A stretch of DNA of 63,913 nt, the filler included, from Reticulomyxa filosa (lineage: Eukaryota > Protista > Foraminifera), in assembly GCA_000512085.1 (NCBI GenBank). It is 19 parts of 19 records of this genome, joined end to end, with 100 filler letters (N's around TTAATTAATTAA, not from the genome) between each part and the next. Parts side by side here need not be neighbours in the genome. Positions count along the whole stretch, not along the records: positions 10,273 to 19,544 come from ASPP01017957.1; 18 more parts are not named here. One strand, given 5' to 3'. The translations under genes and the position numbers were made by a program. Below, piece by piece: positions 1 through 63,913 of the stretch. Every line of letters starts with the position of its first letter. The first letter of the stretch is position 1. The notes under the pieces are model-generated. The model was not told the origin of the DNA and did not search any database. It was given only the letters and a program-made list of their open reading frames with translations.

Positions 1-44
<44 letters not shown>

Positions 45-60
45 GTATATATATTTATAT
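1..60. repeat. (AT)n microsatellite in an intron at the contig start
   Basis: Near-pure AT dinucleotide run followed by an AG acceptor at 75-76. Confidence 0.9.
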
Positions 61-76
61 ATTTTGCATTGTAAAG

Positions 77-1938
77 CGTCCATTTCCTCAATTCGATATT
101 AATCAATTGTGCGAATGGATCCGAGAAAACGAAACCACATTGCTAAAGGATTTAAGACTGTTCAACTTGGAAGCGTACTTGCGTCGTTTTTTTGATCAAA
201 AGATTGATGGACAACGAATAGACAATGACAAATGGACGGAGAAAAATTTGCTGAGCGCGTTGTTTGTGAAGGAGAAGTCACAGACGATTGACTACAAGGA
301 CCGAACGGTGACCACTCGTTTATGGACGCTCGTCCAATCGCGGAAAAAAAGAGTATTGGAATTGCAAAAGAAGTTCCCACTGATCAATCAGCACTTTAGC
401 ATTGCCATTATTAAAGATATCCTCAAACAAGTCCAACAGAAGTGGGATGTGGCCAAGAGGCAGTTGCAAGAGCGTACGATGACAGGCACCCAAATCGCGA
501 CGGAGTTGGAATGGATTGCCAAACGATCGCAAGACGATATCAAACGCCAAGTTCGACTGATGTATGAACCCCACAGCAAAGACCCCGATCACTTGAAATT
601 GTCCGAGTATGAGCAAAGGGACTTTGTCATTGGGATGCCCAAAAATCCGGAGCCTGAACAATCCGAATTGGAGACCTTGCGAAGACTGCTGAAAGAGTTG
701 GAATTTTCAATGCCACCTTTATTGACCGGCACTGGTCTGTTGGACCCCGTCGATTTAATCGCCTCTGTCAAGAATGAAATAATCAACCTTGTCACAACCA
801 AACAGTACGTTATGATCACTGTGAACGATATTCAATGGCTCAATATCGTCCATCGTTGTGGCATTTCCAAACAGATGGCCAATTGGGCAAAATTCGTATC
901 CTTCAAAACCCTTTTCCATTCCGGCACTTTGACGAGATTTCAATCCTATCAAACTATCGCTTACGATTTGAGGCAAGTGTTTGACTGCTTTCAAAACCAA
1001 CAAGTTTTGGCTTCCATTCGAAGCGTTATTGCCACATTCAGTTTAATCTACAAGCAAAAGAACAAATTGTCCACTTCATGGGAAAAATACGAATGGACCC
1101 TTTTGAAATCCTTTGACAATGTCGAAATGAAAAAAATTCTTGAATTTTGGCGTGACAATAAGTTACATGAGATTTATACACATATATACATATATATATA
1201 TATGTATATATATGCAAATATTTATTGCATTACTTTTAATCTAAAACGTATATTTACATACGTATACGTACACAAATACATCCAAGATACCGTTTTGTAA
1301 ATTTTCCAAGCGTTGCATTACATTGGCTCGAATTAGTGCAAAACAGCGAAAATATAATTTTAAAGTGTTTCAATTCGTTCAAGAATGACAAGGAATTCCA
1401 TGAGTTTTTATTTCAATTTGCGGAAGACGATCCAGTGCAACGACTGCGTGCCGATTGCTTGAAGCACGTGCGCAGCTTCGTTGTCAAGTTTTGTTCAAAC
1501 GAATTTGCAAGCGTTGCGGATATGCTAAAGAAGATGATAGAAATAATGCAAAACGATATCACCGCTGAAATTTTGGACCATTTCCAAGTGGTTCATTCCT
1601 CGTGGCACTTCATTTTGGCTGCGGCCAAAGATCCTCAAGTTAAACAAACAAACAGACAAAAACTTGTTACAGCTCAATTTTCAAGGGAGGGGTTGTTGTT
1701 GTGGTTGTTTTTCCCCCGTTCACTTGCAAGGGGTCGACTCACGAACAAGACCGAGAATTTCTGGAACAATTGACGGCCATCGAATTTGGACCTGAAGATA
1801 CACACAACCATGAAAACTATCTGCGATATATCGGGTTTAAACGATTAGACACGCAACACGACGAGAAAAAGGAAAAAGTTGAAATGTCTCAAGACGATTT
1901 CGAACAACTTATGGCAAGACTTCTCATTTTTATTACAG
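77..1938 (+). CDS. Internal exons of a large hypothetical eukaryotic protein (partial at both ends)
   Basis: Long ORFs 107-1300, 1336-1773 and 1701-2036 can be joined by AT-rich GT-AG introns (~1161-1285, ~1639-1672). No family recognised. Confidence 0.65.
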
Positions 1939-1988
1939 GTTTTTTTTTTAAATTAAAAAAAAACCTATTCAAAGTTTGTTTGCATATG

Positions 1989-2088
1989 NNNNNNNNNNNN
2001 NNNNNNNNNNNNNNNNNNNNNNNNNNNNNNNNTTAATTAATTAANNNNNNNNNNNNNNNNNNNNNNNNNNNNNNNNNNNNNNNNNNNN
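1989..2088. other. Artificial contig linker N44-TTAATTAATTAA-N44 (first of 18)
   Basis: Identical 100-bp spacers start at 1989, 3967, 6243, 10173, 19545, 20768, 36577, 39497, 41623, 42966, 44872, 48260, 51006, 53075, 54403, 57378, 60411 and 62761. The core gives stop codons in all six frames. Confidence 0.99.
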
Positions 2089-2669
2089 TCAAACAACAAT
2101 GCTGGTCGACATGCATCGCTGCGTGCCGCATAGAGCCACGATCTACACACCAACTCCACACATTGCGATATGCTCTCGTAGTCCAAATAATTCAAACAGC
2201 GCACAAACATGTCCCTTGACAGACTCCCCAAAGCTGGCAATTCTTTGTTTGGTTTTTTTTTTTGGTATGGTTTTACATAATTCATTCATTCATTACGCTC
2301 TCATTTTTCAAACGCAAACACTCACACTGTTGTCACTTTCAAAGCAAAAATACCAGAACAGAACATTGTTGACGTTCTCAGCATCGTACGCAGCGTCGAG
2401 CTGTGCGACTCTCGCGAAATATCTTGTATACCCTTCAAACGATCGATTGTATATCGCACAAGATACTTCTTCAGGTCTTTGTCGCCATAAAGGTGTCGCA
2501 CACAGCTCACTAGTGTGTCTACGTCGGCGCTGCAAATGTCGCCAATCAACTCTATCTTCTTTAGAAATGGATTTGAAGGAAACGACATTGAATTCTCTGC
2601 TATTTGCTCCCAGTTAAGGCATAATATATAAAAGCCAAAGTTCAAAACCGGAGCAATATGACCATATAT
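2089..2669 (-). CDS. F-box domain protein (partial, spliced)
   Basis: Exon 'LPALGSLSRDMFVRCLNYLDYESISQCVELVCRSWLYAA' matches the F-box pattern (L..L..e+...if.yL....l.....VCr.W). The upstream exon (ORF 2322-2645) is joined by a GTGAGT...AAAG intron. Confidence 0.65.
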
Positions 2670-3065
2670 CTGGGGGGAAAAAAAAGCGTCAAACTTTTAA
2701 AAGAAAAAGATCGCTTTACTTATCCGCGGTTGTATCGCGCTCACTTTGTGCTGCGTCCATGATTCAAGTAAAGGTAATGTACTGTGCAGTGCACTTTATG
2801 CCGCGGTTTTCAGTGCCATGCAAGTCCAAGATGTCAAATCTCAGTATCAAAGAAAAAAAGATATGTTTTGTTTTACAATATAACCAAAAGTACCTTTTTT
2901 AAAATTATCTCTTGGACCCCAGGATAAGTCATGAAAAAGTAAGATTATCAACGTGATCAAGTATTTTTTGTTGTCTTAGACTACAAATTGAAAGAAAGTG
3001 CGAGACTACACAGCAACTTCAACTGTTGGCCCCTCCTCCACAATTTTTGAAAATAATAATCCGGC

Positions 3066-3927
3066 ATGTCAAGTGAGAAGACTGTCTTTGCCTCAACTTC
3101 CAATCTCGGCACACTTTATGATTATCCTCTGATTGACGAGGCATCGGACATATTATCAGCATCTTCCAGGACGTCTTCATATGTTCAAGTTGCCAGTGTA
3201 AAAGGGAGACAGTGTCAAGTTTTGAAAACGACGTCAACCCCAGTGCAAAGAACGAGAAGCATGAAGAGAATGTCGGAGACAACGTTGAGAAAGTACCGAA
3301 AGAGAAATCCGACGCGACAAAGAAAGAAGAAGCAGCAGCAGATAAAGACGTTCTAAACTACGTGTTGCCAGGTGTATTTGTTCGATTAGGCGAGCAATCT
3401 TCGGACGCGTTTGAAAGTGAAGATAGTTACTTGGCATATTTGGAAGCATTATTTTTTCTACGCTTTTTAATTTACGATTGCAAGCAGCTGCACTCCAGTC
3501 TTTTTTACACGTAAGCGAAATGTGTTTGTTTTGTGTGAATGTGTAGATCTGTTCTCTTGTGTATGAAATGTGATTGCAGCACAAAGTAAATGAGACATAA
3601 ACAAACAGAAGCCTCAGTGCGTCCGGTTTGAAGAGTAAATTGCCATTGTTGCAACAAGCCTTTGATCAATTGGAGCAATTGTATGTCGAGCTTTATCGAA
3701 AAACTGATAAAAAATTGACCGCTTATCAAACGAAGGTTTTTTTTTTTTTTTTTTTTTGTTAAAAAAAGTCGTATGTATACGTATAGTTTTTTTTTTTTTT
3801 TTGCATGGATTAAAAATGTAATAATAACAGCACAATAAACTACCACGAATTGAGCGATTGATACAAAAGCTAAAATTGACTGACAAAGAATCAGATGGAT
3901 TCCGTTATCTTTGGGCGATAAGTGCTG
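3066..3927 (+). CDS. Hypothetical protein N-terminus, possibly the winged-helix-like N-terminal region of an AAA+ ATPase (partial)
   Basis: Spliced exons give 'FESEDSYLAYLEALFFLR', 'KLPLLQQAFDQLEQLY' and 'LPRIERLIQKLKLTDKE'. One frame change near 3200. No Walker motifs before the contig ends. Confidence 0.4.
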
Positions 3928-4066
3928 GTACCTTGTTTCCTCTTTACAAGTTAAAAAAAAAAAAAANNNNNNNNNNNNNNNNNNNNNNNNNNNNNNNNNN
4001 NNNNNNNNNNTTAATTAATTAANNNNNNNNNNNNNNNNNNNNNNNNNNNNNNNNNNNNNNNNNNNN

Positions 4067-4519
4067 AAGAAATTGCAATTTTCATTGGACATACTTTGGA
4101 ATGTAAAAAAATCAAAAATCAATCAACTTCATGAAATTATTAAAAAAAATAAAATTGATGGAATGTTATTATCAAAATTATCAAAAACTGATTTGATGAA
4201 TATATTTAATTTTAAAATGCTTTGTCAAGCTTGTAATATTTATGACTCATTCAATGAAATTTGCAAGAAATATCCAATGAATATGACTGACTTTGATAAA
4301 GATGCTATTCCAAAAGAGTATTTATGTCCATTATCCAAGTCAATTATGAATGATCCTGTGATTGCTTTGAATGGAATAACATATGATCGATCATCAATTA
4401 TGAACCAATATCAAAGTATTCCAAATTATTCTTCTTTATTCATTGATGAAAATTTACGACTTTATCCTGATTATGGTTTGAGACAAAATATTCAAAATTT
4501 TTTGAAAAACTCAAAATGA
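4067..4519 (+). CDS. SAM-like plus U-box protein C-terminus (putative E3 ubiquitin ligase, 5' partial)
   Basis: 'IPKEYLCPLSKSIMNDPVIALNGITYDRSSI...LYPDYGLRQNI' is a U-box. 'KNKIDGMLLSKLSKTDL' is SAM-like. Confidence 0.85.
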   Translation, partial: KKLQFSLDILWNVKKSKINQLHEIIKKNKIDGMLLSKLSKTDLMNIFNFKMLCQACNIYDSFNEICKKYPMNMTDFDKDAIPKEYLCPLSKSIMNDPVIALNGITYDRSSIMNQYQSIPNYSSLFIDENLRLYPDYGLRQNIQNFLKNSK

Positions 4520-4944
4520 TGTTTTATCATTTGTGTGTATGCGAAATTTTTACTTTTTTAAAAAAGATTTATAACAAATCATTTAAGTACATTTCAAGTT
4601 TTGTCTCAGATTGAATAAACATTTTTTTTTAGAGACGGCTGACGTATTTAACCTCCAAGCTAAACAAAACAAAAAAAAGGGAACAAAAAAAGAAGCAAAC
4701 CGTCAAGCTTTAATATATTGCTTCATAAAAATAAAACAGGAAAGGAAATAAATTTTTCAATTATACAATTCTACGATAATTGTGTTATGATTAAATAAGT
4801 GAATAAAATTGATAGAAAGTGCGTAATCAGGTCATTGCAAGCTGTGATTGTCGTGGCCAACATGCAAAGCCTTTAACTTTCAAAACCAATGAAATAAGGA
4901 TACGCTCACCCACATCGAGATGTTATGATCCAACCATGCAAAAA

Positions 4945-6242
4945 AAAATAAATTCATTTAATCAATTCGTCATCATATTAACTTTTTTCAAAAAGTTATA
5001 TTTCGAAGGCGAAAAACGTTTGAACGCAAGATCATTCGTAATCTAAGTGGCTTTGAAAGAAATTTTGGAATCGAGAAATTAAAGATTTCGTGATCAAGAA
5101 ATTTGACAAGATTGAGAAAAAGTAAATAAAATTCAGAAGAAACCTTTTATTACTTAAAAAATTTTTTTATAGTAGTTGGATTTTGTAATATTGTTTGTTA
5201 CTTTTGGCAACATTTTTTTGGTTGCAATTCATTTTCGGGGGGTGTCGTCGGCTCAGCATCCAGTGTGTTGTGTGACTTTGAGGGTGGCAGTGCTTTTAAA
5301 ACTGCAACTATCTTGACATCAGTTACTTTAAGAGTAACGATATGCAAATTCCTGGTAACTGTGATAGTAACCCTTTTATTGGAAATATGCAGCTTGCGAG
5401 AGAAGGTCGAACCATGCTTGCATTTAGAGTGTTAGACGTCTTTGAGAAATTGGTAATATCGAAGCAAATACTAGGTTTTTGTGATTGGTAGAACTCCGAT
5501 GGTCGGGTAACTTCTACTGAACTCGGGCAAAACCGAAACACACTATCTGATAACAAGGCTTGTGAATTCGATCAGGGAATCGTTTAACTTTTGCATTTGA
5601 TATCCATAATCTTCCAATATCCTTGATTTCATTATCACTTTCGCGAGTTGATGCACTAATACTTTTCTGGACAATCCAAGGAACTTGAGCATCGATGATG
5701 TTGATTTAAATTCTTTGGACTTGATTAGAGTGACGAGGCTGTTCGTTTGTTACAATTTGTGTCGACGTCCACATCATTGCTAGATGTCATTTTGGATTGT
5801 CGTTAGTGATTTTTTGGATAGACATATCAATACTATACCTAATCCCATTTCCAACGCCACCATGCATACTGGCATTGATAGTTCACTAGTGACAGACATA
5901 TTCGGAAATACCTTAGCATTGATTTAAAAAAAAAATTAATATTTATCCAGTTAATCATTAATATTAACTTTTCTTAAAAAGTTGTATTTTGAAAGAGATT
6001 GCAGTTGGAAGTGTCAAGATACTTCGACATCTCTTAAGTTTTGAAGGAGATTTTGAAAGTCAAGTAAAGTATTTCAAACGTTATCAGTCCAAGAAAGTTC
6101 TGGACCAAGAAAAAAAGAAAGAAAATTTTAACTAGAAAATTTTTAACTAGTAAATTTTTTTTATAGTGATATAAAAATTTTTTATAGTAGTTGGATTTTG
6201 GCTGGAGTGTGACTGTAAACTATTTTGTTACCCTTTGACAAC
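4945..6242 (+). repeat. Two diverged head-to-tail copies (~1 kb apart) of a dispersed repeat family
   Basis: 4945-5215 aligns by eye with 5925-6242 (e.g. 'atattaactttt..aaaaagtt.tattt', 'aaaaatttttttatagtagttggattttg'). Both match the reverse complement of 54503-55020. Confidence 0.8.
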
Positions 6243-6342
6243 NNNNNNNNNNNNNNNNNNNNNNNNNNNNNNNNNNNNNNNNNNNNTTAATTAATTAANN
6301 NNNNNNNNNNNNNNNNNNNNNNNNNNNNNNNNNNNNNNNNNN

Positions 6343-6970
6343 ATTACATGTTTTCAATGGACATAAAGAAGATATTGAGTGTTTAGATATTTCACCATTA
6401 CAAAGCAATAACAACAATAGTGATAAAAGCAATATTATTGGTGTGATTGGTGGCAATGGATATACAATTTGTTCTGGATTGTGGGATGGTGAAATTTGTA
6501 TATATGATATTGAAACAACCAAAAAATTCATTACTTTCGAAGGACACAAAGATCCAGTGTTCAGTGTAAAATATGGATCAAATGAATTATTAAATACAAT
6601 ATTATCTGGATCACATGATAAAAGTGTTCGTTTGTGGGATATTCGATCTGGTCAACAAATTCAGGTATTCAGTGGACATAAAGATACTGTATATGCTGTT
6701 GAATATTCACCATTTGTAGTAAATAATATTGAAGTTGGTGGTTGTTCAAATGTGATATGTTCTGCATCAGAAGATAATACAATCCGTTTTTGGGACAGTC
6801 GATCAAATAAGAATGAATTGTATATTATCAAAGAAAATGATGAAGAAAATGGAATATTCTGCCTTAAATTCATACAATTAAAAAATAATAAAAAAAACAA
6901 TAATAATTGTTGTAGTGGTGTTAATCTGTGTTATGGTTTAAACAGTGGTTTAATTCATGTTTGGGGATAG
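6343..6970 (+). CDS. WD40-repeat protein, C-terminal part (5' partial)
   Basis: GH...WD repeats: 'FEGHKDPVFSV', 'SGSHDKSVRLWD', 'SASEDNTIRFWD'. Paralog of 7559-8979. Confidence 0.95.
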
Positions 6971-7558
6971 TGTTGATTCTTCAACAAAGTTAATTGATAG
7001 ATGAAAATAAATTTTTTGATTAAAAGCTTAATCAGAAATTATTTTTTTTATTTTCAGTTAATTATGAAACAAATACTTAAGTAAATTGACAAAAATAAAA
7101 GTGATAGATTTGTCAAAAGTGGAAATTAACCACAAACATATTTACATCAAAAACATCTTCTAAACGCGATTTATAATCTTTCCATTGGCTGTATTGCAAT
7201 TACTCTTATTAGACACAAAGCTCTTACATTCTTGATCACGAAACCACGCCAAAATTGATTGAATGTTTTACACAAACTTAAATACATACAATGGCCTTCA
7301 TGACTAACTACCAAACTTATTTCGCAATATTCATTTGATGTCATTGATTTCAAATTTACAACTCCAATCATCGATTAATTATGTGATTTGCTTTTTTTGC
7401 TATCTCTTTATTTTATTTTCTTTTTTAAGTTGTGTTACTTTTATTTGTATATTATTGTAAATTCTTCCTTACGTTGTTAAAGTAACCCCTTTATTAAGAT
7501 TGAAAAAAGTTCAATTATATTTCATCTTATATCATCTAAGAAAATCTTTAAAAAGAGA

Positions 7559-8979
7559 ATGATAACTTTTGAAAAGGAAAAAGGAGCTCCAATACAACAA
7601 GAATTGGTAAGCGTCATTTCAATCTTTCTGAAGCACTTATTTTCTTTAGATTTTGTTGTACTTATTGTATGTGACTTATGATAACCAGCCAGAAGAAGAA
7701 GAGATTCAAATAATCATTCAATATTGGGTTCGTATATTAAATATTAGATTAGGATGGATTAATGACTTTGACAAACTTGTCGCCAAATATGTTATGTTTC
7801 TTTGTTAATTTATTTTTCATTTGAATGTTAATTAATAAGTTTAAATATATATATATTTACAATTACAATTTGACATAGGCAAGTAAATTCTTCATATTTG
7901 AGACATTTCGTTCATCATCAAAATTACTCAAAACATTTACTGGACATGCTTCCACTGTAAGAAGCCTTGATTATTCAACATTTAATAGCGGTCAGTATAT
8001 TTGTTCTGGATCAGAAGACAAAACAGTTCGTGTATGGAATGTTGAAAGCAACAAACAGATTCTATCATTTAATGGACATTCAGATTATGTGTTTTGTGTA
8101 AAATTTTCACAATATCACCATCACAATCATCGTCGCAATGTGATTTGTTCTTCATCATGGGACAATACCATTCGTTTTTGGGATATTAAAGATAATCAAC
8201 AATTTCAAATATTCAATGAGCACACTGATAGTGTCAATGGTATTGAATTCTCACCATTTAATGGTGGTAGATATTTGTGTTCTGGATCTGATGATAAAAC
8301 TATTTGTTTATGGGATGTTGAAACATACAAATCATTGCGTACTTTCAATGGACATAATAGTTGGATTTGGTGTGTAGATATTTCACCATTACAAAGCAAT
8401 AACAATCATGGTGATAAAAGTAACAGTATTGGTGTGATTGGTGGTAATGGATATACCATTTGTTCTGGATCAGAAGATAAAACCATTCGTTTATGGGATA
8501 TTGAAACAGCCAATCAATTAATCGTAATCAAAGGGCATGAAGATACAGTAAAGAGTGTAAAATATGGATCAAATGAATTAGGAATTAGTGGTGGTGCGAA
8601 TACAATATTATCTGGATCAGAAGATTACAGTGTTCGTTTGTGGGATACTCGATCTGGTCAACAAATTCAAGTGTTCAGTGAACATAAAGATACTGTATAT
8701 GCTGTTGAATATTCGCCATTTATTGTAAATAATAATGAAATTGGCATTAATTCGAATGTAATATGCTCTGTATCCGCAGATAATACAATTCGATTTTGGG
8801 ATATTCGATCGAATAAAGATGATTTACATGTTATCCACGGAAACGAAAAAGAAGATTTTGGAATATTCTGTCTTAAATTTCTACAATTAAAAAAGAACAG
8901 AAAAAGCAATTGTAATTGGAGTTATGATATTAATCTGTGTTATGGTTCACAAAAAGGTCATATTCATATTTTGGGATAG
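7559..8979 (+). CDS. WD40-repeat protein (3 exons: 7559-7606, 7689-7790, 7879-8979)
   Basis: ATG at 7559 and two phase-0 GT-AG introns. Exon 3 is in frame with ORF 8089-8979 and carries about 7 WD repeats. Exon 2 encodes PEEEEIQIIIQYWVRILNIRLGWINDFDKLVAKY. Confidence 0.93.
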
Positions 8980-9255
8980 TATTTTTTTCCAACATAAAAA
9001 ATATGTTCGAGTGATTCGATACATTGCAGTACACAGATATAAAAAGTAAAATGAACAAAAAAACAAGAACAGTTCAACTCTTCTTTTTTACTTTTTTTTG
9101 CTAATTTTGTTATGTTCTGTCATGCAAATCTCTTCTTTTCTAATATGATATTTTCAATCGTGCATTCTTGCAACTCTGTGCACAGTTTTTTTCCATATAA
9201 TCATTTTCAAACCAAAAACTACTTGATAAAGCTCCTCAACATTAACATCATAGGT

Positions 9256-9455
9256 AGTCAAAGCAATCCTTTTCCAACTTTGAAGGATTTGCTCATTTCA
9301 CTTTCTTAATCTCAATGCCTACTACACAAAATAAATCATTTGTGACGTTATGTTTATCATACACTCAAAAAGGAATACAAATTTGTGAGTATCCAAGTGA
9401 TGTGGAATTAGATGAATAATAACAATAGTAAAGACAGTAATGAAATCACTTTACA
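9256..9455 (+). pseudogene. Decayed Kelch-like gene fragment (paralog of 55634-56816)
   Basis: 'PFPTLKDLLISLS*SQCLLHK', 'YHTLKK..ICEYPSDVEL' and 'NNSKDSNEITL' match 'TFQTLKELPTTLSETRCVIHK', 'YHTIKNEYKFICEYPSHVQL' and 'NNKDRNQITL'. Stops and deletions are present. Confidence 0.75.
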
Positions 9456-10272
9456 CATATGAAAAAAGAAAATGAACAATTTGATTGCAAATGGAAGCAT
9501 GAATTTAAATCGAGAGGTTATATACAGTTTATCTCCAAAATTACAAAAGGATGTTTGTAAAAACACTAAGAAATACTATGTATTGAGATGGATTATTTGT
9601 TGGCATGGAGAGAATGGAAAAATACGTTGTCGTTAGATGGGTCATCAAAAATTTGCTGATTTTGAGAAAACTTAAAAACGTTATCCAAATTGTTTCTGCG
9701 CATTTCCTATGAATATCTGTCACGTCTACTAAACCACAATTGCAAACTTTGTTTCAATTTTTTTGTTTTTGAATTATACGCTCTCATTATAACTTGGGTC
9801 AGTACGACCTCTATCTTACATGATTTGTAGGTTTGCTGTTTTTGCATATCTTCAATAGCAGCATAAAAAAAAAGCATACTTCAACAAGTTCGTTAAATCT
9901 CTTTTTTTTAACAATTTTTTTTAAAATAATAACATTATGCAGAATATCAACACTGTTCAGAAATGATCTACTTACTTTTTTTTCTATAATCAAAATTTTC
10001 ATAGTTTACAGGAAATTTCACTTTATTCATTAAAATATAATGATATTATCGTTTGTTGTGACAACAAAGAAAAAGAAGTCTTTACTAAGGATTTTCACTA
10101 AGTGGAGACATAATCAATAAGTTAGTTTCGTTGCATGTGATAATTCTTTCGATCTTGTTAACAAAGCAAAGANNNNNNNNNNNNNNNNNNNNNNNNNNNN
10201 NNNNNNNNNNNNNNNNTTAATTAATTAANNNNNNNNNNNNNNNNNNNNNNNNNNNNNNNNNNNNNNNNNNNN

Positions 10273-11622
10273 TAAAAAAAAAATAAATAATAATAATAAT
10301 AAAAACAGTAGCAGAACTGACTCTTATCAAAGTCCCAGTCGCACAAATATTGATCTTGATATTTCGAGCCAGAATACAGCATAACATATTGAAACGACGA
10401 TTGATCGTCGCCACTGCTCACACGGGGCTTCAAAGAGTATCTTCCATTTTGGGCATAAATAGTAAAGTAGTCAAAGTTGGACTGACCGTTGCTATGCATA
10501 TGACAGTAGCTTTTCCAGTTTGTGGGACAAATCAGATCCACCTTGCTGTCTATATCTTGGCTGTCCAATTCATAGCTGTTCTTGCCATCGCATTCTATCG
10601 TCACATTGTTGTTTGCCGCCGAGGCATTCACAGTGGTATGAAGACAAGCTTCTTCGCCTACACAAAAAAAAAAAAAAGAGATCATCACAGGCAATCGACG
10701 CGTTTAATCCATCAGTTTTGTTTTGGGTTTTGACGTATACAGTTATTTTTTTCGTATGATTGAGGAATGTGTCCAATGCCATAGTAGTTATTACGTATAC
10801 ATTACATATTTATACATATATATAAATATGTATATTTATATATATGTATAAATATGTATATTTATATATATGTATAAATATACATATGTTATATACACAA
10901 ACCCGAACACTGAAGCAAAAATTTAGTCACGTTTTGCCGAACCTCCACAGTGCTTGATGCAAATACGTAATACACGTCAGACGAGGAACGAATTGCCTTT
11001 AACGCAAAATCATTGACATTTGACACTTTCCAATTGCTGCTGGTGCAACCTCCATCACCTATTGTGTACGTAAATACATATTAACGATCTTATACAATAT
11101 ACACACATACACAATCTCAAAAAAATATAAATATAAATATAAACCTTGGCAAGTCATGGTCACATTCTCAACGAAATTGAATGAGAAATCTAAATTCTCA
11201 CATGTAAATACTTGACTATGACATACAATATCTGCCACCTCAACGGAGGCAATATCAAATTGGCTGTCGTAACACGCGTTAGTGGCATAACAATCCATTT
11301 GGATCAGTCCGATTGATTGCAAGTGCATCTTCATACCACTGCACGCTCCTTCGTATCCGCAGTAAATCTTCAGAATGGTGATATCTGACGCGTACAACTC
11401 ACTGTTCTCACAGTCGTATGCTGTACTGTCACAACGGATTTCAACCGTATTTGCATCTTTTATCGTCACACTGTTCGATTGTAAACAACCTCCTCGGACC
11501 ACGTAGCCGTTGTTCCGATCTTCTTTGTAACCCGAGTCACACCCTTCAATTGTTCTTCCAAGAGCCAAGAACAATTTTGCCACGAGCAAAAATAGAAGGA
11601 GAGATAATTTATTCGACATCAT
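10273..11622 (-). CDS. Secreted/surface cysteine-repeat protein (spliced, 3' partial)
   Basis: Signal peptide 'MMSNKLSLLLFLLVAKLFLALG' followed by ~23-aa repeats with paired Cys ('LKIYCGYEGACSGMKMH', 'IQMDCYATNACYDSQFDI', 'DIVCHSQVFTCENLDF'). The repeats continue in exon ~10310-10660. Confidence 0.75.
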
Positions 11623-11863
11623 ATCACTTCAACAAAAACCTAATTAATTATTAGTCCCATTCAATTAACCAGAAGGAGCACACACACGGCTTTTGAACTG
11701 CTTGTCACATAATTTGTATTATGTGGAAGGTTTTTTTGAAAAAATCACCGATTGAAAATGGAGAGCAAAGCAGAACTTACTTTAGATGATTGTAATGTCG
11801 ATCGAGATGAAAAACATCGTAAAAAACTTTGTGTCAAGGGGTCAACAAAAAAAAAAAAAAAAA

Positions 11864-12450
11864 ATGCTAGCTGATGCTCGTCATGACCCTCCTGCAACAA
11901 AACAAATGGCGGGTAGTTCTCCCACTGGTTCAGAGAGCGAAGAGGGCTCTCAATTGTCGATATTAAGTGACTTGGACGTGGTATTGGCTCCGTTGCTCAA
12001 TGAACCGAACCTGGCAAGCTCAGTGTTGACCTCAAGTCCGTCCGCATCTCCCCGAAGTGGGAAAATGGATAAAAAGCAGGTTGGAGAAGCGGAAGCAGCG
12101 GAAAAAGGGAGCAAAGAAGGGACAGAAACGCTAGTGGCGATGACGAGACGATTGGAAGAACTAACAATAGTGGAGCAAACATTTGAGCAACAAATGAACA
12201 TATTGCAGCACAACAGTAAAGAATGTGTGCAGCATATCGAAAAGGAATTTTCCACGTTATTCGAAGAATTGAATGAGCGAAAGCAAATGCTACTCGACAA
12301 TGTCAATTGCACTACAAAATATAAAATGGATACTTTGAAAGAGCAATACAATGCACTTCATCATTACAAAATGAATTTGAATCAAGTCTTTTTGTGATCC
12401 ATTTCATTTTTATTTACATACGTATATATACGTATACATATATGCATATA

Positions 12451-12481
<31 letters not shown>

Positions 12482-13266
12482 GTGTATATATGTGATTGGC
12501 TCAAATCAAGCCAAATAAAATGACTAGCGTTTACGAACAAATAATTAAAGCTCTATTGTCAAGCCAATGATATGACTGCCAAAAGCCCTTCCTCCACTGC
12601 TTCACTTCAACAAGTGCTACACAGCGGCAATCACTTGTTGAAACAACGCGTCCATGCCACGCCCAATGTCACTGCTGTGGTCAAGCTTGCTTGGCCAAAT
12701 CAGCACATTTCCTTTGTATGTTTTTTTTTATATTATTATTATTTTTTTTTTTTTTTCTAATTGCGTGTCATGTTTGCTCTTGTTTGAAAACAGCTTGTCT
12801 CGGAACTGGGACAAATTGTCGATTACGACAAACCCAGGCCCCCGGTTGTGCATGCGAAGAGAATCGATCACTGCTGTGTTCAAGTGAGTTGTTTGTTCAT
12901 CTATGACTACATCAACAACAACAACAACAACAGCAAAACACTCCAAAACTATCAAATGTAATGCATGGTTCTGCAACAGATAGGCTGGCGAATTTTCGAC
13001 GAGGTAAACAAGGAGGATGAAAGTGACAGTGCGCATTACCACGATCATGGCCATGACGATGGCAATCAAGACACCCGATCTTGACAAAACAGCAAAAGCA
13101 AGACCTTCAAAGAAAAAAGAATGTGACGCAATATATTGACGTAAACAATTGGACGCAAGCAAACGAATTCAAGGTTGAATGGCGATTGGCAGTTGTGGCA
13201 AATGATGCAATTGCAACGGATATAAATAACAATAATAATACGTATAATAATAATAATAATAATAAT

Positions 13267-13297
<31 letters not shown>

Positions 13298-14420
13298 TAA
13301 TGATAATAACAAAAGCAATGAAAAAGTGAATCCAAATGATAACAGTACCACTATAGTAACAGATCAATTATTTGACACCCCAATGGCAACGTCGAATGTT
13401 CCGACCAAAGTACTTCGTGCACGCCGTTCTTCAACGTATGCAAGTTATGGCAGTTGGTTTGAAAGATTTTCCAAAGCGAGTTCTTCATCGCCACAGTTAC
13501 AATCACAGTCTCAATCGCAATCGCAATCGCAATCGCAGTCGCAGTTACAGTTTGATCTGCAAAACGACGAACAAAAAAATGTGAGCAATGGAATGTCTCA
13601 GGAATGGACAACGTCGGATTTGCAATGGAAAGAAAGTCAAGTATTATTGAATACATACGAATACGAAATCAACTCGTTGCATTATGACCAAAGTTATGAA
13701 ATTCGAGTAAGAGGGAGGAACCATGCCCAAAACAAGCAGCTTTCAGCACAAATGGATATTTGGAGTGATTATTCCAATCGAATCACCATTCAAACATTAC
13801 CTTTTCCAACGACAATTATGCACCCTTATGAATTGCACACATTAAATCAAATGGTCAAACAAAAATGTCTGACCAATCCGTACTTTGCAAATAAAAACTA
13901 TATTTCTAAGAATTTGGATAACTTTAAGCTTCATTTGTTGTACAGTGCCTCGAGAGACGGCTTCAACACACGTACTTTCCATCGCTTGTGCGACAATCAG
14001 GGACCTACACTTTGTGTCTTTCGCAGTGACTACAATCATGTCTTTGGGGGGTTCACTACGGTCTCATGGACGAGCCATGCAAAAGGCTGCTATCGCTCCG
14101 ATCCATATGCGTTTTTGTTTGTTTTGAGGGCCAGTGAGTCTGCCCAAAAAAAATGCCAACTTACTTGTCCAATGGTATTTGATATCGTCAAAGAAGAAAT
14201 TCGAAGTGCTGTTCATCATCACTCCTATTGGGGACCCATTTTTGGACGTGGGCACGATATATTTATCGCCAATCATGCCAACACCAACCAACACTCTTTT
14301 TGTCGCTTTCCATTCAGCTATTTTCAATATCACAAACGAGACAAGTCCAAACTTTTGAGTGGCTCCAAACACAACTTCCAACTGTTAGACATGGAAGTTT
14401 ACACTATTCGATTTGTTTGA
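11864..14420 (+). CDS. Coiled-coil / fibronectin-III / TLDc domain protein (spliced)
   Basis: C-terminal TLDc ('LLYSASRDGF...FHRLCDNQGPTL...FGGFT..W...GPIFGRGHDI...MEVY'). FN3 motifs ('FKVEWR', 'YEINSLHYDQSYEIRVRGRN', 'WSDYS'). N-terminal coiled coil 'IEKEFSTLFEELNERKQMLL'. Two apparent 1-bp frameshifts (~13080, ~13266). Confidence 0.85.
13225..13310 (+). repeat. (AAT)n microsatellite encoding poly-Asn
   Basis: Trinucleotide run inside the TLDc gene. Confidence 0.9.
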
Positions 14421-15144
14421 AATTATTACCAATGGTTAACAGTAACATAAAAAGAGGCCAGGCAACGAAAGAAAAGCCTTTTTTGATTTGTTGGTTTTTG
14501 GATGTATATTTTATTTTGATTTGCTTTCTTATTTCATTGTTAGTGGTCTTTTTTTTCCCCATTTTCTTATTCCATTAGTTATGTTAAATGTAAAGTGAGG
14601 TCAATGTTTTGCTCGTTTTGTGAATGCCAACGTAACTCGAAAAAATTTGTAGAATCTATTTTCTTTTTTTTCCTCTTTTTGCACAAATTAAAGCCAGAAA
14701 CAGGATGACCAACACAAACAAACGCAAAATTATTATGCTTTGTGGTTATTGATTTTAAGCCAAGCTTTTATTATTTTCTTTCTTTAAAAAAAAAATAAAA
14801 TTAATCAATATGAATCCTTATTTTGTTAGACACATTTAAAAAAACCATTGCATAACACTTGGTTATGTGTATGAATTGAAAAAGTGGATGCAATATTTCA
14901 TAGTTCATAAAAATTACGCTTTCTATAAAATTAAAAAATTTTTCTCAATGTTAATGAAAGAATTAAAAAAAACAACAACAAACAAACAAACAATGCAATT
15001 AAGAACGTCACAAAGAAAGAATACAGTTTTCATTTGTGTCATCAATTTCTCAAAAAAACATCCCTGCTCACAACAACACATTGGAACAGTGATTTCCAAT
15101 TGACAAATAAATACTACCCCTCCCCATCCCTTTCTTTGTCTTTT

Positions 15145-16346
15145 TCAGCGTTGATGCTTCTCAAAAATGAGTTTTGACACAGATATAACTGCAGTCAAAA
15201 AAACAATAATAAAGGTACGCATCAACAAAGTACTCAAATCACCATCATAAAACTTGGGGATTATGTCTTTTTGTGAAATAATGTTTTTAACATTGTCAAT
15301 AAAATCTAAGTTGGCCTCTTCGAGCACATATTTTGCTGCTTTGCCATAGCTATCGCTTCGCTCGTTTCTTGTTCCTTGTTCAAAAGAGTCTTTTTCAATT
15401 TCAGTGTCGTCTTTGTTTTTTGCTTGCTCATTTTTTTTCATATCATCGACACATTCGATTTCAAACTCAGTTTCTTTTTTTTCGGGCTTAGCTTGTAGCA
15501 TTACTCTTTTTTTGGGCATTATTATCGTGGATTTTCGTCGTTGAACAAAAGAGGCTATTGTCTTGGTGGTTTGTCTCATCGTTTTCATCGTTAAACGACA
15601 GTTCAAAAAGAAACGTTGCTCGGCAATAAAGCGTTCTTGAATTTGCTGAATATTCCGAAGTTCTTGCGCACCAGACCAAACGCGAATCAAACTTACCAAA
15701 AATATCAGCCACAAAAAACCGATTCCATTCCACAAGATACTTTTATATGCCGGTCCAGATATAAAATACACTCGATAAAACATAAAAGCACTAAAAAACA
15801 GCGACACCATTACTAACCATAGTGTTGGTGGTTCTTGCTTGGTAAACAACAGGCTGCCTACAAGTCAATTGGATCATTGTTATTATGTATTTATTTATTT
15901 TTGCAGTACGTATTGTATTTTGTCAAAAAATCATGTTAATGTATATGTAAATATATATTTATATATACGCATATGTACACGTACATATATTATTTTTTAC
16001 ACACCGTCGGCAGCTAAAAAAGAACGTACTTCAAGCCATCCCAGTGCATTGGAATATCGCTTCAGTGATAAAAACAAGTTACCAAATTGGCCGCGAATGT
16101 TTCTTCGTCGTGTCAACAAATAGGTCAAATCGCCCATGTAGGTTTTATACGTGTTAAAGTTGACAACGTACTGTCCTTCAATTGTCCGCAGCAAGATTTG
16201 AACCAAGATGAAGTTCGTGATAATGGCAGATATACCAACATCTGCATACTTTGAGTAGATGAAGGACTGCCCTAATATCACGCGTGTAATCCCTGGCAAT
16301 AACGCATATAATATTGCAACCAATGCAATCGTCAATTTTGTCCTTC

Positions 16347-16383
<37 letters not shown>

Positions 16384-18579
16384 TTGCTTTACAAGAGGTC
16401 TTCCAAAAAGAGTGGTACATACAGCACGTATACGTACCCAGCAAAAAAAAAAAAAAAAAAAAAAAGTAGAAAGAGAGAAGAAGGGCTCACTTGAAATCGG
16501 CTTTGATCTTAATTTGGCCCTTTCGTAGGCACGCAGAAACTCAGCGGCGGATAACTTGAACTCGTAGTATTCACCAAAGTACAATTGAATGTGGCGAAGC
16601 TTGTGCCAAGGGTCCAAAGGTGGGTCAATCAACACGTCGTAACTGATCCAAACGCTAAACAAAACCCAAAAGACGATATACAAACAAAAGGGCCCAGCTG
16701 TTTCGGTGACCGAAACTTCGGAGTTATAATAAACCACGGCAGAGGCATAATACAAGTGGAACAAGAGCAGACAATACAACGCGCTGGCAATGACGAACAG
16801 GATGCATCGTTCCACCAACTGTCCCCGCGATTGGTTTAAAAACCAGCGATAGTTACGAACAAACGCAGGTTGTTTTGCTTTGTCATCGTCGCTCTCTGGT
16901 GCATATTTTTCTTTGCGACCAACGATTAGCCCCAGCAAGTCATATGATATTGCCTCAGGACGAGTGTAATCCAAATCACGAGGATATTTGATCCACAATT
17001 CTTCGTAAGATCTGTCAAAGTTTATTTGTTTATTGGTTGATTGGTCCTTTGGCTCTTTTTTTTTTTTTTTTTTGTTAAGAACTTTTTTTAAAAAAGATGG
17101 AGGGGGGGGAAGGATTAAAACGTATACGTAAAGAGAGAGAGAAAGAGAGAGATTGTATGAACAATAAAATAAACTTGTCATAAGAAAAGGAACAAAATGC
17201 GATCAATTGCCATAACAGCCGCAACGGAAGTATCATCCCGTACATAAGCGATGTGATAAGTATGTCCCAGCGAAACTGCTTGTTGATCCGAAATTCTTTT
17301 AGTGCTAACACTGGCAACGATATTTTGTCCAAAGGGACATCTTCTTTGGAAACTTGGTCGAGACGCACTTGTGGCTGCAGCGTCAATCTTTCCTCCACTT
17401 CCATTTCTTTTGCAAACAGACGCTTTTCAAAATACCCCCGCAATTCTGTCCATACATCCACCGCACTACCTCGTGAGGGCTGTGCCGACGCGTTTCTCTT
17501 TGTGTCCGTAATGCCACCCATCCCCAACGATATTTCATTTTGTCGCTTTATCAGCTGCGCAAAGCAATCTTTCACTGTCAGCCGATTTACCGCCGTTACT
17601 TCGGCATATCCAAAGTGATATTTTTCAACGTACTGTTTTACTGTGTTCCTTTGGGCTTCCTTCGTTATAACATGAAAGACAACGTTATAAGAAAAACAAA
17701 CAAATAAGCCTTTTTTTTTTTATTATTGTTATTGTCATTATTATTATTATTATTATTGTTTAATTTACTTTTTTTTTTTTTTTGGACATTAATTTAGACT
17801 AATAACCTCACTATTTTTGGGATTGAGCCTCCCCTTTTTTTTCTGGCAAGAAATTTTTTTTTTGACCATAAATTTTTTTTTTTTTTTTTTTTTTTTTTGC
17901 CAAGGGTGCAAGATTTTTTTGCTTTTTTTTTTTTTTGGAAAGGCAGTAGCAGATATCACACAAAACATATTGATTTGGTGGGAATTCGTCAATTCGAGTA
18001 GCTGTAATAACAATTGGCAGAGAGGCGAGATTGCCATTGGTTGACTTGAGCAATTTGTCAATGTAATGCAGTGTGAAGTTCCAAGATTTGAAAAAATATT
18101 CAGGGCCGTATGCAATCACAAACAAAAATGCATCTCGTGTACGTATCCATGAGTCTTGCAACGAGGCAAATTCTTCTTGTCCAGATGTGTCCAGTATGTC
18201 TAATAATAGATTCTGATCTTCCAATGTAAATATTTTGCGGTATGAGTCTGTGGATTGAAAGAAGGGAGTAGATTGACAGAAAAGGGAGGGAGACAAGGGA
18301 TGCAATGGAGGAGGAAGGAAAAAAAAAAAAAAGCTTTATTTGTTTTTGAACGATGCTATTTACTTGTTTTTTCTCTTATTTTTTTTCTCTCTCTTCCTCT
18401 CTCTACTACTACTATTTATCATTTCCTTCAATGGTGGGATCGTGCTGTTCTTGAAATACATCATGGACAAATTGATTGATAATTGAAGTTTTGCCGACTC
18501 CAAATGAACCAAAAACACCAACATAAAAATCAGGCTCACTTTCTCGTGGCTGAAATTGAGACAAAGAATGAGCAGCCAT
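15145..18579 (-). CDS. Ras-family small GTPase fused to a PHTF-like multi-pass membrane (7TM ion-channel superfamily) domain
   Basis: Exon 1 (18579-18426): GSFGVGKT and HDPTIE. Exon 2 (from 18247): DSYRK, DTSGQEEF, TRID. Exon 3 (from 17659): YAEVTA, VKDCFAQLIK, then runs without a stop into hydrophobic segments. Later exons (ORFs 15997-17181, 15145-15849) join by in-phase GT-AG introns and carry 'GPFCLYIVFW', 'YALLPGITRV', 'NALGWLEVRSFL' and 'PKFYDGDLSTLLMRTFIIVFLTAVISV'. Confidence 0.8.
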
Positions 18580-19080
18580 CTTTGCTTATTTTATTATTAT
18601 TGATTTTTTTTCTCCTTGTCTGTGCAAGCTGTCTTTTGCTTTGACAAAAAGACTGAGCAAATTATCAATTCCTCTTAGTTGATAAAAAAACTGGTATAAT
18701 CAAGTTCAAATCAAACCCAACTTGACTAAAGTCTATTGTTGAAATGATTTATCATGAGAATTTTTTTGGGTGTTGGTATGTGGCTTCAACAAAAATTTCT
18801 AGGAAGTTTGGAAAAAATTTTTGAAGTCAAGAGAGAAGACTGTTTGGAGTAGATCGTTCAAATCGTAAATGAGATTAGATTTGACATTGCCAATAAAAAT
18901 ATTTTCTTGCTACAACAAGAACAATTTTAAGTTTTGGAACACAAGACTAAACAATTGGAAAAGTTTAAAAAAAGAACAATAAGACTTAGTTTATTTACTC
19001 CTTTTTTTCTCCTTGCTGGCCTAAGTTTTTTAACTCTTGCCGTTCTCGTGGTCTTTCTGATTGGCAATTTTTTCGGTGAC

Positions 19081-19527
19081 ATGTTCATAAGCATATTAAA
19101 CGAACTACCTAGTCATAATGTGTATGAAATGCCAACTCAACATATTAAAAAGTTGTCCTTAGAACGGCCCAGTGGTACTATACAAGGTGTACCGTTGCCG
19201 TACGTAGTCCCAACACAAATTCGTCACCACGCGAGCAGACCAAACGTGGTGTATGGCCATTTGAGTGGAGGTGGTCAAGTGTATCCACAAGTGGTGTTTA
19301 GAACAAGTGACAGCAACTACACGTGTCCAACATATAACAATGGTAAAGTCAACACGTCCGGACATGTAAAGCCACTGCTAACGACGACGCAAACGAAGGA
19401 ACAAAAGAGAGATCACACATTAGAAAACAGGAATTATGGTCAAGTGCCATTGTGTAGAGAATCAGACAATGGCATGACAATTAAATCGACTACCGTGACT
19501 GTATCACAAGCCCAGAACTCAGGCCTA
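19081..19527 (+). CDS. Hypothetical protein N-terminus (3' partial), divergent from the Ras-fusion gene
   Basis: Open frame 18934-19596 with protein-like composition from MFISIL/MPTQ onward. No family recognised. Confidence 0.45.
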
Positions 19528-19692
19528 TGTACGTGTATGTTTTTNNNNNNNNNNNNNNNNNNNNNNNNNNNNNNNNNNNNNNNNNNNNTTAATTAATTAA
19601 NNNNNNNNNNNNNNNNNNNNNNNNNNNNNNNNNNNNNNNNNNNNTTGTGGTTCTTTTTTTTTTTAAAATGAAAGGTTAAAAAAAAAAAAAAA

Positions 19693-20740
19693 GGATACGT
19701 TACTTGAAATCGAACGCATTGATATGATATCCGTACCATTGGCATTGGTGGTATTACTGTTTATTGTCCGAAGCTGGAGGGTATTGTTCATTCCATTGTT
19801 TTGCGTCGGAAGCACGATTTTTGTGTCGTTTGCAATGATGTATGGCTTAACGCATCTCCCCGGCGTGACCAAGGCGCCCTCGTTTGTGCCGTCGATGATG
19901 GAAGCCATAGCGGTGGCCATGAACATTGACTATTCGTTGTTCATTTTGTCGCGCTTTCGAGACGAGTGCTTTCGAGGCTGGAGCATTGAGCAGTCAGTAT
20001 ATATTTCGATGAGCACCGCCGGACATGTCGTGTTCATGAGTGGGTGGACGCTATTGCTATGCTTTGTTGGCATGGCAGCTTTTCCCGATGACTCGATTTA
20101 CATGTCTGGCATTGCTTGTGCGCTTGTACTGTTCATTGCCATGGCCGTCAATCTTACATTCACTCCTGCCATCTTGCTCACCTTTCCCAAATTCTTCAGC
20201 ACGTTCCAAATATGTCCGTGCTGGACAAAGAGACATCAGTTCAGCAAAATGACGCCCATTTCGTCGGAAAGTCGCAACTACTCGCTTCTGGACCCCTCTG
20301 GCAACATATCAATCCTTGGCGTGGGTGCAAGTACTCCGTCGGCCTTGAGTATCCAATACAACCAAGTCGGAGAGGACTTGGACAATCCCAAAATACTTTC
20401 TTCTGCTCCGAGCAATGTCTATGGAGATGCCCTCCTCCTCCTCCTCCCTGCTCATCACGGCGGTGCACCGGCTTCCACGAGACCCTCCAGATCCAGCTTG
20501 TTGTCCATATTCAGCCACTCGTCCACTACAGACTCACAGTACCATTTGGTCAAACGAGCTCTGGAACAGTCCAATATTCAAAGGCGTAACCAACATGAAA
20601 CTGAAACAATGAAAAAGTCGTATTGGTATCAAATGGCCAAACTCGTCGTTCGAAAACCTGTCGCTGCGTGCATTCTCGTCTTTTTGTTGGCACTCACTAT
20701 ACCCATTGGTATTCAAGTCCTTCACTTGAAAGGAAACCAA
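19693..20740 (+). CDS. MMPL/RND-family membrane transporter, internal exon
   Basis: 'SVPLALVVLLFIVRSW..LFIPL', 'AVAMNIDYSLFILSRFRDE' and 'STAGHVVFMSG' are MMPL TM2-TM6 signatures. Then 'LTFTPAILL' and 'WYQMAKLVVRKP'. Flanked by AG/GT splice sites. Confidence 0.85.
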
Positions 20741-20867
20741 GTTTGTTTTTTTTTTTTTTTTTTTTTGNNNNNNNNNNNNNNNNNNNNNNNNNNNNNNNNN
20801 NNNNNNNNNNNTTAATTAATTAANNNNNNNNNNNNNNNNNNNNNNNNNNNNNNNNNNNNNNNNNNNN

Positions 20868-20900
<33 letters not shown>

Positions 20901-20904
20901 CATA

Positions 20905-23020
20905 CCTTAAAAGTCATACCAATCCATTCTTTTGGCATCCATTCTGCTACTGCTTCAATCATAAACGGAAAGTTAAGCACATCAAAACGTCGATATATCA
21001 TTCGACAAATGGGACACTTTTGATCAAACACCCCATTCTCACGATTTTTGAATCTACGGTTATGGAGCGGATACGCGTGTAAGTCTGTCAAATGTCGACT
21101 TTGTTCCATCAGACGTTCTTCGTCTTGTTGCAACGCCTCTGTGCATTATTGAAACCCCATTGGTTTTGATAAGTTTGTGGGATGTGTGCAATAGAATACT
21201 ACAAACAAACAAAAAAAGTACCAGCAAATGGGCCATTTGGTATTTGCGTTTTTGTAATATCTCGGTACCACTTTCCAATCAAAGCAAGAACTGTTGAAGG
21301 GTCGTTATGTTCCAGGCGAGCGCTAACTGATTGCAAATCGTTTCCATTCATCACCATTTCCACACATTCTTCAATTATATCTGTATAGTATAAAAACCTG
21401 ACGTCACAGAGCGCGCGAATAGCAACCCCAGCACATTCACCATTATCAAGCTTGACTGCAACCGTTTTTTTTTTTTTTAAATAAAGAGAAAAATATTTCG
21501 TCAACAAATTATGGAACAATAACAACAAAACATTCCAACTTTTGAAAATCTAAACTTGCCCCTTCTTTAATCCAACATTTGCGATGTTTCGGCAAAGCGA
21601 TCCAGTTTCATCCAACTTCGGAAGATGCATTCGTGACGGCTGTTCATAAAGAGCCGTTTCTTCATGTTTGGCAGAACCTTTACTTGGTGCTTCGTCGTCG
21701 ACAATTGCAATTACTGTTTTGTCATTTTTTTTGCGTTTTTTTTTTGGTTGTTCCACCACTGGTTCATTTTCTTCTTCTTCTTTTTTCGTTGCGTCTTCCT
21801 CGTTTTCGACTGTGTTCTCATCGTTTGCTTTGTTCTTCTTCTCTTCCGCATCGTTACTCATTTCGCTGCGTTTTCGTTTTCGTCCAGGTTTGCGTTTTCC
21901 AGTGTACGTCTTGTTCTTGCCAAGTTCCTCATCTTCTTTGTCGGTTTCTGTCTCTAGTTGGATTATTTCTACTTCATCAGCACTCTCTGTTCAAGTTTAA
22001 CAACAAAAAAACAGCACAGCTTTACGTTAAGTCCTTCTTTTTTTTAAAAAAAAAAAAAAATAGAATGTTCAAAGTTACCATGACTATTTTTGGTAAGTTC
22101 TTTTTCATACTTTTCATTTTCACTTTCTGATTCTGGTTCTGTTTCTGTCTGTACGTATTCACTAAGTGTATCGCTTTCTGTTTCGATTTCAATTACTTCG
22201 TGTTCTTTTTCTGATTCTTCCACTTTTGCAATTTGTTTGGAAATTTGTCTTTTTTTGATCACGCCCTCTGTGTCACTTTTTTCTTCTTTTTTTTCTTGTT
22301 CTTCTTCGTTCTCATCTATTGTTTGGATAGCTGGGCTGGCTGTTCCTGTACTTCTTCTCCTCCTCCCTCTCCCTCTTTTTCGTTCTCCTTCTGTGCTGTC
22401 CTTTTTTTCTGACGAGCTGTTTTGCGTACTTGGAGATGTCATGCTGAGGCCAGATAAATCCATTTCGCTTTCCTTTTATTTTTTTTTTTTAAAAAAAAAA
22501 GAAAAAAGTAACCCAATTGATTTCATGTTTTATTAGTACCTTCAACATTTTTCTTAGTATGAACCATAGCAACACAAATCTTTGCTTACTCAACAAACTC
22601 GTTTTTGTAGGACAAAAAAAAACAAATGAGACACACGAAATGATGTCAAAAATAATCAATGTTTATTGTGTTGACTTGAAATTCTGGTGGAAATGTTTTT
22701 AGTAATGCCGCTAAAGCACGAGTATTTGAACGAGATACTCTTTTGACCGAGTTGTTTCTGTGACTGTCTTTGTGTTGTTGGACAACTGCAAAAATAGCTT
22801 TGAAGTCTTGAAACTTTTGTTTCATATAGTCTTCAGTTGACACTACATCTGGCGTTTCCTTGGAGTCCGCCTCTTTATCTGTCTCACTTACGTCTGGTGA
22901 ATTACTGTGATGTTGGAGTATTTTTTGCAAAGTTTCATTTGCTTCTATTATAACTTCATCGTCACTGCAACTCAAGTCTATAACTAGTTTAGACAAACTG
23001 CTGCTTGTTCCCGAAGTCAT
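20905..23020 (-). CDS. Hypothetical multi-exon protein with acidic/charged N-terminal half and NLS-like motifs (3' partial)
   Basis: Exons correspond to ORFs 22646-23020, 22044-22463, 21550-21861, 21199-21528 and 20816-21133. Contains 'PKKKRKK' and several V/I-x-V/I-acidic motifs. Confidence 0.6.
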
Positions 23021-23985
23021 TATTCACTTATTTGTTTTTAGATCTGAACGATTCGTTAAAAGAAAATCAATAAAAAGAAGTCGTAAAACTGGATAATAAT
23101 GTATATTGGGAGAAAAGACTCAACGTTAAAAACGTTAAACAAATCGACGACAAAACTAAAAAGTTTTGAAATGTATATATTTCATTTGTTGCTTTTGTCA
23201 AAGTGATTTTGTTAGTATTTAAAAATATCTCATTTAAATCAAATAAAATCTATTCCTCTTAGTGAACTGGTGTTCTTTTGGATTTTATTGACATTGCATT
23301 TTGTTTGCAGATTGCATTGCACTGAATTAAAGTGAGTGAGTTTGATCTATTTGTTTTAAAACACTGTTGGCTAGTACTGAATGAACATAAATACAGTAAA
23401 CTTTGCAAATAATTGTTTACTTAATTCGAACAAATAAACAACTATAATTTTTTATTAAAAAGTATTGTGAAAAATGACTCTACTAAAAAAATCAAGTGCA
23501 AAAAAAATAATACAAATGACGCTCTTTTGATGAAATTTTGATAAAAAATCACAAATGTAAATCACCTGTGCCTAACAAAAGGATTTGGAATGCAGAATAA
23601 TATTATTTCCACATAGTTAATGTGCTTAACAGCAATTGCAGGTCTTTGTTTTGAAACAAAAGGCTTAAGTTTTTGTGTTTTTGAAGTCGCTGCCGAAGAA
23701 AAACTAGTGTCCTTGGAATGTCCGATTTTTTGAAAAAGATACAAGTGGATAGCGCAATGATGTTTGATCTGGTGAGTGTTGGTTATTTATTACTTCATTG
23801 GTAGACAAAACTTCTGGACAGTGAGATGACTTCAATAGAAGAGAGCAACACAAGGACGAGAAGGGGGAAAGGGTTGAAGGAAAAAAAGGGGGAGGGAAAG
23901 AAAAACACAAGACAAATCAACAAAAACTAATGTCATAAACAAAATAAAACATGACGAAAAAAAAAAAAAAAAAAAGACAAAAACG

Positions 23986-26386
23986 ATGCCATGGATACAA
24001 AACGAAACTCAAAGAGACGACATATTGACGTGGATATATTTTGTGTTTTCGATAATAAGCACAGTGATAGGTTATTACTGGTTGGCAGGATATCATGACA
24101 ATATCTTGTGGTTTACATTGCAATTGATCGGTGTATCGTTATGGGCGAGCCTATTGGTGTTATGGTTGACACTGAGTTCCTCTCCATCGAGCGAAGAGTC
24201 GTTTGGGAACGAAGAAACGCAAGGGATAATCCGTAGCAAAAACAAGAGCGGCAAGTATAAATACTGGTTGCGAATGTATTTGCAATTTGGGTACATTGTG
24301 CCAATGTGGTTTATCTCGTCGACGATTGTGGCTTTTGTCCAAGCGTTGGTTCACTTTCTGCCATCGTATTCATGGTTGCCAACACTCGCAACACGAATGA
24401 AAGTGAAGCAGTGGTTTGGTGGATGTTTTTATTTCATTGTGTTGTTCACATTAGAATTTTGGCCAAACACTATTTACAAAATCAAATTTGGTTCGTTTTT
24501 TTTTTTTTTTTTAAGCTGTGTGTATGGTGTGAGTAGAACACTATCCGATTCATATATGTATATATACATATACATAATTCATATGTACTATACATATACA
24601 CTTATACATTCACATATATGTATACTATTCGTATTTGTTTGGACTGAAGATTATCAATTTGATAAATACATTCCATACAAATGCTAGTGGGGGATGGTAT
24701 GCATTACATATATATTACATATATACATATAAATATATATGTATATATATAGCGGATGACATTGATAAAGAACTAGTGAAACAGCTACGCAAACACAACA
24801 CGCTGACAATGATTAATCACGCCGAATCAGAATTTGATTGGGTGGCCGCGTTTGTGTTCGCAGATGCTTATTTGCATATACGTAATGTGATTGCATTAAT
24901 GAAAAAGTCATTTGCATGGATCCCAAGCTTAGGCTGGGTCAGCTATTTGCAAGGGAACATCGCCTTGGAACGTTCATGGGACCATGACATGCCCAAGCTG
25001 AAAAAACTTATGCCAATCATTGCTCACTCTTATTCCAAGCCATGGTCCGTTGGCATTTACCCCGAAGGGACAAGGCAAACCCCTCAAAAACTCAAGGAAG
25101 CAAAAAAATTTGCTCAAGACCGAGGATACGTCGTCTTGCAAAATTTATTGCAACCGAGGTTGGTTCACTTTGTTTCCTCCTTTTGCAAGTGTTGCTTCCC
25201 ATTGTGAAGAGAGCTTCAATCAAATGCAGATCACTCTTCGTCACTAATTTTCACTTTTTTTTTTTTGGTGTGTGTTGTTGATGTGTTGTGCACGTCTGCA
25301 ACTATGCGAAGTGTATGAAACCGAAAACCCTAGAAAATTCCATCCTCTTTATAAAAGTGAAAAAAAAAAAATGAAAAAGAAAGGAAAATGAGGATTTAAA
25401 AAAAAAAAAAAAAAAAATCAACAGATAAATAATGTAATTGCAATTCAAAATAATAATAATAATAAAATGATAGGGTAAAAGGCTTCCGATTCTTGTTGCA
25501 TGAATTAAAAGCCTCAATTAGCTTTGTTGTTGATATAACCACATTTTATGCGCCGAAACCACCTTCTTTGAAGAAATTTTTTATGCAAGGGAGGTTACAA
25601 GAGTTAAGTGGTATTTTTTGGTTTTATTTTTATTTTGTTCTTTTCCACGACAAATGGCCCAACGTCAAATTCTCTCTTATCACGACAAATATGACATTAA
25701 ACATTTGTGCAGCTTCACGTACTTGTATATTCGAATGTATAAAGCAGACACCATTCCGGAGTCGGAAGAGGAAGTAGATAAGTGGCTAAGAGATCGCTGG
25801 ACTGAAAAAGACAAGTTTCTCTATTCGTCATTTCATTAAGACATTGTTTTTCAAAAATAATAATAATAATAATGTCCTTTAATTAATCTTGGACAATTCC
25901 AAATGTGTGCGCTTTAGGATGATTGACGAAATAAAAGAAAACAAAATAAAATTTGAAACAATGGTGCGTGATCCTTCTGAAGCATGTGAATATTATGCCG
26001 CGTTTTGTTTGCTCTTCGCATTAATTTTGCGTGTGGTTTATTTTAGCACGTTCATTTGCGTTTGCTGGTTAGTCGGGGCTCTATTTCCAATTTTAATAGT
26101 TTTTATTGAAAGAGACGATTTCGAGACACAACACAGACAAGAGAAAATGCGTCGATTATCTGATGCTGGTTTGTCCTTTCAAGATATTCAGTCCATTTTA
26201 CAAAAAGAAGAGCGAACCAAAATCCCCATTGTATCAGAACTCTCTTTGTCACAAAAAAAGAATCAAAATGAATTGTTGCAAAACGTAAAAGCTAATTTAG
26301 GAGAACCCATCTCTACTGCCTCCAGAACAAGAGCGCTAAGTGAAGAAGGTTTTGATATTATCTCAGATCATGAAGATAACAATTAG
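23986..26386 (+). CDS. Lysophospholipid acyltransferase (PlsC/AGPAT3-5/LCLAT1-like), spliced
   Basis: Acyltransferase motifs 'INHAESEFDW', 'MKKS...PSLGW', 'IALERSW', 'YPEGTR', 'NLLQPR' and C-terminal 'WLRDRWTEKD'. N-terminal TM segments. Confidence 0.88.
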
Positions 26387-28051
26387 TCGATTATGGCACA
26401 TCAACTTTGCAAATTTTTTGGATGTTTGTGTTTTGTGTTTGTTTTGATTTCCCCCCCCCCTCCCCCATTTGTTATTTGCCCAATTTTGACAATTCGAAAA
26501 GATTTTAGTGATATATCGAAACCCCAGACAAAGGGCAAAGTTTTGTTTTTTGTTTCGTGATCCTTTGTTTTTCTCTATGTTTTTTCGTCACTATCACCTT
26601 CCAAGAGACTGGAAATATTTTCCTGTCTCTTCTTTCTGAAATACATCACAAAAATCATACCAAACCTGTCAATGTAAAGATTAGGTGTTGACTATCTTTG
26701 GTTTTCATAGAATTTCTAAGTTAAATGTAAGAATGTTAAAGTTAAGCACATAGATATACAAAGACTCATTAACCTACAAAAATTGGAAAAATATAGCAAA
26801 CAAGATCAAAATCTTAAATTGACTAAAAAAAATGAGTAAAGTAGCTCATATAATTGTTTTGGTCAAATATCTTTGATAAGCAGACACACTTCTTTAGCAG
26901 CTTTAAAAAAAAGCAGCTGACAATACACAAATAAATTATGCAAACATACAGCGATTAAATATCCTAATAAAATATAAAGCCACTTGCATCAAACAAACAA
27001 CTAAATAAAACGATTAAACATTGAAAAAGATAAAATACATTTTAAATTTGTGACATTTGTCGTTATTTTAAGTGATTAATATTTTTATAATGATATATCC
27101 TAAATTATTGTTGATTTTTATCGTGATGCCAAAATTGCAATTATAGTGTTATCCTTTACGCAATGTTAGATACAATGAAATGTTAGTCTGTAGCTAGAAA
27201 TAGTTAATGTTATAATTTCTTTCAATAAAATATTTTTCTTATATAAGTTTTATTTTGAATCAAATTGTATATAAAACTAGCAATAAATAAAACAAACTTA
27301 CCTAACATTAATCACAAATATAGTCGAATAGTGACTCTATTTTGCGATATTCAAATGCAATTTATTTCTTCTTTCTTTATTTATATTACCATTTTCTATA
27401 AAGTTATGTTATTTGTAATAAACATAACTTCATTACAATCGAAAGCAAAAAATATATTTGAATTCTATATTAAAATATGATTATTAAAAAATATTTACGT
27501 TTTTGCGTAGTTTTTTTTATTGGATAATAAATACAATTAGTATGCAAATAACAGTATCAATACGAAAGTATTATAAATTTGATTTTTCTTCAGTTTATTG
27601 TTTTGAAAAGTATACACAATATTATATATTGATAAAAAAGTAAAAGACATCATGATGAATCACAAGTTTGATTCTTAAAAAAGTATCAAGTTAGTGTGCA
27701 AGATGAACACAATAATTCTATACATACAATTACATAAAATAGAACTTTATTAAAAACAACAAAAACAAACAAAAAATAACCAAATACGTAACACAACAAT
27801 AGGATAGATCAATATATTTCAAGAAAACACACAACACACGTATAAAACCATTATCAAGGCCCCTTAAACAAAAGAGTGTTAGATATGGTAAATGTGACTG
27901 AGAAAAACACAGTTATGCATTTATAGCTGAATGCACAACAAACAAAACAAACAAAAAAAAAGTGTGTGCAATTGGTTAATTTTACAACGATTTTACTTGT
28001 GTTTGTTTTTTTTTTTTGACATGAGAAGAACAAGAATAATGGATAATAATA

Positions 28052-29747
28052 TTACAACATTTGACGGAAAAAGTCTATGTCTGAATGTGAAGCATTCGAG
28101 GCATTGGGCAAAGTATAATTATAAAACGACAAATGATCCATGGGATCAGTTGATGAACGTGTATCATCAAAGGTATGCCGACGATTCATAGATGCGTGAT
28201 TGCTACAACAATCGTCATTTAAAAAATCGAGTTTGGAGGAGTCAAACGAGACCCCTAAAGGGAGCTCTGGATCGTCCCAGTTGGAAAAGAATGGAGTGAA
28301 ATTTTTATCAGTCATGAGACCCTCAGAAATCGTAGCTTTATCACAGTTCATAAAAATGTCATGTGTGCTTGCACAATGCAGCGGAAGAGTATCCATTCCC
28401 TCGACACTTGTAGAAACAGTTTTCCAATCACAAGAAGAGTGATCTGTATTTGTTGATGTCTTCTTTGCAGACAACTCGGCAATCCCAACCACAGATTCAC
28501 AATTATTCAAGTATATTTCTGAATTGTGTCCATCGACTCGCAAATTCGAGACACGATATTCCATCTTGTCAGTCGTATCAATTTCGAACAATGTCGCCGC
28601 ATTAATTTCACAGCCTCTTCTTGGCCATTTCACACTGATTTTACCTTGTGTGCATCATCCCCCCCCCCCCAAAAAAATACATTCCATTGTACATACATAC
28701 GTATACATTTTAATTCGTGCGTATATACATACATAAATATATAATATAATATAATATCTTTATACTTTTTGCCTCACCAACTCCGAAAACCACTTTGTTT
28801 TTTTAAAAAAAAAAGAGGGAGAAAAGAGAGATCATCCACAATATTACACCTCGAAACAGGGTAGGATATCTCAATTCAAAGTGCAAGCAAAGTTGTAATC
28901 GGTTGTCCTCTGTGATCATAAATAAGAAACTAGGTATCCAATTGCGCTTCGACACCATGTTGACACCGACTCCTAATCTTGCATAGGGTTTTGTATTAAT
29001 GACCTCAGGTCCAAGTACATGCAATTCAATGTTACCCCAACAAGTTTCTGCAATTGTTACAAATGCTTTTGAAACTGCTGTTATGCGAATATTGTCGCAC
29101 TACATTTTTTTTTTTTTTGTCCCCCCCCCCCGTTCAGAAACATATCACCCACTAGTTGTCCAGTTCAATCAAAAAAAAAAAAAAAATCAAAAATCCATTA
29201 CAAAATGAAACCTTTGGCTGATTGTTTCGATTCCAAGTCGATTTTTGTAATGGCTTCCATGCGATTTTTCCGTGCTTTGTTTGCTTGTCTGTCTCGACTA
29301 TACAAATCATATGAAACAAAACACAGCATCGACTTTTCAATTCTTCCAAAATTTCCGCTGTTATGTTGGGCTTACAAATCTCAGTTTTTATGTCCGCTGT
29401 CATACTGCGATCCATACAAATACAAGGATACATATGCTCGTCACTTGAAAACAGACAAGATTTTTGAGGAATATTTTTCATTTCACATTTTGGGCATAAG
29501 CCAAATCTTATTTTTCTCTTGGACTCTTTTTTTTTCCAAAAAAAAATCACAAACCATGTGCAAAAGAAAGGAGGGGAAAAGGTTAGATTTGAACACTAAA
29601 TGAAACATAAAATTACAACGAGGACTATATCTTTTTTAAGTAACCTGGGTTCCCACGTTTTTTGTAACCTACAAATTCATGCAGTCTTGTGGTGAAGTCA
29701 TTGATCTCGTTTTGAAAGAGAGCGTCTCTATTTTTTCCATTTGACAT
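28052..29747 (-). CDS. Hypothetical multi-exon protein
   Basis: ATG at 29747 (MSNGKNRD). Exons match ORFs 29152-29550, 28803-29024 and 28052-28633, separated by poly-T/A introns. No family recognised. Confidence 0.55.
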
Positions 29748-30648
29748 TGCAAGAATTTTCTTTCTGTGGAGGGAGAAAAAGAGGCAAAATGAACAGTGCG
29801 GTTCCCACAAATTGTTGTCTCCCCTTCAACACACTTTTTTTGTAATATTGCATGAAACTTGACAAGTTACAGTGAATTTTTAAAAAAATTCTGTGACAAG
29901 CTTACTGCTATATGCACATATTTTTCAAAAGAAGTATATCAAACCTTAATTTTTTGCTTATCTGGACGAAAATTTGTTTGACATTTGTTGAGAATTTAGA
30001 TAAGAAAAAAAAAATTTCAAGATTTGTGTTGATGGTTCGGACAAATTTCATTTTAAAAAGCGAATATTTATCTTTACAATCTTCATTTAGAGCTCACCAG
30101 AAGATATTACAACAAAAATTTGTTCCTTATGAAAAGGATGCAATTGTTTAGTACTTCAGTTTTTTGTCGCAGACTATGCAATCTGCATTAACCCTAGTTT
30201 AAACTATTATTGTAGCAAAGTTTGTTTGATGAATTGAATCTTGTTGATTTTCCAATTCTCTATATCTTTTTAAGAATTTCTTTACTATTTGACGCAAAGA
30301 AATATATCTAACGTACCTGAGGACATCTCTGATAGATAATGTTTTCTGACAACATCCAAGCAATCAAAGCAATAGTTCAATCAAACACACAAAGGGAAAT
30401 TAGTATGCGTGTTTGTACAACATAACTTATCGCCTGAAAGAAAAATATATTACGATAAATAATTTTAAGCATTCCCTTGTTTTGTTTTTGTTGGAGACAG
30501 GCGATTTTATTTCGCTCATTCTCACGGGAAAAAAAAATATATACATATCAATTTCTATTTGCAAACTGCTTTATTTTTTTTTTTTTAATAGAGAAAAGAG
30601 TTGACAAAGTGCGAATATCCTTTTAAGAGTTGCTTTGTTAGAGTCCTA

Positions 30649-32293
30649 TCATAAACGACTGACATAATTTACAACAAATAACAAAAATGCAACAAAAGGA
30701 CTGAAAACAGCCAAAAAAAGATTTCTATTTAAAACCAACCCATAAATGGAAATTCCAACGTATTTCGACTGTATAGCAGCTTGCATAGCCTGTGCTTGAA
30801 GAAAGACTCTCAGCTGTTTGAGTTGCAAAGCAGAAGACTGAACTTTGGTAAGCGGAGTGTAACTTCTGTTTGCGAACGCATCATCGGACAAGCCAAAGTG
30901 AGTAGCAGCCAACAGTCCATACAAACGACGATTGATTCGTGCGTTCATGTGCGAGATCTATAAAACCCAAGCAACACTCGTTTTTAAAATGGCTCCATTT
31001 TGGAATGAAAGCTTACAAAACTTTGGTTGCCGCCAACAAGATGTAGAAGGTTGTCAACGCATTAATGCACGACTGCAAATACACATCCATGTGATCAAGT
31101 ACTATCTCTGGGACGCTGGCCATTGATAAGACACTAACAATGACGCACAACAAATGGAGACTTTAAATAATTTATATATACATATATAAATATATATATA
31201 TACATATTTATATATTTATATATTTATATATTGTATGTATGAATTAGAGCCACTCCATTCCATTGACACGTCATACCTGACACAAACTGCGATAAAGTTC
31301 AGAACCACCATGACAACGATCCACCATCGAAAGTTCTTACTAGTTTTGCGGACACTAGAAGTAATGCGATCCCAGTCGGCCACAATTTTGGTTAAATAGA
31401 GTTCCACGTGGTGATATTTATCGGAAATGGAGGAGTCCTCTTGGTCTTTGGCACGACTGCGTTTGTGTTTTATATGTGTGTGTTTTGCACCGGCCTCAGT
31501 CTCACTATCGGTATCTTCATTTCCACATTCATTATCACTCTCATTTTCATTTTCATTATTACTTTCACTTTCATTGTCCTCTTCATTTTCATCCACTTGC
31601 TCTTCTTCTTTTTTTTTTTTTTTTTTTGCTTGTTTCTTGTGTTTCGCTGTTTCGCGCTGTTTGGGTTTGGGTTTGGGTTTGGATTTGTGTTTGTGGGTGT
31701 GTTTGTCCTTGCTCTCCGACTCGTAAATGAATTCCAACAGGACATTGTACATTTCCATATGTCGCAAGAGATCGCCACGATGGCACTCGATGATAAAGTG
31801 GAAGAACACGCACAAGAAGACGAACGAGGTGACGCTGAACAATAGTCGCGAGCTGGTCAAAACGGCGTCGACAATGTGGAACACACGTCCGCGAATGTGC
31901 GCGCTGACATGTCGAAACTGAACATTGTCCCATCCATAGAACACGGTTTGTTCGAGGATGTTGATGATCAAAATCGGGACTGTAGTCACCGCCGTCAGCG
32001 CAAAGAATCGCTTGTACAGTTTGTCGGTGTTGCTTTTGAACAGCGCCAAACTCAAGTATTTTTCCGACCATACTTTGTTTTCGGCAGACACTCCTTGGAT
32101 TCCTTTCTGTTGTTTGCGGTAATATAGTTTGCTGAAGAAGCCATCAGTACGACTTTGTTCCGTCGCTATTTCTTGGAGATTGACACTGTTTTGCCAAGCT
32201 GAGGCCGAAGCTGAGGCCATTGCAGAAGCGGAGCCAAGTGAGTTTAGAGTGTCATTGTCATCGTCATTGTTGTTATCAATCATATTATTATTA

Positions 32294-32378
<85 letters not shown>

Positions 32379-33257
32379 CATTATTATTATTATTATTATT
32401 GTCATTGCTATAATTGTTTGAATACACGCTTATTAAGTTAGCTTGCTTCTCGTCCGTCCAATTAATACTATTCGGAGTGTGACCTGATCGGATATACTGT
32501 GGCTTCACTCGCGACGGTGTGTCCATTGACGTGTCTTGCATGGCTCGATAGGCGGAATAAAGCTGGTCCGTTGAGCTCGATCGGGGCAACAATTGCGACA
32601 GGTGATTCTGATTTTGCACAGATTGCAATAGCTCTTCGTGCTCGCCTTTCAACACAAACAACTGTCCCTTTGCACTTATCATCCCTTCGCTCTCCTCCAT
32701 TGCCGTTAGTGTCGTTGCTGTCATGCTCGCCATCCTGGGACGGTTTTGCAATTGCAAATACTCGCTTCTTTGCTTATCCGGATGGATGGGAATAAATGTC
32801 TCTCGGATAAAGGTACTCAAGTGGTCTCTTGTAAAATATATCCTTGCACATACAAAGGATATTGGCAAACTTAAATGTGTACATATAAATACCACTGCTG
32901 GCATATCGTCGAATGCATCGCCGAAAAAAAAATGCTCCAAGGGTATACTATCAACGCAAAAATTATCGTGGTATGGATATATCGTAAAACACTGTTCACA
33001 TTCTTTGGGTACCACAATCCCAGGACTCGCATTATTATTTCGATCTTGTGGAATATCACAAAATATATTGACCATGCTGGATGCTATACCCCTCCCCCCA
33101 AAAAAATAATAATTTATTTACAATCTTTGGAAAAAAAGAACAGTTCCAAAGCAAAACACAAAATAGTGCGTGTAAGACTTCTTTTACTCATTGTAACATT
33201 TACCCTTTTTATATGGTCAAGAGAGGTTCTTGAATGGAAAGCTCCTAACACAGGCAT
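30649..33257 (-). CDS. DUF3537-like / gustatory-receptor-like 7TM membrane protein with poly-Asn and acidic loop insertions
   Basis: C-terminus 'FLQAQAMQAAIQSKYVGISIYGLVLNRNLFLAVFSPFVAFLLFV', plus 'LLAATK|ISH' and 'WDRITSSVRKTSKNFRWWIVV'. TM1 'IMRVLGLWYPK..IIFALIVYPWSIFF' lies in frame 32871-33059 and needs a 1-bp fix at the A-run ~32924-32932. Confidence 0.75.
32282..32400 (-). repeat. (AAT)n microsatellite encoding a long poly-Asn tract
   Basis: About 40 trinucleotide units inside ORF 31216-33075. Confidence 0.95.
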
Positions 33258-34089
33258 TATTATTATTGGCTAGTAACAGGGGAAAAAAAAAACCTGCGGC
33301 AATTTTTCTAGACAAACTTTTTTGTAAAGTATCTCCGAATTATATTACATTAGAAAATATATAACGTGGTAATGACAAGTTTGACTTATCGTACAGTTGT
33401 AGTTTGTCTAATATTTGTGTATTTTAATTTTTTATTTCGTTCAATTGTCAATATTTCAATAATGTGCAGTTACATCTGAAACACGTAGTAATGGTTAAAT
33501 ATAATCCTATTAGTTTGTGAGCATGCAATTTTCCATTAAGCACAATTGACCGTATCAACATGTCTATTAGAAGCAGTGAGTAAACTAAATGTTTGCTATA
33601 CATCTCTACAAACGATTAAGAGTCTACTTACATGTTTTATTAGACTGATCTCGTTTTTAGTATGTACATTTTTTATGTGAAAATTCACAAAAAATTGTCC
33701 AAATTTAAATTGATAATATTTAAAGAAATAAAAGTATATATATCATGTTTACAATTTCTCCAAATTATCTCTTAAAATTAGTGTGCAAACATTATAAAAT
33801 AAAGTACATTTCCATAGTGCTAAACACAATTTCAGCACTAATTTGAGGAGTATTTTTCAACAAATTGTATTAATATTTAAGTCAGCTTCAAAATGTTTTG
33901 TTATAACATTATTTAAGTATTAAAAACATTATACGATTAGATAAAAAAGAAAAACGAAACTACCTCTTTTAGTCTGTTTCGACAAATGTTTTTTTTGTTG
34001 TTGCCTTTGTCCCTTTCCAGCGTATATCAATCATAGCCCGTTGCGGTATCCACCGTTTGTAAGTAAATCTGGTATTTTTCCCTCAATAA

Positions 34090-34950
34090 ATGGAGCATCA
34101 TCACCACACTCATCGAAGAGTTAACATGTTTTAACTGACAAAATTATCTATGTGTTTTTCTCGAAGTTTTGTTTTTTTTTTGTGGATTGCAATTTATGAA
34201 AAATATGATGACAAAATAGATAAATTTGGGAGAATGTGAAACAGAAGAAGAAATATTGGAAGCAATAGAACAATCAAGAAAGATTACACGATTGATAATC
34301 AGTGCCGTACAAAAAGGGTCAAAATTTGAGGTTAGCCAAATATTAGAACACTATGGTTTAGCCATGACGTCCAGGTTACACTTCAAAGTTGTCAATACGG
34401 TTATGGAGCAATGGGTATGTTGGTTTGCATGGCCATAAATTCGTTATTTTTGTATATGCTTTGCTTTTTCAAAAAATTTTCAAAATTGTGTTGTATACGT
34501 GCACTTGTTCCCTTCCTTGTCAAACAACCAACAAAATAAAGTTCTCACTGATCGGAATCGAAAATGAAGAGGAAATATTTAATGTGCTGAAGAAAAATAG
34601 ATTTGCAATGGAAAAACTCAAACAATCAGTCCCACAAGGAACAATTGCTGTGTCGGATTTGCTAACAGAATGGGAATTACCAATCGGTGCTTTGCAATCC
34701 AAAATCATCAGACGAGTCCAAAACCACTTTAAAGAGGAGGTATAAAATTTGTAAAACTTTTCATACTTTTTTTTATTTTTGAAAGAGAAATGTGATTGGG
34801 GCGATGGATAAATTTCAAGTCCGGCCAGAAGGAAAACGAAAAAACAAAACCTGAGACCAACGGTCAAAAAGAGAGCGGAAATGCACAACCAACAGGAGAC
34901 AATGATGAAAAAGAGCAAAAGTAATGGTAGCAGTCAAATTTCAAAAAAAT
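34090..34950 (+). CDS. Small hypothetical protein with two ~65-aa internal repeats (spliced; ends uncertain)
   Basis: 'LGECETEEEILEAIEQSR..AVQKG..VSQILEHYGL..LHFKVVNTV' resembles 'LIGIENEEEIFNVLKKNR..SVPQG..VSDLLTEWEL..LQSKIIRRV'. Each copy is on its own exon. Confidence 0.55.
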
Positions 34951-35327
34951 AGAAAAGTTGAAACTGTCATTTTTATTTTTGTGTTGTTTTAAAGAAAAGG
35001 CAGCAGAAGTTTAGAATTTGAGGGGAAAAATATGAGCTGTCTGTTAATACAATATAGGTAGTAGTTTCTTCTCTCTACCTTTCAATTGCGGTCCATTGAG
35101 TGCAAATAATTTTTTTCTGAGGTTTCCCTCAATGTACGCATGCGTGTTGAATCGCACAGTCTTTTATTACCATATTTCTTTTTTTTTGGAAAACATTATA
35201 CTTTTGAAACCAAAAAACAAATCCAAATCATATAAAAAACGCTCAAAATTTTGTTGTGAGCCAATTTTCTTCTCCTCAGCAAGGTTTTGTGCTTGAAAGG
35301 AGTGAATACACTGACACAATAATTTTC

Positions 35328-36455
35328 TCAAGAACCAAATTCTGAATTTGTTTCTGAATCACAATCATAATTACCTTTGTTCATACTGCCTTTAGGGCGT
35401 TGATATCCTCGTGTTGCGTTTTTGTTTTTCCAGTGCGAATTGTCTAGCTGCTCGTCGTTTTCACTTTCTTGATTCGGTATGTCTTGCGAGTCATTCATGT
35501 AACCGTGTTTTTCATCGTCGCTACTTTCTGTAACAACATAGCAAAGCAGATCGGAGAAGAGAAAGGAGGAGGGAGGGGACAAAAAAGACAAGAATACTAA
35601 CCTCCAATATCATCGCCAAAGAAATTTTCGCTATCCAAATCAACAGTAGTAATTGGATTACCATTGGACAAATCATTTTTTTGTTGTGCAATATCCTTTT
35701 TCAATTTACTGTAGTGATGATAATGCGTTGCAAATGAGCCATCAGGAGATGACAAGCGACTTCGAACATACACACATTTACTTGCCTGGCGTTGCGACGC
35801 AAATACACACAACGCTGTTTGTAGCTCTGATCTGTAATGAGGAGGTGGTCCAATTGATAAATTGCACACGTTTTTCTTTGGAGAGCGAGACTTCGATTCA
35901 TGCTCTTGCAACTCTTTTTCTGCTTTTGCCGCAGCGCATTGCAAGCAGACCAAATAAAGAGGAGTGGACCCCTGATAATATCCCATCGCGAGTTGCCTTG
36001 ACCTTTCTACACCAGATACACTCGTACTGCGTCATCAAATCTGTACCACTTTGATCTTTTTCAACATGGAAACGAGGTTGGCCTTCTTGATTCCAATTCA
36101 ACCCAATCTTTTTTTTTATTTGTTTCGAAAAAAAGGAAAACAAAAAGTTGGTGTGACCTGGCGTTAACAGAAGTGGCAGTTTGCTATCACAAAATTTCAT
36201 CTCTGACTGTGTGTCTTCCGTTGAAAATAATTTACACACACGATCTTTTTTCATTAAGCGTTCCATTATTTCTCGATCCAAAGTATCAGGTCCCTTATCC
36301 ATTTCTACTTTGGTTACCATTCCGAATGGACTTAGCATTGCTTTTACATCGTTATGTTGCGCAGACGGTGGCAAGCCGTAGACAAACACAGTGCGTCGAA
36401 ATGGGAAGGTCTTTTCTGAGGGTGCACGGAAGTTTTTGCGTCCAATACTTTTTTT
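35328..36455 (-). CDS. RRM protein (La-related-like RRM) with an inserted CxxC..CxxC segment (5' partial)
   Basis: RNP2-like 'RRTVFVYGLP', then 'DVKAMLSPFGMVTKV'. RNP1-like 'TALCVFASQRQASKCV' lies further on. Frameshift at GGG ~35983. Confidence 0.65.
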
Positions 36456-36676
36456 TTTCTCCCCCACGGGTAAGCGCAGGGCCCCCCAAAAAAAAAGGAA
36501 AAAGCAAAGTCGGTACAAAAAGTAAAGATTTAAAAAAAAAAAAAAACTCTCAAAAAAATTTTTTTTTTTTTTTTTTNNNNNNNNNNNNNNNNNNNNNNNN
36601 NNNNNNNNNNNNNNNNNNNNTTAATTAATTAANNNNNNNNNNNNNNNNNNNNNNNNNNNNNNNNNNNNNNNNNNNN

Positions 36677-37994
36677 AAAACAAGGCTCAGAGGATTCGGT
36701 TGAGCATTAGCATTGCTCATCCGTACAACATTTGAGATTTGTTTTTTTCGATATTTTAAAGATTAATTACTTATTGATCTTTTCCTTTTTTGTTTTTCAT
36801 TAGAGTACTGTGTTCCTTTTGGGGCGAGGTGCTCATTTTAACTTGTCATTCTTGCTTAAAAAAAAAGTGGTCTTGTCGGCCTTTTCTTGGGTTTTAGGGT
36901 TTTCAGTAAAGCATTTAACAATGTGCAAAAGGCAGCTGATGGAGATGAGAAATCCGAAGAAAGTCAAACGATATCACAGATGTCAAATTTATCTACGTAA
37001 TTATGTCGACGAAATCAAGAAACGAAACAACAAGAAGTTTACAATCCTGTTGAGGAATGTTCCAGTTTGGAAGAGTGAAAAAGAATCAAATTGGTGGTAA
37101 AGCGATTCAACAGAATGCCAGCAGTCATGGTGACGTTGTCCGAATCTGGAGATGTGATGAAGATCCTTGATGATAAGGAGATTCAGATTGGATACGCGTC
37201 CTATATGACAAGAACAAGCCAAGATCAAAACTTCACTTCAAGCAAAGTAAATTGACTAAAAAAGAAACTATATTATTGAAGAAAAAAGATGCTTTGCAAA
37301 GCAGAAAACAAAAGAAAAGGTATAAGAGAACACATCAACAGATTTTATTCCAAGGCAGAAATATTAGAGCAAACTTGCATCATAAACAGCCCCATGTCGT
37401 TTATTGCAAGAAGATTAACATTTTATCATTGAGGGAAATTGAAATGCACCTCGATTTTATTGTATCCATATTATCAACTCATTAGATTTGATTACTGTCT
37501 TCTATTCTTCCATTTGTTAGCAATTGGAGGACAGATGATGTTGAATTGGATATGCACTCAGATCAAAACCACGTGGTCTTCACCACGAATTGAACGACAA
37601 AAGATTGAGACTTGGAATTTGAGAATTAACAAATGTGAACATTGAAAAGAAAATTGGATGCAATTTATTGAATCTTGGACCAAATGTGTTGTTGATGCTG
37701 GAGGCAACAAGCCATGGTGGAGTGACAGTCTAAGTCGATTACGAAAGAGCTGATTTCGTAAACAGAGAACACAAATATATAAAAAATCTGCCAACAATTG
37801 CGAATTTTTTTTTAAGCAAGAATGACAAGTTAAAATGAGCACCTCGCCCCAAAAGGAACACAGTACTCTAATGAAAAACAAAAAAGGAAAAGATCAATAA
37901 GTAATTAATCTTTAAAATATCGAAAAAAACAAATCTCAAATGTTGTACGGATGAGCAATGCTAATGCTCAACCGAATCCTCTGAGCCTTGTTTT
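36677..37994. repeat. Perfect 190-bp inverted repeat (36677-36866 / 37805-37994)
   Basis: Base-by-base reverse-complement identity. The left arm starts exactly at the contig end. Confidence 0.95.
36920..37800 (+). mobile_element. Degenerate non-LTR retrotransposon fragment
   Basis: 'KPWWSDSLSRLRK' motif typical of the endonuclease-RT linker. Many stops. Confidence 0.5.
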
Positions 37995-38339
37995 CGACTC
38001 AGGGAAATATTGAGATTCAATTCACATCTTTTAACAAAATTAAAGCAAACTAAAACAAAAAATAAAATTTAAACACTTATTAAAGAAAAACATGTGAATG
38101 TTGTTCGGCTTATTTAATGGAAAAGTTACTAACTTTTGTTCGATATTCTTTTTTATTAATATTATTTTGTTTCGGCTGCATGATAAAAAATTTTACTAGT
38201 TTAAAAAAAAATTTCTTTTTTTAGTATTTTCTTTGTATCTTTGTCTTTGTTTCTGTTTTCTTCACAATCGAAAATCGTTGTTGCAGTATCTAGTTGTTCT
38301 GTGCTTGTCTTCCTTCAAAATATAACTTTTTTTCAAAAG

Positions 38340-38475
38340 TTTATATCGATGATGAGAATACTTAATCAATGGATTGTCAAATGATGATAATGCTCCAGAG
38401 ATATATTGGATTAAAGGTCATTCTGGTATTCCTGGAAATGATAAAGTGGATTTTGTTGCAAATAATGCTCGTAAG
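38340..38475 (+). mobile_element. RNase H C-terminal relic of a non-LTR retrotransposon
   Basis: 'EIYWIKGHSGIPGNDKVDFVANNAR' fits the RNase H W.kgHsgi.GNe.aD motif. Confidence 0.85.
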
Positions 38476-39021
38476 AAGTGTCTTTTTTTTGTTTTTATGT
38501 TTAACTAGAAAGACCTGAATTTGTGCATGTAGCAAAAAGAAGTACAAGTTTATGATGAATCGAGAGAGTAGTCCAATACTTGACCCCACTGCAACCCATC
38601 TAAAAAAAATTTTATATACAATGGGATCAATAAATTTCATCCAATTATCAATCTCAATCTAAATTGTTCATGTATCAATCTTTTATCGTTAAATTCGTAG
38701 TGAAGATTGCCAATTACTAATCAATGGAAGAATAGACGATGGACACATTTGATGTTGCATTGTCTTTCATAAACGTGCAGTCAAATAGCAATGCAATCCA
38801 TTATACAAAATTTTTTTTTGAAGCTTTTGCACTGGGAGCGTGAAGGTGTCAGATTACTCATCACTGTTTTTTTTTGCCCTTTCTACATCCCCAAAGTGCA
38901 CAAAAGCAAGTTGAAAAAGCACCTGGTCCAAAATAGGACATGGCACTAAATAAAACAAAAGAAAAATACAAGTATAAAACAACCAATTAAATAATTTAAA
39001 AGAAACATTTGTACTAAAATT

Positions 39022-39496
39022 TTAAAAAAAAATTTCATAAAAAAATATCTTCCAGTTGCCACGATAAACTTCACAAGTTCGATGTGTTGAATTGAAAATC
39101 GGCAACAAATTCTTAATTGCTGCTCGCCATGTTTCTCTAAGTCCTTGATAATATGGACATTCCATCAGGAAATGCTCCACAGTTTCTTCTTCATTTTTAC
39201 ACCATTTGCAATCTGATGATCTTGAACAGGAATCCATTTAATCCCACTCTGCAAACATATCTGCGTTCGTGTACCTTGTTGCGAATCGCATTCACAGCAA
39301 ATTTACAATCAGAAGGAATTACTACTCTTTCATCTTTGTTCCTTGGATGACCAATCCTGCTCCTTCAAGTCCTGGATCTGGTCTGCAACTTCCGTCCAAA
39401 TATTGCAATTGTGCTTTCATCCAATGAATTTAAGATTTCTTCAGATGTCGGCTCTTTCCATTTCTCGAAAGGTGGAATGAGGAAGCTTCGTAATTT
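39022..39496 (-). mobile_element. Non-LTR retrotransposon 3' relic (RNase H plus C-terminal Zn motif), internally deleted
   Basis: 'PPFEKWKEPTSEEILNSLD..IAIF.DGSCRPDPG', 'SDCKFAVNAI' and 'CKWCKNEEETVEHFLMECP'. Confidence 0.85.
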
Positions 39497-39596
39497 NNNN
39501 NNNNNNNNNNNNNNNNNNNNNNNNNNNNNNNNNNNNNNNNTTAATTAATTAANNNNNNNNNNNNNNNNNNNNNNNNNNNNNNNNNNNNNNNNNNNN

Positions 39597-40640
39597 GACT
39601 ATTGGTTGAACAATCACTGTGAATGTTTTTATACTTGTACCAAGTACTTGTGCGAAATGGCTAAGTGTTATCATGCTTCTCCATATTCATCGAATGGCCA
39701 TCGCTCCAACAAGACTTGATCAAGTGGCATGCATCCCTACTGCGGCTTCATCCTCCTGGATGCAGTATCAACGCTACTGTCTTTGACAAGTTTGCTTAAA
39801 AGTTCGTGCAAACACCCCCCTTTTTTTTTATAAAAAAAATATGTATATATGTACATACATTTGTATATGTATTTTTAAATGCTTGGAATATGGGGAGAAA
39901 AGATAGAACCAACAATCAAAGACGTGAAGAGTGATTGTAAGCACAAAAGTGATAAGTGCCTTGCCAGGAATGAAAACTGCATTTAACGAGCAACATCAGT
40001 CTCACAATCGTTATACGTCTCACTCGGCTGCTTCTTGAAGCAGCTCCTTGGCCAAATTGTTCATTCTATCTTGCTCCGTGACACCGCTACTCTACCCCAA
40101 TCAAATCCATTGTCATTGCCGAGTCTCTCTTATCCATTCATAATAACAATAATAATAATAATAAAGATAATGTAAAAAACTTGGAGACAATAGCAGTGAA
40201 CCAAGACAAAGCAGGAAAGGAATAGTCAATTAAATCTCTGAATGGATAAGATGAGGAAGTTGAGTCAATTTTGATGCGACTGTACCAGATTTTGTGGTAC
40301 TCGCTAAAGCAGTGCAAAAAGCTGACGAAACCATATACGAGTGTATGCACAAGGAGTGGGCATTGAAATCATGTAGAAGAATCTGCAGTTGAAGCTTCTC
40401 ATTCGACGTATGAGCTTCCTCAAGTACTGATACGGAGACTGCACTACTGACAAGTCTTCTTCTTCTACCACTACAGTCATTCATGACAACAAGCTCTTTA
40501 CAAAAAGACAAGATGACGGTAAAAAAGAACTAGTTTTTCTCACGTCGCCCAAGTGTCACTGAGTTAGAATGTGACGTCATCGACTTTGGAGACAAATTAG
40601 CAAATCAAGACAAATATGAACTCGTCATATTTGTAATGAT
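39597..40640 (+). pseudogene. Possible decayed protein-coding sequence
   Basis: Coding-like GC content and an intron-like segment at 39790-39906, but stops in every frame. No family recognised. Confidence 0.3.
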
Positions 40641-41817
40641 TTCTATCTCAAGCAGTATCCTAAAAAAATAATGTTACATATATATGTGTATGCATATATT
40701 TGTATATATTGGTAATATTATTTGCTGAAATATAACAGATTCAAAAGTTCAAGATTGGGCCCTTTTTATGATTGAAACACTTGTTGTATTACGTCGTGCA
40801 AAGATATTGACAAAAAGTTGCAATCGCAAACGGTGAGACATATCGTCACAGATGACAAAGAAATGTCTTTGAAAGTATTAGCAAATACACCAATGAAGCC
40901 TCAATTGTCAATATGACATTCGTTTTTGCATTTTGTATTTTACATACTGTTATTGTTATTACTTTTTTGGAAATACCAAAAAAAACAAATAACTCAAAAC
41001 TAGAATTTTCTTCATGAGTTTTCTCTAGTTGTGTACTAAAGCTCATATTTTGTGGAATTATATTGTAGGAACACAAAACTATATCAAAATATATCATAAA
41101 ATAATACAAATCAATATAGTAATGCAGGACAACACAATACACATATAACTTCAATGAATTAAAGTAATACTACATTATCAATGCAACAAAGTATTGTAAA
41201 TATATTTCCACTGTTTTCCGTTGTAGAAATTAAAATAATGCAAAGATATTTGCGACAAATCAAAACACATATCCAATACTTCAACAAGTTAATACCTTTA
41301 TGGTCAATATAATTCAATATTCAAAATTCAATCATGATCTTTTTGTTCATATATACTAGAGATCGTGTGTAGTCCGAATCTGAAATCAGAATTCTTCTAT
41401 GACAAAAACAATTTAATATTAGTCATTGCAAGATAATCACATACAATTGAGTCATTTTCATTTAGTTTTATATTGTTGTTCAATTGACTTTATATCACAT
41501 TCCAATGCTAATATGTTTTTTATATTTATTTATTAATTGCTCTGATTCATGTCAGATTTTATCGGGAAATGTTAGTAATTTGATTTTTTGTATTGGGGCT
41601 TTAGTGTTTGTATTCAATCTTTNNNNNNNNNNNNNNNNNNNNNNNNNNNNNNNNNNNNNNNNNNNNTTAATTAATTAANNNNNNNNNNNNNNNNNNNNNN
41701 NNNNNNNNNNNNNNNNNNNNNNCAAATGAAACAAAATTGTATAATCAAATGATTAATGGTAATAATGATGATGATGATGATGATGATGATGAATGGTGAC
41801 TTTGGAATTATTAACAG

Positions 41818-42234
41818 AGAAAACAGTATTGTTTGCCAACGGCAATCTATTTTTCAAAAAAAACGGATGCTCCGATTATATTTGGCGAGGACGCTCTGAA
41901 AATGCTGCCAATGGACCCTCAGAATGTAATTTATGATGTGAAGCGACTTCTCGGCCGTCGCATGGACGACCTCGAAATGGTCCAATTTCAGGACGCTCAC
42001 ATGTTCAAGGTGATCGGAGATACGTATCCGCGCATTTGGGTTCCCAATCACAAAATGTGGATATCCCCGGAACAAGTGCTTGCCGTCGTGCTGGTCCACT
42101 TGATGCAAATGGCCTCCCTCCATTTCCAAGCGCCTTATATTCGGGATGTGGTTGTATCCATCCCTGCCTATTTCCACAACGCACAAAGAAAGTCTGTTCG
42201 AAGTGCATGTCACTTGGCAGGTATTTTGAATCTC

Positions 42235-42265
<31 letters not shown>

Positions 42266-42935
42266 CAATAAAATAATGATATACAAAGGATTAAACCTGT
42301 TGAAACTAGTTGTGGAGCCAACAGCAGCTGCGCTGGCACACTCGTATTACAGTGCCACTCCGGATGACAATTACAAGCAGTTTTTGACATTTGATTGTGG
42401 CGGAGGGACCACAGATTGCAGTATCATGTCGTGTTCTGGTATAGACTGTAGGTATGTGTTTTGTTTTACATTAACATATATACATATATATATATATATA
42501 CATATATACATCTATACATCATGACATGATGAAACAGACTCTACATTTTATTGCAATAGGGTGTTAGGGACGGAAGGTAATAGCAGTCTTGGAGGCATCG
42601 ACTTTGACGGTGTGATCCAAGAACTTCTGTTTGAAAAGTTCAGGGACGAACACGGATGGACCACCGCAAATGCGGAAATGAAAGCACAGATTATAAGAGA
42701 GTCGGAGAAAGTGAAACGATCGTTGACGGAGAACGACCACGAAACGGTGAGTTTGAAATACAACGACGTTTACTTTTCGGTGAAGATCACTCGAGAGGAG
42801 TTCGAAACGCATCCGCGCACACTGGCGTTGGTGCAGCAAGCCATCGACACTGTAAAGCGTGCTATTGCAAATGCGCGCATGGAAAAGCGTTCTGGGATGA
42901 CAGATGTGCCTCTGCTCAAGTCCAACATTCGAATG
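41818..42935 (+). CDS. Divergent Hsp70-family ATPase domain (3 internal exons)
   Basis: 'DVKRLLGR', 'SPEQV', 'VVSIPAYFHNAQR', 'AG|LNLLKLVVEPTAAA', 'FDCGGGTTDCS', 'LGGIDFD', 'EKVKRSL', 'ITREEFE'. Introns ~42221-42288 and ~42453-42560. Confidence 0.92.
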
Positions 42936-43575
42936 GTTAGTTGTTATATATATATATATATATATNNNNNNNNNNNNNNNNNNNNNNNNNNNNNNNNNNN
43001 NNNNNNNNNTTAATTAATTAANNNNNNNNNNNNNNNNNNNNNNNNNNNNNNNNNNNNNNNNNNNNACAGCCTCAACCCGTCCAACAAAAAATAAAAAAAA
43101 GTATACGTCCTCCTCAACATCCACTCCAAAGAAAAATTTAGGGGTTGAAGCTACCCCGTGTTTAAATAAAAATTAAATAGTTTTAATTTTTTATTTTTTT
43201 ATTTTTTATTTGAGACTTAGATGGGTAGGGAAAATGTGGAAAAGAAAAAGGGAAAAATGTTTGGGAAAAAATTATAGTGAAAAAATAAGGGGGGAAAAAA
43301 TGGATAGAAAAAGAGAAAAAAATTTTATTTGAGAAAAGGGATAGAAAATTTTATTTAAGAAAAGGGGGAAAAATTGTTTGAGAAAAATGAAAAAAAAAAT
43401 TAAAAATGAAAACAAGAAAAAAAAAAAGAAAAGATGACAATTGGGGAAAAAAGTAAAAATTAAAAAAAAGATGACAAAGAGAAAGAAATAAAAAAATATC
43501 ATAATGGAAAAAAAAAGAGAAAAAAAGATAACAAAGGAAAAAAAGTGTAGGGAAATGAAAAAGAAGATGGGACAA

Positions 43576-44871
43576 CCTGGATCTTGGTGCTGACTACAAA
43601 ATCAAGCTTACCAAGAAAAAAAAAAATGACTTGACGATCTCGCACAAAGTGGTAACGATACCAACATTATGGCGGCAGAGATTAGATCGATAAAAGAAGT
43701 TGAACCAATGAAGAAGATAACGATGACGTTGTTAGAAAATGATCACGCGATGGTCGAGCAAATCACTACGTTTGAAGAATTGCTTTATGTGCAATTGGTC
43801 CAATTTGGTGGAGGAATTATGCGAAACGAAGCCAAGATCACTGGCAAAAAGGAGAAGAAGAAGTAAAGAAAGGGGCTTTCAAGAGTTCGGTGAGAGCTAT
43901 ACTGCGCTGGTTTGTTTTTATCTATATAAAAAACGTTTCTAGGCGTTGCTGCGTTTGATTATGGAATGGCTCTTTACTCACACGATTGGCGATTTTGTGC
44001 GCTTTCAGATATGGACGGACTTCACATAGCGCTCGCCAATGAAACTGCTGGATGAGTGTGGCGATGTCAATGCAGTGGCGACCTAAATCATTGGAAAGAC
44101 TTGTGTATTCATACGTTGATAGCGAACAAGTCTATGTTTCTTATTCAGCAACAGGAGCAGTTAATAGAATCCGATCTGACGCTGCAACTCTACAAAAGAT
44201 GGCAAAGCATTAAAAAGGATGTGGAACTGCGATTCACAGGCGTCAAGTATAAAAAGTCTTGTGAAATAACCAACAAAACAAAAAGGATACAAACATCAAT
44301 GGTTCCTTTACGACATTTTGGTTATTTGCGATATCTCATTCATTTGCACTTCATATAATGAACACTGTGCACAAATTCGCCAATTTACACGTGTGTTCAT
44401 ACCTACTCACAACGCAAGATTTTTTTTTTAAAAAAACGATAATGGATACGTGTGTATATAGAGACAGATGCGAACAAAAAAGCAAAAACTGGTTGGTAGC
44501 GGTAATAGCATTGTGCAAGCCGTTTGTGGTATGTACATGATACCTTGCATAACGGGAAAAGCGCGGCCTGCTTTCGCTGATTTCGTATGCAATGGTAGTG
44601 CTCGTAAGTGGATTTTTGTTGACAATGTTGTTGGACGTTCGCTATCATGTTTCAATAACAGATACACAACAACGACGACATGCCAGGCAAGACGCAGATC
44701 TCTTCCATGGATTCAAGCAGTGGAAACATTGGAAATGAGGTGGTACGTCGTCCAATTCCAACGGCACCGAAAGAAAGAGCTAATAATAGCGAAATCAGAG
44801 TCGGGACACAAAGAAATTGTATTTGGAAATGTTAGCAAGACAGCAAAACGGCTGCCGATGAACAAGAAAAA
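43576..44871 (+). pseudogene. Fragmented coding-like sequence of unknown family
   Basis: Short ORFs 43669-43866, 44056-44358 and 44468-44871 with intervening stops. No motif recognised. Confidence 0.3.
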
Positions 44872-45330
44872 NNNNNNNNNNNNNNNNNNNNNNNNNNNNN
44901 NNNNNNNNNNNNNNNTTAATTAATTAANNNNNNNNNNNNNNNNNNNNNNNNNNNNNNNNNNNNNNNNNNNNCACAAAATATCTTTTTTAAAAACTCGAAG
45001 CCTAGACACATTTATTGATGCCAGTATTTAAAATAATATTCACCATTTGTTTTTGTAGCTGTCTATATGATTATTTTAAAAAGCGGAAATTTTTTCTTTT
45101 TGAAAACCTTTAAATATAACGTATTTTCGCAAGGAGAATCTGATTTTGTTATTATTTCTTGGTTTGGACGATTTTTTTATTTTTCCTAAAGAAAATTCTT
45201 AAAGGGACCATAGGGGCTCGAACCTAGGGTTTTTAAAAAAAATTTCTCAATTCAAAGTTTTTAAAGTTCCTTTTCATAATTTGTTTTTGCATTAAAGCCA
45301 TAAAGCTTTATTTGTTGTTATTTATTGAAA

Positions 45331-46950
45331 ATGTGTGACCACCAAACCCCCAAGAAGCAGGAGCAAGTCCCAAAGAAAAAAAAAGAAGAAGTTATGTCTT
45401 TTATTTATTTAATTAATATTTCTTTATTTGAAAACGGATAGAGGTCTCCGACTTTTCGCAAATGAGAAAAATAATTAAATAAAAAATATTTTTTAGCCTG
45501 CCGACTGTGGAATCTGTTTGCGGAAATCTGGGATCGACGGGCCCTTGACTGTTGCTCCTTGTGGTTCCCACAGACCCCACGTCTTCCACCACGAATGCCT
45601 TTGCCGTTGGGTCGATTCCAAAGAACCAAAAACTTGTCCTTATTGCAAAGGGGTGTTTTTACATTGGTATTGTCCTGGCTGTCCTGGTTGCGGTTTTACC
45701 AGCGGTGGGCACGAGGACGCTCTTTGGCGCGACCGGGCTCAAGTCCAAGACGAAATTTTGAGAACCCAAAATCGTATTAAGAAATTAAAAAGGATGGTGA
45801 AAACCTGGAGTTACAGGCCAGGGACGCGAAAGAGCAAGCAATCCGCGAGCGACAAGTTTTTTATACGTTTTATACGTTTTTGTCTAGTTGAATTTTTTTA
45901 ACTGTTTGAATTTTTTTTTATTTCAATAGTGGCAGTCCTATATGAGCCTGAAAAAGAAAGCGCAGAAGGTCCGGGCCGAACGGAAAGAGTTTTTAATTAT
46001 CGCCGACCCAAACTCCACCAAAGAAGTTTCGTTTTTTATTTTTGTCTAGTCGATAATTTTTTTTTTTAACTTGTTGAATTTTTTTTTAGGAAAAAGACGA
46101 TGCGGAGAACGAGCTGGCTTATTTAAAGGACTGGTCCTGTGACCGAATGTCATTCGAGCCCTGTGTGCCTGGTTTCAATCCAGAGACGATGTTGGGACAG
46201 GCTCATTTGGAACTATTCGAAGCCTTTGCAGAAGGGTGGAAAGAGAGTGCTCCGAAACTCTACAAAGAAAAAAGAAACAAGATCATCAATAAATATTGTC
46301 ATGGTCTCAAACCAAGCACCCAACGTCATTTCGAAAGCGAGTTTGGTTATGATGGTCAAGCCGATGACGAGGAAACCGAAACCGACGACGAAACTAGGGA
46401 AAGACAAAATCGACAATTGGAAGATGAAGAAATGCGCGACCTACATGAAGAAACGGCAGTGCGTCGGAACCTCATGTCTTCATCATCTGACAGAGAGATT
46501 GTGGTGGATTTGACGTCGGACATTCCCGAACCTGACGATCCGGCACTCCGTTTACCCAGAGATAGTTTGGAGCTCCTTAATGAAGCTAAGGAGGAGCAGA
46601 AAACTAATGTTATTAATCAGCCTTCGCCAGCTATTCCAACGACTGGCACATTCTCCAACATTCCACCGTCGTCAGGTCTGCTCGCACCAACCCTTCCCAT
46701 TTGGCCTCACCAGACCCGTTCTCGCCGAAGTGGTGGGTTTGCTCCTGCTGGTCGTACTCGTGGTGCTCGTATGCAACCAAGCTCCAGCGAAGCTCCACCT
46801 TTATTTTCTGGGACATCATTGACGTCTCATTACACCGAACACCGTCGGAACCAGAGCATAGACGCGAGTTCAAACAACGATGCTGGCCAGACAACGGAAA
46901 AAGCCCTCGTAATCCTCGTCATCAAGCACAAGAGAGGAGCGTTTTTTTAG
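45331..46950 (+). CDS. RING-H2 finger protein with coiled coil and disordered tail (spliced)
   Basis: 'CGICL...PCGSHRPHVFHHECLCRWV...CPYC'. Exons join in phase 0 through introns 45856-45929 and 46026-46089 into ORF 46147-46950, after a 1-bp fix at the A-run ~45787. Confidence 0.75.
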
Positions 46951-48373
46951 GGGAGAAGATTGAAAAAAGATTTTTCCCTTTATGGGCTCTTCAATTTTTT
47001 GTTTTTTTTACCAGGCTTTTTTTAAAGCCAATCTTGTTGTTGTTTTGCAGTAAGTACCTTTGTCGATTCTTTTTTCTTTTTGTTTTCTTTTTCAATTGAC
47101 ATTTAGCCTTGGGCCAGGCTTCGCAAAACATTTTTGGCCTTGTGAAAACATTTTTTCTTTATAAAAACTTCAGCAAAAATTAATTTTTTCTTCAATGTCT
47201 TTTTAAAATAATTCTTGGCGAGAAAAACAGCCCCAGTATGACACGGGTTTCGCTTCTGTGGGACGAACCTGCTCAACCCTTTATTTTTCAGCTTTTGCTC
47301 TTAACACTGTCTTAATAATAATAACATTTAAAAAATAAGAAAAAATTTTTCGAAATATTTTTCCTTGGGTCTTGCCCAAATCATTATCTAAAAATTATTT
47401 AAAATAACGCATTTAGCTTTTCATTATTTTGTACGCACATTTTCTATAAAGACAACTTGAAGATAATATTTTTTTCTTGTTATGAAAGCCCTCCACGTCG
47501 GGTCTCGCTTTTTGGGACCAACCCGCTCAACCCTTCTAACGTGCTAGGTCTTTTCCCCTTAGTTTACCCTACCCCATAGGCCTTTTTAATATTATAGGTA
47601 TTCGGTCATAGGCCTACCCCAATAAGCTAACCTTTTGTTTCTAGGACACTTTCTTTTAGTAGGCCTTTTTCCCCTCATAGGGTATCTGCTCTTAGGTAGG
47701 GTTTCCCTGCTAGTAGGCCCTCAACCTAGTAAGCCTAGCCCACAAGGGTAATTTTCCTAGTAGGGTATTCGACCGTAGGCCACTTTTTCCCAATAGGCAT
47801 CTGTTTTATAGTATGTGGATATTCGGTCCTAGGGCACCTTCCCTCTTAGTTATGTGTCGTTCAGGGGCTCAGTCCTCGAATGAATAAGAATTCTTGCGGC
47901 TTTCGCTACCCTTCACTCCTTTTAAAAAATATATGTCTTTTTTTTTTAGTCCTTGGCGTTCATACGTCCATTCGGTATCGATACTTGTTAACACAAGGAT
48001 CTCCTCCTCAGTCCTCAATCTCTTTTTCCTCTTTGTCCGAATCCTGGTTTTCACTTTACTCGGGCGAATCCTACCCAAAAATCCCTGTATTTTCAATGTT
48101 TTTTCCCAGTCCTAGATTTCACTTTACTTTCTCAACCTATTTTTGGTTTATATATATATATCATTCATCCCAGCGGCTTCATATATCACTATGGGTCAAA
48201 AAAGGACTCTGTCGTTGCGGAATTGGGTGGTGGTCGGGGCTGCGGAGGTATGTAGGGTCNNNNNNNNNNNNNNNNNNNNNNNNNNNNNNNNNNNNNNNNN
48301 NNNTTAATTAATTAANNNNNNNNNNNNNNNNNNNNNNNNNNNNNNNNNNNNNNNNNNNNAAAAAAAAAAAAAG

Positions 48374-48918
48374 GATTTTTGTCAAGTGAAAGGTGTGTCC
48401 GATCATATAACGCAACAAGTGCTGGCACATATAGAATACTATTACAGATCGAACATCTCTGCAAATAACAATCTATGGGCGGCATTGCCGGCACATATGC
48501 AATTGAAAATAGTCGGAGAGGCAACGACCTCGAAACAGATACGTCCGGCACGTATAATTGTGAAGTCGCTGTTTAGCAATATGATTGACGACGATGAACT
48601 TCTCGGATTGCTGGCGTTGCGACTCAAGTCGATATTTTGCGTCGATTATTTATTCCACAAAGGGGATTACTTTAAAGCCATTTATGTCCACAAGTCCGGC
48701 TATTGTGTCAAGTACAAAACCTACTCCAGACATCAATATCGACAGTTTCTCGAATGTAATGCAAGCCGACTAAGGCAAGGGAAGAAGCCGCTATGTGCTG
48801 AACAGCAATTGGACGGCACTCGAGTTTTAAAAGGAGACGTATTTGGCGGTCCGTACGTATACGTTTATTTATATTATATATTTATTTATGTATTTAATAT
48901 TTGTTTATTTTGTTGGAA

Positions 48919-48954
<36 letters not shown>

Positions 48955-49525
48955 TTTAGGCTTTCGACAAAAAACGCATGGCGAAGAAGTTGATTTGAAT
49001 AAGGCCATGTGCACTCTAAAGTGTGAGGATCCTTGTGAATTTTATGTGTTAAATGAAAGTGACGTAGTTGACGTAATAAGTCACGTGTACTTGATTGACG
49101 ACAAAGAAAGAGACTCGCTCATTGATGCAATCACTCGCCGAAAATATTGCGATCGAAACATTTTTGTGTACAAAAACGAAATAAAGAAAAGATCCCGTAA
49201 AAAGTTGGAAACTACGTTTAATTTGAAAATTGGGACTCTCCCCAAAATCATAGAGCCACTCTATCCTCTAAACCTTCGGGTCAACGAAAACGCCACACGT
49301 TTACGCATCTATGACGAAGAGATGATAAATCGCCAGCGAATCAGGCGTAAACAAAAACGCAAGACAAAAGGAGATACTGACAATAAAGACTCCAATGATC
49401 AACCTGGTTTGACTTTTTTTTTGTTTTGTTTTCTCCTTCTTTTTTTTAAGATGGAGGCTTTGTTACGTATACATGCCATAATGTGAAATAATTTAGATGA
49501 CCCCAAAATAGAACTGAGTCCATAA
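48374..49525 (+). CDS. C-linker plus cyclic-nucleotide-binding domain of a CNG/KCNH-like channel (5' partial)
   Basis: 'FCQVKGVSDHITQQVLAHIEYYY', 'LPAHMQLKI', 'LALRLK', 'LFHKGD..AIYVHKSG', 'GDVFG', 'CEFYVL'. Confidence 0.75.
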
Positions 49526-50220
49526 GTGGATTTCCCTCTGCCTTTTCTCCTTTCTCGTTTTCTTCAAGTTTTGTTTGTTTTTTTTTTGCTTTTGTAATCC
49601 AAAGAGTTGTACTTATTTGTCACACGTTTTTGATTGATAGTTCTTATTCCTCTTATGCACGGAAAATCAAAGAGAAGGAAAAAAGTGGCATCACAAACAT
49701 GGCCCCGAACAGACGCAATGGACTGTAAGGGTGTTGACGTCACAGTAAATTTATGTGCAAGTTTTATTTATTTTTAGAACATCGTTTCGATTTTCAAATC
49801 ACAGTGAATAGAGAAAATTGTCGCAATTTTATTAAGCAAGCTTTCGTAAAAAGTTCAGCAGGGATTGAATTTCAAAAAAATTTGGTTATACTTTTAAAAA
49901 GAGGAAAGGAACATTGGATAAAGCAAATGTATGATGAATTAGTCAAAAATTTTTGTGTGTGATGGCTTATTCTGTTTTTTCCCTTGTTCCTGCCTTTAGG
50001 GCTTTCTTTCCTTGCCTAGTTGACTAATGTAACTTCAAAAACAATCGAACTTACAAACGAAAAAAGCATTGGCATTTTTAGGCTACCACAAATGAAAAAA
50101 TGATGCTGTCTGTTAAAGACACCAAAATAAGGAAATTTACTAGGTCTTCTCAGTTAAATGAACTTTAACTTTTTTGGGTGAATCAAAGGGCTGAAGAAAA
50201 ATATTAATAGATAAATATAA

Positions 50221-50928
50221 ATGCTTTCATTTTTGTTGGGGTTTTCTTGTTTATATATTTCTCTCGCAAATAGTGTGGAGGAGCAGAAGGAATGTCTGTT
50301 GTTGTTTGAACATCCATTGCTGCAACTGTTTTCCAAAGACACGTTCATTCGTCAACGTCCGGTGCGAACGGAGCATGGGAGTCAATCCATCATAATCAAA
50401 AAGAAATAATGGAGTCATATTCATTGTATTTTGAAGCGCTAAATCTCTATTTGACAAACGTAGACCACAACATGTCGGAGTTTTCACGCATCCCTTTTGT
50501 GTTGCCATACATAAAAGACTCATTTTTTCAAAAGCATTGCCCGAATGGAATAGAGCAATGGAACATAAGTACGTTTGAACTAAAAATTGGAGAGCATGTG
50601 GACCTCTACGTCAATTTGGACAAAACAACAGAAGCAAACGTGAATAATAAAGTATTCAAAACATTCCACGACCATAAACCCTTGGAAAGACTCTTATCTT
50701 CCAAGGCTCCAAAGTTTCATTCGTTTAATACGATGCATCAAACGACAAACATTTCAGACATATTATCATCTCCATCCAAACCCCAGTATTCTGCTGCTTA
50801 CTTGGCCATGACATGGAGCCAGCTGTCACTCAAGATCAATCGTGCACAAGAGATCGATCGCGACATGCGCTGCATGCACGTGCTTCAAACTGACTCCATA
50901 TCTCCGGATTTTAAACAAAAATACTCAG
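50221..50928 (+). CDS. Hypothetical secreted protein (3' partial)
   Basis: Signal-peptide-like 'MLSFLLGFSCLYISLANS'. Joins ORF 50409-51053 with a 1-bp fix at the A-run ~50400. Confidence 0.5.
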
Positions 50929-50959
50929 TTACGTTATTTTTAGGATCAACACATACACT

Positions 50960-50994
<35 letters not shown>

Positions 50995-51619
50995 AACCCC
51001 CTTTTNNNNNNNNNNNNNNNNNNNNNNNNNNNNNNNNNNNNNNNNNNNNTTAATTAATTAANNNNNNNNNNNNNNNNNNNNNNNNNNNNNNNNNNNNNNN
51101 NNNNNATCAGGAAGGTAAGAATCGATATTCATTGAAACTACAATTATTTCTTGTTAATTATTTCATTCATGATTTTTTGTGATATTTCTTTTATTTTCTC
51201 TTTTTATTTCAAGTTTTCATTGACTGTTTTGAAACATGACAAACACTTTTCAATACCACAATAATAGTATTGGTTAGTTTTGTTTGCTCATGTATATTTT
51301 TACAAACAAGTGATTCAAATAAAAATCATTTGTTGTAATATTAATAATGCTTTCCAAAGTCTGAGCAGGGATTACAGCTGTATGACTTTACACAAAAAGT
51401 TTTAGAACAAAAACTCCTACCATTGTATAATGCAAAGAAACGAAATGATGTATATGCGGACTTTGTTTAGATATTCATTTTACATTTTTCTAAGAATATG
51501 TTTTAACCAAATCAAAAATGTTTATATAAAAATTTTTGTTTTCTCAAAAATGGTCATGTAAGTCCCCTTTTAAAAAATTAAAAAATACTTAAAAATACTT
51601 TGTCAACATTAGCAACATG

Positions 51620-52245
51620 GATCAAAATACAACACAAAAATCTCTGAAAATTCCAAGAATTAGGTTATGAATCGTGTTGGGTGGAAATCAGCTGCACATG
51701 CCAAAGAAAATCAGTCATGTTCTGTAGTATATACAACAACTTGAAGAAGAGTAATGTTTATTACAAAGGTTCTGAAGAAAATTCATTATTCACAGAAGAT
51801 TGGAACAGGCATTGGACGAGTGAAAGTAATGAAACGGAGCTTCATAAGCATCCGAAACGATTATTTCGTAGACTGATTGAAGCTAAGTCATTTGAAAAGA
51901 TTGTGCTCCACAAGTTGGAAGCTCACAAGCGAAGATTTATTTGCAGAATCATCACTGGCAAAGTGGGACTGAATGATTTTCTATTCAAGATCAAACGAGA
52001 ATACACACAGATTGCAAGCGGTGCGAAGGAGAAGAGGAAACAGTGGAGCACTTTCTGATTGAATGCTTGCATATGAAGGACTTAGAGATTTATGGCGGAC
52101 ATCAATCAAGGCATTGTTGCCGCATTTGCAATTCGAGACATCGAACATGTGGAGTTTGGTGGTCGGTGACAAGATATGTGATACTAACATAGAATCAAAG
52201 TTGTTAAGGAACTTGCAAAGTTCATTGTGACAACGGAAGAAAGAT
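51620..52245 (+). mobile_element. Non-LTR retrotransposon 3' relic
   Basis: 'RFICRIITGKVGLNDFLFKI' followed, frameshifted, by 'CKRCEGEEETVEHFLIEC'. Same family as 39022-39496. Confidence 0.85.
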
Positions 52246-52269
52246 ATAGAATTATATTTTATACATATG

Positions 52270-52500
52270 GTCATACAATGAAATTATGGAATACGTTATC
52301 TAATGAACAAATTCAGATATTTGAAGATCCCACATATATGATACATTTCACCAGATGATTCTAAATTTGCATCATATTCAGATGATAATACAATACAATT
52401 ATGGGATATATAATCTGGAAAATAACTTTTTTCATGCAAAATAAGTGTATATTTAATAAAAGTAATATTTTCTCCAGATGACACCACAATTGCGTCTTGT
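52270..52500 (+). pseudogene. WD40 pseudogene fragment
   Basis: 'FSPDDSKFASYSDDNTIQLWDI*SGK' and 'FSPDDTTIASC', with stops. Confidence 0.7.
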
Positions 52501-52869
52501 TTAGATTATAAGAAATATAAAAAATACTGATAATGCACACTTTTGTCTTTTTCACTTTATACTGTTTGAGTGTTCGATACTATACAAAAGACAATATCAA
52601 ATAGACATAAAAAAATAGTAATAATCTCCAATGAAAAAACATAACACGAATATCTTGCAATTTATTTGCTATTTAAATACAATTTGCTATGCTTTTGAAT
52701 TCTTTGAAAATATTGAATGAAGCTATTTAAATTTTTTTAAACAAAGTAAAATAAAACACATCCTTCAATGCTTGCATTCAATCAAATCAAACAAGTTTAA
52801 TATCAACTTAATTTCCTTTTACTCAAACTTTTCAAACAAAAACATTTCTTATTCCACAAAAAAAGGCAA

Positions 52870-53074
52870 TTATCCATAAATACGAATGGGACCATTCTTT
52901 GAACCATAACACAAATTCAAATCATATATGCCATTCTTTGTATTCTCTTTCTTTTTCAATAAAATACATTTAAGACAGTATATTCCATTATCTTCTTTAT
53001 CATCTCCTTTGATTATATACAATTGATTCTTATTTGATCGAATATCCCAAAAACGAATTGTATTATCTTGGGAT
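52870..53074 (-). CDS. WD40-repeat protein C-terminus (5' partial)
   Basis: 'SQDNTIRFWDIRSNKNQLYIIKGDDKEDNGIYCLK...LNLCYGSKNGPIRIYG*'. Paralog of 6343-6970 and 7559-8979. Confidence 0.9.
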
Positions 53075-53174
53075 NNNNNNNNNNNNNNNNNNNNNNNNNN
53101 NNNNNNNNNNNNNNNNNNTTAATTAATTAANNNNNNNNNNNNNNNNNNNNNNNNNNNNNNNNNNNNNNNNNNNN

Positions 53175-53929
53175 CGGCCGTCGGCTTCGCGGATTTTCAG
53201 CGCCTGCAGGCTGGCAGGCAGCGCGCCGGCCAGCTTCAGCGAGATTTCGCGGCTGGCGCTATGGGCCAGCAGCTTGTCTTTGTTCTCCAGCGCCAGCAGC
53301 TTGCCTTTTTTCATCATGGCGATGCGGCTGCACAAGGTTTCGGCTTCTTCCAGATAGTGGGTGGTCAGCACGATGGTATGGCCGGCGTTGTTCAGCTCCT
53401 GCACGAAGGCCCACAGGCTCTGGCGCAGTTCCACGTCCACGCCGGCGGTAGGTTCGTCCAGCACGATCACCGGCGGGCGGTGGACCAGCGCCTGCGCCAC
53501 CATCACGCGGCGCTTCATGCCGCCGGACAGCGCGCGCATATTGGTGCCGGCCTTGTCGGTGAGGCCCAGCTTGTGCAGCAGTTCGTCGATCCAGGCGTCG
53601 TTGCGGCGGATACCGAAATAGCCGGACTGGAACACCAGGGCTTCGCGGACGCTGAAAAAGGGGTCGAATACCAGTTCCTGCGGCACCACGCCCAGCGTCA
53701 TACGGGCGCTGCGGGCGTCGCGGACGGTGTCGTGGCCCATGATGCGGATGTGGCCGCTATCGGGGCGCGACAAACCGGCCATGGCCGAAATCAGGGTGGT
53801 CTTGCCGGCACCGTTGGGGCCGAGCAGGGCGAAGAACTCGCCTTGTTCTACGGTAAAGCTGATGTCATCCAGTGCCTGCAAGCTGCCAAAGCGCTTGCTG
53901 ACAGACTCGATGCTGATCGCGTGGGTCAT
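53175..53929 (-). CDS. Bacterial ABC transporter ATP-binding protein (ABC-2 type, YadG-like; 3' partial)
   Basis: Walker A GPNGAGKT, Q-loop VPQE, signature LSGGMKRR, Walker B IVLDEP, H-loop TTH. GC-rich and intronless. ATG at 53929. Confidence 0.95.
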
Positions 53930-53975
53930 GAACGGAGCGTGTGGATAAAAGCGGAAAGCGCGGAGTATACGCCAA

Positions 53976-54402
53976 TCAGGCGGCGGGTGCAGCGTCCTGT
54001 AGCCAGCATTCGTCACGGAAAATCCCGACAAAATAAGGGCTTAACATGGCAGATAGATGGCGGTGGATGGTGTCGTTATCAATGGCGATCATCCAGCTGT
54101 GGCACAGGCCACCGTACAGCGAGTGCAGGCCGATGGCGGCGAGGGCGGGAACAATCCCCGGCCGCAGTAGTCCCTGACTGCCGGCTTCTTCCAGCACCCT
54201 TGTCAGTTGGGCTTCTTTTTCCTGGGTCCAGCTCAGTTGCTCCAGCAGCAGCGGCGCCATCTCGCCCACCTGTTCGCAACCGATGTGGTGGATAGCGCAG
54301 ATGCGGCGCATGCGCTGGTCGTGGTACAGCAGGTCGAACATGGCGTGCACATGGCGCCACAGCCGCGCCGCCGGGTTGTAACGCGTATCGAGCAGAATGC
54401 CG
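53976..54402 (-). CDS. Bacterial TetR/AcrR-family regulator C-terminal domain (5' partial)
   Basis: 'AGSQGLLRPGIVPALAAIGLHSLYGGLCHSWM' resembles AcrR-type C-terminal helices. The HTH would lie beyond the contig end. Confidence 0.6.
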
Positions 54403-54502
54403 NNNNNNNNNNNNNNNNNNNNNNNNNNNNNNNNNNNNNNNNNNNNTTAATTAATTAANNNNNNNNNNNNNNNNNNNNNNNNNNNNNNNNNNNNNNNNNN
54501 NN

Positions 54503-55020
54503 CACTCTTAAGGCTAAACAATGATCGATACCCTCTCACACAAGTCGCCCGTTGCCAGTAAAAGAGTTATTATCTAAGTTACCAGAAGTTTGCACCACGG
54601 TACACTTAAAGCAACTGAGGACAAGATACGTGTAAGTTTAAAAGCACTTCCACCTCAAAGCACACACTAGATGCTGAACCGACGACGAAATCCCCAAAAA
54701 TGAATTGCAAAAAAAAACGTTGTCAAAGGGTAACAAAATGGTTTACAGTCACACTCCAGCCACAATCTCACAAAATCCAACAACTATAAAAAAATTTTTA
54801 CTAGTTAAAAATTTTCTAGTTAGAATTTTCTTTCTTTCTTTCTTGGTCCGGAACTTTCTTGGACTAGAGGACGTTTGAAATACTTTAACTTACTTTCAAA
54901 ATCTCCTTCAAAACTCAAGAGATATCGATATATCTTGACACTTCCAACCGTAATCTCTTTCAAGATACAACTTTTTGAGAAAAGTTAATATTAATGATGA
55001 AGTTGATAAATATTAATTTA
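54503..55020 (-). repeat. Dispersed repeat, same family as 4945-6242
   Basis: The reverse complement closely matches 5935-6242 and, more divergently, 5160-5431. Confidence 0.85.
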
Positions 55021-55189
55021 TTTCCTGGCCTTCAAAAATCTTTTCTTTGGTTTCAGGGTCTTCGATGATTTTTCTTTGGTTTGGACCTTCAGTGGCCTTT
55101 TCTTGCTCGGAGTCTGCTTCTCATCGCACGTTACTGGCGCGATTGCTTTCTTCGCATCTTAATGAGATGCCTAGTCGCGATGATTAGAT

Positions 55190-55300
55190 GTATTTTTGCA
55201 TTCTGCCACTCCCTTTCGCTCGGTTGTTACCCACTGTTGCTTTTAGTTAGCCAATGATGATATAGTGATTCAATGTGGAATGTTCGCTGATGACTTGATC
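55190..55300 (+). mobile_element. Reverse transcriptase relic
   Basis: 'NDDIVIQCGMFADDL' (FADD catalytic motif), preceded by a degenerate 'PLL' segment. Confidence 0.6.
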
Positions 55301-55633
55301 TTAAAAAAAAATTGATTAAATGTTTTTTATGAAGATAATCGATCATCTTCATTCAACTTTCTTTTTTATTTTGCTGTAGCAACAAGAGTGTTTTAGCTGT
55401 GTAATATCATATTATTCTTAAATGATTATTTATTACTATATTGGCTTTTTAGTTGTTGTTTTTACAAACAGCTAGATTTAATTATTTATTGGAATTAATT
55501 TGTGTGGTCCAATCTTTATAACAAGAATTTCCACATATCAACAATATTCAATAATAAGATGTTTAACTTTTTATTGACATTCTTATATTTACTGATAAGT
55601 CAAAAAGTTCCTGAATATTGCAAAAAAAGATAT

Positions 55634-56816
55634 CTATATGCTGTATTTAAAGATAATTTGACCAAAATCATTGATCCATCCAAATTTTATTTGTAAAACT
55701 CGAACCCAATATCGAATGATCAGCTTTATTTCATTTTTCGACTGTTCATTATTTACAATATAATTTATTTATGTTTCATCAAAATAAACAAATTATTACC
55801 AACAGTGAAGGGTCCCATACACGCACTTTAGTCTTTATGTGAGTTGACAATGTGTTATATTTGTCATCATTTCCTCCAATGATGTGTATATGATTGTCCT
55901 CTTCACTCAATATTGCAGCACAACCAAACAATGGACTTTGTAAAGTGTTTTCAAATGTCATCCATTTGTTTTCTCGAATTGAATACTTTTGCACTGATTT
56001 TGAAACAACGGCATTAGTACAATAATTACCATTCCATCCACCAAAGAAGAAAATAACATCATTAATACACACATATGCGCAATAATAAAATGGTAAAATA
56101 TCATCACAAACAGATATTTGATGAAATTGAAAAGTGTTGTTATCTTCAGCATATTCAATTGATATTCCTCCCCTTCTACAAAACAACAGCATTTGATATT
56201 TTTGTTTATTTATTTTCATCATTTCTTGTCCTTGTCCATTTTCTGTATTTAATACAAAGCAATGGTATTGAACATAATCACTTGTTGGTAAAGTATCATG
56301 TTTTATAAATTGAAATGTATTCAAATCAAATACACTAATATTATTTTTGTAATAAGTGATAAATAACAAATTATTGTTGATCCCGCCAATCACTGCACGC
56401 ACTCCTCGATACTCATTATCTCTTCCAATGACAATTGGATGCTTGTGATTGTCTGTGAAAGGAACCCATTGATTGTAATTGTTTGCTTTCTTATTTTTTT
56501 TTGATATATTACTCCAAATACTTACATATTTCATCACCAATGTATGTCCATATAATCCACCAAAAGACAACAAAGTGATTTGATTTCTGTCTTTATTGTT
56601 GTTATCTGCCAGTTTCACTACACAGTGTTCAATTAATTGAACATGACTTGGATATTCACAGATAAACTTGTACTCATTTTTGATTGTATGATAAGAATAA
56701 CAAGCTCTTTGTTCAATACCTCCACAAATGAGAAGTTCGTGTTTGTGTATCACACATCGAGTTTCAGAAAGAGTAGTGGGCAACTCCTTTAAAGTTTGAA
56801 AGGTTTGGTTGCTCAT
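55634..56816 (-). CDS. Kelch-like beta-propeller protein (exons 56816-55800 and 55741-55634)
   Basis: Repeated 'LLICGG', 'LSFGG', 'IFFFGGW', 'IHIIGG' and 'YS...NKW'. A 58-nt phase-0 GT-AG intron adds SKNEIKLIIRYWVRVLQIKFGWINDFGQIIFKYSI*. Confidence 0.88.
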
Positions 56817-57949
56817 GTTGTTAATGTTGAGAAACTATGAAGTAGTTTAAATTTTTTTAAAAGGGGGAATACTATACAAAAGTCGTTTGAACATTGAAAA
56901 CAAAGCAAGATTAACTTTAAAATCATTTTGTTCGCGTTAAAATGCAATTGAAAAACAAAAAGGTTTTTATTTTAAAGAGAGTAAATGAAAAAAGATAATA
57001 ATATGATTGGAAGAGCTCAAAAATATTTTATCACACTTAAAAAATGAATGATCATGTATGTGACTTTAAAGCCAACGGCTTGACAGCTAACAAAGATTTT
57101 GTCTTTTAAACTGAATTATACAAACAAGGAAAATTTCTTATTTCGAAATAATATTTTTTCAGCATCTTTATTTTCTCTTTCAAGTTAATATTTATTATTT
57201 TGGAATTTGATCATCATACACTTTTCTTTTAAAAATCCTTATTAAAATAAGCAAAATAAAAATTTTTTAATTTGATTTGTTTTTATCCACATTTTTTTAT
57301 CCTTTCAATAAATGGCAAACCATTGTTTACAATATTCAGTGTTGCATGTTTAAACGTCGTTTGATTTTTGTGTTTCTNNNNNNNNNNNNNNNNNNNNNNN
57401 NNNNNNNNNNNNNNNNNNNNNTTAATTAATTAANNNNNNNNNNNNNNNNNNNNNNNNNNNNNNNNNNNNNNNNNNNNTCTTTGGTATACTTCGTCCTAAA
57501 GCCTCACTTGTGTCACTTTTACTCAAATTTTGTGTATTAAGACTACCCATAAGATTACTTTTTCAGTTTTTGAAAAGCATAACATTTAATAGTACTGGAA
57601 AAAATATGAAACTTGGCTAACACAATCACGGAAGACGTCACTGTTAGATTTATTGTTGGAAGAAACAAATTTAGCATTGGAAAAACTCTTTGAAATACGA
57701 AAAACCCAATATTGTTCTTTTTACTAGTTTTTGAAGGGTAGTATCTTTGAAAACACACAAAAAAAAACACTATCTATCGTCGATATCAGGTTTGCTAACT
57801 GAAGTTGTTTGTTGGAAAGGACGTTTATCTGACAAAGATACATCAATATCTGCTTAGATTTAAAGTTCATTTTGAAAATTTTTTTTGGAGAAATGAAGTA
57901 AAGCAAAAGTCAAAAAAATAAGCAATTATTTTCAATTGACTAGACAACA

Positions 57950-60410
57950 TTGCAAAATTTGTCTGTTCAAGTCAATTTCCTGCTCAATAGAAAGAAAAAA
58001 GTCAATCACAATTTCTACATGTGTCTTCTAGCAATGGAAACAGAAACTAATTAATGCAGATATGGTCAATCGATGTGAAAACTCAAGAGATGTTAAAAGC
58101 AAAATTAGTGATGTCAAGAATCACAAACACATACAACAAAAACCTTTAAACAAGTAGAAAAAAATGAACTTATAATAGCAAGTATTTCATGTCCAAGAGT
58201 ATTTGACATCTGAAAATGCACGAACATTGTCAAACAGACTGTAAGAATGGAGAAATAATATTCGACAGTTATGTCAATGACAAACAGCAATTGAATGTTG
58301 CAGTGTAACAATTGACAGATTGTATCATTAGTCATACAAAGATTAATATTGGAACCAGGTCAGTGTAGAAAGAAATAAATCGTTGTGGAGTGATTCGTTG
58401 CACAAGAAGCGCAAGAAAGTACACTAATTGAAAAGGGCATTTTGGCGCAATCACAATAAAGAAAATTACAACAATTACAAATAAGTAACTGATTTGCTGA
58501 AAAGAAAGTTTAGTCAATTTAAGCAATAGTACATGATCAAAAGCATTCAGAATCTGGAGATGATAATTCCAGCTAACTGTTTTCGCAGTTTATGTCGATG
58601 AATACCAACAAAATTATAGTTATTCTATCAATTATTTGTACTGGAATTGATTCAATTGCAAAGACAGGTTCGGAGAAGGCTGAGTTGTTGGTGTCATGGT
58701 TTTCACAGACACACTAGCTACATGGATAATATGATGAAATTAAATAGTGTTTCTAGCTCGTCGAAGAAGTTATTGAATCAGCAGGAAATAATGATATATC
58801 ACGAACTTAATGATTTTCATGACATAATTATTGACATACACCAAAAAGATATCACAGAAAAAGAAAATGATAGAAACATTATGACACATAATATCACAAG
58901 GCAAATGACTATAGAATATTTAAAAATCAATTATATATTCGTTGGTTCTACTGTTCGATTGGAGTTTCAAGATTGGCTACGTTCTAAGATTGTAGGAACA
59001 TATGAGTTATTGCTGTGACTGACAAAATTGATCAATGCATCATTTGACAACAAAGCAGTTGCTTATCTGTTGGATATTTCTTCGACTTATGTCATAGTGT
59101 CGATAGATGGATTGAGATACATAATGATGAAAGATTTTGAATTAAGAGTGGTGATGTACTAGTAGATGAACAGCTTCATCAAAGACAGATTGGAACATGT
59201 AGTGCTGAATGGAATAATCTCAAATGAACAAATATTCGAAACATGAGTACTATAATGATCGTCACTGTCGCCGCTGTTATTTCTGTTGTAAATCAACGAT
59301 ATCACACAAGCAGTCCAGCGCCCGATTCAGTTCGGTATGTTTGCAGACAACGTGGCATTGTGGACATCCATTAACACGAGTGATGAAAAAGAGATTGGGT
59401 TGCAGTTGGATCAGTTGCAGTAGAATTTGGACATTATATCAAGATAAAGAACAAGATAAATATCCAAGAACGAAACTACTGCTAAATGGAATAGACATCC
59501 AAGGGGCATATCATATTAAATATTTGGGGTTGGTCATAGACTCCAAGATGACATTTTAACATTCATCTGCTCATACAAGGGAATTCATTGTACAAAATTG
59601 TTATACACAACAATCATTAGCCAATCATTGGAGTATGCATGCACAATCTGGAACGGAGCCGCTAAATCGCACAAATAACAGCCCAACAGGGTCCAAAGAA
59701 TTTCAAAGTACAAGATCATTGGGGTAATGAACCAAACAGCGTACAACCATGTGGATTTGATATCACAGTTTCTTCCATTGAAACTAAGAAAGAAGCAATA
59801 AGAAGTGAAGTTGATTCAGAAATGCGTCAGATGGAGCAATGAGTTCACTTATCACAAACTGACAATTGCATACCAATTGATGAGATCAGTTTGGAGTTGA
59901 AAATTATATAATTTCTCAGTGCATAAACATAAATGTCAGAAATCAGGATTCCAAGATTGGATCACGATGAGATAATATATTATAACAAAACACCAAATCA
60001 AACTTCTAGACTCCACACTCCAGCAAGTCACCATTTGAAAAATGGAGCAAGCCAACACAAGAGCAGATATTAGCATCACTGGACGGCAAGATTATTGTGA
60101 TATTTACAGGTGTGAGCATCAATACAGAGCCAGGACTGTGTGGCACAGTACTAGTTGTCCAATACTTATAACTACATCAATGGGTTTAGTTGGAGTTCTC
60201 AAATAAAGAGATAACAACAATGATCGCAAGATAGATTGCAAGCACTGAATCATTTGCAAGGATATTACAAAGATAAAGATGCAATTATTGTTATTCTTTC
60301 GGATTGCAAATTTGCTGTGAACACAGTTCACAATAAGTGCAATGCAGAGAATTATAAGTTAAATATAACATACAGTAGGTTGCAAAGAAAACTGAACGCC
60401 TAAAACGGTA
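57950..60410 (+). mobile_element. Heavily decayed non-LTR retrotransposon (RT plus RNase H)
   Basis: 'FGMFADNVALW', 'IKYLGLVIDSKMTF', 'EYACTIWNG', 'PFEKWSKPTQEQILASLD..IVIFT', 'ILSDCKFAVN'. The 5' boundary is approximate. Confidence 0.8.
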
Positions 60411-60888
60411 NNNNNNNNNNNNNNNNNNNNNNNNNNNNNNNNNNNNNNNNNNNNTTAATTAATTAANNNNNNNNNNNNNNNNNNNNNNNNNNNNNNNNNN
60501 NNNNNNNNNNAAAGGTTTGTACATGATGTTCTTAGAAATGTTTGAAAATCGTTAGAAACTAGACACATTTTTTTTTTTAAAGCAAACATGAATCTTTCCA
60601 ACAACAAAAGTAAAACAGTTTTTTTTTCCTAAAAAAAAAAAGCGGACAACAAAATGGCTGTGTTGTACAAAAAGGGATTATGTTAACGTGCAAAAACTTG
60701 CTGTTGAATGGGTTTATCAAAGGGGAAGTGAAGTTTAGCGTGGATTGTACGGACGTATTTAAAAAAAAAAAGATTTTACAAAAAACGTAAATTATCGCAA
60801 CCGAGTTCCTTGTATTGTTATTATTATCAATAATAATATTATCATCATCGTCATCATCATCATCACTAATATGATGACAAAATGATGA

Positions 60889-62705
60889 TTATTTGGAAAC
60901 GTAGGGGAGGCCAGCAAGCGAAAACAAAGTGGCACGTTGAACGGCGTCAAGAGCAACAGGTGAGTTTGGCAGGACACAAGTGTCTTCAACAAAGAGCAAA
61001 AACAGATTGACATGTGGATTCCAACAAAAGTGAGTAAATTGATTGGAACACTGGGCGAAGAGGTTTTTGTTGTCGTCCACTGTTTTCCAAAACAGGAAAC
61101 GTCCCAATAATTGGGTGGCTTGCTCCACATCTCCATTCGACAGACATAACGCAACGTAAATGACATTGGCATCGATTGTGTCATTCCACAAGTTACTAAT
61201 TTTCAATGTTTGCGTTAAGAAACGGTCGTATTCCGACGACGTCAGCAGTATGGTCTGAGTCTTTTCATCTTGGCTTTCAATTTGGGCATTCCAAGCACGT
61301 TTTAACAAAGTGGTGTCACTTGCATTTGCATTCGCATTCGCATTCTCTGTAACATACAAAGATCGTGCGAATACTACGCCTTGATTGATTACCACTCTCT
61401 CATTCTCCGTATCTCTCTCCATTTTTACAACTGGCTCTACTTCTTTATTTCCTTGGTGGGATGATGCCAAGAGCCACGAAACATCGCAGCTTTGGATTCC
61501 CAGAGCCCGACGCATGGAGGGATGGAACTTCAAAACAGAGCCACTCTTTCCTCGGATCTTTCGAGCCACATTTTCGTCATAGTAAGTGTATACGTAGCGA
61601 GCAAAATATCCGAGCATAAACTCGTGTTCGATATTGCGAAACTTGACATTGCGCAAACCGCAGAATAAATGGACAGCACATTTTTGTCGCTGTTCACGCG
61701 CACTTAAAATGTGAATGGCTTGGTGCAAGCAGCAATCGAACCACCTCCACTTTTCGAAAGACTCTCGTTTGGACTTTGCATTTCGAACTACTTTTTGTTG
61801 GAGCATTTGCGACTGCTTTTTACTAAATTGAACGCTGCACGACTTGGTACAGTACAACAGCAGCGCGCAAATGTGAGATAGCGAAAGCGGGAAGCCCATG
61901 CGCTTATGTGCGTTGCAACGAAATACGTATTTCACTTGCTTCAAAAAAACTAACACGTTTTCATTGAGCTTCAATTTGTGGCTATTCTTCGAACTATAGC
62001 GCAGCTCCTTTTTGATAGCCTTTATCTTTTCTGGCTCCAAAGTCACTTTGGAGTCCACCACGTCGCACAAATACCCGTTCGATATGATCTCACAAAGCAA
62101 CGACTTCAGAGTCTGCTCGTCGTTGTTTTCTTCCAACATGCAATTCTTTAGTGTTACATCAAACGTGCTCAGATAGTTGTTGCACATTTTTGTATACGTT
62201 ACAACAGTATCTGTATTCGCATCTGTATTCGTATTCGTATTCGTATTCGTATTTGCACTCGAATTGATAGAGTCATTATAAAAAAAAGGATTGGCATGCA
62301 CAACGGTGCGGACGTCGCTTGGATTGAGATATGGCTCCAAAGTCGGAGTGTCTTGCACCGACGGACACTCGGTGGGCACGACAGAGACTCCAAAGTCGCA
62401 ATAAATCTTCCACGTGACGACGAGGTTGGGAAACAGGCCATGTGTTTGTAAAGGTCGTGCAAGAGCACATTTTGCTCTCCGGAAGGCAAGGCGTCCGAAA
62501 TCGGAGGCTCGCACTCGTTAAAAGCGCAGTGGAAATAGAGCAGCTCGCCCGCGCGAAAGGCCGCGAGATAAAACGTCTGCAGCTGCTTCCTTACGTATTC
62601 CAGAGCCTGTCGCAATGTCGTCGAATACGGATTCAACGCCACTGTCAGTATCTCGCTCTCTTTCTTTGTTGACGCGAAGCACCATTTGCATGCCACTTGA
62701 AACCC
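60889..62705 (-). CDS. ADP-ribosyltransferase-fold-like protein with C-terminal UBA-like helix bundle (5' partial)
   Basis: 'ICALLLYC', 'LHQAIHILS', 'LFCGLRNV', 'YVYTYYDENVA', 'GSVLKF', 'CDVSWL', 'KEVE' follow ART strand order. 'IYVALCLSNGDVEQATQLL' is UBA-like. Frameshift ~62430 joins ORF 62199-62696. Confidence 0.55.
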
Positions 62706-62860
62706 ATTAAATTTCTTTTTTTTTTTTTTGCAAACAAAAAAAAAAAAAAAAAAAAAAAAANNNNNNNNNNNNNNNNNNNNNNNNNNNNNNNNNNNNNNNN
62801 NNNNTTAATTAATTAANNNNNNNNNNNNNNNNNNNNNNNNNNNNNNNNNNNNNNNNNNNN

Positions 62861-63154
62861 ACTGTACTGGTTGCTGCCCGAGGTTTGCCACAGCAGCGAT
62901 ACGTTGTACCACTTGCCGTTCTGGGTAGGCAGTGCCTGTTCTACGCCGGCGACGCCATCCGTCGGATAGTTGCCCAAAGCCAGTGCTTTGGATGGCGTGA
63001 GAAAGTCGTATTGAGTCCAGTTGCCGCTTTGGGTCCAGCTCGTCAAGCCGTTATCAAAGCTGCCATTGCTCACCAGGTTGTAACTTGCCAACGCCGGGGC
63101 GCTGAGGCTGCCGAGTGCCAGTGCCAGTAGCAGAGTGGGAGAAGACAAGCGCAT
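62861..63154 (-). CDS. Bacterial exported protein with carbohydrate-binding/DUF642-like N-terminus (PEP-CTERM-type possible; 3' partial)
   Basis: Signal peptide '...LSAPALA', then 'NLVSNGSFDNGLTSW' and 'VEQALPTQNGKWYNVS'. Confidence 0.65.
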
Positions 63155-63420
63155 CTGTGCGGTCTTTCTTTAGAAATTAGTTTATTGGATTGTATTGGCT
63201 TTTTGAAATTGACAATTGAATATGCTTGTTAAGCGCATCGTTGTCGTGTGAATGGCACGAAAAGGGCTGGCGTGACGGGCGGCTTGCTCCCCACGTGGCT
63301 TAAGCCCGCCGGCCACGGAGGCCAATGCAAGGCGTGGAATTTGCGGCTGTGCAAGGTGCGGCCCGGTGTTGCCGGATCAGTGCAACCCTGTGGCGGCGAG
63401 CCCTGCTTGGCCGCGTCCAT

Positions 63421-63457
63421 AAAAACACCCCCTGGCTGCGTGGCAGACAGGGGGGTG
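63421..63457 (-). terminator. Rho-independent terminator after the YHS gene
   Basis: Minus strand reads CACCCCCCTG...CAGGGGGTG followed by TTTTT, about 20 nt after the stop at 63477. Confidence 0.7.
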
Positions 63458-63476
63458 GTATGCAGCCAGGCTGCGC

Positions 63477-63913
63477 TTACAGCGCATTCGGTGCCTGGTG
63501 GGCAATGGCCGGCCAGGTTTCCAGCGCGCTGCGGATATGGCCGGGTACGTCTTCCAGCCACTTTTTCTGTACGTCCTTGTTCACGTTCAGGTACAGCTTG
63601 TTATCCACCACTTTCCACGCCAGCGGGTCGCCGTCCAGCTTTTTGCCCAGCGCCACGCCCATCGCGCAGAAGCCGCCAAACTGTGGCGCGTAGGCCGCCG
63701 GGTTGGCCTGAACTGTTTCAGGTGGGCCTGGCTGGCAAAGCGGTAACGTACGCCGTCGTAGCTGGCCTGCCAGCGGGCGTCGCCCAGCGCCGGGGCCTGG
63801 TCGCTGAAGTAGGCCACCGGGTCGTAACCGTGCAAGCCCACGCCTTGGGCGTCCACATTGACGGCAGTGGTAGAGGTTTCGTCGTATGCACGAGCCGCCG
63901 GGGCGACGGCCAG
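63477..63913 (-). CDS. Bacterial YHS-domain (seleno)protein family member, Cys form (5' partial; 1-bp frameshift ~63710)
   Basis: 'GYDPVAYF', 'YRFAS..HL..F', then 'P..YAPQFGGFCAMGV' and 'DP..WKVVDNKLYLN' in the shifted frame. Confidence 0.85.
   Translation of the reverse strand, partial: GRRPGGSCIRRNLYHCRQCGRPRRGLARLRPGGLLQRPGPGAGRRPLAGQLRRRTLPLCQPGPPETVQANPAAYAPQFGGFCAMGVALGKKLDGDPLAWKVVDNKLYLNVNKDVQKKWLEDVPGHIRSALETWPAIAHQAPNAL

What the first reader, a model, noticed from the sequence alone, without database searches (positions are those of the whole stretch)
15145..18579. Ras GTPase fused to a PHTF-like 7TM ion-channel domain: a possible self-contained GTPase-channel signalling unit
Seen: one contig, one strand. 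A complete Ras-type G domain (G1 GSFGVGKT, effector HDPTIE/DSYRK, G3 DTSGQEEF, G4 variant TRID, G5-like EVTA, helix 5 VKDCFAQLIK) has no CAAX or stop. It continues within the same exon (17659 downward) into hydrophobic segments, and in-phase GT-AG introns add the rest. Knowledge: the membrane part carries motifs I recognise from the PHTF family: 'E..GP..L', 'LLP..(T/H)R', 'N...WL..RS(F/Y)L' and a final 'P.+Y..+.......++L+AV' helix. PHTF proteins have been proposed as structural homologues of insect odorant/gustatory receptor channels. Inference: this is a small GTPase tethered to, and perhaps gating or gated by, a 7TM channel. I know of no described protein with this architecture.
Basis: partly seen in the sequence, partly recalled or inferred. 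Interest (0 to 1): 0.88.

Follow-up and report, generated by a model that had tools for sequence, protein, structure and literature searches.

The report
Ras GTPase fused to odorant-receptor-like channel
This is a real, spliced foraminiferan gene whose protein joins a Ras-type molecular switch to a seven-helix membrane domain predicted to fold like insect smell and taste receptor channels, an undescribed combination that could tie a small GTPase directly to an ion channel.

Summary
On the minus strand, 18579-15145, six exons give an uninterrupted 831-codon frame. Exons 1-3 encode a Ras-family G domain (Pfam Ras above threshold; nearest solved relatives K/N/H-Ras). Exon 3 runs on, with no stop or CAAX, into the first hydrophobic segment.

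One 2739-nt contig from a public run (~92% identical) skips all five introns and covers both the Ras and membrane exons.

The architecture is conserved. Every sufficiently complete homolog found carries the N-terminal Ras domain. Named members come from Reticulomyxa, Nonionella, Elphidium and Ammonia; others come from unnamed environmental contigs.

An AlphaFold2 model of the membrane domain of a 40%-identical Nonionella homolog (pLDDT 82, pTM 0.78) matches insect odorant and gustatory receptors (7TMICs):
- the top 17 Foldseek hits;

It shows long TM4-6, a split TM7, short outer loops and N-in/C-out charge bias.

PHTF membership specifically is not established. Hits to PF12129 on TM1-TM2 are below threshold and there is no long IL1. 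Channel activity and GTPase-channel coupling are inferred, not shown. Intron 1 here has a non-canonical GA donor. I found no published description.

The parts
18426..18579 (-). Exon 1: start codon (18579), P-loop G1 GSFGVGKT, switch I up to HDPTIE
   Evidence: Reading; Pfam Ras 26.3 bits, E 6e-6; covered by transcript contig record 99-252 with 3 differences
18248..18425 (-). Intron 1, phase 1, non-canonical GA...AG
   Evidence: Joint 18247/18426 in the X1 contig, ends CT..TC on the + strand; intron ends printed; the R. filosa paralog has GT at the same site
17967..18247 (-). Exon 2: DSYRK, G3 DTSGQEEF, G4 variant TRID
   Evidence: Pfam Ras 34.5 bits, E 1.9e-8; phmmer to K/N-Ras chains, E 3.5e-10
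17660..17966 (-). Intron 2, GT-AG, phase 0
   Evidence: Joint 17658/17966 (cut +1) in the X1 contig; ends
17175..17659 (-). Exon 3: G5 (EVTAV), helix 5, ~60-aa linker, conserved strand (PVLALKEFRI) and kinked hydrophobic hairpin TM0 (17269-17189). This exon is the physical Ras-membrane junction
   Evidence: Translation; alignment to homologs; mapping to model helices; contig piece 17175-17658
17012..17174 (-). Intron 3, GT-AG, phase 2
   Evidence: Contig record positions 1018 and 1019 are adjacent across it; ends
16491..17011 (-). Exon 4: conserved D.LG..VGR...PE / WFL.Q linker, TM1 (16827-16753), EL1, TM2 (16695-16642, E..GP..L...W motif), IL1 with predicted beta-strands
   Evidence: family hits at E 5.5e-76 to 1e-31
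16347..16490 (-). Intron 4, GT-AG, poly-T/poly-A rich, stop-free in frame but removed in the transcript
   Evidence: Exactly 23 contig letters lie between pieces 16507 and 16339, matching 16 nt of exon 4 plus 7 nt of exon 5; ends
16005..16346 (-). Exon 5: TM3 (16344-16273, Y..LPG..R), EL2, long TM4 (16245-16120), IL2, cytoplasmic start of TM5 (16056-16006, N.LGWLE.RSFL, the most conserved stretch of the family)
15858..16004 (-). Intron 5, GT-AG, phase 1
   Evidence: Joint 15856/16004 (cut +1) in the X1 contig
15145..15857 (-). Exon 6: membrane half of TM5 (15855-15763), EL3, long TM6 (15738-15598), variable charged IL3 (about 15522-15346), TM7a (15324-15271), conserved K.I.P..F turn, TM7b (15237-15157), stop TGA 15147-15145
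   Evidence: 25 synonymous against 11 non-synonymous among 36 listed differences to the X1 contig

Best explanation
SHOWN:
- The locus is one gene.
- It belongs to a multigene family whose named members are all foraminiferal.
- Its ~830-aa product has an N-terminal Ras-subfamily G domain (residues ~1-190) with a canonical Ras effector loop (DPTIEDSYRK) and no lipidation box.
- A poorly conserved linker of roughly 60 residues follows, then a membrane domain of about 550 residues.
- In a 40%-identical homolog that membrane domain is predicted with high confidence to adopt the fold of insect odorant and gustatory receptor channels (7TMIC superfamily).
- The predicted fold has seven helices, long TM4-TM6 forming a cytoplasmic 'anchor', a split TM7a/TM7b, short outer loops and an N-in/C-out orientation. 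A kinked hydrophobic hairpin before TM1 is a candidate re-entrant TM0.

INFERRED MECHANISM:
- The membrane domain replaces the CAAX anchor and probably assembles like other 7TMICs into a tetrameric, ligand-gated cation channel.
- This would hold four Ras switches at its cytoplasmic face.
- Because the effector loop is Ras-like, the G domain most likely still talks to Ras-type GEFs, GAPs and effectors. The unit would then couple receptor or channel state to local Ras signalling, or let nucleotide state tune gating.
- The direction of coupling is unknown.
- In this copy Gly12 is Phe, G4 is TRID and G5 is TAV, which suggests slow hydrolysis and altered nucleotide handling.
For: One gene, and expressed:
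- An uninterrupted 831-codon spliced frame.
- The Ras-membrane junction lies inside exon 3.
- A single 2739-nt intron-less contig covers all exons.
- Differences to that contig are mostly synonymous, 25 against 11.

Conserved fusion:
- 37 hits in an exhaustive HMMER scan of 1.84e9 representatives.
- 29 hits with the profile.
- All hits whose source names an organism are foraminiferal: Reticulomyxa filosa, Nonionella stella, Elphidium margaritaceum and Ammonia sp.; the others are unnamed environmental contigs.
- 9 of 10 long homologs carry Pfam Ras at E 1e-23 to 1e-48. The tenth is N-terminally truncated.

G domain:
- Pfam Ras above threshold.
- The nearest solved sequences are K/H/N-Ras.

Fold:
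- AF2 model with pLDDT 81.9 and pTM 0.78.
- The Foldseek top 17 are all OR, Orco or GR, best E 6.8e-3, probability 0.99.
- Helix lengths are TM4 42, TM5 49 and TM6 47 residues, and TM7 is split.
- Median K+R per loop: 0, 2 and 0 outside, against 8, 9 and 19 inside, and 5 and 7 on the two flanks of TM0.
- Language-model neighbours include DUF3537 and 7tm_7/Trehalose_recp clusters.
- The strongest conservation is in the cytoplasmic half of TM5, part of the anchor, as reported for 7TMICs (bioRxiv 10.1101/2023.08.30.555482).
Against: - No functional data exist for this family, and most non-insect 7TMICs (PHTF, DUF3537) have no proven channel activity.
- The fold was predicted for a homolog, not for the window's own spliced protein.
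- There is no sequence-level link to any OR, GR or PHTF.
- TM7b, the pore helix in ORs, is poorly conserved in sequence.
- The full-length model gives no confident placement of the G domain: pTM 0.66 and a disordered linker.
- The transcript comes from a ~92%-identical relative in a run whose RNA nature is only guessed.
- The window's intron 1 has a GA donor, so splicing of this very copy is unproven.
Confidence: 0.6

Rival explanations
1. Membrane-anchored Ras with a non-conducting 7TMIC-fold scaffold. The membrane domain serves only to place and orient Ras on a particular membrane (for example the ER, where PHTF1 sits), or to sense lipids or partners. No ion channel is involved.
For: PHTF has the same fold, localises to the ER and has no known channel activity (PMC9998090). 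TM7b is poorly conserved in this family, whereas cytoplasmic elements are the most conserved. Most members have a Cys cluster in the linker, suggesting extra membrane tethering of the G domain.
Against: A single TM helix or a lipid would be enough for anchoring. A 550-aa domain with a conserved anchor, a split TM7 and all seven helices kept under purifying selection argues for a function of its own.
Confidence: 0.25
2. The membrane domain is specifically a divergent PHTF (Class-B 7TMIC) ortholog that gained a Ras domain.
For: PF12129 (PHTF1-2_N) is the Pfam family matched by most members (6 of 62). The match always places profile positions 87-147 on the family's TM1-EL1-TM2, which includes the E..GP..L motif. 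The best E is 0.02. For a single family named beforehand, that is far rarer than its library-wide E-value suggests.
Against: All hits are below the 25-bit cut-off, and none occurs in the ten longest members or in the window's exons. IL1 is 51 aa rather than ~300. The N-terminal PHTF region is absent. Language-model neighbours are DUF3537, GR and Tmp39, not PHTF. No PHTF appeared in the sequence searches.
Confidence: 0.15
3. The window's copy is a recently disabled pseudogene. The GT-to-GA change at the intron 1 donor blocks splicing and the frame stops after 55 codons. Only paralogs or relatives make the protein.
For: The donor is GAAATG here but GTGAAA in the R. filosa paralog. The only transcript evidence comes from a ~92%-identical sequence.
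Against: There is no other lesion in 2.5 kb of coding sequence. Synonymous changes exceed non-synonymous changes. The acceptor and its pyrimidine tract are intact. GA donors are used at low frequency in some eukaryotes (own knowledge). A single-base assembly error is also possible.
Confidence: 0.1
4. Artefact: two neighbouring genes (a Ras gene and a membrane-protein gene), or a chimeric assembly, read as one.
For: Short, repeat-rich foraminiferan contigs and faulty public gene models. ETO27440.1 is truncated and mis-spliced, and ETO19181.1 reads through introns.
Against: The junction is inside one exon. One transcript contig spans everything. The same architecture appears in independent transcriptomes of Nonionella, Elphidium and Ammonia and in the R. 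filosa genome.
Confidence: 0.02

Closest known systems
Insect odorant receptors, Orco and gustatory receptors (7TMIC Class A; e.g. PDB 8z9z, 8vc1, 8jm9, 7lic, 6c70)
   Different: No detectable sequence similarity. Has an N-terminal Ras domain. Has an extra conserved strand plus a hydrophobic hairpin before TM1, and predicted beta-strands in IL1. IL3 is a variable loop of about 150 aa. Named members are all foraminiferal.
PHTF1/PHTF2/Phtf (Class-B 7TMIC candidates, PMC9998090)
   Different: No PHTF N-terminal region above threshold. IL1 is 51 aa, not ~300. The long loop is IL3 instead. A Ras domain sits at the N-terminus. PHTF is pan-eukaryotic; this family is not.
Trypanosome GRL1 (7TMIC fused to WD40 repeats, PMC9998090)
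   Same: The only described case of a 7TMIC fold fused to a distinct cytoplasmic domain in a protist.
   Different: The fused domain is a WD40 propeller, not a GTPase. Different lineage, and no sequence relation was seen.
H/K/N-Ras and Rap (Ras subfamily small GTPases)
   Same: Pfam Ras above threshold. Closest solved sequences (E 3e-21 for the paralog, 3.5e-10 for exon 2 alone). DPTIEDSYRK effector loop, DTxGQEE with Gln61, GxxxxGK[ST].
   Different: No hypervariable region or CAAX. Gly12 is Phe, NKxD is TRID and SAK is TAV in this copy. Continues into a polytopic membrane domain.
FeoB (bacterial Fe2+ transporter with an N-terminal G domain) and RGK GTPases acting on CaV channels
   Same: Functional analogy only: a small G domain either covalently coupled to a polytopic transport domain (FeoB) or regulating a channel in trans (Rem/Rad/Gem). 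Own knowledge, not tested here.
   Different: Unrelated G-domain family and membrane fold (FeoB). Separate polypeptides (RGK). No Pfam FeoB hit.

Membership tests
Ras family small GTPase (PF00071) | Profile match above Pfam's gathering score | tested here: met
   Exon 1 scores 26.3 bits and exon 2 scores 34.5 bits against a cut-off of 21.6. Homologs score 83-165 bits.
Ras family small GTPase (PF00071) | G1 GxxxxGK[ST], switch I Thr35, G3 DxxGQ | tested here: met
   GSFGVGKT, DPTIE and DTSGQEEF. Position 12 is Phe rather than Gly.
Ras family small GTPase (PF00071) | G4 NKxD and G5 SAK guanine-recognition motifs | tested here: inconclusive
   The window has TRID and TAV; only the Asp is kept. 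Family members range from NKCD/SAK to TCAD/SSF. Nucleotide binding was not assayed.
Ras family small GTPase (PF00071) | C-terminal hypervariable region with a CAAX lipidation box | tested here: not met
   After helix 5 the frame runs on for about 640 further residues into the membrane domain.
7TMIC superfamily (criteria of Himmel et al., bioRxiv 10.1101/2023.08.30.555482) | Seven TM helices with OR-like packing | tested here: met
7TMIC superfamily | Intracellular N-terminus, extracellular C-terminus | tested here: met
   Positive-inside counts across 12 members: K+R medians of 0, 2, 0 and 0 for EL1, EL2, EL3 and the C-terminus, against 8, 9 and 19 for IL1, IL2 and IL3. Ras is a cytosolic domain (inference). 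No experimental topology.
7TMIC superfamily | Extracellular loops shorter than intracellular loops | tested here: met
   EL1, EL2 and EL3 have median lengths of 16, 17 and 8 aa. IL1 is 51 aa and IL3 about 150 aa.
7TMIC superfamily | Long TM4, TM5 and TM6 forming a cytoplasmic anchor domain | tested here: met
   Helices 260-301, 342-390 and 399-445 of the model are 42, 49 and 47 residues long. The cytoplasmic half of TM5 is the most conserved element.
7TMIC superfamily | Split TM7 (TM7a cytoplasmic, TM7b in the membrane) | tested here: met
   Helices 547-566 and 569-580, then a turn at 581-591, then helix 592-618 at the extreme C-terminus.
7TMIC superfamily | N-terminal re-entrant loop TM0 | tested here: inconclusive
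   A kinked hydrophobic hairpin (model 27-38 and 40-53; window 17269-17189) has K/R-rich flanks on both sides. However, the structural alignments start at model residues 67-84, and coordinates could not be inspected.
7TMIC superfamily | Tetrameric assembly and ion conduction | not testable with these tools
   Four copies exceed the size limit of complex prediction. There is no electrophysiology.
PHTF (Class-B 7TMIC) | PHTF1-2_N (PF12129) match above threshold | tested here: not met
   Best score is 15 bits, E 0.02, against a 25-bit cut-off. Hits occur in 6 of 62 members and only on profile positions 87-147. None occurs in the window's exons or in the ten longest members.
PHTF (Class-B 7TMIC) | Long (~300 aa) IL1 between TM2 and TM3 | tested here: not met
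   IL1 is about 51 aa in all 12 long members. The long loop lies between TM6 and TM7a.
PHTF (Class-B 7TMIC) | Sequence or profile similarity to PHTF proteins over the TM core | tested here: inconclusive
   No PHTF sequence was available for a profile-profile test. No non-family hit appeared, whose E-values are scaled to billions of sequences.
Insect OR/GR families (7tm_6, 7tm_7, Trehalose_recp) and plant DUF3537 | Pfam profile match | tested here: not met
   No hit even at E <= 1-10. Only language-model feature similarity of 0.85-0.93.

The most novel reading that the evidence does not exclude
A self-contained hybrid receptor that is both ionotropic and metabotropic. A ligand-gated 7TMIC channel whose gating is directly set by the GTP/GDP state of its own covalently attached Ras domain, or which directly sets that state. 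This would be a 'G-protein-coupled' channel in a single polypeptide, evolved in Foraminifera. It would be the first natural evidence that the odorant-receptor fold can be wired to a GTPase switch.
Probability: 0.3. Interest if true: 0.92.

Novelty: new variant of a known kind. Interest (0 to 1): 0.8.

Why it matters
Only insect members of the 7TMIC superfamily (insect OR/GR, plant DUF3537, PHTF, protist GRLs) have a known function. Only one fusion to another domain has been described: WD40 in trypanosomes.

A conserved, expressed fusion to a Ras switch with an intact effector loop says what the cytoplasmic face of such a protein talks to. That gives an entry point for function in the non-insect members. 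It also bears on the long-running argument over whether OR-type channels are coupled to G-protein signalling.

For small-GTPase biology, this is a Ras that dispenses with lipid anchoring and is hard-wired to a polytopic membrane protein. I know of no eukaryotic precedent; bacterial FeoB is the nearest analogy.

For Foraminifera, a multigene family of such proteins is a candidate sensory system. It could steer reticulopodial behaviour in giant single cells.

Tried and rejected
- **Complex prediction.** G domain of P0004 1-180 against its membrane domain 224-842, with GTP and Mg. Score 0.00, no verdict, and my alignments were not used. This is not evidence either way.
- **ESM Atlas shape search** on the membrane model. 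Only TM-scores of 0.24 or less, to unrelated bacterial clusters.
- **Profile of the family against PDB sequences.** Nothing meaningful.
- **Profile against 5.8e9 proteins at E <= 10**, run to fish for PHTF. It returned the same 29 family members and nothing weaker.
- **Pfam on the membrane exons and on ten long homologs at E <= 10.** No named family.
- **The look-up of sequencing runs** returned one run only, labelled 'RNA?' by guess. I found no RNA from the window's own organism.
- **Supplements of the two 7TMIC papers** hold no Reticulomyxa entry or the UniProt ids X6MZC2 and X6MS27.
- **The joined spliced protein.** It was built only inside a local script, to check frame, length and hydropathy. 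All searches used single exons by reference or natural database homologs. The fold was therefore done on Nonionella P0004 and not on the window's own protein.
- **Two cysteine-rich ORFs upstream** (11062-11622 and 10275-10694, minus strand) show no significant similarity to each other.
Full report
**What is in the sequence**

The piece (10273-19544) is AT-rich eukaryotic DNA with many homopolymer runs. On the minus strand, an ATG at 18579 opens a frame that I could follow through six exons:
- 18579-18426
- 18247-17967
- 17659-17175
- 17011-16491
- 16346-16005
- 15857-15145

Joined in a local script, these give 2496 nt: 831 codons plus a stop, with no internal stop. Introns 2-5 are GT-AG. Intron 1 (18425-18248) begins with GA.

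Pfam Ras (PF00071) is above its gathering score on exon 1 and on exon 2 taken alone (26.3 and 34.5 bits against 21.6). The nearest solved sequences are K, N and H-Ras.

Exon 3 is the key piece. In one uninterrupted frame it encodes G5, helix 5, a linker and the first hydrophobic segment. The Ras-membrane junction therefore does not depend on any splice.

**Is it one transcript?**

Only one public run held part of the stretch. Laid on 15000-18750, a single 2739-nt contig of that run, about 92% identical, lies on all six exons and skips every intron.

- Three joints are reported directly at my predicted borders: 18247/18426, 17658/17966 and 15856/16004.
- The other two follow from adjacent or near-adjacent record coordinates. 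Exactly 23 letters bridge intron 4, which is what my donor and acceptor choice predicts.
- An intron-less copy with exact exon borders is a spliced mRNA, even though the run's RNA label is only a guess.
- Of 36 listed differences in exon 6, 25 are synonymous and 11 are not. Both copies have therefore evolved under purifying selection.

One caveat applies. The contig comes from a relative or paralog, not proven to be this organism. The window's intron 1 donor is GA, whereas the same intron in a Reticulomyxa filosa paralog has GT.

**Is the architecture conserved?**

An exhaustive HMMER scan of 1.84 billion representatives, using the stop-free stretch that covers exon 4, intron 4 and exon 5, found 37 proteins. 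A profile of the membrane domain against 5.8 billion proteins found 29, and nothing further even at E <= 10.

- Where a source names the organism, the members come from Reticulomyxa filosa, Nonionella stella, Elphidium margaritaceum and Ammonia sp. The remainder come from unnamed environmental contigs.
- Nine of the ten longest first-round hits carry an N-terminal Pfam Ras domain (E 1e-23 to 1e-48). The tenth is an N-terminally truncated fragment that starts inside helix 5.
- All further long members are flagged PF00071.
- Several species have multiple paralogs, so this is a multigene family.
- The closest database entries to the window are two partial R. filosa models: ETO27440.1 at 72% and ETO16461.1 at 74% amino-acid identity. 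At DNA level the first locus is only 68-73% identical to the window, so it is a paralog or another species.

**What is the membrane domain?**

Hydropathy shows the same eight hydrophobic segments in all long members.

Instead I folded the membrane domain of the natural Nonionella homolog P0004 (residues 224-842, about 40% identical to the window). The alignment had 62 rows and included the window's exons. The model has mean pLDDT 81.9 and pTM 0.78; only the variable loop is disordered.

Structure searches:
- Foldseek against the PDB puts insect OR, Orco and GR chains in all of the first 17 places (best E 6.8e-3, probability 0.99).

I then checked the published checklist for the fold (bioRxiv 10.1101/2023.08.30.555482):
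- Seven helices are present.
- TM4, TM5 and TM6 are 42, 49 and 47 residues long.
- TM7 is split into a cytoplasmic 7a and a C-terminal 7b.
- Outer loops of 16, 17 and 8 residues compare with inner loops of 51 to about 150.
- K+R medians are 0, 2 and 0 outside against 8, 9 and 19 inside.

The first hydrophobic segment is a helix kinked at a conserved Pro, with K/R-rich flanks on both sides. I read it as a re-entrant TM0 rather than an eighth pass. That reading keeps the Ras domain and the 7TMIC N-terminus on the cytoplasmic side.

Language-model feature searches independently bring up DUF3537, 7tm_7 and Trehalose_recp clusters, with scores of 0.85-0.93 (leads only).

Family conservation peaks in four places:
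- the linker before TM1 (D.LG...GR....DP);

TM7b itself is hydrophobic but poorly conserved. maps each helix to window coordinates.

**PHTF or not?**

No member reaches any Pfam threshold in the membrane part. At E <= 1, however, PF12129 (PHTF1-2_N) is the family matched by most members (6 of 62). The match always places profile positions 87-147 on the family's TM1-EL1-TM2 (best E 0.02, 15 bits, cut-off 25). From the topology given in PMC9998090, I infer that this part of the profile covers PHTF's own TM1-TM2.

Because PHTF was named before the search, this is more than noise. It remains below threshold, it is absent from the longest members and from the window's exons, and the members are not independent. 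The PHTF hallmark, a ~300-aa IL1, is missing: IL1 here is 51 aa and the long loop is IL3.

I therefore file the domain as 7TMIC-fold with its class unresolved. PHTF sequences could not be obtained for a profile-profile test.

**The G domain and the linker**

- The effector loop DPTIEDSYRK and DTSGQEEF closely match Ras (and my own knowledge of H-Ras residues 33-42 and 57-64).
- GxxxxGK[ST], Thr35 and the G4 Asp are kept in nearly all members.
- Position 12/13, Gln61, NKxD and SAK vary. The window has Phe12, TRID and TAV.
- Most members have a CxCC-type cysteine cluster about 30 residues after helix 5, a plausible palmitoylation site. The window lacks it.
- The full-length model of P0004 (pLDDT 80.5) has a confident G domain and membrane domain joined by a disordered linker. 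Its pTM falls to 0.66, so no docking pose can be claimed.

**Mechanism**

Shown: a conserved, expressed single polypeptide that joins a Ras switch to a 7TMIC-fold domain in the canonical orientation.

Inferred:
- The membrane domain tetramerises like other 7TMICs.
- It acts as a ligand-gated channel or receptor.
- The tethered Ras, with its intact effector loop, links that receptor to Ras-type GEFs, GAPs and effectors, or tunes gating by nucleotide state.

Rivals are a non-conducting scaffold, a true PHTF derivative, a recently disabled copy, or an artefact. The last is effectively excluded.

**Novelty**

Searches of the paper library found nothing that combines 7TMIC with a GTPase, or Reticulomyxa with DUF3537. 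The only described 7TMIC fusion is trypanosome GRL1-WD40 (PMC9998090). The database entries are 'hypothetical protein' or 'ras family small GTPase, partial'. I rate it a new variant of known kinds, meaning a new architecture, and of high interest.

Noticed in passing
window 18248-18425 (minus strand); L001 1838-1917: Intron 1 of this gene has a GA...AG boundary (GAAG|GAAATG), while the same phase-1 intron in the R. filosa paralog is GT...AG (GAAG|GTGAAAG). This could be a real non-canonical donor, a disabling mutation or a single-base assembly error.
   Followed up: partly
L001 1667-3512 (R. filosa ASPP01007254.1) and protein P0003 (ETO19181.1): The public R. filosa gene models of this family are faulty. 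ETO27440.1 reads 'TIEGERNSYRK' because it extends exon 1 into the intron and ends at the contig edge. ETO19181.1 contains poly-F and poly-K stretches typical of intron read-through around TM0.
   Followed up: partly
Alignment A5, columns ~330-345 (homologs P0004, P0008, P0038, P0039, P0009, P0011, P0022, P0048): Most family members have a CxCC or CxCxC cysteine cluster about 30 residues after the G domain, a plausible palmitoylation site that would pin the Ras domain to the membrane. The window's protein lacks it.
   Followed up: no
window 13326-14417 (+), probably with upstream exons around 11786-12394 (+): The neighbouring plus-strand gene has a TLDc domain (Pfam TLD, E 1.1e-20) preceded by an SQ-repeat. 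An upstream ORF rich in coiled-coil-like sequence may belong to the same multi-exon gene.
   Followed up: partly
window 11062-11622 (-) and 10275-10694 (-): Two cysteine-rich ORFs, the first with a signal-peptide-like start. They have no Pfam hit and no significant similarity to each other. They may be lineage-specific secreted proteins or not genes at all.
   Followed up: partly
protein P0021 (Ammonia sp., 1173 aa), residues 1-300: One family member carries an extra ~300-residue N-terminal extension before the Ras domain. A stretch of it looks EF-hand-like by eye. Pfam reported nothing at E <= 0.01.
   Followed up: no
window 16347-16490 (minus strand): Intron 4 is stop-free and in frame, so a plain ORF finder reports exons 4 and 5 as one 394-aa ORF (15997-17181) with poly-F and poly-K inside. 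The transcript contig shows it is spliced out.
   Followed up: yes
window 15403-15520 and 18579-18708: The X1 transcript contig replaces 116 nt of the charged IL3 loop with 119 unrelated letters. It also differs in the 5' UTR, skipping 128 nt with 28 other letters in their place. Both are fast-evolving regions, or the second may be a 5'-UTR intron.
   Followed up: no
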